DNA from: a virus
Lineage: Duplodnaviria > Caudoviricetes
DNA: 64,000 nucleotides
Strand: one strand, 5' to 3'
Virus record (IMG/VR): IMGVR_UViG_3300031992_000016
Location: 64,001-128,000 of that record
Shown one piece after another: positions 1 to 64,000 of this stretch. A program made the translations under genes and the position numbers. The notes beneath the pieces are model-generated. The model saw nothing but the letters and a program-made list of their open reading frames with translations, made no database searches and was not told the DNA's origin. Numbering within the stretch: position 1 is the stretch's first letter; every line of letters starts with the position of its first letter.

Positions 1-125
1 GTGATGTTGAGCTTGCTGCTTTAAAGCAGAGTTCAGATGAGTATCGTAAGAACCGTGCGGCTGGTGGTACTGCAACTGCTACAACCACGGCTGCCGCAAG
101 CACTAATGCACTTTATGATTTTTAA
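1..125 (+). CDS. 3' end of probable single-stranded DNA-binding protein (partial)
   Basis: Frame from nt 3 reads ...DEYRKNRAAGGTATATTTAAASTNALYDF-TAA. A flexible linker ending in YDF is typical of SSB tails, and it precedes a Sak4-like gene. Confidence 0.5.
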   Translation, partial: DVELAALKQSSDEYRKNRAAGGTATATTTAAASTNALYDF

Positions 126-142
126 TTAAGGAGGGCACATAA

Positions 143-1147
143 ATGGCTAATGCATTGCTCTCTATTAAACCCCACGAAGTGTCTAAGGACCTTCGTGGGT
201 ATAGTGTCCTTTTGTACGGCACACCCAAAAGCGGTAAAACTTCTACCGCAGTTCAGTTCCCTAAACATTTGCTTCTTGCTTTTGAAAAGGGTTATAGCGC
301 AATTCCCGGCGCGATGGTTCAGCCAATTAACTCTTGGAATGAGTTTAAAGCAACTTTGATTGACCTTCGAGACGAGGATGTTAAAAAGACTTATGAAACC
401 ATCATTATTGATACAGCGGATATTGCTTATGATTACTGCTGTGAATATGTTGCTAGCTCTTATGATAAAGCATCTATTAGCGAAATCCCTTACGGTAAGG
501 GATACGAGCTTGTCATGACCGAATTTGATAAAGGTATCCGTAAAATCCTACAAATGGGTTACGGCCTTGTTCTTATCTCTCACGCTCAGGAACGCACTGA
601 TAAAGATGTTGATGGTTCAGATATTGTGCGGTTGATGCCTACTCTTGATAAACGTGGGCGCTTGATTTGCGAACGTACTTGTGACATTGTTGGTCTTATT
701 AAGCCTGCTCGTGGAGCAGACGGTATTGTTCGTAGCAGAATGTATATGCGCGAAACACCAGAATATCAGGCCGGTTCTCGTTTCAAGTATATGGTCGATA
801 GCATTGACCTTAGTTATGATAATCTTGTAAAAGCCATCTCAGATGCTATTGAAAAAGAAGAGCAGATGACTGGTGGAAAATATGTAACTGCAACACGTGA
901 GCAAGTTTATACTGAGGCTCCTAAGCCCGATGATGAAGATGATTTGCTCGCAGCCCAAGAAGAATTTAAAACTGTTGCTAGTCAGCTATTGACAAAAAAT
1001 CAGGCTAATCGCACCAAGATTGCCGCAGTAATTCTCCAATATCTCGGCAGAGATGAGAGCGGAGCACCGCGGAAAGTCACTGAAACCGAGGTAAAGGATG
1101 TTCCTGCAATTAGACTGATTAATAAAGACCTCGGCAGTTTGCTATAA
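143..1147 (+). CDS. AAA_24/Sak4-like ATPase (ssDNA annealing/recombination)
   Basis: Walker A GTPKSGKT, Walker B IIIDT, LISH motif; RBS AAGGAGG; replication-module context. Confidence 0.8.
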   Translation: MANALLSIKPHEVSKDLRGYSVLLYGTPKSGKTSTAVQFPKHLLLAFEKGYSAIPGAMVQPINSWNEFKATLIDLRDEDVKKTYETIIIDTADIAYDYCCEYVASSYDKASISEIPYGKGYELVMTEFDKGIRKILQMGYGLVLISHAQERTDKDVDGSDIVRLMPTLDKRGRLICERTCDIVGLIKPARGADGIVRSRMYMRETPEYQAGSRFKYMVDSIDLSYDNLVKAISDAIEKEEQMTGGKYVTATREQVYTEAPKPDDEDDLLAAQEEFKTVASQLLTKNQANRTKIAAVILQYLGRDESGAPRKVTETEVKDVPAIRLINKDLGSLL

Positions 1148-1157
1148 ACAATATTTC

Positions 1158-1193
1158 AAATCAACCGAGACAAAAATCTCGGTTGATTTTTTT
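1158..1193 (+). terminator. Rho-independent terminator overlapping the next promoter's -35
   Basis: AAATCAACCGAGA-caaaaa-TCTCGGTTGATTT stem followed by a T-run. Confidence 0.75.
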
Positions 1194-1211
1194 CTAAAAT
1201 TATGATATAAT
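1183..1211 (+). promoter_or_regulatory. SigA/sigma70-type promoter, extended -10
   Basis: TTGATT-N17-TATAAT with TG at the extended -10 position (TATGATATAAT). Confidence 0.8.
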
Positions 1212-1232
1212 ATATATAAGGAAGGTGAGATA

Positions 1233-1757
1233 GTGGCGCATTATGTGCATTGTGTATTTTGTAATGAGCGTTTTGATCGTGATAAAGTGCCATGTGTAGC
1301 AATAAGTCAGCGACGCTATGCTCATACGGATTGTGCAACTGCCGCCGAAGCAGGAAAATCAAAAGAAGAGCATGATTATGATGAATTAGTTGCATATATT
1401 AAGAAATTATTTGATATAACACAATTATCACCAAAGATAAATAAACAAATTCAAGTATATCATGATGAAAATAATTTTTCTTATAGCGGCATCCATAAAT
1501 CATTGGTTTATTTTTATGAAGTAAAAGGTAATTCAATAGCAAAAGCAAATGGCGGTATTGGTATTGTCCCGTATGTATATGATGTGGCAAAACAATATTA
1601 CACTGCAATTTGGATTGCTAATCAGCAAAATAAAGAAAAAGCACAAGCAATTTTACCAGAAATGGTACAGACGAAAACAGTAGTAATTACAATTCCTCGT
1701 CCAGTACCAAAAAAGAAAGCACCATTTAGTTTTTTGGACGAGGAGGCAGTTGAATAA
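1233..1757 (+). CDS. Zn-finger replication protein, possible helicase loader/partner
   Basis: N-terminal CVFC...HTDC motif; GTG start with AAGGTG RBS; TAATG coupling to the helicase gene. Confidence 0.5.
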   Translation: MAHYVHCVFCNERFDRDKVPCVAISQRRYAHTDCATAAEAGKSKEEHDYDELVAYIKKLFDITQLSPKINKQIQVYHDENNFSYSGIHKSLVYFYEVKGNSIAKANGGIGIVPYVYDVAKQYYTAIWIANQQNKEKAQAILPEMVQTKTVVITIPRPVPKKKAPFSFLDEEAVE

Positions 1758-3298
1758 TGGCATCTAAATATGTAGATACAACTGCAATTATCCAGGTAAT
1801 TGGTAATATATTTAATAATCCAACATTGTTGGATAATACTGAACAGGAATACAGTTTATCAGAAGCAGACTTCCCAGAAGACTTCCACAAAGTGTTAATC
1901 GGTGCAATTTATAAACTATATACAAGTGGAGTTAATCCTATACGATTAACTGATATAGTAGATTATTTGGAAAGTCGGCCCAAAAGTAAAGCAATTTTTG
2001 AAGTTAATCATGGTGAAGATTATTTGCATCATATCTCTAAAAATGCAAATGCTTTAACATTTAACTATTATTATGCAAGATTAAAAAAATTTTCTCTTTT
2101 AAGAGCGTATGATGATTTGGGTTTTAAATTAGAAGAATATTATGACCCAGACACATTAGATAGTAAGAAAAAAGAAGAACAAGAAGAATGGCTTGATAAT
2201 ACTTCACTTGAAAGAATTGCTGATTGTTTTGAAGCAAAAATTGAGTCCATTCGAGAACAATATACTACTGATACATCTTATAATCATTCATATAGCGCTG
2301 GCGATGGCATTGTTGAATTGATTAAGAAACTGGAAGAGCATCCAGATGTTGGTGTTCCACTGTATGGGCAGTATATATCAACAATAACGAGAGGCGCGCG
2401 ACTTGGAAAATTATACCTTAGATCCGCTCCAACGGGCGTTGGTAAAACTCGTAGTATGGTGGCGGATGCTTGTTATATCGGCTGTAATAAGATATATGAT
2501 AAAGATTTTGGTATGTGGATCAACAACGGACAAGCGCTACCAACAGTGTTTATCGCTACTGAACAGGATAAAGAAGAGATACAGACTTTGATGCTGGCTT
2601 TCTTATCCAGCGTTGATGAAAGACATATCTTAATGGGACAGTATGAAAATGATGAGCGTGAGAGAGTTATGGAAGCGGCAAAAATTATTCAAGAGTCACC
2701 AATGTGGATTGAAGAGCTACCGCAATTCAATTTGCAAGACGTAGAGAATACTGTCAAACGCGCAATTAGAGAACATGATGTAAGATATATCTTTCATGAT
2801 TACATTCATACCAGTTTAAAGATTTTGGAAGAAATTAGTAAGCGCGCTGGTAAAATAGCATTACGTGAAGATAATATTTTGTTTATGTTATCAGCCCGCT
2901 TAAAAGAAATTTGTGAAAAACATAATGTTTTTATGATGACCGCAACACAGTTGAACGGCGATTGGAAAGACAGTAAAACACCTGACCAGAATTTGCTGCG
3001 TGGCGCAAAAGCAATAGCAGATAAGATTGACTATGGTAGTATTTTATTGCCAGTCACAGATGATGATTTAACTAAAATTCAAAGCATTATTGGCGCGAAC
3101 CCACGATGGACCGCGCCGAACCTGAAATTGTCTGTTTATAAAAATAGACGAGGAGAATATAAAAGTGTATTATTGTGGTGTAAAGCTGACTTAGGCACTT
3201 GTCATATCGACCCGATGTTTATGACAGATTATTCATTTAATTTGATTCCTATTGAAGATTTAAAAATTATGTTTGAAGAAGAGGAGCGTGTATTTTAA
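1757..3298 (+). CDS. dnaB: DnaB-like replicative helicase
   Basis: Walker A SAPTGVGKT, IATEQ, FHDYIH, TATQLN, KNRRG (SF4 motifs). Confidence 0.9.
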   Translation: MASKYVDTTAIIQVIGNIFNNPTLLDNTEQEYSLSEADFPEDFHKVLIGAIYKLYTSGVNPIRLTDIVDYLESRPKSKAIFEVNHGEDYLHHISKNANALTFNYYYARLKKFSLLRAYDDLGFKLEEYYDPDTLDSKKKEEQEEWLDNTSLERIADCFEAKIESIREQYTTDTSYNHSYSAGDGIVELIKKLEEHPDVGVPLYGQYISTITRGARLGKLYLRSAPTGVGKTRSMVADACYIGCNKIYDKDFGMWINNGQALPTVFIATEQDKEEIQTLMLAFLSSVDERHILMGQYENDERERVMEAAKIIQESPMWIEELPQFNLQDVENTVKRAIREHDVRYIFHDYIHTSLKILEEISKRAGKIALREDNILFMLSARLKEICEKHNVFMMTATQLNGDWKDSKTPDQNLLRGAKAIADKIDYGSILLPVTDDDLTKIQSIIGANPRWTAPNLKLSVYKNRRGEYKSVLLWCKADLGTCHIDPMFMTDYSFNLIPIEDLKIMFEEEERVF

Positions 3299-3300
3299 AA

Positions 3301-3546
3301 ATGGCAACGATTGCGAAAGAATTGGTTTATAGCAAAGGACACAAGAAAGTAATTCGCGGACGTGAATTGCAATATGTGATGCCTCTTGAAGAATATCGTG
3401 CTATCGCTGGTCAGGGACCGAAGAATATGAATTCTCCTGATTATGTGCTGGATTATCTTAATGAAGCTGGTGGCTTTCTTGGAACTGTCACTAAAATCGT
3501 AACAGAAGATACGCCCATCCATATTATTCATAACTTAGAGGAGTAA
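3301..3546 (+). CDS. hypothetical protein
   Basis: 81-aa ORF filling the helicase-primase gap. Confidence 0.6.
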   Translation: MATIAKELVYSKGHKKVIRGRELQYVMPLEEYRAIAGQGPKNMNSPDYVLDYLNEAGGFLGTVTKIVTEDTPIHIIHNLEE

Positions 3547-3548
3547 TT

Positions 3549-4652
3549 ATGTATTATTATGACAAGGACGAAATCAAAAATAAACTCACTACTGATATGA
3601 TTTTTGAGTGTGTCCAGGATTGTGGCGGTTCTCCTAACCGCACCCCATTCGGCTTTATATCCGCCACAATCTGTCATAATAAATATGGAGAAGGTTCTCA
3701 CAAATTGTATTATTATGAGAATACTCGTTTGTTTAGATGTTATACAGGTTGTGACGCGACATTTGATATTTTTGAATTAATTACTAAAATTCATAAGATT
3801 AATCATCCGGAAGATACTGAATGGTCTTTGTATAGCTCAGTTTGTTGGGTAGCGCAAAAGTTTCATTTTGCTCCTACAAATACAGTAACAAAAGAAGCAG
3901 GTAAAGAATTACCAGAGTGGGGATTATTTGAACGGCGCGCACAATTTAAATTAACAGAAGAACAACCTCGTATTCAGTTACCAGAATTTCCAAAAACTAT
4001 TTTATATAATTTGCCACGCCCGATTGTTCCTGACTGGATAAATGAAGGCATGACGCAAGAAGCAATCAATCATCATATGATTGGTTATTATGCACCAACA
4101 GAGCAATTAACTATTCCGCACTTTGATATAGATGATAGATTTATAGGATTGCGCGGGCGAGCACTCGGTGAAGATGGTGCGCAATATGGTAAATATCGCC
4201 CAATGATGATTAGTGGTAGAATGTATAATCATCCATTGGGTTTAAATTTATATAATATTAATAATGCTAAAACCGCAATACAAAAGATACGTAAAGCAAT
4301 TATCTTTGAAGGCGAGAAAAGCGCCATTTTATATGAATCATATTTTGGACAAGAAAATGATATTTCTGTTGCGTGTTGCGGTTCTAACATTAGTAGTTAT
4401 CAAATTAAATTATTATTAGACCTCGGAGTGGAAGAAATTATTATCGCGTTTGATAGACAGTTTCAAACGCGAGGGGATGAAGAATTTAAACATCTAACTC
4501 GAAATCTAACTTCCATAAACAAAAAATATAGGCCGTATGTATTAATCTCTTTTATCTTTGATAAAACGGATTTACTGCCCTATAAAGCATCCCCAATAGA
4601 TTTAGGTAAAGACGTTTTTTTGAAGATGTTTAAGGAGAGAATTATTCTATGA
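3549..4652 (+). CDS. DnaG-like DNA primase
   Basis: Zn-binding CH...CYTGC, GLRGR, Toprim FEGEKS and IIIAFD. Confidence 0.85.
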   Translation: MYYYDKDEIKNKLTTDMIFECVQDCGGSPNRTPFGFISATICHNKYGEGSHKLYYYENTRLFRCYTGCDATFDIFELITKIHKINHPEDTEWSLYSSVCWVAQKFHFAPTNTVTKEAGKELPEWGLFERRAQFKLTEEQPRIQLPEFPKTILYNLPRPIVPDWINEGMTQEAINHHMIGYYAPTEQLTIPHFDIDDRFIGLRGRALGEDGAQYGKYRPMMISGRMYNHPLGLNLYNINNAKTAIQKIRKAIIFEGEKSAILYESYFGQENDISVACCGSNISSYQIKLLLDLGVEEIIIAFDRQFQTRGDEEFKHLTRNLTSINKKYRPYVLISFIFDKTDLLPYKASPIDLGKDVFLKMFKERIIL

Positions 4653-6400
4653 AATATAAGTTGATTAATGAACAAACATATAGTGATTGGATAGAACAGG
4701 TTTTACACAATCGTGGTTTAACTGATAGAGAGATACATCTTTATTTAAATCCATATGAGTCATTGGAGCACGATTGGCGTGAATTATCACATATAGGAGA
4801 TGCGGCGTATCAAGTAGCAATGGCAATCGCGCAGCAAAAGAAGGTATATGTACAAGTCGATTGCGACTGCGATGGCTATACCTCTGCCGCGGCACTATTA
4901 AATTATTTATGGTCATTATTTCCAGCTACTATTGAAAATAACTGGACGTGGGGACTTCATGCTAATAAAGAACATGGCATTGAAGTAGAAGCAGTAAAAA
5001 CATTAATCCCCTCTGGCTTACATATGGTAATTGCGCCTGATAGTTCAAGTAATGAGCATGACATACATAAAGAACTATTAAATGATTGGAATATTAAAAC
5101 AATAGTATTAGACCACCATGAAGCAACACCTGATGCAGAAGACCCCGCGTATATTGTAAATAATCAAATGTGCAATTATCCAAATAAAACATTAAGTGGC
5201 GTTGGCATTGTTTATAAATTCTGTGAAGCATTTGATGAGATGTTTGGTTTTAATAATCATACGCAGATTTTAGACTTAGTTGCTCTTGGTATGATTGGTG
5301 ATATGATGGATATGCGTTCATTAGAAACTCGATATTTAATTACTGAAGGTCTAGCATATCCGCAAAATCCATATTTTACTGGAATGTTAATGAAACAGCA
5401 ATACCAGCTGCAAGATAATTTTACGCCATTTAATATAGCATTTTATGTTGTGCCATATATTAATGCAATTACAAGAGTAGGAACACAAGAAGAAAAAGAA
5501 TTAATCTTTCAAGCATTATTAGATTTTAAAGCGCATAATTTAATTGTTTCTACAAAACGTGGTGACGCACCTGGGACTATGACTGAACTAGTAACACAAG
5601 CTGTGCGGGTGTGCGGCAATGTGAAGGCACGACAGGAACGAGAAAAGAAAGCAGTAATTGACCAATTAGATGATATGATTGTAAATAATCGTCTTACAGA
5701 TTATCCAGTGATTATTTGTGAGATGAAAGAACCAATAGATGCAAATCTCACTGGCTTAGTTGCTAACTATGTAATGGCTAAATACGGTAAGCCAACACTT
5801 ATTCTTAATTGGCGCGATGACCATTGGGCTGGTAGCGGTCGCGCATTTCCAATAGCCGAAGTAGAGAATTGGCGTAATTTTTTTGAGAACGATTGCTCAG
5901 TTATATATGCGCAAGGACATGCTAATGCTTTTGGTATCGCAATGACTGCGGAGCAATTACAAGAATTAAAACAGCAAATGAACACTTGGTCTTTTGTAAT
6001 TACTCCTATTCATGACGTTGATTTTGTATTTAATGCTAAATCTGAATTGTTGGTACATTGTATTAAACGTCTTACTGAACGCGGCGATTTGTGGGGACAA
6101 GGAGTAAGCGAACCAGAAATTTGTGTTGAGCATGTAAAAATAGATGCGAAACAAATTCATTTATTTTCTCCTGATAAAAAACCTACCATTCGTTTCGATT
6201 TGCCGCACAATATCGCAGGAATGATTTTTAATACAACGCAAACAGTATATGATAAATTAGTCAGTATGATACCTGAGATGGGTGCGATTGAATTAAGGAT
6301 TATTGGTAAGGCATCATTAAATAATTATAATGGGAATATTACACAACAAATCATAATCTCTGACTATGAAGTAACAAATGTGATAGACCTTGACTTTTAA
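4649..6400 (+). CDS. recJ: RecJ-like ssDNA exonuclease (DHH/DHHA1)
   Basis: DCDCDGYTS, LDHH, IGDMM, GSGR, GHANAFG motifs. Confidence 0.88.
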   Translation: MKYKLINEQTYSDWIEQVLHNRGLTDREIHLYLNPYESLEHDWRELSHIGDAAYQVAMAIAQQKKVYVQVDCDCDGYTSAAALLNYLWSLFPATIENNWTWGLHANKEHGIEVEAVKTLIPSGLHMVIAPDSSSNEHDIHKELLNDWNIKTIVLDHHEATPDAEDPAYIVNNQMCNYPNKTLSGVGIVYKFCEAFDEMFGFNNHTQILDLVALGMIGDMMDMRSLETRYLITEGLAYPQNPYFTGMLMKQQYQLQDNFTPFNIAFYVVPYINAITRVGTQEEKELIFQALLDFKAHNLIVSTKRGDAPGTMTELVTQAVRVCGNVKARQEREKKAVIDQLDDMIVNNRLTDYPVIICEMKEPIDANLTGLVANYVMAKYGKPTLILNWRDDHWAGSGRAFPIAEVENWRNFFENDCSVIYAQGHANAFGIAMTAEQLQELKQQMNTWSFVITPIHDVDFVFNAKSELLVHCIKRLTERGDLWGQGVSEPEICVEHVKIDAKQIHLFSPDKKPTIRFDLPHNIAGMIFNTTQTVYDKLVSMIPEMGAIELRIIGKASLNNYNGNITQQIIISDYEVTNVIDLDF

Positions 6401-6418
6401 ATAAAAATATGATATAAT
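6390..6418 (+). promoter_or_regulatory. SigA-type promoter
   Basis: TTGACT-N17-TATAAT, extended -10 TATGATATAAT. Confidence 0.8.
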
Positions 6419-6442
6419 AAATATAGAAAATAGTAGGAGATT

Positions 6443-7639
6443 ATGTGTATGATTTTAACTGCTAAACAAGAACAAGGATTGAAAATCGCGGTTGAACGTT
6501 ATCATAATAATGAACCATATACAGTAATCGCAGGCTATGCTGGCACTGGTAAATCTACTCTTATTAGATTTATCATTGCCGCATTAGATTTAGATGAACA
6601 TTTTGTAACCTATGTGGCATATACGGGAAAAGCCGCGCAAGTGTTGCGGAACAAGGGTTGCCCTAATGCTCGTACAGCACACAAGTTGCTCTATCGTTCA
6701 GTTCCTAAAAAGGATGGAACATTTTTTCATCTACCTGTTGAGTCATTAGCGCCATATCAATTAGTTGTTGTTGATGAAGTTTCTATGCTCCCTAAGAAAA
6801 TGTGGGAGCAATTATTGTCATATGGTGTTCATGTTATTGCTTTGGGCGATCCTGGCCAGTTGCCACCTGTTGCGGCAGAAGATAATGGTGTATTGGAGCA
6901 TCCGCAAATCTTTTTGGACGAAGTAATGCGGCAAGCAGAAGAAAGCGAAATTATTCGTTTAACTATGGACATTCGAGAAGGGAAGCCTTTACAATACCAA
7001 CATGGACAAGAAGTGCGTGTTGTAGATCGTAATGAATTTTTAAAGCCAGGTTTCCTCTTTTGGGCCGACCAAGTATTGGTTGGAAAAAATGCTACCAGAC
7101 GTTTGCTTAATATGTCAATGCGGCAAGGGCTATGGAAAGAGCAATATCAAGAGGAACCAATCGTAGGAGATAAATTAATTTGTTTGCGCAACGATTGGGA
7201 TAGAAGTAATGCTTCTGGTGATGCAATGGTTAATGGTATGACTGGGCATTTAAAATATATTAGATATGCTACTGCCAAAACAGAAATTAACCCTTTTATG
7301 AAGCGCACACCCATTATTGATTTCCAACCTGACTATGAAGATGCTGGGTTATTTGACTCAGTAGAAGTTGATTATAAGTTACTTACTACTGGCGAACCAA
7401 CAGTGGTAAGAGGATTTAATGGTAATTGGGGAAAAATACCTAAGTTATATCATCCTCATGAATTTGATTATGGGTATGCGATTACGACGCATAAAAGCCA
7501 GGGTAGTGAATTTGACAAAGTAATTGTTTTAGAAGAGTTTTTGAAAAGTGAAAGTCGTGAAGACCATATTAAATGGTTATATACCGCGGCAACACGTGCG
7601 GCAAAGAAGTTGATTATTGTTAAGAATTTTCACCCTTGA
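6443..7639 (+). CDS. RecD/Dda-like SF1B helicase
   Basis: GYAGTGKS, VVDEVSM, GDPGQLPPV, YAITTHKSQGSEF, YTAATRA. Confidence 0.9.
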   Translation: MCMILTAKQEQGLKIAVERYHNNEPYTVIAGYAGTGKSTLIRFIIAALDLDEHFVTYVAYTGKAAQVLRNKGCPNARTAHKLLYRSVPKKDGTFFHLPVESLAPYQLVVVDEVSMLPKKMWEQLLSYGVHVIALGDPGQLPPVAAEDNGVLEHPQIFLDEVMRQAEESEIIRLTMDIREGKPLQYQHGQEVRVVDRNEFLKPGFLFWADQVLVGKNATRRLLNMSMRQGLWKEQYQEEPIVGDKLICLRNDWDRSNASGDAMVNGMTGHLKYIRYATAKTEINPFMKRTPIIDFQPDYEDAGLFDSVEVDYKLLTTGEPTVVRGFNGNWGKIPKLYHPHEFDYGYAITTHKSQGSEFDKVIVLEEFLKSESREDHIKWLYTAATRAAKKLIIVKNFHP

Positions 7640-7664
7640 TTTTTTTAAAAAAGTATGATATAAT
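7636..7664 (+). promoter_or_regulatory. SigA-type promoter
   Basis: TTGATT-N17-TATAAT, extended -10 TATGATATAAT. Confidence 0.8.
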
Positions 7665-7697
7665 ATATATAGAATAAGGAAGAAAGAGGATTGTTGT

Positions 7698-10600
7698 ATG
7701 GCATTTTTTAACGATCATAATCACACGATGTATAGCAATCTTCGGTTAATTGATAGTATAAATAAACCGAAAGACTTAATTGATTATGCAATTCAATTAG
7801 GTCTTTCTGGTATTGCAATTACAGACCATGAAGCATTGTGTTGTCATATCGAAGTAAATCAGTATGCGCAGAAAATAAAAGAGCAGCATCCTGATTTTAA
7901 AATTGCATTAGGAAATGAAATTTATTTAACTGATACAAGAGAACCTCGGCAGAATTATTATCATTTTATTTTGATTGCAAAAGATGCACTTGGGCATAAG
8001 GCATTGCGTATTTTGAGTTCAAAAGCATGGTATAATACGTATTATGCAAGTATGGAAAGAGTTCCAACTTTGAAAAGTGAATTGGCCGAAGTAATGCAGG
8101 AGTATAAGGGACATGTAATCGCAACAACTGCATGTATTGGCGGCGAGCTTGGACAAAATTTTTTACATCAACGGATAATGCTGAAAGCCGGTTTAGCAGA
8201 TACGCAAGCTGAACAAAACATTCGTGAGTATTTGGATTTTTGCATTAATCTTTTTGGTGACGATTTTTATATTGAAGTTGCACCTGGCGAAAGTGAAGAG
8301 CAGATTTATGTAAATAAAAGATTATGGGAAATTGCGCAGGAATATAATTTAAAGATTGTCCCTGGAACAGATAGTCATTATTTGAAAAAAGAATTGCGGT
8401 TTGCGCATAAAGCATATCTTAATTCAAAAGATGGCGAACGTGAAGTTGATACATTTTATGAATATGCGTATTTAATGAGCGAAGAAGAGTGCCGTCAGCA
8501 TCTACATGCAAGTTTTGATGATAATACGATTGACTGGATGTTTGAATGCACTCAAACGATGCAGAATAGCATACAAGATTATTCTTTGGAGCGTCCGCAG
8601 CAAATCCCAACAGTTAAGATTGACCCACCTGCTCCATGTGCATGGTGGGGAGTAAATAATCCATTTGCTGATGATTTTGGTAAAGGCGGATGCTATGAAC
8701 TAATTGGTTCATTATTCACATCAAAAGAGCCCCAGGAACGTCAATGGATTAATGATGTGTGGGATGCTTTGGCTGATAAGATTGGTTATTGGGGAGAACA
8801 TGAAGATTATGTGGCAAGAATTCAAACAGAAGCTGAGGTCATCAGATACATTGGAGATCGCCTTGGGACTTGTCTATTTGCTTATTTCAATACCTTTAAG
8901 CATTATATTGATTTGTTCTGGGATTGTGGTTCTATCGTTGGCCCTGGTCGTGGCAGTGCTACGGGATTTTTATCAAATTATCTGCTTGGTATTACGCAAC
9001 TTGACCCAATGAAATGGGATTTACCTTGGTGGAGATTTTTGAATAAAGAACGCGCGGAATTGCCTGATATTGATATTGACTTGGCGCCAAGCGTTCGTCC
9101 TGAAATTTTTGAGAAGATTAGAGAAGAACGTGGCGAACTTGGATGTGTTCAGGTTGTTACGTTTGGAACAGAAGGGACAAAAAGTGCAATTCAAACAGCA
9201 TGCCGTGGATATAGAGCGCAAGATGATTTTGGTAAAGAGTTATATCCTGATGGTATTGATGTTGATGTGGCAAACTATCTTAGTTCTTTAATTCCACAAG
9301 AACGTGGATTTTTGTGGAGTTTGCATGATTGTATTTATGGAAATGAAGAGTTAAATCGTAAGCCTGTTGGTTTATTGATATTGGAATTAGATAAGTATCC
9401 AGGATTGTTGAATATTATTGAAAATATTGAAGGTATTGTTAAGCAGCGTGGTATTCATGCATCTGGTGTAATTTTATATGATGCAGAACATATTTATGAC
9501 ACCGCCGCGATTATGCGTAGTAAAGAAGGAGATTTAACTACTTGTTATGACTTGCATATGTGTGAGGCAGCTGGCGATACTAAATATGACTTCTTGGTAA
9601 CAGAAGTTTGTGATAAAATTATCAAATGTTATGAACTTTTGAAAGAACATTATGAAATTCCAAATATCAACTTGCGGTCATTTTATGATCACTATCTTCA
9701 TCCCGAACATATTGATGTAAATAATCCTATTATTTGGGATCATCTTGCAAAAGGTGACGTATTAGATGTGTTCCAATTCAATAGCGGTGTTGGATTAGCG
9801 ATGGCAAAAGCAATTAAAGCAACTAATCCTTTAGAAATGACTGCTGCGAACGCTATGATACGTCTAATGTCAGAACCTGGCGTTGAAAGCCAGCAGGATA
9901 GATATATTAGAATTAGAGATGGCGGCATTGGTTTATTTGATAAAGAAATGCGTCAAGCACATTTACCAGAGAATATGATTGAAGCAATGCATAAGTATTG
10001 TGATACATATTATGGATGTTGTGCAATTCAAGAGCAAATGATGCAAATTCTAATGGATGACAATATCGCTCATTTCACATTGAAAGAAGCAAATGATGCA
10101 CGTAAAATCGTAGCAAAGAAACAAATGAAACGTATCCCAGAGTTGCGGCAGAAAGTATATAATGCTATTGGAGATACGAAAAAAGCAGACTATATTTGGG
10201 AAGTTGCAGTGCGGCCACAGCTGGGATATGCGTTTAGTTTGAATCATAGTTTGCCTTATAGCTTTGTTGGCATTCAAACCATTATTTTAGCAACTCAGTT
10301 TAGTCCAGTATATTGGAATGCAGCATGTTTGATTGTAAATAGTGGTGCGGTCGATCCAGAGGAGAAGGGTCAAACTGATTACGCGAAAATTGCGAAAGCA
10401 GTTAATGATATTAAAGATCGTGGAATTGTTGTATCACCTATTGACATTAATGTATCAGAATATGGTTTCACGCCGAACGCCGCAACTAATTCAATTATGT
10501 TCGGTATGAAAGGATTGTTGAATGTAGGTGAAGATGTTATCACAACTATCATCAACAATCGTCCGTATGTAAGTTTTGAAGATTTTTACAATAGAGTAAA

Positions 10601-11576
10601 ATTAACAAAACAACCAATGATTGCATTAATTAAATCTGGTGCATTTGATAAATTTGAAGATCGAAAGAAATTGATGGCAAAATATTTGTGGTTAGTCTGT
10701 GATAAAAAGAAAAAGATTAATTTACAGAATATGGCTGGGTTAATTAGACGTGATATGTTACCAGACGAATTAAAGAAACAACGAGCAGTATTTGAGTTTA
10801 ATCGTTATTTAAGAGATAAGTGTGCTAAACAACCAGGAGTTTATCAATTAGATGATAGAGCATTAGGTTTTCTTGAAAAGTATGATGCAGAGTTCCCATT
10901 AACAATTGAAAATAATACATACTTATTAGATGCAAAGTTGTGGGAGCGCGAGTATAAAGTTCAAATGGACATTGTGCGCGAATGGATGAAAGACAATCAA
11001 GAAGATGCACTTTATCGGTTGAATAAAGAAATCTTTTTGGAAGATTGGAACAAATATGCGAGTGGCAATTATTCATCTTGGGAAATGGAAGTAATGTGTT
11101 TCTATGATCATCCTCACGAATTGATAAATGTAAGTAAATATAAGTATGGTATTATGAATTACTTTGATTTACCAGAAGAGCCAATCGTAGAAACGTTGTG
11201 GCGTGGTCGTATCCCGATTTATAAGTTGTCGCGCATATTTGGTACAGTTATCGCAAAGAATAAAACAAAATCTCAGGTAACACTTTTGACACCAGAAGGT
11301 GTTGTAACAGTTAAATTCACAAAAGAATATTTTGCAATGTTTGATAGACAAATTAGTCAAAAGAACCTTGATGGAACAAAACATGTCGTTGAAAAATCTT
11401 GGTTCAATCGTGGTAGTATGATTATGGTTACTGGAATGCGGCGCGGTGATGAGTTTGTAGCAAAGAAGTATTCTGCAACACCTGGTCATCAGCTGTATAA
11501 AATTATTAAAGTCAATACTGATGGCACAATCGTCCTGCAAGACCAGCGAGCGCAAGGAGATTTAGAAGATGAATGA
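7698..11576 (+). CDS. dnaE: DNA polymerase III alpha subunit (family C, DnaE-type)
   Basis: PHP domain (HNHT, TDHE, DSHY), GPGRGSA, catalytic PDIDID, HASGV, KYDFL, YAFSLNH, C-terminal OB fold; no intein visible. Confidence 0.95.
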   Translation: MAFFNDHNHTMYSNLRLIDSINKPKDLIDYAIQLGLSGIAITDHEALCCHIEVNQYAQKIKEQHPDFKIALGNEIYLTDTREPRQNYYHFILIAKDALGHKALRILSSKAWYNTYYASMERVPTLKSELAEVMQEYKGHVIATTACIGGELGQNFLHQRIMLKAGLADTQAEQNIREYLDFCINLFGDDFYIEVAPGESEEQIYVNKRLWEIAQEYNLKIVPGTDSHYLKKELRFAHKAYLNSKDGEREVDTFYEYAYLMSEEECRQHLHASFDDNTIDWMFECTQTMQNSIQDYSLERPQQIPTVKIDPPAPCAWWGVNNPFADDFGKGGCYELIGSLFTSKEPQERQWINDVWDALADKIGYWGEHEDYVARIQTEAEVIRYIGDRLGTCLFAYFNTFKHYIDLFWDCGSIVGPGRGSATGFLSNYLLGITQLDPMKWDLPWWRFLNKERAELPDIDIDLAPSVRPEIFEKIREERGELGCVQVVTFGTEGTKSAIQTACRGYRAQDDFGKELYPDGIDVDVANYLSSLIPQERGFLWSLHDCIYGNEELNRKPVGLLILELDKYPGLLNIIENIEGIVKQRGIHASGVILYDAEHIYDTAAIMRSKEGDLTTCYDLHMCEAAGDTKYDFLVTEVCDKIIKCYELLKEHYEIPNINLRSFYDHYLHPEHIDVNNPIIWDHLAKGDVLDVFQFNSGVGLAMAKAIKATNPLEMTAANAMIRLMSEPGVESQQDRYIRIRDGGIGLFDKEMRQAHLPENMIEAMHKYCDTYYGCCAIQEQMMQILMDDNIAHFTLKEANDARKIVAKKQMKRIPELRQKVYNAIGDTKKADYIWEVAVRPQLGYAFSLNHSLPYSFVGIQTIILATQFSPVYWNAACLIVNSGAVDPEEKGQTDYAKIAKAVNDIKDRGIVVSPIDINVSEYGFTPNAATNSIMFGMKGLLNVGEDVITTIINNRPYVSFEDFYNRVKLTKQPMIALIKSGAFDKFEDRKKLMAKYLWLVCDKKKKINLQNMAGLIRRDMLPDELKKQRAVFEFNRYLRDKCAKQPGVYQLDDRALGFLEKYDAEFPLTIENNTYLLDAKLWEREYKVQMDIVREWMKDNQEDALYRLNKEIFLEDWNKYASGNYSSWEMEVMCFYDHPHELINVSKYKYGIMNYFDLPEEPIVETLWRGRIPIYKLSRIFGTVIAKNKTKSQVTLLTPEGVVTVKFTKEYFAMFDRQISQKNLDGTKHVVEKSWFNRGSMIMVTGMRRGDEFVAKKYSATPGHQLYKIIKVNTDGTIVLQDQRAQGDLEDE

Positions 11577-12219
11577 GAATGTAAAAACTATCATTGCTAT
11601 ATGCGGTAAATCTGGGTCTGGTAAAGACTCACTTGAAAAATTAATGTGTAAGTTGGTTCCTATCGCGCATCCAATAGTCAGTCATACTACCCGCCCCAAG
11701 CGGGAGTATGAAACTGACGGCGTAGATTATCATTATGTTACTGATGAACAATTCTTAGATTTGGTCGTTCAAGGACAAATGCTAGAAGCAAGTTATTTCA
11801 ATCATTGGCATTATGGAACTAGTTTGTCCTCTCTACAAGACGGATTAAATGTTGGAGTATTTAATCCAGATGGGCTAGATGCTCTTTTGGAAAGCTCACG
11901 AGAGCGTAAAGATTTATTTGTACTATGCTATTATCTGGATGTAGATGGCAAAACACGCTTGCTGCGTCAGCTGAACCGAGAAGAGCACCCTGATGTTGAT
12001 GAAATTATTCGTCGATATAGCACTGATGAAGTTGATTTTGGTGATATTAATCTATTCCCAATTACTGCACTAATTAATGATACTCCAACTGACTTATATG
12101 ATAATATTTTAATTATCTTAGATGATATTAAAAATTATACTTCTCTTTTTGAAAAAGATGAATATTATGATACAGTAAGAAAGGTCATTCACGCGCGAGA
12201 CAATGACGGTGCATGGTAA
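11569..12219 (+). CDS. gmk: guanylate kinase-like protein
   Basis: GKSGSGKD, SHTTRPKREYETDGVDYHYV, YGT. Confidence 0.85.
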   Translation: MNENVKTIIAICGKSGSGKDSLEKLMCKLVPIAHPIVSHTTRPKREYETDGVDYHYVTDEQFLDLVVQGQMLEASYFNHWHYGTSLSSLQDGLNVGVFNPDGLDALLESSRERKDLFVLCYYLDVDGKTRLLRQLNREEHPDVDEIIRRYSTDEVDFGDINLFPITALINDTPTDLYDNILIILDDIKNYTSLFEKDEYYDTVRKVIHARDNDGAW

Positions 12220-12226
12220 GCGCGGC

Positions 12227-12283
12227 GGACCTATAAAGATAATTTATTTATTTAAAATCCCAAAAATCTTATAGGAGGGATTT
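12227..12283 (+). promoter_or_regulatory. nrdD leader: candidate phage-specific promoter motif plus SD-occluding stems
   Basis: GGAC-N8-ATAA-N2-TATTTA matches motifs at 38633-38680 and 41493-41540; 12230-40 can pair with 12266-75, and 12255-61 with 12277-83. Confidence 0.45.
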
Positions 12284-12287
12284 AAAA

Positions 12288-14525
12288 ATGGGTTTAGAAA
12301 TTATAAAACGTAATGGTAATTTAGTTCCTTTTGATAAACAGCGTATTATTGATGCAATTAATAAAGCATTTATTGAAGTCGATGGAAAACTATTTGAAAC
12401 TGACACTTCACGTAGTATCGCTGATGATGTAGAAAAATATGTTGCAATGTAGGGCGAACCAATTCACGTTGAAGCAATTCAAAATATGATTGAGTTCTAC
12501 CTTATGCAAAGCGAACGTAGAGACGTTGCTAAGGCTTATATTCGTTATAGATATAAAAGAGAAATTGCACGTTCATATAACGCAGAGTTTATTGAAGAGA
12601 TTGGTAAGAAATTACAAGCAAAAAATATTGAAAATCAGAACGCGAATGTAGATGAACATTCATTTGGTGGCAGAAAAGGTGAAGCTACAAATTTGTTGAT
12701 GAAACAGTATGCGCTTGACTTTCTTATTAGTCCTCGTCACGCATATAATCACTTGCATAATCGTATCTATATCCACGATTTAGATGCCTATGCAGTTGGT
12801 ATGCACAACTGTTTATCAATTCCTTTTGATGATTTGCTTGCGAAAGGCTTTAATACGCGACAAACTGATATTCGTCCTGCAAACAGTATTAATACTGCTT
12901 TCCAACTTGTCGCTGTTATATTCCAGTTACAGAGCTTACAACAGTTCGGTGGCGTCTCAGCAACTCATTTAGATTGGACAATGGTTCCATATGTTCAAAA
13001 GTCATTTGCTAAACATTTTAAAAAGGGCTTGCGCTGGACTGAAAAAGCGCCTGCCGATTATATTGAAAATGTTCCTGATATGATACCTATTGAGTCACCT
13101 ATCGCGCAGGACTGGGTTAATGCTTATAAATATGCTATGGCTATGACAGAGCAAGAATTAAAGCAAGCCGTAGAAGGTATGTATCATAATCTCAATACTT
13201 TACAGTCACGCAGTGGCAATCAGTTACCTTTCACTTCTATTAATTACGGCACATGCACGCTTCCAGAAGGCCGTTTGGTTATTGAAGCATTATTGAATGG
13301 TTCTATTGATGGTGTAGGTAAATTACATCGTACTCCTATTTTCCCTTGCGGTATTTTCCAAATGATGAAGGGTGTTAATAGAACACCTCGTGACCCAAAT
13401 TATGATTTATATAGATTAGCATTGCAATCAACAGCAAAACGTTTATATCCTAACTATGCTAATGTTGATTGGAGCGGCAATGCCGGTTATGACCCAGCTG
13501 ATCCAAAAACTTATTTCAGCACTATGGGTTGCCGCACTAGTAATGGTTTAGATATAAATGCAGAACCTGGTACTAATCCTCAGACCAAAGATGGCCGTGG
13601 GAATATCTGCCCAGTAACTATCATTCTCCCTACTATTGCTATGGAAGCAAAAGCAGCGTATAAAGATGATAACATTACTAATGATACGATTATTGATTAT
13701 TTTATGAGATTTTTAGGCAGCGCCATTGAAGATGCAAGAGATTGTTTATTAGAACGTTTTGACTATATTTGTTCGCAATCTCCTGAATCTGCCAAATTTA
13801 TGTATGAAAATGGCACAATGCTCGGGTATCATCCAGAAGAAGGCATCCGTTCTGCTTTAAAACATGGTACAATTGTTATTGGTCAGCTCGGTTTGGCAGA
13901 GTGCTTGGAAATTTTAATTGGTAAAAACCAGACTACCGATGAAGGTATGGCTTTGGCCAAACAAATAGAACAATTATTTAAAGAGCGTTGTGCAGAGTAT
14001 AAGCAACAGTATAAATTAAATTTTGGTGTTTATTATACCCCTGCTGAGAATCTTTGCTATACTGCTATGAAATATTTCAAACAACAGTATGGTGAAATTA
14101 AAAATGTATCTGACCATGAATATTTTACCAATAGCATCCATGTACCAGTATGGGAGCATGTTGGTGTGCTTGATAAAATTGAAATTGAAAGTCAATTAAC
14201 TGGTTATAGTAATGCAGGTTGTATCACTTACGTAGAACTTGATAGCGGCATTGCTAATAACTTAGACGCTTTGGATTAGATTGTCCAGTTTGCTATGGAC
14301 AAAGATATTCCATATCTTGCTATTAATGTTCCTAATGACACTTGTTTAGAGTGTGGTTATACTGGTGAATTTAATGATAAATGCCCGATGTGTGGCAGCA
14401 CGCATTTACAGCAATTGCGGCGTGTTACTGGTTATTTAACTGGCGATTATAAAACCGCATTTAACTGGGGCAAACAAAAAGAAACAGAAGCAAGAGTAAA
14501 ACACGTTAATGAATTAAAGGAGTGA
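12288..14525 (+). CDS. nrdD: anaerobic ribonucleoside-triphosphate reductase, 745 aa, 2 in-frame TAG
   Basis: ATP cone (MGLEIIKRNG...) from ATG 12288. TAG at 12450 and 14277 join the track ORFs in one frame through the CLEC/CPMC Zn site and the RVTGYL glycyl-radical motif to TGA. Confidence 0.93.
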
Positions 14526-14529
14526 GAAC

Positions 14530-15012
14530 ATGCGCTACGCAGGAATTATATATGATGATACCGCCGCAGCGCCGGGTTTAAGTCTCACATTCTTTACCCA
14601 AGGTTGTCCTATTCATTGCCCGGGTTGCCATAACCCGGGCACTTGGGACCCAGATGGCGGACGTGAATTTACACCAGAAGTATTAAGTAGAGTATTAGAT
14701 GGACTTACTAAAAATGGTGTAACTCGTAATTTTTGTATTATGGGCGGAGAACCGTTAGCTCCATATAATGTTTTTCTTACACATCTATTGGTAAAAACAG
14801 TAAGAGAAAAATATCCGCAAATTCAAATTTATTTATGGACTGGTTATACATTGGATCAAGTAAAAGAAAATGCAAAGAGCAATCCACATATTGACGCAAT
14901 TCTATCTAATATAGATTGCATCATTGATGGACCATTCATTCAATCACAACGTGATATTACATTATTTATGCGCGGTAGTGCCAATCAAAGAATTACATAT
15001 TTGACGGAATAA
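14530..15012 (+). CDS. nrdG: anaerobic RNR activating radical SAM protein
   Basis: CPIHCPGC, GGEPL, DGPF, RGSANQR; directly follows nrdD. Confidence 0.93.
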   Translation: MRYAGIIYDDTAAAPGLSLTFFTQGCPIHCPGCHNPGTWDPDGGREFTPEVLSRVLDGLTKNGVTRNFCIMGGEPLAPYNVFLTHLLVKTVREKYPQIQIYLWTGYTLDQVKENAKSNPHIDAILSNIDCIIDGPFIQSQRDITLFMRGSANQRITYLTE

Positions 15013-15029
15013 AAAAAATATGATATAAT
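15001..15029 (+). promoter_or_regulatory. SigA-type promoter
   Basis: TTGACG-N17-TATAAT, extended -10 TATGATATAAT. Confidence 0.78.
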
Positions 15030-15058
15030 GTACATAGAAAATATAAGGAGCTAATAGC

Positions 15059-15538
15059 ATGAAAAAGCATGAAGATGGATACCTCGTAGAGCCAGAAGAA
15101 TTAGAAGCTCTTGAAAAAGGTGAAAATATTAAATTAGAAGGCGAAAGCTATCCCATTGATACTGGGTTATCTTTATATTAGGTAAATCAGCAACTCGTTA
15201 ATCAAATGCCTGTATTATCAAAAGAAATTGCTTATACGAAATATTATGATAGTTGGCGCGGTTGGATTAGCGGACATGCTGCTCATTATTATGTTTTTAT
15301 TTGCCGCGATGGTGGTGAATATACATTCTTTGTAAATCGTCAAGGTACAGCTAAACCTGGTGTAATTTGGGATAATCTTTGGGATGTTTTTGATCGTATT
15401 GGTGATGTCCTTAGTATTGAACCAGCGCCAGAAGGTATGGATGATGTTGTAGAAGTATGGATTCGCGCACGCGAAGAAGGTGCGCAGCCACTCGTTTATT
15501 ATTTCGTAGATTGGGACGAAGGGACGATTGAAGTATGA
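15059..15538 (+). CDS. hypothetical protein, 159 aa, 1 in-frame TAG
   Basis: AAGGAG RBS, ATG 15059, TAG 15179 in frame with track ORF 15206..15538. Confidence 0.7.
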
Positions 15539-15795
15539 AGAAATTGCTGTGGGATGTAAATCAATTTACTACTCATTCAACGATATATGATACTGATGGT
15601 ATTTCTCTACAACTATTTGGTCGAGACACGGCAACTCAGCTTGCCAGTCTTGCAAACTATATTTCGCTCTTAGATGACGATGTACAAATTTTAGTTAATC
15701 GCAAAGGCTATGCTAAATTGACTATGCCGCTTGCGCAAGTATTAAATACCAAATATTCTAATCAACATAAGATTGAGATTATTGAGGAGGACTAA
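15535..15795 (+). CDS. hypothetical protein
   Basis: ATGA overlap with the upstream gene; 86 aa. Confidence 0.6.
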   Translation: MKKLLWDVNQFTTHSTIYDTDGISLQLFGRDTATQLASLANYISLLDDDVQILVNRKGYAKLTMPLAQVLNTKYSNQHKIEIIEED

Positions 15796-15796
15796 T

Positions 15797-16054
15797 ATGG
15801 CTTATCTTTTGAATACAGTAGAAACGTATCAGGTAGCAACTGAGCAAGAAGCACTTAATATGCGTGAAGCGTTTTCTAATCAACCTGAGTATGAATTAGA
15901 AAGTTTTAGTTATACTTGTAAATATGATAAAAAGGCTGATGAAGACTATGTAGTTGTTAAAGTAAAGAAGTTTGTCAATAAAGAAAAAGATTGCAAACGT
16001 GATGTTATAACTAGTATTCTTCCAAGAGCCGGAATAGGAGATACCACATGGTAA
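15797..16054 (+). CDS. hypothetical protein, 85 aa
   Basis: GAGGAGG RBS before ATG 15797 (MAYLL...). Confidence 0.65.
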   Translation: MAYLLNTVETYQVATEQEALNMREAFSNQPEYELESFSYTCKYDKKADEDYVVVKVKKFVNKEKDCKRDVITSILPRAGIGDTTW

Positions 16055-16650
16055 TTGATGCAGAATTTAAATGTGTAAAACAATATGAAGGTTAGGAAGA
16101 GCAACTACTTCCTAGACGCGCAACCGCGGGCTCTGCTGGATATGATTTTATTGTAGCAGAAGATACAATAGTCCCAGCAATGGAAAAACAATTTTTTGAT
16201 TTTGAAAAAAGATACCAAGCCTATGTGAAAGAACGGTATCAGAGCTTTGAAGACTACGCTAAAACTGAAACAGAAGATGGCGCGCTTTCTTTGGATAGGT
16301 TAAAGCAATTCTGTAAGTTATGGAAGATTAAACCCACACTTGTTCCTACTGGCGTTAAGGCAAGAATGCCAAAAGACTATTATCTGCAATTAAGTGTGCG
16401 GTCGAGCCTACCTTTAAATGATTGGCTTATTCTTGCTAATGGCGTAGGCATTATAGATAGCGATTACTATGATAATCCCGATAATGAAGGGCATATTTTC
16501 TTCCAATTAATCAATCTCCATCCTGCTGACATTATTCTCCATAAAGGTGATAGGATTGGACAAGGTGTGTTTCTCCCCTACTACACCGTGCTATCTGAAA
16601 ACACTGTGGTTGATGAACGTACTGGCGGGTTTGGTTCTACAAATGGCTAA
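16048..16650 (+). CDS. dut: trimeric dUTPase, 200 aa, 1 in-frame TAG
   Basis: ATG 16048 with AGGAG RBS; reading through TAG 16093 restores motif I (SAGYDF); also RSS, GIIDSDY, GDRIGQG, RTGGFGST. Confidence 0.92.
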
Positions 16651-17131
16651 AATTCTCGCATATGACCAGGCTTCGAGAGTATCGGGCTGGTCATTTTTTG
16701 TTGATGGGGAGTTAAAAGACTACGGGCACTTTTCCTTTGAATTTACAAACTTTGCTCTTCGCTTGCTTAGGATTTGTTAGCAAATGGAGGAGCAAATTAA
16801 GAAATACGAGCCAGACGTTATCCTATTAGAAAATATTTCTCTAGAAGGGAGAGGACCCGTTAATGTATCTACTTTTTAGAAGCTCGCGCAAGTGCAAGGC
16901 GCAATGATGATGACTGCGCAAGCGCACGATATTGAAGCAAAATTAGTTTATCCAAGTGAGTGGAGAGCGAAATGTAATTTCCTTAAAGGTGAAGATAAGC
17001 ACCGAGATAATTAGAAACGTATCGCTCAATAGTGGGTTCTATCAACATTTAATAAAAAATGCACACAAGATGAGGCGGATGCAATATGTATAGGATATAG
17101 CGAAACAGCTAATGAAATGATGACGTGGTAA
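16643..17131 (+). CDS. RuvC-like Holliday junction resolvase, 162 aa, 4 in-frame TAG
   Basis: MAKILAYDQASRVSGW...VILLE...KLAQVQGA...PSEWR...DEADAICIG; the complete D/E/D-D set exists only if TAG is read through. Confidence 0.85.
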
Positions 17132-17137
17132 TTAAAT

Positions 17138-17172
17138 GGGTAGGTCTAGTTGGAAGACATACCCTATTTTTT
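17138..17172 (+). terminator. probable Rho-independent terminator
   Basis: GGGTAGGTCT-N7-AGACATACCC stem (1 mismatch) followed by TATTTTTT. Confidence 0.55.
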
Positions 17173-17201
17173 ATATTCAACGAGAGGAGGGTGCTGCCAA
17201 T

Positions 17202-17678
17202 ATGGAACAGTATGATTTGCTGGAATACTTTCTAAAATGGTTTATTCCCTTCGCTTGTGCTGGATTGTTTGCGGTGTGTGTCAAACCACTAATTGATGCT
17301 ATTAAACGCGGCAAACGCAGTGCGCGCGATGAGGAATTTAAACGTGCTTTTGAGCATGAAATTGCTCCTGTATAGGAATAGTTACAAACTATTGCTACCA
17401 AGAGTGAAAGAGAGGATAGTCGTTTAGAGGGGAAAATTGACGGGCTGTCCAAAGAAATTCAGCAGGCCACCGCCGGTTTGCGCGAAGCCATTTTGGTTAC
17501 TCACTTACGAGATTTAATCGCAGACAGCAAGCGCTATATAAATCAAGGTTGGTTATCAGCCGATGAGTGGGAAGATTATGATAACAGATATAACGTATAT
17601 AAAATGCTCGGCGGAAATGGACATATGGATGCTTGGTACCCCAAAGTAAAAAATTTACCGCAACATCCAGTTATATAA
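17202..17678 (+). CDS. membrane-anchored LGGNG-motif phage protein (holin-associated type), 158 aa, 2 TAG
   Basis: GAGGAGG RBS; N-terminal TM helix, coiled coil, YKMLGGNGH; TAG-GAA-TAG joins track ORFs 17136..17375 and 17478..17678. Confidence 0.7.
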
Positions 17679-17729
17679 AAAAAAATAAAGGGACGTAGAT
17701 AAAAAATCTACGTCCCTTTATTTTTTTTT
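17677..17729. terminator. bidirectional terminator between convergent operons
   Basis: A-run-TAAAGGGACGTAGAT/ATCTACGTCCCTTTA-T-run perfect inverted repeat. Confidence 0.9.
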
Positions 17730-18138
17730 ACCCTACAACAGGTGTTTTCTTTTCATTAACCAATGATTCAATATATGCCTTAGTGAATAGATCAAAATCA
17801 CCTACGACCGCGGTTAGATACTGCTTAGCATCTTCACTTAATACTGTAATTACGCTATTGTAAGTTAATTGAAATGCTTCTTTCTGTGCTTCCGCAGTGA
17901 AAGCATTTTTATTCTTTAAAGCATTAACATAAGTTTGGTTCGTCATTTCTACGCAACGAGCAACTGTATCTTCAAACATACTTAAATACTTGTAATATAC
18001 AGTATCCTCTTGACCAGCTTTATAATTGTCGATCTTTGCGCGAACCCACTTAACAAAATAAGTAGTCAATATCCCCAAAAAAGGAATGATAACTAACTTA
18101 AAAATCTCATTTAAAATTTCAGCCCAATTCATTGTCAT
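17728..18138 (-). CDS. putative holin (LL-H-like, single N-terminal TM)
   Basis: GGAGG RBS before MTMNWAEIL...; TM LVIIPFLGILTTYFV; TNQTYVNALK; last gene of the lysis cassette. Confidence 0.65.
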   Translation of the reverse strand: MTMNWAEILNEIFKLVIIPFLGILTTYFVKWVRAKIDNYKAGQEDTVYYKYLSMFEDTVARCVEMTNQTYVNALKNKNAFTAEAQKEAFQLTYNSVITVLSEDAKQYLTAVVGDFDLFTKAYIESLVNEKKTPVVG

Positions 18139-18475
18139 AATCCTCCGAATTATCTTCTTCGTTATTATCACTAATTGCTGCTGCATCTTGTATTTCTTTG
18201 TATGTTTCACTTATCTTTTTATAATTCTCAATACCTGCTTTTGCAGTATAACCCAAACGTAAGGAAACATATACTGTTGTTACACCAGCCAAGGCGCTTG
18301 AACCAAAAGATGCTAATCCTTGATTAATAACAACAATAGCAAGAATTGCCAAGAGTGATACAGCATATACGACAATATCTATAATAGTAAGTCGCTTACT
18401 CCATTCAAGCGGTCGCTGTTGTCGCTTTCGCTAATTTTTGGAGCGCTGCTACTAATTCTTTTGCTTCTATCTCAC
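18119..18475 (-). CDS. two-TM lysis-cassette membrane protein, 118 aa, 4 TAG in first 15 codons
   Basis: AAGGTGG RBS, GTG 18475: VR*KQKN**QRSKN*RKRQQRPLEWSKRLTIIDIVVYAVSLLAIL...AKAGIENYKKI; overlaps the lysin 3' end. Confidence 0.6.
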
Positions 18476-19823
18476 TTGAACACGCCACCTTTACATACCA
18501 AGATTTTGGTGTATCAGGTGTGGTAGGTTCAACAGGCACAGATACAGGAATTAAAAATTCATTCATCATATATCCGGTCTGTCCGTTATACATAATGCGG
18601 TCCCATTCAGTGCCATGATCAATAATATCAACAATAGTCCCAGTTGATATTTTTGCTATTACACCAAAATTAGTGCCCGCGCCAGAACGCATACGCACTG
18701 TCGTGCCGCTTTTTGATTTTACTGTTGCCTAGTATAACACTGATAAAACCTCCCCTTCTGATGTACCAGCATTTGCTAGTTCTTCTGGTGTATATAAACC
18801 CGCGGGGATTGCATAGTGCGTCCAGCCATATGTACCTAATTCTTGACGTTTAACGCCAGACTTGCTACCAGCTGCATGCATAAAAGTGCCATCGCCCAGA
18901 TAAACACCAGTATGTGACATTGGATTAGATGTTGGTGATTCATGATATAAAGCACAAATCTTATCTTTTGGCATCTAATCAATTGGTCCTTTTCGCACCC
19001 AGATACTTGATTTCCATTGTGAAGATGCGCCAGATACTAAGGAAATACCAATTTGCGCGAAGCATAACTTCGTAAATCCTTGGCAATCATAAACCTACTT
19101 ACCGAGCCACTTCTTTACAATGTTATAATCAACTTTGTCTGGATATTGAGCAATACGCGCACGAATAAATTGTTCGGTTGCAATTTGTCCTTGAGCACCA
19201 TAGATATAACCACAACCTTCTTTACTTAACGCATACTCTCTGATTACTTTCTCTTTCTCCTATGAGGTCATTACTTCAAATACCTCCTTTACTACTGCAC
19301 CAGGATAATAAAATTGTAAAATATCCTAATATGTAAAGCCCATATTTGCCATCTTCTTTGCGCCAACTTGGCTCATACCAACACAATGTCCATTGCGCGC
19401 AGTAGTTGTATAGGGGTCATCTTTACTAACTAGCCAAGCGCGTTCTCCACCCCAGACTTCTTTAGAGCTTTTTATATGTCCGCCATTGCTAGAAGAGAAA
19501 GGCACTGGGCTACATAAAGTGTTTTTATATGTTAAAACTAATGCATTAGTTGCTTCAACACAACGATAAGTAGCAGCATAAGCATTATCAATTGATCTCG
19601 AATATCGATATGCCTAATGCTTAGCGCTATTATCTGTCATATTTTTAATAGTATAAGCATTAGTTCGTGCGGCAATTGCTTGGGCTTTTACAGCTTCATC
19701 CGGCCCATTCATTTCACTAGGAACACAACCTAGCAAATATGTTTCTGGATGAATATTGATCGTGTCATTAACATTAACGCCCCAAGCTTCCGCATTACTT
19801 TCTCTTGTTAAAGTTAATCTCAT
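18405..19823 (-). CDS. endolysin: SpoIID/LytB + NlpC/P60 + SH3b, 472 aa, 6 in-frame TAG
   Basis: YLLGCVPSEM, EAVKAQAIAART, H*AY, GHCVGMSQVGA (SpoIID); YIYGA, DCQGF, HTGVY, MHA (NlpC/P60); VRMRSGAGTNF...GYMMNEFL (SH3b). Single frame to TGA. Confidence 0.9.
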
Positions 19824-20983
19824 TATAATTTCTCCAATAAAAGCGCCCATTGCGCATGTGTTATGGGGGTTTCAACTTCATCTATATTATCTGGGATTTC
19901 ATAATTTTCATTACGCCCTTGCAATTGATGCATTAATATATCGTAATGGTTCTACGTAATTGGAATGTCATAATCCCAATCCAAAGTGTTAATAGCTGGC
20001 ATAATGGCTGCCATTTGCGCACTTTCTTGTGTTAATCTATTAACATGGCCGATAAACTAACGACATAATGTATATGCAGTCATTAAGTCATCAATCTAAA
20101 ACATAGTTTCATTCTCATCTTCTAATGTATCAATAAAAACAAAAGAAGCGCTTCGATAGAATTCATTTGATGTATCTAATGAACAACCTGCTGAACCAAC
20201 TATTTTAGAGTCTAAAACTGCACATACTTTAACATATAATGAAGGTGTTGTGTTAATTTCATTATAGTTTTTTGTACCAAGAAACGATGTTAAAGGAACA
20301 ATCATAGATGTCTAATTTGTACGTTCCGTATCAATCCAACCTAAAGAAACTAATTCTCCACTGTTTGGAGTTAATAATGTTTTATCATTAGGCCCAGCAA
20401 ATACACCCACAGAATAATGATCAATTGTACCAGTAAAATTTTCTGGTGGAGACCAGCGCACCGCTACACGATTATAATACTAAGGCCATACTTCTATTTC
20501 TACTGGCGCTGGAATAGAAGTATCAATAGTTAAACTACGATAGTAAATACGTACATCTACATAACTAATAATAATCGTTCCATTAATTGCGTAAGGCCAA
20601 AATGTAATCTAAAAAGTTTGGCTTGTCTTATTAGTCAAACCTGTTATTTCATATTCATAACTGCCAAACGTTGAACCATTAATATTGCGAACTGGAAACT
20701 CTGAACTTTCTAAATAGTTAGTCCCGAAACCAACTCGTCCTTTACAATTCATTTCATAGTTAAAATCAATAACAGCTTTTGTAATTTCAACTCCGCCAGG
20801 AGGAGGATTACGTAATGTACAATTAATAGAAATAGTAGTGCCGCAGAATTGTAATTCTTCAACTGCTGCGGCCTGTGGAACATGTATATAAGTCGCCGGA
20901 GTTTCGGCGCACTATGAACTACTTTTAATTGGTTGCCCAGATGCTATGGGATAATATGTATATTTACAATTTACATTCGCCAT
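19823..20983 (-). CDS. hypothetical protein with FN3-like segment, 386 aa, 7 TAG
   Basis: Open in code 15 from ATG 20983 to TAA 19823 (TAATG coupling to the lysin); VRWSPPENFTGTIDHYSV resembles FN3. Confidence 0.65.
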
Positions 20984-21006
20984 AGTGCGCCATCACTCCT
21001 TATAAA

Positions 21007-21345
21007 TTATTCACCATCATCTGCGTCTAAATCTTCACTAGAAGAAAAATTAACATACATTTCAAAATTGTCTCCACCATTGTATGTTTCTTGAATAGAT
21101 GTAATTCTACCTTGAACATCATTTAAATCATAAATATTATTACCACTATCACCTTTAATAGTAATACGAGAAACAGTCTGTGGCATTAAAGTATTCAAGA
21201 AAGTGGCGGTACTTGCACCAGGAACCAAACTAATATAAGCATTGCTTACTAAATCATTCTGTTCCTTGTCATATGTAGTAGTACGACTATAATTTACGAG
21301 TTGAATAGCATGAGCTGCGTCACTATTAAAAATAATTGTTGCCAT
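21007..21345 (-). CDS. hypothetical acidic-tailed protein, 112 aa
   Basis: AAGGAGGT RBS before MATIIF; no TAG. Confidence 0.7.
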   Translation of the reverse strand: MATIIFNSDAAHAIQLVNYSRTTTYDKEQNDLVSNAYISLVPGASTATFLNTLMPQTVSRITIKGDSGNNIYDLNDVQGRITSIQETYNGGDNFEMYVNFSSSEDLDADDGE

Positions 21346-21358
21346 TAAAATGACCTCC

Positions 21359-22342
21359 TTATAAATTACCAAATAATAGTATATAACTATCATCTATTGT
21401 ATTTATATCAGTAGCGCTCGCCCAGCACCATACTGACATAATCGCATTAAATAACATATCTTTATTTGTCTATGTTATCTAATTATCTTTAAGTAATTGG
21501 CCTACTCTTTTATCAAAATTTGACCGTAAAATTTTTTCATCATAACCATCTTTATTTTTTCGCATCTAACAATCCCATAATTTTCCATCACAATCAATAG
21601 TGAATGAATCAATGCCTGCCATACAATGCGGAGTTTGTTTAGGTACTTCTATGGTTCCAAACCATTTATAATAATTCTCTGCATCATAACCGAAATAACG
21701 ACCAGGCACTTCAATGGTCGGCTTTGCACCGATATCATCAATATTAATATATGGTCTTTTTTCTACTAAAGGTATCATTTTATCATGTAATTCCTACGCC
21801 CATGCATACCAAACTGTAGAGTCGGTGCGCAAATTAATTTTAGTTAATGTCGATTTAGTAGATATTTTTAACTAAAAATTATTGGTCGGCATTTTCGTTG
21901 GGCAAGAATAAATTAAATGCTCTAGCGCGCGGATTGAATTTTTATACGCACCTTTCTAACGATTAAAATCATTCATATCTTCTGGACCATCAATATTAAA
22001 TTGGATATGTAATGTTACATCATATGATAATAATGGCATGACGAAATAACGGTATAATTCTGATGTACCGTTTGTAGAAAACATAATATTTTTGATTTGC
22101 GGCCATCGCTTTAAAATTGCAGTAATCATTGCTGAAAAATATGGTCCATTAAGTGATGGCTCCATTCCCCATAATCCAATACTGGTAGTTTCTGGGGTGA
22201 TAGTTTCAAGAATGGTTTTTGTAAATGAACCATTCTTGAAACACTCCTAAATGCGTTTATTATCATGCTCTTGATATTGCATACAACAATAAGCACATTT
22301 TAAATTACATGCATCGGAAAAATAAATGTTAAGATTTTTCAT
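21359..22342 (-). CDS. radical SAM protein with Twitch/SPASM-like auxiliary motif, 327 aa, 7 TAG
   Basis: CNLKCAYC at residues 12-19, WGMEP, STNG, NIDGP, C-terminal C-x12-G-x4-C (CMAGIDSFTIDCDGKLWDC). Confidence 0.88.
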
Positions 22343-22433
22343 CTTTTATTTGCACTCCACATAAAGCATTACATAAAACATTACAAAACGAAGTTTCTGT
22401 AATATTTTGATTATTATCTTCTTGCCAACGCAT
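22329..22433 (-). CDS. 34-aa Cys-rich peptide (Cx3Cx3C), candidate rSAM substrate
   Basis: AAGGTGA RBS; MRWQEDNNQNITETSFCNVLCNALCGVQIKDEKS; starts 2 nt after the tail-fibre stop and overlaps the rSAM start by 14 nt. Confidence 0.65.
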   Translation of the reverse strand: MRWQEDNNQNITETSFCNVLCNALCGVQIKDEKS

Positions 22434-22435
22434 TT

Positions 22436-25400
22436 TTATTTCACCTTAATCCATATTCTATTATTTACAGGAACTGCCTTTTCACCCCAAATTGTGTATT
22501 CAGGTACTTCACTAACATAGCCTATAATACAATCAGGATACTAAACAATCTCTTCTCTTGTCATAATATCTATCGTACCATTAGGAGCAGCACATACTGC
22601 CATACCAGCGTGATAATTTGTTCTATCTTGATATGTATATACTAGAACACGACCAGCAACAGCCACTGGTGTTTTAGCCGTTTCAGTTTCACCTTGCGCA
22701 AAACCATAGGTATCAGATACAATAGAAGCGCCTGGTATTAGACGTTCTTCTGTACGAGTCATAATACCATTGTCATTTTCTTGTACGCAACGTCCAGCTT
22801 CTAATTCTGTCGTGCAACGATATTCCGCATAGTCATTCCAAGCAGCGCCCATTAAAACGCCAGCAGATAAATCAGAATAAATTGCACTACTGCCCAAATA
22901 TAAACATGCTTTACTACTAGCATTAGCACGCCAAATTATAGCATCTGTAGTTGGATTTGCAGAAGGACCTGTAAAAACTAATTGTTTTCCTCTTCCAACT
23001 GTTATATTTTCAGTTGATGTAATACCAGCTGCCGTTAAAGCACCTGCAGATGATATATATGCACCTGCTGAAGCACATGGTACAATATTAGTTTGCTCTG
23101 CACTACCGCTTGGTGTGGTAGGCGTACCCAATAAATACGCTGTCCAAGTTGGTGATGTGGCAACTTTAACATTAACAAATTTATCAGTAGTAGTTATCTA
23201 TGCCCATGTTGGCTCACCACTACCATTTGATTTTAAATAATAGTTCTTAGTACCAGCACTAGTAGGAGCGTAGAAACTAGCTGATGTAGTTGCTGTACCA
23301 TTTAATGTGACAGTACTTCCATCGCCCCATTCAGGCACACTAGCACCCATTTTTAAGAATTTACCAGCCGCACCTTTACCTAAACGTGTTGGTGTATTAG
23401 CAGCAGACCAATAAATTATATCACCTGCGTGAGTACCAATAGATTTAGGAATTGCATAGTCAGAAAAATTTAACTAATCTAATACATTAACCCAACCGCC
23501 ATTAGTAGTGCTATTTTGAAGAGCACCACCTGCTACGCGTTTATAATAAATACCATTTGCATTAAATGGAATTGCGAGGTCAGTATAATAACCAGAATTA
23601 TTTGCATGATTACATCTAATAATATGAGTCCAAGTAGCACTAGAAAATGGAGTATCATTTACTTTAACTGCTCCCTATCTAGCAGCACTAATATTGAAAT
23701 ATTGTAAGCCATTCCAACCATAGTCCATACGTGTATTGCTACTTAATTGCGTTGATGTAGTTGCAGTTGTAGCATTACCAGACAAAGTACCAGTAATTGT
23801 GTATCCACCAGTAATTGTTTTAGCATATGGATCAATAACTAATGCAGTACCGACACCAGTTTTTGTCGTTCCATCAGCAGATGCAATACCAAAAATACGG
23901 AAATTACTATTTAAATTATCTAAAACAATACCCGCTTTTGTTGTTGCATTTGCGGCAGCACATAAATGAAGTTCTCCACCTTCGCCAGAGCCATCTGGTT
24001 TAATATCTATAGTACCATTGAAATAGCTTGGTCCAGCAACAGTTAAGTTATATGATGAATTAAAGTTACTATTAACAGCCAATCGAGAAGTAGCTTTAAT
24101 ACCATTGGTTCTAAAAGCGGCGCCTCTACTTTCAGATGTTATAAGTCCAATAGTAAAATCAAATAATGAATCTGCTGAAGTATTATATCTGTCACCAATA
24201 AAATATGCTTTTTGGCTACCATCATTAAAAATTAATTTTGGGCCACCTAATGATTCATTATAAGCCGCTGTTGCACCTGTATCTGATCCAGAGACAGTTC
24301 CAGTTATCATAACATTGCCATTAAATGTAGTACCAAGTGTATTATAGTCTATTGATATTGCATTTTTTGAATATGTAGTTTGCGCAGATGTAGTATAATT
24401 AGTATTAAACTATAATAAACCAGATGTATTCAAAATCTACCAAGACGCACTAGAATTACGATAAAACTCAAGACCTACGGCAGCTGTTCCAGCACCTTTT
24501 AAAACTAATTTACCAGTTTGCGTAGTAGTAGATGAATTATCTGCACCATCAATTAATAAACCAGTGGTTGTTGCAGTAATGCGCGCGCTATAATCAGCAG
24601 TGCTAGTATTTGTTGCGTGGAAATCAATATATTTACCAATTTCCATTACACCATCAGAGCCAATTAATGGCGTACCTCTAAAATAAGCACCAGCTGCTGG
24701 GGCTAAATTAGATCTATAATTACTTAAACCAAGAATGGTCGCTCCGTTGGTTTCATCTAAAATGCGGCGCCAAGATTGCCAAGTGCCATTATTTTTACCG
24801 CGCACACTTAACTGTCCAGTTCGATAATCCTAAAAAATTTCTGTTATCCAAGAATTATTATACCACTGTGAAATTAATGCACCATCTGTCTATTGATAAT
24901 TCCAAGCAGCTTTAGTCAAGCCAGATACATAGCCTAGTGCATTAGTGCCAGGGCCATTACCATCAATACCAAGATTTGTGCTTGTGGTAACTTTAAAATT
25001 AGTTAAATTAGATGCGGTGGTAGAAGTATCAGAACTATTAGCATGATTAACTGTGCCACCATCTACTGCAACAGTTACATCATCATATGCAATCGCTCCA
25101 ATACTTGTAGTAACATCAGGATAAACTTCAATAGATGTTTTTTTATCATCCGCTGTTGTATTATTTACTTCCGTACTTGCAAGCAATGTCCATGCATAAT
25201 TAGCACCTTCTAATAAGTATGCATATGCACGCATATAAGTACCACATTTTACATACACATCACATTGCGCAGATTGACCAGAAGCACCTTTACGAGCAAT
25301 TCTAACATCACCAACTGCAAAACCATAACGCACTATCCAAGTAGCGCTTACTGAAGTTGCTGCTGGCGGGTCTGCACTAGCATTATTAGCACGAGCAGAA

Positions 25401-28396
25401 ATTTTAATAACGCCGTATTTACCACCAGAGTATCGAGAATGTATAAATAAAATTGCATCTCTATCAACATATGAACCAGTTCCTAAATTAGTAGTAGCTA
25501 CACGATGCCAAGGATAATGATTAGTATTACCAGAATTAACAGTAACATAATTATGATACCAAGTTAATGCTGTTGGAGTACCATTATTAAGATAAATACC
25601 TCTACACTCACTGCCAACTGTTGTTGTACCTAATTTAGATGCTGCACCAGTCAAATTACCAACAAAACCATTAGTTGCAGTTACGCTGCCTGGGAAAGTG
25701 CTATTACCACTAGTATCAAATAATTTAATTTCTTTAGCAACTATATTAGAAGTATTGTAACGTCTAACTACAATCTATTCGTTATTACCATCATCGCCAA
25801 CAGCAATTTCTAATAAACCAGCATTCGCGGTTTCTTCTAAATGACGAATCCAACCAGCATCATTATTTCCATTACCATTTAATGGGTCAGCAAATGCAAT
25901 AGCGTTACTATAAATAAATACACCACGCTTATTACTATTATAAGGTAGTTTATCTGGCATACCAGATGTAAGAGCCATACGAATATGGTTTCCTCCCGCT
26001 GCGGAACCACCTTGTACCCACAACCCACCTGTCTAAATCGTTGTTGCACCATTGATAAATAAAACACTACCATCTGTTTGTTCTGCGTGCTAACCAATTG
26101 TTAATTTAGGTACTGATATACGCACACCAGTTGCAAGCGTAGTTCCAGTTGGAGCATGCAAACGTATATTACCTTCTGAATTATAAGACTTAGCATTGTC
26201 AGTAACACCAATGTAACAATAGCTTAAACTATTTGCAGAACCAAAATTACCAAAATTACTTAAAATAGATGTTTTATCATTTTTATAAGCATCAAATACT
26301 GTCCAAGCCCAACCGCCACCGCCATCTTTAACACGAGAACTAAAAAATTGACTAGTATTTTCTGAGCCATAAAACTAAGATGTACCTAAAGTTTTATAAG
26401 TTTCGCTTAAATCCCCAACATATGATGCGGCAATAGCAGAACCGTGCCAAGTACCAGCAGTAATAGTACCAACTTTTGTAATTTCAGTTAAATTTTTTTC
26501 TGTTATAATTCTATAATTCTTATTAGCAGTCAAACCAGTAGCAACTGTTGGTAAATAATATGTTTCATAATAACCGGTAGTAGTAGTCGTAGCAGGATTA
26601 TTAGGACTATATTGACGCCAATTCCATATGCCTGTTGTTACATTAGTTGCATCACCTACATCATACCAGGTTTCAGCTACTCTATTAAGAGCATTATTTC
26701 GTAATACTATATCTTTGATATAACGAGAAGTCGAACCCCAATAACCATATCCACGTACATCTAGTACATAGTTACCAACTAACGGTGCCATAGTAGTAAT
26801 AGCATTATCTTGATTAATTGTAAATAAAGCATTTGATTTAGTTGAGCCATGATTATGCAACCAAATGCCTCGATTACCAGTATCTGTCCCAGCACTATAT
26901 AAATAAATGTCACCAGCATTGCTTTGTGCTTTTACATTAATTTCTTTGCCTGATGTTGTTCTACCAGCAACAATATGAGAATTAGTATGTATTTGTTTTG
27001 TTACGCCTAAACCGCCACCAATACGAACTGCCCCGTTATTATAGTCAGTAGCATCTTGAGTATATTGTATATTGACTATATTACCCGCTGTGGCATCACC
27101 ATAGCCCATAATAATCGGGCCACCGTTTATATTTAAATATAGTCCTTGTTCTGATTCATTAACTTCAGTTCCACGATTACCATCTGAATCACAACCAGAA
27201 ATTCCACGGACAATTAAAGCATTTGAACCAGCAGAACCAATAATATGCACACTGCCAGTTAAATACGATGCCGCGCCAGTGGCAATACCACCACCAACTA
27301 CTAATGCGCCAGTTGTAGAAGAAGTTGATGCCGTAGTGGCTTTAATTTTTACTGTACCCGCTTTATTAATTGTTAATAATCCATTATTACCATAAAGCCC
27401 TAATCCAACTGCATTTTCTGCATTGTTAGAACCATAATAATGGAACTCAAGTACTGCCTAATTATTAGAACCATTACTCACACCTGTCATTAAGCATGTG
27501 TTACCACCGCTAGCTAAATTAGGAACTAAATGATTAATACCCCAAGAATAAGTACCACTTTTCACCACAGTTGCTGGCGCGTTTGAGGTTAAATTAATCA
27601 TACCTTTTGCGGCACTATCTGTGGCATTTGGATTATATTCTACTGTAGTTTGACCAGTGAATAACGCTCCGCCATTTTCATAAAAACGAATTTGTGCATC
27701 TGTTCTTGCAGTTGTACCATTATAAGTTGTATCTTTAACATAACTAAATAATAAATCATCTGTATATGAAGAATCTGTATAGGAACCAATTTCCCAAGAT
27801 CCATTACTAGTTTTTGTTGATACTACTGGTGAATAACCAGGAATTGAAGTTATTGCAATCAAAGCATTATCTCTGCCTTTATGCCAAGAAGATGCAATAC
27901 CAGCTCTTGTAATAATATGACTTGTAATAAATTTAGAACCATCCCAAGTTAAAGAACCACCTGATAACTTATTCGTTTGATTATAGGTAGTAAATAGTAA
28001 TCGAGTATTACCATTTAAACCCTAAATTGCTAATGTCCCCGCGCTATTGACGTCACCCATTTGGGCATCATCACCGACTTTATTCCATGTGTTATTAGCG
28101 AAATTCAATGCGCCGGTCATAGTCCCGCCAGCCAATGGTAAATATTTATTAACTCCTAATGCGGTAATCATATTGGCCTTACTAACCCAGTAAGTTTTGC
28201 CACCATTTGCAAATGAATCAATCGCAAGAAAAAATTCTGCGGCGCTACCTTTTTCTGGTAATGCTACATTATCTTTCCAGCTTAATGGCGCGGTCATCTA
28301 ACCGCCTTCTATAATTTGCGGTTTAAGAGTAGTAGTATAGAGCGTATCAGTTACTCTGGCGCTCCCTTGTATCAATGTATCTTTTAATTGTGCCAA
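22436..28396 (-). CDS. giant tail fibre (~1986 aa) with C-terminal intramolecular-chaperone/autocleavage-like domain
   Basis: AAGGAGG + TTG start; eight track ORFs share this frame and each ends at TAG; YLPLAGGTMTG fibre motif; C-terminal WNDYAEYR...GRVLVY. Confidence 0.8.
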
Positions 28397-28408
28397 TGTA
28401 ATTCCTCC

Positions 28409-30754
28409 TTAACGCTCTATAAATTGTGTAGCATTAACACTAAACATTTTTTTACTTATTTGCGCAGGTTTATTTAAATCTTCTTCTGTTTCAGTAAAAT
28501 GAGAAGCTTCAAATATACCTGTTCTTTTTATTTGTGGTTTAAACTCATTGTCAGCAATATACCACTATAAATGCCGTACTTTCCATGTAACTGGATTAGA
28601 CTATCCGTTGGTTACTAGCCCTAAACTTGAATAGTCTCTGATTGGTAAATGATTAGTATTGCCATTGTTAGTGTTTGAAGCACCACGATAAATTCTAGTC
28701 CATTTATTTGCAGGAATTGCTATAATTGAAGCCAAGCGTGTGCCTGTTGCATCATTATCATTTCCTGCCCAATTTACATCAGTACCACCAGCAGTATTAT
28801 TATAGTCTGTATTTATATTTAATGCAATCGGTGTCCATACCTCAGCAGTCCAGCGGTAGGTCGCGCCATATGGTACCATTAATGCTGGCGTATCTGCTAA
28901 ACGAACTCCATAGCCCCATGAAGAAGTACCAACAGGAGATACAATCGTATATGTGTCTGTTTTTTCATCATAAGATACAGAAGTCGCACTGTTATTTACA
29001 AGTTTCGCATTGATCATCATATCATTATTTTCCTATACTTCATATGGATGCATATTACCAAATTTATCTATCTTTATACCAACATTATACAACTATTTTA
29101 TTTCCGTGTCAAGTAACGCAGTACAATAGATACGAAAATCACTATAACTACCTAATGTTTTTCTCCATACACCACCAGCCTTTGAAAAACCAATATATAA
29201 TTGACTAAACGAAGCTAACGTTTTTCCTGCTCCAATAGTTACATTACTTTTTTCGATACCATCCTAATATGTGCGCGCAGTTGTTCCATCATAAGTAACA
29301 GCATAATGATGCCATTCATTTTTTATATATGAAAAATTTAAACGCTTTACACCAGAGCCATCACTTGGGTAAATATCAAAACCACTATCACGATGATGGA
29401 ATGCAGTTAAATTATAATCGGTTGGCGCGGTTTCATTATTTGATGTACAAAAAACCGCATGACTTGTACTATTACCATAACCACTTTCTGGTTTTCCCCA
29501 CCACGTGACAGTCATTTGAGAAGGAGTTGTTAAAGTTAATGGTGTTTGGATATAACATAATCCAGTATTATTATTGGTCGTTGGCTCTGAACTATTCCAT
29601 TTTGTTGCAACAGTATATCTTTTAGTATCTGTTGTAGATATTAAATTACCAATAATAGTACCATTATGATTATATCCACTACTATCTTCAATAATATTAT
29701 TATTATATGTCTAACACCATGGAGTAGCTTTATTACCCCATTCTAATTTCATACATTTCCACTATTCAGTAGTAGTAGTAGTTATTGAAGTATTATGATT
29801 CGTAATTAATAGTTGTAATGTTGTATAATCTGTATTTAAAGCAAAAGTTACAGATGAACGTCCTGATGAAGAGGCAGCAATGACTTCCGTAGATAATACT
29901 GTTGGCCTATCACTACTACTTTTATATTGCTAAACACGAGCTTTTAATGGTTTCTGACCTGATATAGCATTGATGTCTATACTAAAAGTAAACTAATCAC
30001 CATTTTTTGCCCCTGTGGCTTCAACAAAACTAGTAATTGGCATTTCCCAAATAGTTGTATAATATTGACCAATAGAGAAATTAGTCCAAGTATTAACATT
30101 ATTATTGGTTAAATTTATAGAATTATCTAACTTATAATGTAATATTAATCCTCGCGCAATTTCTGACACTTCTGCAGATGATAAACAATGATCATACAGT
30201 CTGACATCATTCATCCACCCATTTAATGGATTGCCAGTACCTGTCTATGTAGTACCAATATAAGTAGCAGTTGCAGTTGCTTTTGTTGGCGCAGTCCCTG
30301 CGGTTCCCGCAGTTCGCAAACCATTTATATATACTGCTTTTGTATTTTTACTTTTACTATAAGTAAAACAAATATGATACCACTAATTTGCTACAAATGA
30401 TAATCCAGCGCTAAGATTAATAGTCCAACGTTCGCCAGTATCAAAATATAATTGACTAGCATTCATTATCCATGCCGCAAATCCAGTTGAAGCAGTTTCA
30501 CTACGATTACAAAATAAAGTTGCGGCAGAAAAAGAAGCCATTTTAATCCAACAGCAAAAACTCATTTCATCAGTATTATTATCCCATAAAGCCGGTGTCA
30601 ATGTGATATTACTATTGTTACTAGAAGTAAATCTATAACACTAACCAATTTTTCCATTTGTATCAACAGTAAGACTATTACTATTAACAGTAGTATCACT
30701 AATACCTTGATTATGTAAATCCCCAGTAAGGGGGAGCCATACTCGCAAACTCAT
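28409..30754 (-). CDS. LamG/concanavalin A-like lectin-domain virion protein (~781 aa)
   Basis: MSLRVWLPLTGDLHNQG, MNDVRLYDHCLS, WHHYAVTYDG; four track fragments in frame across TAG. Confidence 0.8.
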
Positions 30755-30766
30755 ATAACTCCCTCC

Positions 30767-33700
30767 TTACACAAAGATGAAATCAATACATTCATCGCCG
30801 TCATTCCATGCGCTGTATGCATATTCAGTGGTGCCATAATGCCATGAATAACGATAAGCACTTAATTCACCAGGAGTGGTTGTTAAATATACGCCACTAT
30901 CTCCAGTAAGTGATACGTTTGCGGCAGTCGCAGCTAATGCTGATGTTGTGCCAAGCAAATAAGTTTTGGTTGTCTAATTTAATGCCGCAGAAATTTTAGA
31001 TGCAGTTGCTGCATTTCCAGTATATTGAGTAGCGCTTACATATGAAGTTGTGCTACTGCCTAAATATACTGTACTAGCCTATAAGCTAGCCGTGCCAGTG
31101 GAACTGCCAAAAATAAATTTAGTTGGTATCGCACGGCTATCTTTCGCGCGATAGCCAAAAAATATTGTTGTACTAGTATTTGTACCGCCAAAATTTATTT
31201 CATTATTGTTTTCTGGATATAACCAAAGTCCAGTAACACCAGATTTGGTTGCTGTTGCGGCATTAGTTACTGTTTCATCACGATACCAAGGCCTATAAGC
31301 ATCTCGAGTAGCTTGTACAGTGCCCGTAGAAGTAGCTTCCTAAACAATTTCAAAAGCATCATATAAATTAATTTGCGTATAACCGTTAGTAACATTAAAT
31401 ACATCAATACCAGTATAACTTTTTATAGGTATTGAAACCCAAAGAGTGCGATAATTAGAAACAGCATCATTATCATAACCAAAACTAACTGTTAATTTAT
31501 CTGTAGACGTTCCACCAATAATAACTGCTTTTGGCTCATACCATAAACTATTCCCATAATTATATCCACTAATACCTATATCAGTATAATCATAAGATTG
31601 ATAAACACGAATGGTAAATGCTAGCATCCAATTAGTTTTAGTTTTAATTTTTACTTTTAAAACGCCATTTAAGGAACCCGAAGTTGTAGACCAATGTGCC
31701 GCAGAAGTATGTTTAGCAGTACCCCATAATGTATTTGCATAAATATTATTCCAGCGTAAAGAAGAAGTACCTAAATCTTTAGTTGCTGTAACTAATGGAT
31801 ATAAATTACCAGACAAACCAACATCGTATGTATTCATACCAATACGAACAGTATTATTCCATGTTGTAGCACTAGTACTACTTGTTCCGCTTTGAATTGC
31901 AAAATAATTTGTATCAGCCGTTCCGGAGCCTAAAGAACCAATACGCCAAGATGCTCCAGCTGTTTTATTACTATTATACCAAAAATTAACAAATTTATCT
32001 GTGTCACCAGTAATAATATTAACATCCGCCGTCATGTTGTTAGTACCATCTAATTTTAAATAAACGGTATTATGATTATGACCAGCAAGAGCAAAGTATG
32101 AATCAGGATGATAAGCTGATGCACCAATTGTAGTGCCAGCAATTACTTTACCACTTGAATCAATATAAATTGGCTAAGTAGCAGTACCAACAGCCGCACG
32201 CGAATCAGTATATAATGCTTTTACCCAAGGCTACCAGCTCATTGTATTAACATTATCTACCTTCACTGTTTTTCCAAAACGATGATGAATTTGATAACTG
32301 CTATCATCAATAAAAATTTGATGTCCATAAGTAGAATGCCATGGAATATCAATAATCATACCGTCATTTGAATTCCAGGTATCATTGTCATTCATTGCAA
32401 TAGATGATACTTTCGCAGCTTGAATACCAATACCATTGGTATGGAATGCATCAACTGCTTCTTTAGTAGTTAATTGTGCATGATATTTTAAAATACTAGC
32501 AGTATCAGCATTGCCAGTAACATTACCATTAAAAATCCATTTATTATCTGCACCTGCATAAATAATCCATTGACTAGCTTTATCATCATATAAACCATGA
32601 TTAACATTTCCAGTTCCAACACCCCACCAATAGCTAATCGTTGAACTATACTACACTTTTATTTCTGCCTAACCGCCTGCAGCGTGTGTTGCAAGTACAT
32701 GACCATTTACAATGCCTGCATATAAATTCTTCCAAGCAAAACTTGCAGTACCTAAATTAAATTCATTGTTCTTACCTGGCCGTAATGCGGTTTTACCATC
32801 AAATAATGCAATAGTATTATCATAACCAGTAGCAAAACCAATAGCTAAAGAGCCAGTTTCTGGATAACAGATATAACTTGGACCACTATTATCTGCGGTT
32901 CTTGTAAATTCAATATGTTTAATCGCGGTTTTGTCACTGAATATTAATCGTTTTACTTCTGCACTATTTAGAATTTTTGTATCTGTCTATACTGTATATA
33001 AATGGTCAGTATATTGATATACTGGATGAGTAGCATAAAGCATAATACAATATGTATTATAAGCACGACCCAACAAAATATAGCAATTACCATCATTAGA
33101 AGAAGGTAATGCCTATACAATTGGACTTGCTGATGCAATTTTACATTTTCTTCCTGTTGTTGGTGTAACTTTCAAATAAACATTCTTATGTGCCGTTAAA
33201 GTTGTACCAGTATTAAACGTATAACGTAAATCTACAGGATAAGAATAATATAATGCGCCAGCACTAATTGCCGCATCTGCATTAACTGTTGTGGTTGTAC
33301 CATAATAATAGATTAAACCATCGAGTAAGAATTCTTGGCTGGTAAGCATTGTCTTACTAGTGCCAGTTGAATTGCTTGTACTAGTAAGCGCGCATAAATG
33401 GTCTTCATCAACCTAAAATAATAACTAATATCTATAAATAACATTTGCAGCAATATGATTGCCATTTGCAATATATAAGTTAGAAATGGTTGTACTATTA
33501 CTGTCATAGTAATTTAATACTCTAAACGCACCGCCAGTTACAGTTGTCGCATTAACAGAATCAGCACCATCTATAGGAGTCATACTCGCTGCTGAGCCAG
33601 CAGCTTCAAACGTTACCCATAAATAATTATTAACAGGATAATGTGTAGTTAATCTACCAGTTCCATTTAAAACAACTGGATAGTAATTAGTACCATTATT

Positions 33701-36700
33701 CATGGAAATATAAACGCCCCAAGTGTGACCGGCGACAGGAATTTTAATTAAGAAAGTATCACCATCAGCAACATTTCTACCAATATTATAAGTCCATTTA
33801 ACTGGAAAATAACGCGGTGAAACACCAGAACCTTTATCTTGTTGTGCAGTACCAGTACCAGTAATTAAATTATTAAATACTTTACTATGTACTGTATCAC
33901 TAAATGTGCCATTAGTGCTATATACACCATTAAATTCATGTGATGCATCACCCAAGGAATGGGTTTTAGTTGCATATGAATAAATAGAACCCTAAGTAAT
34001 ATACAATGATTTAGATGCTGTATCCATCGCTGAACCAGTACCAGGACGAAGAAGAATAGCATTAAGCGCATTAATTGCAACATTGCCATTACTTGCTGCG
34101 GCCATATATGCTTGTTCTGTCTTAATTGTACCATTAGAATTAAGAGTGTACCAAGAAATCCTATTATTTGCAGCATTACTAATAGCATCATTAGCAGCAG
34201 TAAATTGAACATTGCCTCTAAATAATCCGCCTAAATCATCTATAATACGTATCCAACGAGTACCAACAACAGCGCCTGCATTTAAACGCTTATAATATAA
34301 ATGATTTGTGCTACCAAAAGGTACTGCTAAATCAGTATAATACCCATTGCTATTGCTATGATGCATTCTTAAAATATGCCACCAGGCTGTAGTTGGTGTA
34401 TCATTTACTTGCGCGGCATGTCCCGCCGTACCATTAATATCAAACCAACGCAAACCAATTAAATTATAATCAGTACCATCATTACGTACTAAACATTTAG
34501 CGCCTGTCGCAGTTCCATCTAAATCACCATGGAACTTATAAGCATATACAGTTTTCCATTGATGCGAAGTATCGCCTAAATCTTGAGCATTATCCGCGCC
34601 TGGACGCACAAGTCCAGTCTTATAAATAACCAACTGTTGATTTGCACTATCTCCTGTGCCAAAGCCAACAGCCAATACAGATGCGGCATTATCAGGATAA
34701 GTAACATAATTCCAACTACTACGGCTAAATTTAATATGTGATTCCGCAGCAGTACTTGCAATGGTTACTGTTTTTGTATTAGTTTCACCATTAATAGTTA
34801 CTTTACCTTTAGCAAAATTAGCAACTTGCGTACCAGTAGTTGCGCGAATAGTATCCCAAGATCCAGATAATGCGGCTTCATAGACTTGAACATCTACCTA
34901 ATTAGCAAACAATCTTATTCTATCAGGACCACTAGTATTATTTACATCATTACCTTTAAATAATAATAATTCACTTTTTTCATTAGCTGTATCTTTTGGT
35001 CCATAAATAGATTCACCAATATAAGTATGATTAAAACCAGCAGGACCATCACCATATACACCATAAAATGCAATATAGTTATTGCTACCAGAGTCGGCAC
35101 TAGCATAACCGTTTTGCCCGCTCCCAGTACCTGCGGTATCACTACTACCAATTAATAATGGTCCTTGTAACCAAGATTTACCACCAGCGACTTTTAACGC
35201 ATAATTTACATCTGGAGCAATATTAATACCTAAATGAGGTCTAATACTCCAACCAGTTGCCGCATGTCCTTGAATACGACTTGCTGCACTATTAGAACCA
35301 TTATAGCTAATATAAAAATTAGAATCAGTAATATCTGCTGCCGCAGCTGTTGCATTTGCTGGCGTTGAATATGCTCCAACTAGCCAAACACCATTACCAG
35401 TACCATTAAGAGTGCCTTGCGTACCACCAAGAGTTACAACAGACCAACCGTTTGAAGATCTATTAATTCTAATTCCTTCTGAGTATGAATTAGAAGTATT
35501 ATAAGAACCATTAATAACAATATGGCCATTAACAGTAATAAGATTGGCACCATTAGATACTGCTGTTCCACTATCACCAAATTTAATACCTGAACTATTG
35601 ATTTGTGCATATTGACCATTAGGCCCAACTTGGAACGTGCCGTCTGTGCGGAAAGTGCCGCTATCTTGATAAACATTCTTTGAACCGACGGTACGTATCC
35701 AAGTCTCATCAGTCATCTTCCAGCCGCCACCATTTGCAAATATTAAAGTATTATTTGTTAATGCAGTATTAGTATTATAAACTTTAAAACCATTAACTGC
35801 GCTAATTTGATGATCGAAATAGTATGATTTATCTTGACCATTTGTAAAATGTATCCAAGAGCCATTTTGCGCGCCAATTTCTACAGTAATACTATGATTA
35901 CTTATTTTTAATGTACCACCACTAATAGTGTCAGACCAAGTATTATCACCGCGCCAAAATTTAGCTGTCGTGCCGCCTGATGTAGAAATAGTTGCGGCAC
36001 TACCGGTAATGCTAATAGGCCACGTACCACTTGCGCCAGTACCAGTTAAAGTAGGTGTGTATAAATTATAATTTTTATCATCTAAAATAGTTGCCCAAGA
36101 TTTCCAAGGATTTGTACCATCAACTACATTCCAACCTGAACGATAACGAATACCATATGCTTTACCTTGAGCAGCGCTAGCATTATGACTAATATAAAAC
36201 TAAACAGCCCCACCATTACCAGCACGTATTACATATAACGCGCCATAGGCATATGGGGCATTTTGATTAGTCCCTGGATTATTAGTACCAGTAAAACCAT
36301 TACTAGAAGCAACATAATACGCACCTGTCGTAGTAATATCCCAAGAGCTATCAACACCAATATTGGTAGGTGCTTTGATAATATCATCTAAAGTACCAGT
36401 ACCGCCTAAGCTGATAGTTTTGTTGCCAATAGTAATGGATGAATTTTCTAACTTACTATTAGCAATAGAACCAGCTAACATAGCATTAGTTACTTTTCCT
36501 GCCCCAATAGTAGTGGCAACACTCCATCCCTTTGTGCTACTGCTTGACTCACCAGTTACGTCACCAGTTAATTTAACTGTTGTCCCAGAGGTAAAAGCCG
36601 CTGCGCTACCAGCCTTAGCAGTATAATCTTTATAGCTAACAGTTACTCGATGCTCTGTTGGTATAATAGAAGCATCATCTGCCGTATTATCAATGACTGA

Positions 36701-38605
36701 CCAGTCTTGTGAATAATCTCTTGTTAAATTGCTTGGCCAATATTCAAACATATCAATATTAAAATGAATATAATATGCTTCTGGTAATACCGCAGTACCA
36801 ATTAAACCCAGACCAATAGCAACATATTCTTGTCCATTTTCAGTATATGAAGATAAAGTAATTACTGGTCTATGTTCAGTGTTAGATGTTGCACTATAAT
36901 TACAAAATTCACCGTTATAAATATAAAAAACCAAACCTAATTCAGTTGGTAGTCCAGGATTATAATTATCCATATGGAAAATCAATTTTGGCATTACGTT
37001 TCCACTAGTATATGGAATTCTTGTTTTAATTAAAATTTCTTTTGGAGTACCAGATGTACCATAATCAATTACATTATGGAAATATCTACCAGTCTATGTT
37101 TTACCTGGCATAATTCCATCGGTACGGAAATGATAATTTGTACCATCATAATATACAATATAATTGCCGCCAGGCAATGTATAGTTTGAAGAAGAAGATG
37201 GCTTGCCGTTAATCCAAACCGGCTTATCTCCTGTTCCGCCAATATTTAATGTAAATGCGCCTTGATAAGTATTATCATAATAATGAGTATAAGGGAACTA
37301 TTTACCTGCTGTTAATTGAAATTTCCAACCGCCAATCGCGATTTTAGCTTGTTTAGCTGCGCCGCTAGTTGAAGTATTCTCATATGGGAACATATAAGAA
37401 TATGTATTATTATAATCAGCATTAGATAAAATCCAATAAGTACCATTATATACAAAAAGTGCGATTGCATCAGCACGCAATTCATTAGTTGATGTTAAAT
37501 TAGCAATATTCGCATTATATAATTTTTTAATATTTTTGGCGCCTTTACCATTAACATTTAAAGTTAAATTAGCAACTGCAGCAGTATTAGTATTACTAAA
37601 TGAAACAACTAATATGTCACCAGTCTATAGCTAATTATAATCTGCACACGTAACTACCTTTGCGGCAGTACCTGCAGCGGTCGCGCACGTACCATAAAAG
37701 ATACGTCCATTACCGGAAGCTAAATTTAAATCACTTAAACTATAACTATTGCCTAATTGTAATGTTTTATTATTTAAAATAAGATAACGACGTTCATCTT
37801 CTGGGGCAGGCGTCCAATATGTAGCTACAGGTCCGCGTTCCAATTTAATATTATTTAATTGTAAAAAATCACCTGCGGCATACTGATTAGTTGTTGTATT
37901 AGTACAATATAATCTAAAATACAACATTGTAATATTCGTTGGCAATACAAATGTAAATTCAACTCTTGTCCCAGTAACTGTTATTCCTTTTCTGGCAGAT
38001 GTAATTTCTGCAACACGTTTGCTTTGCAAAGCAGTTGTATCAAAAGTGCCAGCTGTCGTTTTATCTACATATAAATCTAAATTAATATAATAAGTAGTGC
38101 TATTAGTTGCACCTGATAATAATTTATAATCTAAATCAAAAGCAAGTGTGTATTCTGTATTAACAGCCAATGCGTCAAGATTATTAATTTTAATTTGATT
38201 AGCATTAGCAGTATTACTACTACTGCCTAAATATAAAGCTGCCTAACAAGCTGCGGTTTCTTTCAAAATTAAACCATGCGCATCGCTCGCTGTTAAAGTA
38301 CAATTACTTGCTGGCGTAAAATGATATACACCATTTAAATTTGGTAAATTATTATTATCTTTAAATAAAGTATTTTGTATTAAGTTTCTACCAGCAACAT
38401 CTGTGCCGACTAAATAATCTGCCGCGCGTGCATTCAGTGGGATACGATTGACACCCACTTGTGCCTAGTTCGCATCAGCAATATCAATATAAAACTTGCC
38501 ATCATCTTGCGTAAAATAGGCATACCCTTCCGTAGCCTTATAAGTAGAGTTACCTGTTTTACCTAGTGCTGATGATGAGCCTTTTAAAATTTTAAAGAGT
38601 GCCAA
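30767..38605 (-). CDS. giant tail fibre/adhesin (~2612 aa)
   Basis: AGGAGG + TTG start; ten track ORFs in one frame; CBM-like module (GRNLI...KLERGPVATYWTPAPED), knob-like repeats, LGTSSLRW motifs. Confidence 0.8.
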
Positions 38606-38632
38606 TCTTCAGCCCCTCCTATCTCATCAAAC

Positions 38633-38680
38633 TCTATATAGTATTATAAAACTAATTAGATAATTTATTAAAAATAGTCC
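38633..38680 (-). promoter_or_regulatory. candidate phage late-promoter motif
   Basis: GGAC-N8-ATAA-N2-TATCTA...TTTT...TATATAGA, collinear with 41493-41540, directly after a terminator. Confidence 0.55.
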
Positions 38681-38720
38681 AAAAAAAAATAAGGGTTAAG
38701 TGAATACTCACTTAACCCTA
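38681..38720 (-). terminator. Rho-independent terminator
   Basis: AGGGTTAAGTGA/TCACTTAACCCT stem followed by a T-run on the - strand. Confidence 0.85.
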
Positions 38721-38724
38721 TATA

Positions 38725-39432
38725 TTAAGATATTTCAGTTACATCATTCCAATAGCGACTTTCCATTAATTCTTTAAACTAACGAGTTAATTCGTTATAG
38801 TTCTGTAACATAATTAAATACTAACCATCTTCATAAATGGTTTCTTCTTCTGGAGTTGGTTGTAAAGCATCTAACCCATACAAAATTTTTGTATGTACTG
38901 CTTGTGTGCGCAAATTATATATGTAATGATAATTACTTGGATCATCTTCATCTTCGGCTAAGCGATAAAATCTTAAACCAAATTGAAGAGGTCCAGCAAC
39001 TTTTGTAGCAGCACCTTGAATTATCCAACCAAGTACCATATAGCCAGGATAACTCGTTAAATCTTTAAATAAAATTGGCGAAACATGACTTTCACCGGCC
39101 GCATTTACATATTCAATAACTGCGGTTGTACGATTTAAATCCATATCGTCAAAATAACGAGGTACTTTAAAGAAAATCGTTTCTGCTAAATGGTCTTTTT
39201 CTACACTTAAAAATTCTTTATAAGCAGGTTGATTTTCGATAAGAATTGTTCGGGAATTTAAATCTACGTCAATTAAAGGAGTAGTAGTAGGACATACCCC
39301 GAACAACATCTTATCTTGATAATTCTACTCTATTGTATAAAGAAGGGCTTTTAATACATTTGCGGCACGATTAGTAATCTCAGGATTTGCTACAACTCCT
39401 ACTCCAGTAGCAATTTCTTGTTGAGTTGCCAC
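38725..39432 (-). CDS. BppU-like baseplate protein, 235 aa, with TAG
   Basis: AAGGAGG + GTG start; DHLAETIFFKVPRYFDDMDL...AGPLQFGLRF. Confidence 0.65.
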
Positions 39433-39449
39433 AATAATCCCTCCTTATA

Positions 39450-41435
39450 TTAAGTAATGTTAGGTGGATCTTGTGTAAGTTTATTAACTGCAGCATTGCA
39501 TCTAATTTGAATAGTGCCTGCTTTAGAATAATCAGAGAAAATCTCTTTATCAAACAATTGAGTGCGACCCTTAAATGTAAGCATATAGAAGCCTCTGCTA
39601 CTATCGCGCTGGAAAGCAGGATGGTCTTGCAAGAATTTTAAGAAATCAACAGAAACCACACCAACGTTACTTGTCTGTGCGTTAAGTGCTTCAAATGAAG
39701 TAACATATTCGTCTTCGATAGTAATGTTGAAGGCTAACTCACCAGCATCATTGGATACAAACTGCGCGGTAACGCCAACACTAGCTTTATAGTCATCTTT
39801 ATTTGGTGCAGTTGCTTCATATGTGTCATCACCGATTTCCGCAGAAGCACGGAAATTCATAATCTTACATTCAACCTGAGTACCAGCGGCGTTCAAGTCA
39901 ATGTCAAATGCAGGAGCAACTGGATACAATTGAGCATTTACAGATACGCCTGCGCCCTTCGTTAATGAACTATTCTGATAGGTATTAGTAACATTAACTG
40001 TATATAAACCAGCTTCAGTTGGAGTATATTCTGCGGCAATAGCACCATCAATAGCATTGTTATCTTTATACCATTGATAACTAATTTCGCCATTCTCATG
40101 GTCTTTCTTAGTTGCGCTAACACTAATGCTTTCTTTATCACCAGTACGATTAATAACTAACTCAGTTGGCAATTCTTGTACTACATCAAAATCAGAAGCA
40201 GCAAGAATACTGGTCATATCACTATCAATCCAACGAGTTTCATACTTCCCAGCAGTTTTTTCAACCTTATTACCAATCTTGACATAATAGTCGCCGGGTA
40301 CCTTGGTCTTTAATACGCTGTCCCAAATATTAGTAATAGTAGTAGTTGGTTCATCGCCCTCATTCTCTGCAGGAACAGTTTCAACACGTCTATTGATTGT
40401 ATGATTGACAAGATTAGATTCATTAACTAAATCCCACTCTGGCCAACGCTCTAAGAAACGTGCTTTCATTTCTGAATCAGAAATATCATCAGCGATTGCA
40501 GCACCATTATAATAAAGTTTATAAACAACTTGTGCATCAACAAATTGTCCTTTATTAGCTGCTGCGGCAGCATCTAATTCTGCAACAGTATTATCTTCAC
40601 TTGGAGTAAGTACAACTTCATAATTTTGTACAATATTCTTTTCTCCGAAGCTCTGTACGCCAGCGCCCTTTGGATAATAATTCAAATGAACAATAGGTGC
40701 AGGCATCTGTAACAAACTTGCAGTTCCACTATAGCTTGGACGATTATCTACAATACTAGACCAATCAGTTACATCTTCGGTAAAATCACCAGAAATAGTA
40801 TTCTTTACAGCAACCTTTGCGGCCAATGTGTGCTTTTCAGCAACAACTACTTCATCAATGTTCTTTAAAATAAATGTAACAGCAAAATCAACTGTACCAG
40901 CTACTGAGGCAGGGCCTGACTCATCACCAGAAATGGCCCAACCAAACCACATATGTTCATCATCATAGTCGATATAAAGCGCCTTATCAGTGCCAGATAA
41001 TGTGCCGTTATGCCATTGAATTAAAACTGAACCATGTACGCCGGTATTTTCATCTAAACCAACACAAGCAGCCAAGTCCATTGTATCAAAGTAACGAGGT
41101 ACTTCAAAGAATACAACTTCTGCGAGGTGGTCGCCAACAACTGCAATACCATTCTTTTGGAAATCAGCTGGGACAGTAATAACACCGCTATTTGTATTAA
41201 TAACAAAATACTGTTCATCAAATGGAACTCTCACATACAAAGGTAAGCGAGTCTAATCTATATTAGGCTTATTACGAATAATATCTAATGCTTCGTAATA
41301 TTGAGACAAAGTTTCTACTTGTTGTAACCCAGAGTCAGCAGCCAATTGTTTTCCAATAGTCATTGGCTCTGCATTTTCATTCTCAAATAGAACTCTGTTT
41401 AAACCCCTAGTTAAGGATTCTTGAGTTACTAGCAT
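39450..41435 (-). CDS. BppU-like + Ig-like virion protein, 661 aa, 1 TAG
   Basis: TAG 41253 joins two track ORFs; DHLAEVVFFEVPRYFDTMDL; Ig-like ISYQWYKD...GLYTVNVTN. Confidence 0.7.
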
Positions 41436-41460
41436 AGCTCCACTACTCCTTTCTCATAAT

Positions 41461-41490
41461 TCGAGGAGTGCATTAAGATGCACTCCTCGA
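41461..41490. repeat. perfect 13-bp inverted repeat in gene leader
   Basis: TCGAGGAGTGCAT-taag-ATGCACTCCTCGA; no U-tract. Confidence 0.85.
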
Positions 41491-41492
41491 TA

Positions 41493-41540
41493 TCTATATA
41501 CTTATCAAAAAATTATTAAATATATTATACTACTTCGTCC
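41493..41540 (-). promoter_or_regulatory. candidate phage late-promoter motif
   Basis: GGAC-N8-ATAA-N2-TATTTA...TTTT...TATATAGA. Confidence 0.55.
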
Positions 41541-41740
41541 CGCATACTAATTTCATACCAATTAGTTGCCTCATCTTCTGGCACGGTCACTGTAACCATT
41601 TTGCGCGTACCATCTGTTAATAACTTCCCAGCATCTGCGCGCAATCTAATCAAACGTACATAATATACATCTTCTAAGTGGATAGGAGTTTCTAACACCC
41701 CATTAGTTCCAAGATAGCGATAAATAACTTGACGTGTCAT
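41525..41740 (-). CDS. small tail-associated protein, 71 aa
   Basis: AAAGGAG RBS; LRADAGKLLTDG...WYEI, following a giant tail gene. Confidence 0.65.
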   Translation of the reverse strand: MTRQVIYRYLGTNGVLETPIHLEDVYYVRLIRLRADAGKLLTDGTRKMVTVTVPEDEATNWYEISMRDEVV

Positions 41741-41758
41741 TTGAGTATCTCCTTTCCA

Positions 41759-44700
41759 TTAAATATCTCCATTAGGAGTATAAATAATAAAGTCTGGCGC
41801 ATCGACGCGAGTACCATAGGTAGGATTGCTGCTTGGAGAAGTGTCTCTTAAAGAACCCCACAACTAGCTACCATAAGAACCAGTCTGTTCATCAATTCCA
41901 CCGATAATATCATTTCTACTATATTCTGATAAATCTAAGTATAACATAATTGTTTTAGTTCTAACATCATTAGCAAACCAAGCAACCTGGCCATTATTAT
42001 CTACAGGTGGATTAACAAAATTCTCACGACCTGCTTCACCAGTAAAGTCACGTCTAAATGGTGCTTGACTGCCATCTCCACCTTGACCATAACTTACTAA
42101 TGCTGATGTATTAACTGGATTATCTACTGTACCAAATTCAATAGTTTCGTAGCCAATATTTTCAAATGCTCTTAATCCAATCTATGAAATATTAACATTG
42201 GCAGTTAATACAAGACGTGTATTAGCAATATATCTTGCTCCGCCTTCTTTATTAGCAGCATCGTCTCTATTACGTAACAAACCAACTGAGTTCATTTGGA
42301 TAAATGCTCTTGTGCCAATAACCGATGCATTAATTGGATCATGCAATACTAGGCGTGTAGCATAAGCAACTGCGCCAGGTCCAATTACATTTAATGACTG
42401 TGGTATATCAAGATGACGTAAGTTAGGCATATAAGCAAACGCACATGTACCAAATTCTGTAATCCGACAAGGATTTTGTTCATCATTCATACCTTCAAAG
42501 AAGATGTGAGTAATTTGCGCATTATGTGTCTGGCCATTCTCTACTGTTGCTGTTGGTACATTATCTTGGATAATACCATTGGCTGCCATCTTTGTAACAG
42601 TATAATTAACTGTTTCACCACCGCCAACATCAACAGTAATTGTTCTTGGGATACAAATCTTACCGTAAGCTAATGGGCATCCCTTTTTAATACTAATAGA
42701 AACTTCAGTACCTTGAGCATTATTAGTAGCGATATTAAAGTTTTCTGTTGTACCAGGGATAGGATAATCATATACGCTTACTGTTTTGAATTGTGCGAAG
42801 AACGTAATTGGCTTATCTGTTGTTGGAGTACGAGTTGAATTATAAGTATAATATACATCATTAGCTTCTGGTACTTCTTTTGTGGTCCATCCTAAGAAAT
42901 GATAAGTCTGTGCCAATGGCAACATTGAATCATCCTTATATGGATTAACTCTTGAGAATTGAATTGGCTCGCCTGCATAAGCAGTACCAGTTAATACATT
43001 CCCATCAAAATCAGTAGCAGGAGTAGTCGCATTAAACATATACGTAATTAAATATGGTGTTTTAGAATAAACTGCAACTAATGTATAATTAACTAAATTG
43101 CCGCCTGTTGGTTGCAAAGATAAAGAAGACAAATTAACTTCACCCATGCTATTTGCAGGAAGGATAGTACCAGCATCAATTAAATTTAATGCCTCGGTTT
43201 TATCTAATTGAGATGCCTTGGCACGCCATTGCTCAACGGTATATTGATTTTCGCCATCACCAGCAATAGCCCAACCCATAAAGTCATAATGCAAACGACG
43301 TGGTTTTTCAAAATTCTCTGAATAAGATACCTGTGCATTACCAAATCCATTTGCATACTTTTGAGTGCCAAACTCATGCATGCTCTTACCTTCATCATCT
43401 AAGAATTCAATAAAGCGCGCACGATTAGCTTCTGTTACGTAATTTGCGGTAATATCAAGTTTATTGAAATTACCAGTAGCCTGATAGTAAGCAAAAATTT
43501 CTGCTTCATTTACTGGCGTACTTGAAGTATTATTGATATGTACTTTACCAGTAATAGTAGGAATTAATTTTTCATTCTTATTTGTAACACTATCTAGCAA
43601 TGGACGGAAATGATAATTTTCAATGCTGCCTTGACTAATACGGTCTTGGATGAAATTATTAAACAATGATAAATTAGTGATTGGGCTTTCACCTTTTTCA
43701 GTATCATATAGATATAATAAACCATCACGTTTATCTTGTTCAAATTGTGTAATATTAACACTAGGATTAATATTACCAGCACCAAAATAACGCACATATT
43801 TAATTTGATCTCTATAGTAATAATTTGCTTGCTGTGATTCATCATAGCTTTCATCAACAGCTACTTGATGATAAGGTGTCCAATCAGCATTTAAAACTTG
43901 GATACGCAAATCTGCAGAAGTACCAGTGTGTGCCGTCGTTGGATTAGCAATACGTTCTCTCTTTAATTTTACCAAATAAGCTAGCATCTTATAAGTATCA
44001 TAGCCTAATAAAGTATCATCCATTTGATAATATTGAATAATAGAATTGTATTCATCTGGAATTGCAGAAGTAGTTAATGCATAATCTAACTTATCAGTTA
44101 AATCTTCTATATATAAACCTTCTTGATTATTTCCAGCACTTGTCTATGATTTGCTCGTTAAAATTCTAGTTAATTTCAATGGTGAAATCAAAGACAAATT
44201 ACCAATAGTCTTTGGCAAATAAACTGTAGTTAATACATTACCTGCAGGCATTGGCGCCTGTGCAATTTCAGTACCTAATAGTTTTAAAACTTCTAACTTC
44301 GGACAATCTTTAATATCTGGATCACCAGTTAATTGTTTTAAATTACTTAAATCAACTAAGCGTAATAATCCACGTGGTCCAATAGCAAAGCTGGTTAAAT
44401 TATTGTTGTAATAACCTTCCCTATCATCACCAACTTTTAGCTCACGAATTCTGTCTGCAGAACCAAGCACAAATTCATTCAAATATTTAGGAGCTAAATC
44501 GCCTAAACTTGAAACATATTGTGGGCCTCTTACATAAGCTAATTGCTGCGTTAAAGCAACACCCAAAGATGCACGCTTACCAATTGAACTTGGTGGCTCA
44601 ATAGTAACGTTTTCAGCAGTGCCGCCTAATTTAAATTTAACACTTGGTGCAGCAGTTTGGTCATATAAGACTGTAACATACTGTGATAAATATGGTGTAA

Positions 44701-47700
44701 TTGTAAATGTTGCGTTAGAATCAAATTGTTCATGGCCAACCATATTGTCATCAGATGTTCTATCCTTATCATTTAAATTATAACGCATTTTAATTTGAGC
44801 ACTTGTATTAATTGGGTCATATGCCGCAGCACTCCAGTGAGAATCAAGATAATTAAATCTATTACGAATTAAAGACTAACGTTGTAATGAACGGTCACCT
44901 TGTAAGCAATAGAAATAATCAGATGTGATAACTGTTGAATGGTCAGGAGCAACATATCCTAAACCATTAATAGCTGGAGCAATATATTTATAAAATGCAT
45001 CGTAGTTCTTCATAGATTCAGACCATCTGTTACTACTTGCAGTTTCATAATATTGCGTAATCGCTTCTTGTGTTAAAGATTCACGAATTGCTTTATACAA
45101 GTTAGCAATTTCACGAGAGAAACACAACTGAACGTTATTCCATAAAACCGAACCATTACCAGAGAAAATAGAGTCTGTAGTTCCACTGGCAGAATAAACC
45201 TCAATATTAGCGACACCATTGTCGTCAAATACGGTTCTTGTTGTTAAAGGAGGAGTTGCATCAACATCATAATCCCAATAAACCTGACCAGAGTTATTAA
45301 TACCTAACTGCGTATCTAAGTCATAGAAAATAGGATACCAGATATAATCTCCGCCCTCACGTTCAGGACCCCAAGAAGCAAGCATCATATTCTTTTGACG
45401 AGAGTCATATAGTAAGAAGAATTCAGTGAATACAAAATAGAAAAGTACATAAGCCAAATTTAAATGTTCGCTAAATTCATTGCGGAACTTAGCTAAGCGG
45501 TATCTGTCATTATCAATAGTAAATTTCTCATATAATACGCTAGCATCAAAACCATCAATATCAATACTTAAATTTAATGTTATATATTTGACCCAATAAG
45601 TTGAATCACTATTATTAACATTAACAAAGGTAATACCTAAGTCATTTGCTAAATCAACGACATGAGAACCATAATGCCAACGCCAATTTGGTTCTTCATT
45701 AGTACCATCGTTACTATAAATAAAGCCTTGCTCACCAACATATTCTTCATTAGTATGTTCTTTATCATCGGTTTCTAAAGATTTTAAGAAACTCCAAATC
45801 TTACTTGAATCAGTAATTTCAAAAGTAATGTCTGCAGAATCTTTTAGGTTACTATTTTTAATTTCACCAGTTTTTGGATCAAGAGTTAAATGGTCTGTTA
45901 AATACGCACCCTTTTTAGTTACATGATTTGCAACTGTAATGGTAGCAGGAGTGTATTCATTTGTATCACTATCATAATGATAATATTCTACACCTGGTTC
46001 ATACTCAGTAGATAATGTACGATAATATTTTGTACCAATATCACGTACTGGCTGAGAAGCTTTTCTGCCAATATAAGAAGTAACGTCAGTCTAACGAATC
46101 CAATCCCAAAGTCTATGCAAGTTTTCAGTACGATTTACCCATTCAAAGGCATTACCATCGCCATCTTTACCAGAAACAACACCTGTACCTACCATTTCTG
46201 GATAACGCTGTTCAAAATGTTCAGAAATTTCATAATATTGAACTTCTTGTCCATTAATAGTAGTTGTACTTGTTGCTAACCAGTTATCTGCCACAGAGTC
46301 ATCTTGGAACTTACCATGACCAGCTTGATTTTGACGGAATTCCCAACATTCACAAACATCAGCATATGTAGGATTGGTAATTGTTTTCAATGTACCAGTC
46401 TTCATATTTTCTTTATAGTTAGGATCATCTTCATCATCATTGACTTTAGTTACTTGCAATGTGTGCAAATATTTATGAGTTGCTGGAATTACAGAAGGAT
46501 TATCATCAGATTCTTCTTGTGTAGGATCAAAATCTGGATTAGCCTTTTCCTCATAAGTAAAACCAAAAGTGTTTTCACATTCTTTATGAGTATTAATATT
46601 GTAACGTCCAACAAACTTAATGTCGCCTGCGCCATTTTCCCAGAATAATAAGATTGGGAAACCAAAAACAGTAGTACGATAATTTTCAGTAGCACCTTCT
46701 GGATCTAATCTCTTTAATGGGTGCCGCAAATCATAACCAGCACCTGAATAATTACCTGCCAAATAAGCAACTAAATTTGCGCCGGGAGTATTATGAGAAG
46801 AAGCACTATCCATATAATCAGCTTTTAATACTAATGACTTATTTTGCATACTGAATGCGAAATCTTGTCCATTAATTTTAGTACCAATAACTATTGTACC
46901 TTTATTCTTATTTGGGTCAGTAGCATTAGGTTTAAACTTGATATATTTATTTTTTACTTTTAAATCCGCTTCGGTAATTGCAATATTGGCTTCATCACCA
47001 TCCCACCAACAAATTTGGAATGGATTTGGTTCTGCTACTTTATCTTTATCATTCCAGTCTGCTGAACCTTGCTTTAATTTAAGCTAGAAATTACGACGTG
47101 GATAACCTTGTGAAGAAGTACCTTGTACGTCAATAGTAACATTTGTAGCTTTCCAACAACGTTCTGGATCAAATGGATCATAATAACGAATATTACATCC
47201 GTACTTATCGCCCTTTTTATATGGCAATTCATCCATTAATTTTTTAACGCCGTCAATTTTATCAGTTTTAATTACCATAATAGGAATTAATTTTTTTGCT
47301 TTAGCGTTAGCGTATTCGATAAAGTTTTGCTTAGGATCTAAAATACCCTGGTTTTTATCATAACGCTCTTTTTTAATTCTCAATGTTGGGCCATCTGCGG
47401 TCCAGTTTTGAGTAATACTACTGAAAGGCAAGTCATTCTCATAAATACGAATATTATAAAGGTCAATATCGCAATAATCAGAATAAATATATAAACCTTC
47501 ACGACGTGTATTTGGATCCAAATTCTGCGCAAATGATTGCGTAAATGAAGAGTCTGCTGGGAAGGTTAAAATATTTGTAATAACGCCATTAATATAAGCA
47601 AAAATTACAGGCTTACCTAATGTTTTTGTTGAACCATCTTCCATCTTAAATGCTGGATTTTGAGAAACAACAAAAGAAACTTTAACACGAACATCATCTG

Positions 47701-49804
47701 TATAGCGTGCATTAACCAACAAAGATTTAGATAATGCCAAGAATGCTTCTTGAGTACCTAAGATTAAACCTTTATCAGAAGCATAATACTGTAAGAACGT
47801 GCCGCGGCCGTTAGTAGTAACTGTACGAGCAAGAACTTCACCACCAGTAAGCGGATTTTCTTGAGGTACTAAATTACCATCTTGATCAACAGCAAGACCT
47901 TTCTCATTAGCATGGTATTTACTCTCATCATAAGCAAATGCTTCTTGCAAATCGGAATCATAATATTTATATTTTCTTTCGCCATTCTCATCTACTTCAG
48001 TTAATTGCTCATAAGTTAAATAAACTGTTCTTGTTTCAATTAATCGTGAATAGTCTGTTGCATTATGAATAGCAAATTCAAATTCATAAGTTTGGTTACC
48101 GCCAGCACTAAAAACTGAGCAAGGAATAAATACAGATGCGCCATTAGATACTCTTAAACAAGTATTACCATCATCATCTTTCAACCAACCATTATTGTAC
48201 CAGTTAAAATTATTTAATTCAATTGGTGCATTTTCATATGATTGAGTTGTAAGATTATATGTCTTTAATATATTGTTGCTTGCTTTCTTTGCTGTATTAT
48301 TCCATTGAGCACGCTTAATTTTTGATTCATTATTAGAACGTCCAGTAGCAGATAATTCTAATACAGCATCTTTTTCAGGTTCAAGAGTGTATTGTGAATT
48401 ACGTGTTATTGTTACTTCAGTCGTCCAAGAAGTTTGACCAGCAACAATAGTAAATACGTTTTGTCCTAATTGATAATTACCAACTTCCCAATAGTTATAA
48501 TCATTAGGATTATATGCTACATCTAAAGAACTAACTTCTTCACCATTAACATAGAAGAAGACTTCTGTAGAAGCATTATTAGAAGGATCAACTACCATAT
48601 AAGGAATGGTAATTAAAGTATAGTTTTCAAAAGTCGCTTCATGTTGGAAAGGAGACCAAATAATTGGTGTTAAATTACCAGTAACGAACCAACCGATTTC
48701 ATAATGTAAGCCACTTGTAATAGGAATGGTTACACCATTTAATGTCATTGTCGCTTCGATGTCTAATGAATGATTACCGTGTGCGGCGTCAATAAACAAA
48801 TCTGCCAAAGGAACCGCACCACTGGCTGAAGTAACGTCTCTTGTAATAGTGCGTTCTGTCGTAAGTCCGCGATCAATGGTGGCTGATATTTTCATATTTG
48901 ACGTATCAATTAAAGCATTAAAATCAGTTTGACTCATAGAAGTATCATAGGTTACAGTATATGCATAATCAAAGTCATCTAAGGATTCTGCATTTTTTAA
49001 CTCACGAGGCTTCCAGAAAATTTCATTTGCAACCAAATGAATATCAATAACTTGAACATTTTCCCAACTCTTAGGAGATTTACGTCCATTAACAGTTGCA
49101 TATAGTTTTAAAATATTAGTACCTACACGCAAATAGTTATAAGGAATTTCAACCGTAGTTTCACCAGCATTAACATCGCAACGACCAATCATCATGGTTT
49201 CACGGAATGGTGCTACTGCTTCTTCGCTAGCATAGAACTCTACATATAAAGTACCATTATGACCTTCACGTGTTAAGCTATCTAAGATACGAGCTTTCAA
49301 AGTAATGCTTGTACCAGAAACAACCATTGCTAATGGACTTTCAGTAACTAATACGGTAACACCAGAAGATTGCTCGCCTTCTCCACCACCGCCACCAGTA
49401 CCAGCAACTAAAATTTTTGTAACATAGCAATTTTCATCATCAATATCTATAATACGATATAATGAACCATCTTTGTTTAAAATAATATCATTCGCTCCAT
49501 AGGTCTCCTATTTAACTCCCATTTCTTCATATGCTTCAGCAATACTTGAGCGAGGGAAGATATTTGATGCTGCACCGTGACCACTTGGAGCAGGCAATAA
49601 ACTTTCTACTTGTGAGCCATAGACAAATTTTATCCCAGATGCGCCAACAGAGTGTCTTAATCCGTCAGCATCATCAAAATAAAGACGCTCTGTGTCTGTA
49701 GTAAAATATACAGCGCCAGGAGTAGTTGGTAATCCATCAATCGCATGTTCAGTACCGCGATAAACAGAAAACGCATCTTGGGAAACAGAAGCTTTACTTG
49801 CCAT
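41759..49804 (-). CDS. giant virion protein (~2681 aa) with CotH-kinase-like domain, LRRs and InlB-B-like repeats
   Basis: Six track ORFs in one frame across TAG; QGTSSQGYP, LKADYMDS, GRYNIN, DSRQKN, YDLDTQLG; LRRs (LVDLSNLKQL, AFAYMPNLRHLDIP); FxGW repeats. Confidence 0.8.
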
Positions 49805-49827
49805 ACTTGTACTCCTTTCCTCTAAAT

Positions 49828-49863
49828 ATCATAGCCATAAGAATGAATTCTTATGGCTATGAT
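49828..49863. repeat. 17-bp inverted repeat in gene leader
   Basis: ATCATAGCCATAAGAAT-ga-ATTCTTATGGCTATGAT; no U-tract. Confidence 0.85.
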
Positions 49864-49878
49864 AATCTATATAATTAA

Positions 49879-51606
49879 TTAAAATGAACCCCAAACTAAA
49901 TTAATAGCAACACCATTACTATTTGTGCCTGCACTTAATGCCAATGAAGAAGATTCAATATAATGTGATGTCTTCTTATTGTTAGAACCATCGGCCAAAG
50001 TAAAGGTACTAATTAATTCAGCAGAATTTACATCAAGATCAACACTGTTGGCAATGTTAGTGATACCGCTACGAGTATCAGTAATAGTCATTGTCTCAGT
50101 TGTTAAACCATTAATATGACCAGAAGAATCATAAGTAACTCCAGTAACAAATGTTTTTTGCATTTGTACAACGCCATTAGTAGCTGTTGCGCCTACCATG
50201 GTTGAAGTAGAAGTAACTGGAGTAAATGTACTAGCAGCATGTCCAACACTTACAACTCTACCGGCACCAGAGCCAGTTGAAGATACAGTAAATTTATTAT
50301 CAAAATTAATAGTACCATAAGTATTATTATTACGAATTAATGTAATTTGGTTAGAATCGCTATCTGCATTGAACATATAAGTTGCAGTAACGTCTTCACC
50401 TGATCTTACATGAGTCCATTCAATACCATTCGCTGGTAAATAACCAGTAGTAGCATTTTCTGAATATCCATCTTTCGCACTCGCAATAACAATATCACCT
50501 GGTAAATATTGGTCTGCGCCAATAGTGAAACCTGACTAGACAGCATAAGTATCGCCAATTGAAATATTAGATGTCGGTAAAGCCGTAGTTGTAGAAGTCA
50601 ATCCACCTTTAAACGTCATCGCATTAACTGCGCCTAATAAAGAATCAACTTGGCTTGTACTATAAACATCTAAATCCCATGTTAAAGTAGTAACACGAGA
50701 CGTGCCATTACCAGTAGAATTTTCAGTTGCTTTAACAGTCGTTTTACTACCAGCTTGACCATACGAAATTTTTGGTGCCAATTTTGCACCAGACATATAA
50801 ACAGTGCCTTGAGGAGTACCACTAGAAGGTAAAGAAGCATACCATTTACCTTGTAAAATACCCTCTTCACCATCATAAGTTAAATACTCATCTTTACCAG
50901 TGGTAATAGTAACTGTACCTTTGGTATTTGTTGCATTAGACTCACTTAAACTAACGGCTGCACCGCCAGCACCTTTAATAGTAATATTACCAAGATTATC
51001 TCCACTACGGGTATTAGCTTGACCATTGCCAATTTTATACTCGGTTCCGATACTCAATAAAGTACCACCAGTTACCGCGGTAGCAGTTAATTTTGCAGTA
51101 TCTACTTCTGATTCTGCCGTAATTGCAGGAGAAGCAGTAGTGCTACTACTGTCCTAGGTAAATTTAACAGTACTGCTATCAACTAATCTATAATTAGTGC
51201 TTCTTAAAACATCATTACCATTCTTTAATGCTTGAGTAATAGTAATTTGCCCACCATCGGTATCTAAAGATGTTATAAAAGCACTGACATATTCAGTAAA
51301 TTCTTTTTGAGCATTAATCTGCTTCCATCTGGTTCCATCCCAAGCGCACAAAATATTTTCTGCTGCGATATAATAAATTGCATCTTTAGCTTTTGTATTA
51401 CCTTGTGTATCAGCTTGGAATGTAGCCCATGACTATGTTACTCTGACAGTATCGCCCAAACGAATACGTTGGAGACCTTTTGTGCCGCCAAAGTCATGGT
51501 CTAAATATATGGCTTGTTCATCAGTAGTAATTAAAATCTAACCATCTACTAGAGCAGCGCTGCTTAGATTATCTAACAAGCCTTTTTTAAAGACTACATT
51601 ACTCAT
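49879..51606 (-). CDS. tail/fibre structural protein, ~575 aa, with TAG
   Basis: AAGGAG RBS, MSNVVFKKG...; three track fragments in frame; Thr/Gly-rich. Confidence 0.7.
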
Positions 51607-51623
51607 GTACCATTCATCTCCTT

Positions 51624-52877
51624 TTAATTATTAATCGCTTCCCAGCGAAGCACAACCGCATCAACAGCAGTCTATACATATTCTTCTACAGTATTATATT
51701 GAATATTGTTAATAGTTAAATCTCCAATACGAGAATCCATACCACCAGCACCGCCAGCAGTAACCCATTCGCCTAAAGCATTTAATACTAAAGAAGATTT
51801 ATTGCCATTGCCACTATACACCGGAACAAGACCACTAGCTACGCCATTAAACGTTGGTAAAGTAACTGTATTATTAGTTTTAATTAAATTAATGTTTCCG
51901 ACTTTAACATTTGAAATATAATCTGCAAATAATCCTGTCGCAGGTTTCATCTCACCAGAAACACTATCTAATTCAGCAGGCTTACCAACTAATGATTCTA
52001 AAGTTGTAATTTTAGAATCTACTGCCGCAACCTCGCGGTCAGTTGCATAGCCAGATAATACATCAGCAGTTTCAATCCACTCAGTGCCATTCCAAACATA
52101 GTTTTTATTATCAACAGTATAAACATCGCCATTAACAGGAGATAATTCATTTAATTCTTCTGCTTCTCCACGATATGTAAAAATTGAACCAACTGTTGAT
52201 TCTAACGCAGAAATGCGCTGAGTATTACTAGCATTTAGAACTTGTAAATCTGCAACCTCTCTCGCAAGGGCCGAAACATCTTCCGCAACTACCCATCCAA
52301 AAATTAAATTATTGTTATAGGTAATAATACGAGGAACAAGCCCATCGCGCCAAGGATGAGTGGCATCTACTGTAACCTTAACGTATTGTTGAGTTGAAGT
52401 ATTATAAGTATAATACTCAACTTCAAATCCTTTAAGACTTAAAGCATTGTTATGATTGACAATAGTTTCATCATCAACGGCACCCAAAGCACTTTCAGAA
52501 AGGGCAGTTTCCAGATTTTTACCATTAGAAAGAATAACATTCTAAGCAGCAATTCGCTCATTTAAAATAACCCAAGTAGTACCAGTCCATAAACCAGTCA
52601 TAATTGTATTATTTTTTCGCCATAAAACAATATCACCAACTACTTTTTCTGCATCCGCGCCAGCTGCTAAAATAAATACATCCGCTGCCGTTGCTGTGCT
52701 AGGTACAATCGCAGTATAATTAAATACACGCTATTTCGTTGAAATAAGCGTAGTACCCTTATATAATTCACCAGTGTCAGTAATAAAATATAAAATATTA
52801 TTTAACTTTTCTTCTAATGCATTATAATCCGCTTTTGTACCAACCCGAAATAGAACACGCTCTTCGTTGTCAGGCAT
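51624..52877 (-). CDS. tail structural protein, ~417 aa, with TAG
   Basis: MPDNEERVLFRVG...; FTYRG...GDVY...YVWNGTEW module; in frame with 51672..52487. Confidence 0.7.
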
Positions 52878-52948
52878 AACATTTTTCACTCCCTTTCTAT
52901 ATGGCTTGGTCTTTCTATTATATTCAAAATCACATAAGACAGATTAGT

Positions 52949-54697
52949 TTATCTCGCCCACATTGCTCCACGTACTTTATTATTTTCATCCATAGCCACA
53001 AACGTATTCCCAACAACAACAGGATAAGCAGTTGCCAATACTCCATTCTCACCAAGAACCCAATAAGAACTTACTTCTTCTTGCCAGTCTTCTAGCGCTG
53101 CCAATCTGTTTAAAATTGTGTCTTCATCTGCGTGTTTTTCTCCACGACCTAATAAAGCAATAACAGATGTTAAATCAATGCCTGATAAACTATTATAAAT
53201 ACCCCAAATAGTTGGTTCAGCATTTTCATTCATAGTATCTTGCGGCGTGCCAATTTGTGCCTATACATCAGCGATATCCTATGATAAAACATTCAACATA
53301 CCATAAATTGTAGCGGTATCTACATTTTCACTATCATTTTCACCAAGTAATCCTTCAATAATTTCTAAATCTTCATTGGCTTTAATTAATGTAGCATCTA
53401 AATGATCTAATTGATCAGAAACTTCCATACCTTTTGCTAATAAGCCACGAACAGTTGTTAAATCATATACTGGTGTCCATCCCTCAGGAGGTATTTGGTC
53501 TTTAGGAATGTATTGATCTGCATTATCTAAATCTTTATAATGCCATTCTCCGCGACCATTTTCTTCACGTTCGTGTCCCTCATAGCCAATTAATTCTAAC
53601 ATAGTATTCGCAATACCACGTAAAGTATAAGTATCTTTACCACCTGGGTCATTATGCGCAACCTCATAAGTTGAATTAATAGTAGTATCTCTTGGCGTTC
53701 TTCTTGTAACAAATTGACCTGAAGTTGTCTCGGTTGCAACACCCACTCCACTTCCATATACTACGTCCCATACCTAAGCAATAGTATTACCTATCTCAGC
53801 AAAATTAATATGTATGTCATATACATCTGGTAATGCCCCTGTTGCCGATGGGGAAGCAGAGCCTGAAGCAGCATTTATGTCGCGTGCATTATAAGGATAT
53901 GATTTATAATGAGTAGGTTGATAAGTAAGCCCAACATTTAAAAAAGAATTTTCTATTAAATTCTTATCACAATGCTCAAAAGGAGAAAATCCTTCCGTAT
54001 TATATTCTTTAATACTACCAATACGATACAATGGAGTTTGTGACATATGTAATTCATATGTCAAACCACTTTTAAGTAAATAAGGCGCACGAAGACGCTC
54101 ATTATTCATATTAACATTAACATAGCCACCAGTGAATGGAGCATCAATAATACATTCTACTTGTGGTAAATATTCATTCAAACTAGCGATTTCTCTATAA
54201 TAATATCCCTAATCTTTAGAATATAATTTAATAAATACTGAGTTATGCGCAGGTTCTAAACTATGTGTAATATCTTGAAATATATTATCAAAATATGTAT
54301 ATAAAGGATCAGCTTCATCAATTTCGGCTAAATTAAATTCTGCTCCCTCTTCCATACTACACATATGATAGCCACTATTTGTATAATAATAATATCTTGT
54401 TCTCCAAGAACCAGCCAATAAATTTTCATATACAACACCTGGTTTTGGATCAATTACATTATCAAATTGCGGACTTACTTGTGTATTCTGTGTATATGTA
54501 TGATAAAATGTTTTATTGTTATTATTATAATAACCTAAAACAGTTTCTGCTGCACCATAAGTCACTAAGGCATAACGACCTACTAATACTCCATCATCTT
54601 GATGCTGCATCAATTCCCACCGTGATGTATAAACCTTATCAAATACAAAAGTAGGTTGCTAAGGAGTTGTTAAATTACCATAAAAATTTTCAGGCAT
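52949..54697 (-). CDS. virion structural protein, ~582 aa, with TAG
   Basis: MPENFYGNL...FVFDKVY...DGVLVGRYALVTY; four fragments in frame. Confidence 0.7.
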
Positions 54698-54698
54698 A

Positions 54699-55046
54699 TT
54701 ATGATATTCCCTCCCCCGCATACATCATATCAATTATAATTGAAGGCACTGATTGCGCGGTTATATTTAAGTCAATACTACTATTATCAAATTGTAATAA
54801 ACGAATTAATGCTCCCGCACTTGCATCAATTTCCCAAATGCCAGATGGACCAATCATAATTGGATAGACATCATTATTAACAAAAAAACGTGTGCCTGGC
54901 GCAGCCTAAATGCCTAAACGAGTAATTGGATAAAATGGTTCAAATGCGGTGCCATTAACCAACTGCTCTCTTGTAATACCTGCAGGAACATTAATTAAAT
55001 TAGAATCTCCACCCCAGGTAATCTGATAAAAATTAATTGCATCCAT
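54699..55046 (-). CDS. small virion protein, 115 aa, 1 TAG (absent from ORF track)
   Basis: AAAGGAG RBS; MDAINFYQ...LGI*AAPGTRFFVN...IMIGPSGIWEID...TAA. Confidence 0.7.
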
Positions 55047-55064
55047 AAATTTTAAACTCCTTTA

Positions 55065-57449
55065 TCACAAAATATCATCAGTTACTCGTGTAGCCTAAAT
55101 CGACATTAAACCATCATGAGTAAAACTATAATTAAATGATTTAATTAAATATTCACCATAAATTTTAGTTTTTTCATCTTTCACAATTATTTTTGTATTA
55201 GGCTCTAAATAATATACTGGTACACACTATAAATTGATTGTTTCTTGATAAAAAGTATGTTGATATAATAATCCTTCTAATGTATCAACACAACTCTTCC
55301 CTCTTGTGCTAGTACGTAGTAAATTTTTAGCCCAATCTGGAATACGCAAAATGACATAATTAATAGTATCGTCAGTAGTGGTATAATTCTATATTAAATC
55401 TTCTGTATCAGTATCTTTAATATCTTCAAAAATAACATTTGGTACAGAATGATATGAAATTGCACGTACCTTATCATCGGTCAGCATTTGCTAACGATGA
55501 CCAATAACAGAACATTTAAATTTCTACATATCAGGATTGTCTTCCATAAAATCAAACCAAAATAATAAATTCTATGGATTAACTAATTTAACATATTCTT
55601 TACCATTAACTTGACCATACGTAAAAGCATTCGGATTCCATTTACCATTATTTATCCAGTTATTATATTCTGCCTAAGCATTTTCATATGCACTATAAGC
55701 GTTTTGATATTTTTTATCACTAGGATTTGGTGGCAATATATCTACATTATGTACTAAAGGCCAAAAAGCCAATACATCAGCATAATAGTCTTTATAACCA
55801 GTAGTATCTGTTGCTTCCCATCTTTCAACTTCTTTTCTACCAATAGACCATAATGCAGAACCAGCATTATTATTTGCCAATTTAGTAATTGTTGATTCTT
55901 TAACATGACTATCTTTCTATTGACGATCATAAGCCATAAAATAAATTAAATCACGCCAATCATAAGGCGTCTATACAACCTATTCTGTAATAGGTATCGC
56001 GCAAGGATCATGTGGGTCCGCAGCAATACGATCAAAATATTCCTAAGTACAATACCATTTTAAGTCTTCAATAATACCTGCTGTCGTGGGTTTTACTAAA
56101 CGAAAATATTTTAATGGCTTATCATCAATAGCATAACGCATATGAATTTTTCTTGTGCTATAAGAAGTAGTCTATTCTCCCCAAATAGAAAAATCATTTT
56201 TAATATTATCTAACTTAGGTGTATTCTAAAAACTACTAATTAAATTTGCAGAAGTAAATTGATAAGAATACTTACTTACATCCGCTGCGCTAGCATAATA
56301 ACGCTCTTTCCGCGCTTCACCTGTATTAGTAACTACTTCATTAGTAAAAGCAATATTACTATATACTAATTTGCGGCGAAACCGAAAACGACCATATACA
56401 TCATAAAAATATTCAAACTCACCGAGCATTTTTACAATCATATCTAGTGCTTTTGTTACTGGGTCACCAACAGATAAAGTTAAATCACCAGCATATGTTA
56501 AATCTGTCGGACGATAACCAATGGTTTCACCATATTCAGCACCAACTTCAAAATGATAACCAATATGATTATGAATAAAATTACCAGTTAAACTTTCATG
56601 ATATTTCATCCAAACTAATTTTTCTTCTAGCTTTTGACATTGCGTAAATGGAATTGTTTTTGCATACGCATATTTTTCATCATCAATCAACATCATTTGT
56701 GTTGTTTCACTTGATAAATCAAACATATTGTTGCCGTCTAATAACTCACCATACTCAACCGTTGAAGTAGTATTTAAAGTATAAATATTAAATACATAAA
56801 CATTCACATTTTTTGAGTTATTATCTAATAATTCAACAGCTACATCATCTACGTCTTCAATGATTATGTTACTATAAGGCTCACCTGCATAATCATGTGC
56901 AATACCTTTAACGATAGTACGTATATCTTCTTTTTCTTCTCCTTTATACATACCACCTTCATAGATATAAGTAGTGCCAAAATCATGTGCAGCAAAAACT
57001 TTCCCGCCAACAGTTCCATCTAATAAACACATTTTATCTTTGCCAGTAATATTAATCGTATATGTTTTATCATTTAATGTATGAGCAAAATTGGTAATTA
57101 CAAATGTGCCTTGCGGGAACCAAATAATATCAGGATATTTATCGTTAATAAAATTCTATAGTCCTATATAACATTTAAATTTTGTTTGTAATGTCCAATC
57201 AATTTCAGTGAAATTAATTTTATCATATTCACAAGTTAATTGAATTTGACAAGTGCGTCGCATTGCACTTTCACCTGTGACGTTAATAGAACCGCTAACT
57301 ACCTATCCTTCTAAAATACCTTTCGCTCGTTCATCAAAAGTTAATGCAATTAATCGACAATAAATAACTCGTACTGGATATTCGTCTAACTATTTCAAAA
57401 ACGTTTTATCCAATAGATACATAGAAGGATCATTTAATGCTGCTGTCAT
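55065..57449 (-). CDS. baseplate hub/tail-tip-like protein, ~794 aa, many TAG
   Basis: AGGAGG RBS, ATGA overlap; GSINV...RRTC, DKMCLLDGTVGG, EYFYDVYGRFRF, YYLEPN. Confidence 0.65.
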
Positions 57450-60256
57450 AATGAGGTTCCTCCTATATTTTTACGTGTCGGTTTTTTCCCGCTATCTGCA
57501 TAAGTTACACCAGTTGTATAAGCATGATTATTTAATATCAAAGTTTCATCTGCTAAAGAATTGTCTTTATACGCATCAATATTATAAATATCAATATCTG
57601 ATAAAGCAGATGTTATATTGCCCCAAATTGCTTTCAAGGCTTTAGAATAATCATATAAAGCACGATTATATGTAATAATTAATTCATTGTAGTGCGTAAC
57701 CCACTGATACTGTAAAGCATGCAAACTTTCATCGGTATTCTCCCAACTTTGTGGAGAATGAATAAAAGTTTGTAATTCTCGTTTTGCGCGAATATAATTA
57801 TCATAGTAATGTTGAGTATCATCTCTATGAGTTTGGTAAATTGCTTCTTGTGTTTGACAAGAAATTTCTACCAAAACACCATTACCAGCAGTAATTTTCG
57901 TTGGAATTGATTTAAACTATGTAAATAACTAAGTCCCTCTTAAAGAATCTAAATTTAAATTAATTACACTGCCATCTTCAAACTAAAGCTAAGCGGTATA
58001 ATCAATATGGGAACCTGCGCCATATCCATAATAATAATACGTATTTTCATTTTCTTTATCTGGACCTTTTGTCACAAAAATGTGTGGATCCATTGTGGTT
58101 CCTACACTATCTAATACAAAATAAGGTATTAATATATCGCCTCGATAATATACTCCATCATGATACTATAATGTAGTATTATCTTTAATATATTCAGTTG
58201 CCTAAACTGACTAACCTGTAAAACGTGAAAATTTTAATTTATATAAACGTGAAATTGGCAACATGCAATCCAATAAATTGACTTGTGGCCCTAAGCCCCA
58301 ACGTTGAATACAAAGTTCTTCTACTGGGTTACAATAATTTACGGTATTAAAATCAGATTTTGTAATTGCGCCTACCGTTACTACTCCATTATATAAAGTA
58401 TCGTAAATGGAAGCTGGCTCCTAAACACGTCCAATAGTAATCTCTTTAATTAAAGACCCTGTTGGTAATGTTAAAGCATAATACCCAGTTGCGCCAATAG
58501 TAATATGTCGATAATCAGTAGTTATACCATCTACCCCAACGATACGTAAATTAAACATAGTGCCAGGAACACAATTTTCAATTTTTAAAGAGCCAACACC
58601 CTCATATACATTTAAACTTGGTGTTTCTACATTTTGATTTTTAAATACGTCAGTTAATGAAATAGTATAATATGTAAATGTTTGATGTACCGCGGCACTA
58701 GTAGAAGTACCATCATAAGGTGCTTTATATAACCCAAATTTAATTAAATCATTTAAATCATCAGCATTACCGCATTCACTAGCTTGTGACTAAAACGTAT
58801 GTAGCATACGTGAAACACTATCATTAGGTGTTAATGAACTATTCATTAGATATACAATATAATTGCCTTCACCTGGGCTTTTTAATAATTTTGGTTTGCC
58901 ATTACTTAACCACTATAAAGCTGTCATATTAAAGCGTCGTTCAAGTGTAAGATTTTCATCTGTAATATCTGTTTCATCTTCATGATTACCATAGCCTAGT
59001 TCTTCTCTTGAATAAAAATAGCCATCTCTATCCATGAGATAACTTAATAAACCAGATAGCTAAAATTCTTTATAATCTACAACGCCATTTCTAAAATATT
59101 TTGGATATTTAGAACCTATTGTATTTTTTTTCGATTCATTCAAAGTGCGTTTAAATGCAGTAACTTTAGGATTAAAACGTATATCTAATTGACGTTCTCC
59201 ATCCCATAAAAATAAATCTTCAAAATATGCAGTTACATCATTTGAAATAGTACGACGTGAGTAAAGACCACGACTATTATACTGTCGCACTGAATAACGA
59301 TATGTTACACCATGTTCTACCATAAAATCAGTATAAAAATACTAACCAGTAACCATATCTTCTGTTAAAGAAAAATTAAATAATTTGGTCCAACTACCAA
59401 AATTATCTTTTGAACTAGAACGTGAAAATTCATATCGTCCAGCATTTGTGTCAAAAATAGCATTATATTTAATTTTGATAAGACCATTGTCATAATCTAA
59501 AACTGCTTTTAAAGGTGCGCGAGTATCACTTGGCAATCCTGTCCCGGCAATAATAGTATACCAAGGAGAAGATATTTCCTAGAATGAATTAGTCTATACT
59601 ACATAACGTAAAAGATAGTATTCATCAACAATTAAAATTTTACCAAGAGACCAATGATCTTCACTACGCCCAGCTTCTGTATCGCCATATTCAGCATGAG
59701 GCTACCATCCACTAGATTCTATTAATTCATATGATGATGAATATAAATCAAATTTATATTGATAAACAACTTCCGTGGTATCACTATTTAAATATTCACC
59801 AGTAAATTCTTGGAAGTCATAATTATTACCAAAAGAATCTAAACCAACTATATTGACAGTAATATCATTTGTACATTTAACAATAGCAACAGTCGAATAA
59901 TATCCACAAGCGTTATCTTTATCTATAAAAGCAATTTGTATTTTATATGATTGGCCTATTGATAATCTCTGTCGCCAAGGTAATAAAGAAAATACTGCAA
60001 CTAATGAATCTTCCGCGGTACTTGTACTAGTAATTGGATATATGTTTGGCGCTTCAGTATTAACATTTAAATCTACTTCACATAAAATGGTATCAGTATT
60101 TGTTGTACGTAATCTCATACGCAAACCTGTTACTTGTGATGCCGCAACCGCACGATTCATTGAAAAAGGGACCCTTAATAAGGGTCCCTTTGAATAAATC
60201 ATTGAAGGTAAAGTACCAGCTATAACAGGCGGATAAAGCTTTGTTGTAGCCGGCAT
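57446..60256 (-). CDS. tail/baseplate protein (Dit/FN3-like regions), ~936 aa, many TAG
   Basis: Four track fragments in frame; KLYPPVIAGTLP, YRYSVRQY, TIGSKYP, KLLKSPGEGN. Confidence 0.65.
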
Positions 60257-60259
60257 CGC

Positions 60260-60649
60260 TTACTCCTCCTCATCAATTATCAATTCTAAACCTGCAACCT
60301 GTTTAGGTGTAAATTCAAATTTTTCAAAGTCCTCAGCTTTAAGTTTCTTCAAATCTACATCTACTGTAAAATCATTTAAAGCTTTTCTGGCTTCTTGACA
60401 TTCTTCAATCATGTCCTCTTTAATTTTGAAAACTCCAGGCGCAGATTCAACAAATTGCTGCGTCTCAGGATCAATCTCTAAATACTTCATTGCAAATTCA
60501 CGTTCTTGTTCAGTGAAAAATTCATTTTCCTTTTCTAATAGTTTAATATTCTTAGCAAATACTAAACTAATCTTAAAAGGTAATTTCATCTCTTGCAATT
60601 CACGTAAAGTATTAAGTAAATCCATTGTTTGAATACTATTTAAAGTCAT
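60260..60649 (-). CDS. small acidic helical protein (possible tail chaperone)
   Basis: AGGAGG RBS; LPFKIS...KNIKLLE; no TAG. Confidence 0.6.
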   Translation of the reverse strand: MTLNSIQTMDLLNTLRELQEMKLPFKISLVFAKNIKLLEKENEFFTEQEREFAMKYLEIDPETQQFVESAPGVFKIKEDMIEECQEARKALNDFTVDVDLKKLKAEDFEKFEFTPKQVAGLELIIDEEE

Positions 60650-60679
60650 ATCCTTTTCCTCCTAAAAGTAGTTATAATA

Positions 60680-63600
60680 TTAACCTGCTGCTTCTGCTAT
60701 ACCATTAATTGAACCATTACATGTTCCATGTTCTGGGACAGAAACTGAACATGCACCACTAACATGATGCGCATGTGATTTATTTGCTTTGTTACTAATA
60801 TCGCTTTCAGTTTTAGTAACTCGTGTTTCAAGCGATGTTACACCTGATTTTATTTCTTGTGCAGTTTGAGCCGCGCTGTCTGCGGTTGATTTACTATCTT
60901 GCATCATGCTCCAGATGTCATTTTTAGTATGCTCTCCATCAAATGATAAACCTTTGCCTATAATTTCATTTAATCCCTCTGGACCACCGGCAAGTGCCTA
61001 AATGACTTTTGTTAGATTACCCATACTACCATTTATTTTACTTGCCAATGATGAAATTTGTCCCGCTAAATCAGCCAATTTTTGATTAACATAATTTAAT
61101 GATGCATAAATGCCATCTGGTCCATAACAACCTAAACCAGCATAAACTTTCTAAGTAGCATTAACCCACTATGCTGCTAAATTCCACTTATATAATAAAC
61201 CATAAATTTCAGTTGAATAATTAATTAAATTACTAGTTGGTGTTAAAATGATATGCTATTTACGAGTTTCTTCACTATCACTCGCTGTTTCAGCATAAGA
61301 AATAACATTACCTTCATTATCGACATATTCTTTCCATCCTGCTACGGCAGAAAAACCTAAATATTGATGGTCATGAGAAAGATTATGCGCTTTCATATAT
61401 GAATTGTCAGTATTTAAAATAAAACGTAATTCAGAACCATATAATACATAATTACCAGAAACAATCTTATCAGCATCAGTTAAAGTTATTTCAACACCTT
61501 CCGCGGTCGTACCAAGCCCTTGCTCTGTATCCCATGTTGTTGGTAACTATGTGCGACCTAAAATTGCCATTAATACATCATTCTCAGAATAATCATATGT
61601 ATGACTATCAAAACCATTACCTACTTGCTAACGAATTAAACCAGCTGTAACTTTTGTAGTTCCACTACTATCTGAGGAATATGTCGTACCACTGTAACTA
61701 CTTGGACCCAACGTTACTGCGCTTTTTTGATTCCATGTAATATATTCAAATGGTCCGCTATAGTCCTGACTTGAAATTTTAAATCCGACCAATTCAATTT
61801 CACCATTATCATCATATACACCAATAGATACTCTATTTTGTTTACCATCTAATACCACATTATTATGATAAAGATTAATAGTACCAGATTGACCATTTAA
61901 TTCAATAGCAGGATAATAATTCGTATCATAAATAGTTTCGCCCCATTCATCTTTTGCAGGCACCATTACTGGCTAATCATTTTCATCTACCATAGGCTGA
62001 TTATTATCATCAACAGCCTATACCATATGCACTTCACGTTTCATACATTCGCCTAAACGAATTGTACCTTTTGTACCGTCAATTGCTATGTTATATCCAC
62101 CGGTCTATACATAAGTCGGTCCATTAACATGTGGTTCAATATCAACGACATACGACTCTAATAAACCATTATGATAATACTCAAGAGGAATTTGTGTAGC
62201 ATATACAATGTGTCCAGTTTCAGCATGTATCTCATATGGAATATCTGGTAAATCAATACGCCGAAGCATACGATCGGCATAATGAAGAGTTGGATCATAA
62301 TAAAATCCCATACGCGCAAATGTATTTTCTGCTCCACCAGCACCACTTTCTAACAAAATAGATTTATTAAGTAAAGCAAAATAAGGGTATTTAACGCCTG
62401 CGCTGCCGTTAATCATGCCTACATCTAATTCTGCAACAAATGAATTAGATTCTGTACGAATATATTGTCCTAAAGAATTCTTTTTACGACGACCAGTTTC
62501 ATCATAAACATAATCCTACAATCTTATTGTACTGTATAATTTTGTATCTGTAAAACCCCAGCCACCAATAGTACCACTTTCAGCATATAAATCACCGTTA
62601 TAATCTACACTAAAAGTGCCTCGATTCTATTTAGACATTGGTTGTCCTGCTGGACCACTCCAAATATAATAATTACCTACATCATCTGCATTATTTAAAC
62701 TACTACTTGAATTTAAAGAAGCATAAACTAAATCAATTTCTTTTTCATGTTCTTTTAAATTGATAATTTCTCCATTATTTATATAAATAAACTTATATCT
62801 GTATTGCTCAATATAACCATCAGTATATAATATTTTATGTAAAGGAATCATTGTATTTAAATAATAGAAAATATTTGTTAAATTTTCTGGCTAGACCCAT
62901 CTGCCTTCTTCTACTTGTACTTGCGCAACATCATCTCTAAATAGTAGATAATTAGATTTTATTTCACCCTCAGCCTAGTGTGTTGCAATGGCAGGGAAGA
63001 AATGCTCTAATAATGTTGGTATTTCAGGATATTCATTTCGTAATATAATTAATAAATATTTATGAACATACTATAAAATTGACTCATATGTAATACCAAT
63101 CTAAATACCACTAGTTAAAACTTGCGTCGTAGATCCATCTTGTAATGTAATAGAAGAAGTTAATAATTTATTAATTTCTGTTAATAAACTATGATCCTCA
63201 CAAATCATGCCAAATTTACTTAAATTATCAGGCGCTAAATAGATTTCTTTAATAAGATATAAATATAATTCTTCGGCAAATTCTCTATTAGTAGAAGTCT
63301 TATTTCCAACTCCTAGATATATTTTACTATTATTTTTTTTCTTTGTCAAGCCTGCGTCAGTAATCTACCAGCCGCCGATATCACCCCAACCAGCACGAAT
63401 ACCGCCGCTCATAAATACACCACGATGTGGATCAACAGCGAATACATCTTTAGTTTCTGCTATTGACAATAAATCATTCCAATTTACATTCGCTGCATTT
63501 ATGTCGCTCTTTTCACTTTCAGTGTATAAAAAATAAGGGCTATATCCTTTTGATTTAATATCATATAAATTATCAGTAATTATATCAGTCTTTTTAGGAT

Positions 63601-64000
63601 TTAAATTAATATAAGACGTCATGTTAGCGTTGCTAATAATGCCAGCATGCTTATTAATATAAATACGTCCTGCGCCAGCAGCACCAAAAAATGCTTCACC
63701 GCTAGTTAATAATCCATATGTTTGTGCGCCAGCCTTAAAACCATAAATACCAGGAGTATCAATACTACCATCGTTAATATCACTAGACCAATCACCCATC
63801 AACATACCAGTAAAGGCATTATTTGAATCTTTAGAGCCAACGACAATACGTTTAGACAAAGATGTATTGTTATTATTATCAATGGTAATTTCTGTACCGC
63901 CCCAAGCATTTACTAATGAAGAACAATAAACTTGCCGTTCAAATACAATTGCTTGAGTAACCCAAGTACCATCACGCAATTTTACACTTAAATAAGCGTG
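60680..64000 (-). CDS. large tail/central-spike protein, 3' part (>1100 aa, start outside window)
   Basis: Six track fragments in one frame across TAG; GxIGGW repeats; C-terminal coiled coil plus SHAHH. Confidence 0.7.

Follow-up and report, generated by a model that had tools for sequence, protein, structure and literature searches.

Genes and features of the lysis locus

The window, by which we mean the whole 64-kb stretch of DNA that was analysed, comes from a phage contig of 168,960 bp. It carries on its minus strand a gene for a three-domain protein, and directly downstream of this lie genes for a membrane protein and a holin (Table 1), which identifies the first gene as the endolysin of a lysis cassette. 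In relatives, too, gene calling gives an overlapping gene at this spot. The holin probably begins at ATG 18132, which is preceded by GGAGG as Shine–Dalgarno (SD) sequence, and not at GTG 18210, where the longest open reading frame starts; a scan for in-frame pairs of SD and start codon placed the ATG at codon 27 of the long frame.

Table 1. Features of the endolysin gene and its neighbours, with positions numbered from the first letter of the window
Feature	Position	Strand	Details
Endolysin gene	18405..19823	-	472 codons with TAG read as Gln; 526 homologues
Main start	19821..19835	-	ATG 19823-19821; weak SD GGAG 19835-19832
TAG codon 70	19614..19616	-	In SpoIID domain; CAA, CAG or TAG in relatives
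TAG codon 166	19326..19328	-	
Internal start site 1 (Type I, see below)	19269..19290	-	SD AAAGGAGGT 19290-19282; 10-nt spacer; ATG 19271-19269 (codon 185)
TAG codon 188	19260..19262	-	Codon 4 of the site-1 product; common only to the window and L048
TAG codon 243	19095..19097	-	In P60 domain, GKQ motif; mostly CAA or CAG in relatives
TAG codon 283	18975..18977	-	In P60 domain
Internal start site 2 (Type II, see below)	18738..18755	-	SD GGGGAGGT 18755-18748; 7-nt spacer; GTG 18740-18738 (codon 362)
TAG codon 365	18729..18731	-	Codon 4 of the site-2 product; Gln position conserved in the family
Stop codon TGA	18407-18405	-	
Domain layout of the endolysin	aa 1-180; aa 187-345; aa 362-436; aa 442-467		SpoIID-like; NlpC/P60; SH3b; conserved C-terminal strand and helix
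Membrane-protein gene	18119..18475	-	phrog_37691 (function unknown); begins within the last 71 nt of the endolysin gene, in another frame
Holin gene	17728..18132	-	phrog_13712, E 2e-25; follows the membrane-protein gene

All three domains score above the gathering thresholds of the corresponding Pfam entries: SpoIID (PF08486) at residues 23-99 with 47.1 bits against 23, NLPC_P60 (PF00877) at residues 242-338 with 34.6 bits against 23, and SH3_3 (PF08239) at residues 375-424 with 32.4 bits against 27. A profile built from 73 homologues and compared with the PDB matched SpoIID (4rwr, E 1.8e-33), C40 peptidases and SH3b domains, and many of the homologues in the databases have the same three-domain architecture. 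In an AlphaFold model of the protein (mean pLDDT 88.6), the SpoIID fold closes near residue 180 and the P60 domain runs from a helix at 187-200 to about residue 345. A linker of low confidence, residues 351-360, then stands directly before codon 362; the SH3b barrel extends from around 358-364 to 426, and the C-terminal strand and helix occupy 442-467. The SpoIID-type domain would be expected to cleave glycan strands, the NlpC/P60 domain to act as a cysteine endopeptidase and the SH3b domain to bind the wall. Across the 73 homologues the P60 residues D246, C247 and H304 never vary, and H336 hardly does. Because the downstream NlpC/P60 domain is intact, a short isoform consisting of P60 and SH3 could itself be active; genes that encode P60-SH3 on its own do occur.

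The 472-codon frame is open only when TAG is translated as an amino acid. Its division into three separate genes under the standard code was rejected, since the TAGs fall within conserved domains. Rejected too was an ATG at 19850 as the true start, for it has no SD (+0.9) and the homologues begin at the Met encoded at 19823. The ATG at 19823 and the TAA that ends the upstream gene overlap as TAATG, through which the full-length endolysin, weakly initiated, is probably coupled translationally to its neighbour.

For comparison at the DNA level, relatives were gathered by alignment-based scans, a single-protein search having given one locus. The resulting set comprises 24 sequences that are 43-83% identical to the window gene, or 25 with the window itself, at a median pairwise identity of 50%. 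In the alignment columns where TAG occurs, 36% of the other sequences hold real Gln codons (CAA or CAG); the next most frequent residue, Lys, reaches 11%, and decoding of TAG as any residue but Gln was rejected on this comparison. Translation of TAG as Gln in this phage is well supported by the aligned sequences. The source contig has 33 tRNA genes; ARAGORN places a tRNA(cta), with anticodon CUA, at genome positions 37355-37447, outside the window, and within the 64 kb of the window there is no tRNA(CUA) gene. The early genes, on the plus strand, are free of TAG, while in the late genes of the minus strand CAG has been almost wholly replaced by TAG. The six TAGs of the endolysin gene would be part of this phage-wide replacement, and through them the catalytic isoforms discussed below would all depend on the suppressor tRNA(CUA) of the phage.

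Gut phages in which TAG is recoded to Gln have been described as carrying a suppressor tRNA and as having their lysis genes preferentially recoded (bioRxiv 10.1101/2021.08.26.457843; PMC9523058). The present phage resembles them in its TAG-free early genes, its TAG-rich late and lysis genes and its own tRNA(CUA). Its hosts also appear to be of the same Firmicutes type: gene starts have strong SDs of the AGGAGG type, and two-domain homologues of the endolysin are found in metagenome-assembled genomes of Oscillospiraceae and Clostridia from rumen and gut. The best explanation of the source is a TAG-to-Gln recoded phage of about 169 kb infecting Clostridia of gut or rumen. The endolysin gene itself found no match among GenBank phages with blastn, and tblastn gave only weak P60-SH3 matches, in unannotated human-gut phage contigs.

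Two internal start sites and their conservation

An earlier note on this DNA had claimed two internal starts within the endolysin frame, each at a domain boundary, each with TAG as its fourth codon and each with an SD stronger than the GGAG of the main start. Re-reading of the letters bears out the positions, the frame and the TAGs: site 1 reads ATG ACC TCA TAG (19271-19260, codons 185-188) and site 2 reads GTG TTA TAC TAG (18740-18729, codons 362-365). The predicted products are a P60-SH3 protein of 288 aa and an SH3b domain with the C-terminal tail of 111 aa; these lengths, and the 472 aa of the whole, had been reckoned correctly. By Pfam placement and the AlphaFold model, site 1 lies between the end of SpoIID (about residue 180) and the P60 helix (187), and site 2 after the linker at 351-360. 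In the model, initiation at codon 362 would lose a predicted short strand, 358-361, a point that speaks against it.

Duplex energies between SD and anti-SD, for which the anti-SD sequence of the host was assumed, are -6.4 at the main start, -13.0 at site 1 and -12.4 at site 2, in agreement with the ranking given earlier. The window's true gene starts have values between -5.8 and -14.9, and both internal sites rank among the best of them. The main start is similarly weak in 12 relatives (-0.8 to -9.8), where the internal SDs are again strong. The window's coding DNA, 60.7 kb in all, has only five in-frame sites that combine a strong SD with a start codon; three of them are evidently where over-extended open reading frames really begin, and the other two are sites 1 and 2. 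When 28 aligned sequences were scanned for in-frame starts with an SD of -7 or lower, two pile-ups emerged, at residues 184-188 and at residue 362, with scattered noise elsewhere.

At site 2 the SD and start codon overlie a conserved peptide, E-V-x-x-V-L-Y-Q-A, so that the amino acids alone could yield an SD-like sequence. The choice among synonymous codons is nevertheless strongly skewed. Of the 25 sequences, 24 have GTG as codon 362 and one has ATG, yet GTG makes up only 16% of Val codons in the set. Glu358 is encoded by GAG in 23 of 25, against 25% GAG among Glu codons overall. Where residue 357 is Gln, in seven sequences, its codon is always TAG or CAG and never CAA, even though CAA is the majority Gln codon; TAG or CAG at this place lengthens the SD to AGGAGGT. 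Other conserved Val and Glu columns provide an internal control for kinship, the sequences being related and their counts not independent events. Twelve other conserved Val columns mix all four codons, and four other conserved Glu columns contain 14-16 GAA but only 1-3 GAG.

The same preference was assessed by resampling, in which synonymous codons were drawn from each gene's own usage and the outcome scored for a start codon with an SD as strong. At site 2 the p values for 18 of the 19 sequences lay at 0.0015-0.024; the remaining sequence, which has ATG, gave 0.15. At the protein level, position 362 is Val in 70 of the 73 homologues, Met in three and nothing else. The site is kept in a relative that is without the P60 domain (L012) and in two that have an additional PG_binding_1 domain before SH3 (L009, L010), and bacterial P60-SH3 homologues have an SD and start within a few codons of the same place.

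Site 1 lies in a different kind of surrounding, a linker whose amino acids vary among relatives (KEVFEVM, EEKKEEIIM, GEEEEKKM, GEVSIM and EKEVVPV, for example). An SD with ATG, GTG or TTG is nonetheless present at the aligned place between SpoIID and P60 in all 22 fused genes that were compared, the window gene included; with ATG or GTG, the purine-rich SD stands 6-11 nt ahead of the in-frame start. A prospective test was made with six homologues picked for the absence of Met at site 1 (P0025, P0028, P0037, P0047, P0058 and P0071). All six have a start codon at the aligned Val or Leu, GTG in three and TTG in three, with an SD upstream; TTG accounts for 11% of Leu codons in the relatives' set. 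Five of these SDs have energies of -10.2 to -16.3, and that of L215 is weak at -7.6. Purifying selection acts on both internal sites.

The origin of site 1 is illuminated by relatives in which the gene is split. In three human-gut sequences (L055, L057 and L066) SpoIID is a separate gene that ends with the stops TGA TAA inside GAGGTGATAAAATG, and within this same stretch the P60-SH3 gene begins in another frame with ATG ACC TCA, sharing its first three codons with the internal site-1 product of the window. L056 shows the same division of SpoIID and P60-SH3 into two open reading frames. Comparison with these split relatives directly supports a gene-fusion origin of site 1, which is probably the start of a formerly independent P60-SH3 gene, kept after the fusion.

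It might be asked whether site 1 is now an unused relic of that fusion, with only site 2, or neither, being functional. The split relatives prove that the gene passes between fused and split states precisely at site 1, and the synonymous p values there are modest for individual sequences (0.000-0.19), since much of the signal sits in the choice of linker amino acids. Against this, SD and start persist in all 22 of the fused genes compared, at 43-83% identity to the window gene, while the linker around them changes freely, and Met, where lost, has been replaced in six cases out of six by GTG or TTG and never by Val or Leu codons that cannot serve as starts. At such divergence a neutral relic should have decayed, as the scrambled control columns illustrate. 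We consider a relic unlikely.

TAG codons following the internal starts

The earlier note went on to propose that each nested product has an amber gate of its own, the TAG at its fourth codon having been selected to control its synthesis. TAG does stand at codon 4 of both nested products, and a further relative, L218, also has it at codon 4 of site 2. From counts of Gln codons, the probability of finding TAG at exactly codon 4 in both is estimated at about 0.3-4%, according to how much is allowed for looking elsewhere. The coincidence is not extreme, because Gln365 is conserved and about one third of the gene's Gln codons are TAG.

Conservation among relatives, which had been suggested as a check, separates the two parts of the proposal, for SD and start are kept at both sites but the codon-4 TAG at neither. 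At site 1 it is confined to the window and L048, which is 83% identical; in its place stand GCT in L049 (71% identity), GCA in L050 (69%), AAT in the split genes and various codons elsewhere. At site 2 the fourth codon is a family-wide Gln position, in which the 25 sequences have CAA 14 times and CAG three times (17 together), TAG twice, AAA four times and other codons twice. The two instances of TAG are the window and L218 (GTG TTA TTT TAG), whereas L048 has CAG.

Wider counts point the same way. Genome-wide, true genes have no excess of TAG in codons 2-15, with 0-2 per position where 0.59 are expected, and a general rule of this genome placing TAG near gene starts was rejected on that ground. 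In recoded relatives, 63 of the 297 Gln codons that fall in SpoIID or P60 are TAG, whereas the SH3 segment has just 3 among 61 (Fisher p 0.0018, on sequences that are not independent). The smallest product is free of TAG in 15 of 19 recoded relatives; with the SH3 segment so depleted, most relatives leave it ungated. Moreover, amber gating would be served equally well by any TAG further downstream. A selected gate at codon 4 is accordingly very unlikely, and TAG after both starts is most likely a coincidence. Of the earlier idea of a three-product lysin with amber gates, the nested products gain support from the conserved SDs and starts and from the split genes, and the codon-4 gates do not survive.

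Two further readings deny that the sites serve initiation. SD-like sequences have been proposed, in a ribosome-profiling literature where the idea is disputed, to make ribosomes pause, and pausing at a domain boundary might aid co-translational folding; both sites do lie at such boundaries in the AlphaFold model. Pausing, however, needs no start codon at a fixed spacing, and yet codon 362 is always GTG or ATG and site 1 always has ATG, GTG or TTG; site 1 is, besides, a bona fide gene start in the split relatives. An explanation by pausing alone is scarcely plausible. Chance, with purine runs for Glu, Lys and Gly falling by accident just ahead of Met or Val codons, could appeal to the conserved Glu-Val dipeptide, which dictates part of the GAGGT of site 2, but it is effectively refuted by the strong synonymous conservation relative to internal controls; the two sites are, besides, the only internal in-frame sites of this kind in the coding DNA of the window.

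Probable nested products and their relation to known lysins

About 50% of the endolysins from phages of Gram-positive hosts are predicted to have internal starts, and these have been verified in several, always with two isoforms (Pinto et al., PMC9430671). Such starts have been divided into Type I and Type II, and an origin by gene fusion has been put forward (PMC12203907). Internal-start endolysins are thus both known and common, and are described as having two isoforms of one of the two types; in open-access text we found no description of an endolysin with both types of start or with three products.

Site 2 corresponds in its organisation to the Type II lysins, in which an in-frame ribosome-binding site (RBS) and start separate the last catalytic domain from the wall-binding domain, as they do at codon 362, and so predict a polypeptide of the wall-binding domain only beside the full-length enzyme. 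These include CTP1L, CD27L and CS74L from clostridial phages, Lys170 and LysIME-EF1 from enterococcal phages, and LysP7951. Gram-positive hosts are a shared feature, as is an internal RBS that exceeds the main one in strength, in keeping with an excess of the short subunit (PMC9430671, PMC12203907). The present protein differs in its wall-binding part, SH3_3 with a C-terminal helix, and in having a second internal start and in-frame TAGs. The profile search of the PDB matched none of CTP1L, CD27L, Lys170 and LysIME-EF1 at E<=0.001, and the likeness to the named Type II lysins is one of organisation and not of descent.

Site 1 is comparable with the Type I lysins Ply2638A (M23-amidase-SH3b) and LysA of mycobacteriophage Ms6, where the internal start falls between two catalytic domains, as at codon 185, and the short isoform joins one catalytic domain to the wall-binding domain. 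In contrast to these, the catalytic domains here are SpoIID-like and NlpC/P60, and Type I and Type II starts occur in one gene. The gene-fusion origin suggested for Type I sites (PMC12203907) is backed in this family by the split-gene relatives.

Judging from the sequences compared, it is likely that both internal sites are used and that three nested products result. The full-length enzyme of 472 aa would be weakly initiated, and ribosomes would start independently at the two strong internal sites. ATG185 would give the 288-aa P60-SH3b protein, a Type I short isoform, and GTG362 the 111-aa SH3b domain alone, an isoform of Type II. If they behave like those of CTP1L, CD27L, Lys170, LysIME-EF1 and Ply2638A, the short isoforms would be expected to be in excess and to assemble with the full-length enzyme or act beside it.

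If this is right, the lysin would be a three-component system encoded by one open reading frame, in a widely conserved family. That would bear on annotation, expression and engineering, for an enzyme of poor activity could result if only the full-length reading frame were cloned, or if codon optimisation silenced the internal sites. Since the density of TAG differs among the segments specific to each isoform, the family would also be a natural testing ground for the interplay between stop-codon recoding and nested translation. The study of recoded gut phages (bioRxiv 10.1101/2021.08.26.457843) is silent on internal starts; here, unlike there, TAG density can be seen to differ between the segments unique to each isoform.

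A more elaborate and rather doubtful proposal is that the family combines Type I and Type II starts whose isoforms are gated differently by recoding. The catalytic isoforms, with their TAGs, would need the suppressor tRNA, and the SH3b-only isoform, nearly free of TAG in most members, would accumulate efficiently or earlier and might build a multi-subunit platform for wall binding. The phage of the window, with one TAG at codon 4 of its SH3b isoform, would be an exception to such a scheme.

Recoding may have touched the family in another way. In three relatives (L214, L216 and L219) an in-frame TAG stands two codons ahead of the site-1 start, which raises the possibility that in some lineages the fusion of SpoIID with P60-SH3 was created by recoding itself.

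Split and fused forms of the lysin

In the human-gut relatives L055, L056, L057 and L066 the lysin is encoded as two genes in different frames, one for SpoIID and one for P60-SH3, and the split point of the gene pair coincides exactly with the first internal start of the window's lysin (ATG, codon 185). In the three relatives L214, L216 and L219 an in-frame TAG lies two codons 5' of the equivalent position, in the arrangement TAG CCN TTG/GTG; the Gln codon here is TAG in 3/3. Under the standard code this would be an ordinary stop-then-start junction between two genes; with TAG read as Gln it is a single fused gene. The pattern raises the prospect that recoding itself may have been the origin of the SpoIID/P60-SH3 fusion in these three loci, or that the fusion may be code-dependent.

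The suppressor, tRNA(CUA), lies in the phage's own genome outside the window (C1:64001-128000), among 33 tRNA genes clustered within 13 kb. It is 93 nt long with an extra arm of around 20 nt (a CCCTC-TGAA-GGAGG hairpin), and in D-arm and anticodon stem it resembles the phage's own tRNA-Gln(CUG).

The SH3b segment

Architectural variants of the lysin include a 297-residue SpoIID-SH3b form without P60 (L001/L012) and a 563-residue SpoIID-P60-PG_binding_1-SH3b form (L009/L010). Every variant retains the GAGGTG...GTG internal start ahead of SH3b. TAG use was counted per segment in an alignment of the lysin family (L048-L050, L211-L213, L003-L010, L051 and L053-L055), the SH3b part being equivalent to window 18405-18740. 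This segment, which makes up the smallest nested product, proved poor in TAG: TAG accounts for 3/61 Gln codons here, as against 63/297 across both catalytic segments (Fisher p 0.0018, for related and hence not independent sequences). Selection for a wall-binding subunit that can be made efficiently, or without the suppressor, may lie behind this depletion.

Lysin boundaries and neighbouring genes

The SD at the main start is consistently weak in the window and 12 relatives. Together with the TAATG overlap in the window, this suggests that the lysin is translationally coupled to the upstream gene and that the ratio of full-length to short isoforms is low. For three genes in the window the longest-ORF start is probably wrong; each has a strong SD and ATG further in.

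Coordinates of features in the window, the phage genome and lysin relatives
Feature	Position	Strand	Remark
Suppressor tRNA(CUA)	C1:37355-37447
Two-gene relatives (L055, L056, L057, L066)	about 986-1625 and 1629-2420 per locus
TAG ahead of internal TTG or GTG start	L214 codon 192; L216 codon 189; L219 codon 195
Lysin main start	19821-19835	(-)	TAATG overlap with upstream gene's stop
Gene	17136-17678	(+)	strong SD and ATG at codon 23
Holin gene	17728-18210	(-)	strong SD and ATG at codon 27; probable start 18132
Gene	21007-21393	(-)	strong SD and ATG at codon 17
Lysin/next-gene overlap	18405-18475	(-)

At its 3' end the lysin overlaps the next gene, which starts in another frame within the final 60-70 nt and encodes two predicted TM helices, with four early TAGs. 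The overlap is conserved in L211, L213, L215 and L216, and may explain the unusually uniform codons at lysin residues 454 (GCA, 15/18) and 461 (CTC, 9/16).

Follow-up and report, generated by a model that had tools for sequence, protein, structure and literature searches.

A micropeptide gene and a radical SAM enzyme gene were found side by side, between the tail-fibre and lysis genes, in the genome of a gut phage with a recoded stop codon. The stretch of DNA that was analysed, called the window here, comprises 64,000 nt. Both genes are present, their linkage is conserved in related loci, and the class and the motifs of the enzyme are established. Since the pair is found again in distant relatives, it probably represents, as judged from the sequences, a virus-encoded system for peptide modification that has not been described before; the window carries an atypical copy of it, with putative chemistry and purpose. 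We lean towards a two-gene module of the late operon, in which the radical SAM enzyme would act on the neighbouring micropeptide as its substrate. The literature searched yielded no published description of radical SAM peptide systems that phages encode next to tail fibres. The features of the region are as follows.

21007..21345, minus strand: a 112-residue protein with a predicted tail-tube/Hcp-like fold, a frequent downstream neighbour of the enzyme.
21359..22342, minus strand: the radical SAM gene of 327 codons, seven of which are in-frame TAG; the enzyme has the cluster motif at residues 12-19 and a Twitch-like C-terminal domain with invariant Cys240, Cys258 and Cys306.
22329..22433, minus strand: the 34-codon micro-ORF, with Cys17, Cys21 and Cys25 and its own Shine-Dalgarno sequence, at the same site as in relatives; its Cys-x3-Cys core was aligned with those of 10 other peptides.
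22442..22447, minus strand: the Shine-Dalgarno hexamer of the micro-ORF, within the final codons of the fibre gene, with the same layout in the relative L005.
22436-28396, minus strand: the tail-fibre ORF of 1986 residues.
22439..22888, minus strand: the conserved fibre C-terminal domain (150 residues) with a single invariant Cys; identity between loci is 43-62%, and in most cases the micro-ORF has this domain as its neighbour on the upstream side.

The ATG of the micro-ORF (22433) lies 2 nt past the fibre stop, a purine-rich hexamer is located 8 nt upstream of this ATG, and the final 14 nt of the micro-ORF overlap the start of the radical SAM gene. All three Gln codons of the window peptide are CAA, and the enzyme ORF is open only when its seven TAG codons are taken as sense. 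Hence, the coordinates, the Shine-Dalgarno sequence, the overlap, the seven TAG codons, the exclusive use of CAA for Gln and the motif positions given in an earlier note on this DNA were all confirmed. That note had proposed a phage-encoded maturase acting on the peptide and gated by the recoded stop. An enzyme-substrate pair is likely, given the conserved linkage and the enzyme class; however, the gating is not particular to this gene, because TAG codons occur in most of the late genes of this phage. Neither gene is picked up by standard gene callers, the peptide gene because of its small size and the enzyme gene because TAG codons interrupt it, and such systems are therefore absent from the current RiPP censuses.

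A micro-ORF with the Cys-x3-Cys core was present in 12 of the 14 related loci in which the catalytic motif is intact, with enzyme identity down to 32%. The peptide ORF and its Cys spacing beside radical SAM orthologues, on whose conservation the earlier note had staked its proposal, thus proved to be conserved. Of the two traits by which RiPP systems are generally defined, the co-encoding of a ribosomal precursor with its modifying enzyme was seen in these 12 loci, and the second, a demonstrated post-translational modification, is putative here. The usual peptide has about 20-27 residues, starts with Met-Cys, is leaderless, and carries two Cys and an acidic C-terminal tail with a Trp. The core pattern was matched by only one of the 1065 small ORFs (18-45 codons) of the 169-kb genome, namely this micro-ORF. 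In the related loci, with about 1,220 small ORFs, a relaxed pattern fitted the described micro-ORFs only, together with two longer in-frame starts of the L010 ORF. The pattern is thus not explained by chance. The identities of peptide and enzyme co-varied (r = 0.60). Furthermore, L015, the only homologue locus without the radical SAM cluster motif, is also without the peptide, and L006, from the sister lineage of L015, has no micro-ORF at the usual post-fibre site. In L002 and L006 the enzyme is intact, and the canonical site holds a promoter-like spacer and no micro-ORF (447 and 155 nt of upstream sequence covered).

The micro-ORFs adjoining the enzyme all have their own Shine-Dalgarno sequence (11/11) and show synonymous codon variation. 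An overlap of 8-41 nt between the micro-ORF stop and the enzyme start is seen in nine loci, where the codons for the acidic residues also form the Shine-Dalgarno sequence of the enzyme, as would be expected if the micro-ORF were a cis-acting upstream ORF that sets the translation of the enzyme and encodes a functionless peptide. However, the amino-acid pattern is kept while the codons vary, and the micro-ORFs of L004 and L010, which encode the same peptide, are coupled to genes other than that of the enzyme, from which they lie 2 kb and 0.8 kb away, respectively. Since the L004 and L010 peptides are distant from the enzyme, a pure upstream-ORF role is largely refuted and we rate it as very improbable. 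These two micro-ORFs keep the Cys core as well as the acidic Trp tail, so the tail is not merely the ribosome-binding site of the enzyme.

The window peptide deviates from the usual form. Its canonical acidic Trp tail is absent, and a Trp-x-Asp/Glu/Asn unit is located in an N-terminal extension instead; it carries two tandem Asn-x-x-Cys units, and its third Cys aligns with an aromatic residue in the relatives. By the alignments, the window micro-ORF belongs to a conserved family of phage micropeptides, as an atypical member with an N-terminal extension; its three-Cys, extended form is lineage-specific and weakly constrained. The earlier note had described a polar, leader-like N-terminus and a Cys at every fourth residue as features of the system. 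The former turned out to be confined to this lineage. As for the latter, the Cys-x3-Cys spacing is kept across the family; however, the third Cys is not, and the conserved partner of the Cys pair is the acidic Trp tail.

The window copy of the peptide gene is fast-evolving. To L005, a 95%-identical relative, it shows 6 non-synonymous and 3 synonymous differences, compared with 16 and 47 for the enzyme, which is under purifying selection, and 1 and 27 for the fibre end. This excess in the peptide, together with the missing acidic Trp tail and the lack of any ORF at the site in L002, the nearest outgroup and sister of the window lineage, is consistent with the 34-codon ORF being, in the window lineage only, a decaying or non-functional remnant of a canonical micropeptide gene, with the enzyme orphaned or otherwise employed. 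Nevertheless, all three Cys and the core are the same in the window and L005, apart from one Val/Ile swap, the micro-ORF start, the Shine-Dalgarno sequence and the enzyme overlap are retained in both genomes, and selection still acts on the enzyme. We thus consider a remnant quite unlikely.

Members of the radical SAM superfamily have a partial TIM barrel as their core, which carries a Cys-x3-Cys-x2-Cys motif and a Gly/Glu/Pro strand that binds SAM. In the window enzyme this motif is found at residues 12-19, and its cluster Cys are conserved without exception among the 12 catalytic homologues (alignment A4); in the homologue alignment, Gly59 and Pro62 do not vary, and Glu61 is nearly invariant. 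Fer4_12 scored 26 bits against a cut-off of 22, and PF04055 scored 24.4 bits, under its cut-off of 29.5. The best full-length structural neighbours of the AF2 model (pLDDT 90.3) were ChlB (Z 18.3), anSME (Z 17.5) and CteB (Z 17.4), with SkfB at Z 14.6, and the best Foldseek match was CteB. The motif together with the fold matches (Z 17-18) places the enzyme in the radical SAM superfamily. Moreover, the structural alignment with CteB and SuiB begins after their recognition domains (at CteB residue 93). By its modelled structure, the enzyme belongs to the peptide-modifying SPASM/Twitch class and has no recognition domain at its N-terminus. Both points had been anticipated in the earlier note and are borne out by the structural neighbours and by where the alignment starts.

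A SPASM domain has a seven-Cys C-terminal motif, including Cys-x2-Cys-x5-Cys-x3-Cys, and binds two auxiliary clusters, and Twitch is a truncated SPASM with Cys-x9-15-Gly-x4-Cys and one auxiliary cluster. The C-terminal half of the window enzyme holds only Cys240, Cys251, Cys258 and Cys306; the second SPASM motif is absent, and no SPASM domain was detected in a Pfam scan (E up to 1). The Twitch motif is present as Cys-x12-Gly-x4-Cys at residues 240-258, joined by Cys306, with a putative auxiliary cluster. Since the invariant Cys, which are Cys240, Cys258 and Cys306 in 15 of 15 homologues, are three in number, we regard the C-terminal domain as Twitch-like and not as a full SPASM. The enzyme is not a member of the Twitch subfamily NF033640 (27 bits against a cut-off of 170), and in the NCBIfam comparison it reached none of the curated-family cut-offs.

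To place the pair among known systems, the enzyme and its peptide were compared with bacterial maturases and their targets. NxxcB, from the streptococcal RiPP system NxxcB/NxxcA, reportedly forms Asn-to-Cys beta-thioethers via Cys chelation to an auxiliary cluster and tolerates other acceptor residues (PMC9389541). The phage pair resembles this system in that a small Cys peptide adjoins a radical SAM enzyme, in the Asn-x-x-Cys units, with Asn at the acceptor position in 7 of the 12 peptides and Pro, Leu or Thr in the rest, and in the Cys chelation to the auxiliary cluster that forms part of the mechanism proposed here. It differs in its unconserved acceptor, in being phage-borne with no quorum-sensing regulator context, and in the leaderless form of its usual peptide. 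NxxcB was absent among the sequence matches listed for the enzyme.

PapB, the maturase of PapA (freyrasin), was the best NCBIfam match of the enzyme (NF047865, E 3e-13). However, the match is limited to the N-terminal core (profile positions 4-149), with 49.7 bits against a cut-off of 340, the phage peptide has no Cys-x3-Asp repeats, and the enzyme has no second auxiliary-cluster motif; by both score and target repeat, it falls outside the PapB family of ranthipeptide maturases. Maturases of the SCIFF type, such as CteB, have an N-terminal RRE domain, a full SPASM and a target with six Cys in 45 residues. CteB, which acts on CteA, is close to the phage enzyme in fold, and the first auxiliary cluster in its crystal structure reportedly has an open site for a substrate Cys. 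Nevertheless, the phage enzyme is not of this type, as its cluster motif starts at residue 12, it aligns only from CteB residue 93 onwards, and it lacks the second auxiliary motif, while the peptide has two to three Cys and no SCIFF pattern. SkfB, the sactipeptide maturase of SkfA, forms thioethers with a Twitch and not a SPASM domain, and the thuricin CD peptides (TrnC/TrnD) carry three Cys spaced four apart, as the window peptide does. Unlike the phage pair, these systems have precursors with leaders and long acceptor arms and enzymes with recognition domains, whereas the phage family has two conserved Cys in 20-27 residues.

The CXXX-repeat system (TIGR04115 maturase, TIGR04114 targets) likewise has a Cys at each fourth residue; however, the phage target has two to three Cys and not a long ladder, and nothing in the genome matched TIGR04115 with E up to 1, so that the enzyme is not a CXXX-repeat maturase. 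anSME was the only solved protein retrieved by a profile search with the enzyme sequence (E 2.7e-6, over the radical SAM core) and is also a full-length structural match. In a weak, non-significant stretch of this alignment, the Gly-x4-Cys segment of the window enzyme stands opposite a Cys-containing anSME segment, whose Cys is a ligand of the first auxiliary cluster. The phage enzyme nevertheless has no second auxiliary cluster and no sulfatase nearby, scored 30.5 bits against a cut-off of 349 for TIGR03942, and is accompanied by a peptide that lacks the Cys/Ser-x-Pro-x-Arg motif; it is not an anSME. Hence the profile comparison with the CXXX-repeat, ranthipeptide and anSME families, to which the earlier note had looked for relatives, yielded no home for the enzyme.

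The top structural neighbour, ChlB (269 residues aligned), is a multiple cyclophane synthase, and the triceptides made by such synthases are defined by an aromatic-x-x motif (PMC11499958). An aromatic-x-x unit, in the form of Trp-x-Asp/Glu/Asn, is found in 12 of 12 phage peptides. The peptide may thus be a substrate for Trp-centred chemistry, either a C-C crosslink from the indole to the residue two positions on, giving a triceptide-like three-residue cyclophane, or a PqqE-like link between an aromatic residue and an acid, with the Cys pair serving only to bind the auxiliary cluster. However, the Z-scores of ChlB, anSME and CteB differ by less than 1; of the SPASM motif, which is complete in such synthases, the second half is missing in the enzyme; and the curated cyclophane families (XyeB, YhhB, GrrM) stay at about 25 bits against cut-offs of about 445 (YhhB: 25 against 445). 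The Trp codon, moreover, lies mostly in the stretch overlapping the enzyme translation start and is free of that constraint only in L004, L010 and the window. The invariant Cys pair of the phage peptides has no counterpart in the triceptide motifs (PMC11499958). We view Trp-centred chemistry as unlikely and prefer thioether formation on the Cys.

All neighbours of the pair are tail or lysis proteins. The peptide immediately follows the conserved fibre domain in 9 of the 12 peptide-bearing loci, even where the enzyme is 2 kb away. The linkage of the micro-ORF to the fibre gene is about as tight as its linkage to the enzyme, and the fibre domain, with its invariant Cys, is better conserved than the enzyme. 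The 112-residue protein is present in 9 loci, including L002 and L006, which have the enzyme and this protein but no adjacent peptide. These observations would fit an enzyme that targets a virion protein, being either the fibre C-terminal domain or the tube-like protein, with the micropeptide as a fibre accessory or as a partner covalently coupled to the fibre. However, neither the fibre nor the tube-like protein has a Cys array, the tube-like protein is missing in L003, L008 and L014 and is free of Cys in the window, the peptide and enzyme of L008 and L014 sit behind other tail proteins without this fibre domain, and the CXXX-repeat maturase family gave no match. A virion-protein target is a minority reading that we hold to be possible though rather unlikely.

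A Cys-ladder virion protein as the substrate was rejected, since no Cys-array protein is encoded in the 169-kb genome and TIGR04115 was without a match. The 112-residue protein was also considered as a stand-alone PqqD-like recognition domain and rejected; its Atlas model matches Hcp and tail-tube models (TM 0.61-0.71).

In the favoured module, with the peptide as the substrate, SAM would be cleaved at the N-terminal 4Fe-4S cluster of the enzyme. The three invariant Cys would hold a single auxiliary cluster, whose free iron site would bind a peptide Cys, and one intramolecular crosslink, most probably a thioether, would be made per Cys. Both Asn-x-x-Cys units of the window peptide are candidate sites, as in the NxxcB system. 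A leader and a recognition domain would not be needed if the acidic, Trp-containing segment serves as the handle. A predicted complex of the window peptide with the 95%-identical orthologue (in place of the window enzyme), two clusters and SAM scored 0.03, which weighs neither for nor against binding. The product would be made late, alongside the fibres and lysis proteins, and may stay with the tail apparatus or be freed at lysis. It is conceivable, although improbable, that the stapled micropeptide belongs to the adsorption apparatus, through an internal crosslink or through covalent coupling to the conserved fibre C-terminal domain, which has an invariant Cys and is encoded just upstream. 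If this were true, recoded phages would harden or cap the tip of the tail fibre by radical chemistry, and we know of no such virion modification described for any virus.

Radical SAM peptide maturases are a main source of new peptide chemistry, and nearly all of them are known from bacterial gene clusters, which use leader peptides, recognition domains, proteases and exporters. The phage pair differs from these clusters in its leaderless putative substrate of about 20 residues, in an enzyme with one predicted auxiliary cluster and no recognition domain, and in its place between fibre and lysis genes; no protease, exporter or leader was seen among the neighbours. If active, it would be among the smallest enzyme-substrate pairs for radical peptide crosslinking, and a lytic phage might then use the modified peptide in its virion, as an aid to lysis, as a signal or as an antimicrobial.

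With tblastn, the enzyme had no match among 50,697 phage records, and two scans of viral contigs, a set from which records close to the window's own genome may be absent, found no relative. For the metagenome scan, a reduced family alignment served as the query. The scan of genome contigs returned only bacterial radical SAM genes of other families, 22-29% identical. In the databases scanned, the family of this pair was found only in uncultured, TAG-recoded phages. The partial protein P0007 (178 residues) shares 66% identity with residues 1-149 of the window enzyme.

The pairing of a short peptide gene with a radical SAM gene in a recoded phage was confirmed. In the virus record (168,960 bp with direct terminal repeats; the window is bases 64001-128000), the late genes of the window occupy the minus strand, their reading frames being open only when TAG is read as sense, and a tRNA with a CUA anticodon is present in the genome. 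TAG was assumed to encode Gln, with which the homologue alignments were compatible. The features are as follows, the late genes in minus-strand order.

22436-28396, minus strand: fibre of 1986 residues
22439-22888, minus strand: C-terminal domain of the fibre, 150 residues, with one invariant Cys in a Val-Cys-x-x-Pro context
22329-22433, minus strand: micro-ORF of 34 codons, directly after the fibre
21359-22342, minus strand: radical SAM gene of 327 codons
21007-21345, minus strand: 112-residue protein
Minus strand, between the 112-residue protein and the lysin: 386-residue protein with a fibronectin type III domain
18405-19850, minus strand: lysin with SpoIID, NlpC/P60 and SH3 domains
17728-18210, minus strand: holin
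17680-17726: strong terminator after the holin
G000:C1:37355-37447 (whole genome, outside the window): CUA-anticodon tRNA of 93 nt; the other 32 phage tRNAs are shorter

Since no terminator or promoter stood out when the fibre-to-holin stretch of the window was scanned, the pair is apparently co-transcribed with the tail and lysis genes. In related phages, the stretch from the fibre stop to the peptide or enzyme contains near-consensus sigma-70 or extended -10 promoter-like elements. In L002 (394-447) and L006 (79-155), which have an intact enzyme and little upstream sequence, the promoter-like spacer takes the place of the ORF; in L011, L014 and L016, such elements lie upstream of the micro-ORF. 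The window has no such spacer. These elements suggest that the module may be a separate transcription unit in several relatives.

The features that the earlier note had ascribed to the peptide gene, namely its own ribosome-binding site, a 14-nt overlap with the enzyme gene and the exclusive use of CAA for Gln, were all found. The note had also staked its claim on a peptide ORF beside enzyme homologues; when the upstream region of every homologue was inspected, the micro-ORF was found in related loci. In L005, a 95%-identical relative, the same 34-codon ORF carries six amino-acid changes, none at a Cys. Eight more divergent loci (L003, L007, L008, L009, L011, L013, L014 and L016; enzyme identity 32-39%) have an ORF of 20-27 codons at the same place, each with its own Shine-Dalgarno site and a stop overlapping the enzyme start. 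L004 and L010 have no micro-ORF at the enzyme start; when every small ORF of every locus was scanned for the motif, the same peptide turned up farther upstream, 2 kb (L004) and 0.8 kb (L010) from the enzyme, coupled to other structural genes. The family pattern runs Met-Cys (or a few residues, then Cys), x, x, Leu/Met, Cys, x, x, Leu/Phe and usually an aromatic residue, followed by an acidic run and then by Trp, Phe/Tyr and Asp/Glu/Asn. The scan found it in no further small ORF of these loci, and the window ORF is the sole match among 1065 small ORFs of its own genome. In most loci, the acidic codons are also the Shine-Dalgarno site of the enzyme and the final codons run into the enzyme start; in L004 and L010, the tail is conserved without either constraint. 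In L010 (2315-3991), the micro-ORF lies between two paralogues of 263 and 265 residues, both with fibronectin type III domains, its stop overlapping the start of the second.

In the window peptide, the first two Cys align with the family Cys pair and the third with the aromatic position. The peptide has a 16-residue N-terminal extension, holding its only Trp-x-acid unit, and lacks the acidic Trp tail. Between the window and L005, non-synonymous and synonymous codon differences number 6 and 3 in the micro-ORF, 16 and 47 in the enzyme, and 1 and 27 in the fibre end, respectively. These alignment differences and codon counts indicate that the window peptide is a derived, weakly constrained family member. 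The three Cys at every fourth residue and the proposed polar leader are traits of the window lineage rather than of the system.

The enzyme likewise has all the features described for it: seven in-frame TAG codons, a cluster motif from residue 12 and the Cys-x12-Gly-x4-Cys arrangement. The enzyme falls in no curated family. Pfam gave a Fer4_12 match and a Radical_SAM match below threshold; PHROG 1802, which it matches, is a generic 'radical SAM domain' family; and 45 NCBIfam families matched, every one via the N-terminal core and far under its cut-off. In the suggested comparison with ranthipeptide and Cxxx-repeat families, PapB, the top NCBIfam family, reached 49.7 bits (cut-off 340), and no match to the CXXX-repeat maturase model was found in the genome. 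When 1.84 billion representative proteins were searched exhaustively, 11 proteins, mostly full-length and of ~330 residues, fell at E <1e-30; a broad second tier consisted of uncharacterised radical SAM proteins of 440-480 residues that match enzyme residues 1-231 only. Among 12 relatives with DNA retrieved, 11 need TAG = Gln and the remaining one has no TAG. In a 15-sequence alignment, Cys240, Cys258 and Cys306 were invariant and the second half of the SPASM motif was absent; two homologues, P0016 and P0029, no longer have the N-terminal cluster motif but retain the equivalents of these three Cys. The AlphaFold model was confident (pLDDT 90.3), and its top full-length fold matches were ChlB, a multiple cyclophane synthase (Z 18.3), anSME (Z 17.5) and CteB (Z 17.4), followed by SuiB and SkfB (Z 14.6). 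The alignments to CteB, SuiB and SkfB start only past their N-terminal recognition domains, in agreement with the earlier view that an N-terminal RRE is lacking. Motifs, invariant Cys and fold matches together place the enzyme in the peptide-modifying branch as a Twitch-like member without a recognition domain. Elsewhere in the genome, a single further radical SAM match was obtained, a 160-residue ORF (14530-15012, plus strand) directly after a 745-residue ORF (12288-14525); it looks like an anaerobic ribonucleotide reductase activase. L004 (13627-14937) and a 184-kb contig each carry a second radical SAM gene, of 433-436 residues, ~4.6 kb downstream of the first; it follows a CBM_5_12-domain protein and a 92-residue ORF, and belongs to the uncharacterised second-tier family.

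In the enzyme tree, the window lineage is sister to L002, and the two motif-less homologues are sister to L006. The one in L015 (4001-4984) has no N-terminal cluster motif and keeps the three C-terminal Cys; no micro-ORF was found in the 4 kb upstream or the available 1 kb downstream of it. A 71-residue rubrerythrin-like ORF lies just downstream. An enzyme-substrate pair is the best-supported reading, because the linkage of the two genes is conserved, peptide identity co-varies with enzyme identity (r = 0.60), the clade holding both motif-less homologues has no peptide at the usual site (L006 and L015 examined), and the enzyme is of a peptide-crosslinking class with a predicted single auxiliary cluster and three protein ligands. 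We consider it moderately to fairly probable that the peptide is the substrate, taking both chemistries below together.

For CteB, thioether formation is reportedly proposed to proceed with the substrate Cys on the auxiliary cluster. A substrate Cys bound to the auxiliary cluster is also proposed for NxxcB (PMC9389541). Since both proposals use a cluster-bound Cys, we favour by analogy that the enzyme would install thioether crosslinks from the peptide Cys. Two NxxcB-type Asn-x-x-Cys units stand in tandem in the window peptide; this Asn is not conserved in the peptide family. The leading alternative is a cyclophane centred on Trp, from which the data do not separate the thioether: Trp-x-Asp/Glu/Asn is universal among the peptides, ChlB is nominally the best fold match, and triceptides are cyclophanes of aromatic-x-x motifs (PMC11499958).

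In phages that otherwise diverge, the last 150 residues of the fibre share 43-62% identity, which exceeds the conservation of the enzyme, and they match neither Pfam nor PHROG. The micro-ORF directly follows this end in 9 of the 12 peptide-bearing loci, including L004 with its distant enzyme. A family of ~105-residue proteins lies downstream of the enzyme in nine loci; the window copy, the 112-residue protein, has no Pfam family and is probably structural, on the strength of an Atlas model similar to tail-tube/Hcp proteins (TM 0.61-0.71). This modelled fold would rule it out as a recognition domain. Among the neighbours, neither a protease nor an exporter or immunity gene was found, and the whole genome encodes no Cys-ladder protein. 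Given the structural genes around the micro-ORF and its close linkage to the end of the fibre, we favour a role of the product at the tail; its release as a free peptide at lysis is equally possible.

The interpretation as a candidate phage RiPP or virion-modification system was partly supported. Judged from sequence, the pair appears to be a novel form of radical SAM peptide maturation: leaderless, recognition-domain-less, with a single predicted auxiliary cluster and phage-only. The literature searched gave no account of the family, nor of a radical SAM enzyme and peptide paired in the tail module of any lytic phage, which does not in itself prove novelty. On a bacterial contig (L020, Waltera hominis; 3348-5164), a radical SAM enzyme of 478 residues is directly preceded by a Cys-rich 77-codon ORF, the classical bacterial arrangement of such a pair; that enzyme is 22% identical to the phage one, and differs from it by an N-terminal extension and the full C-terminal Cys motif.
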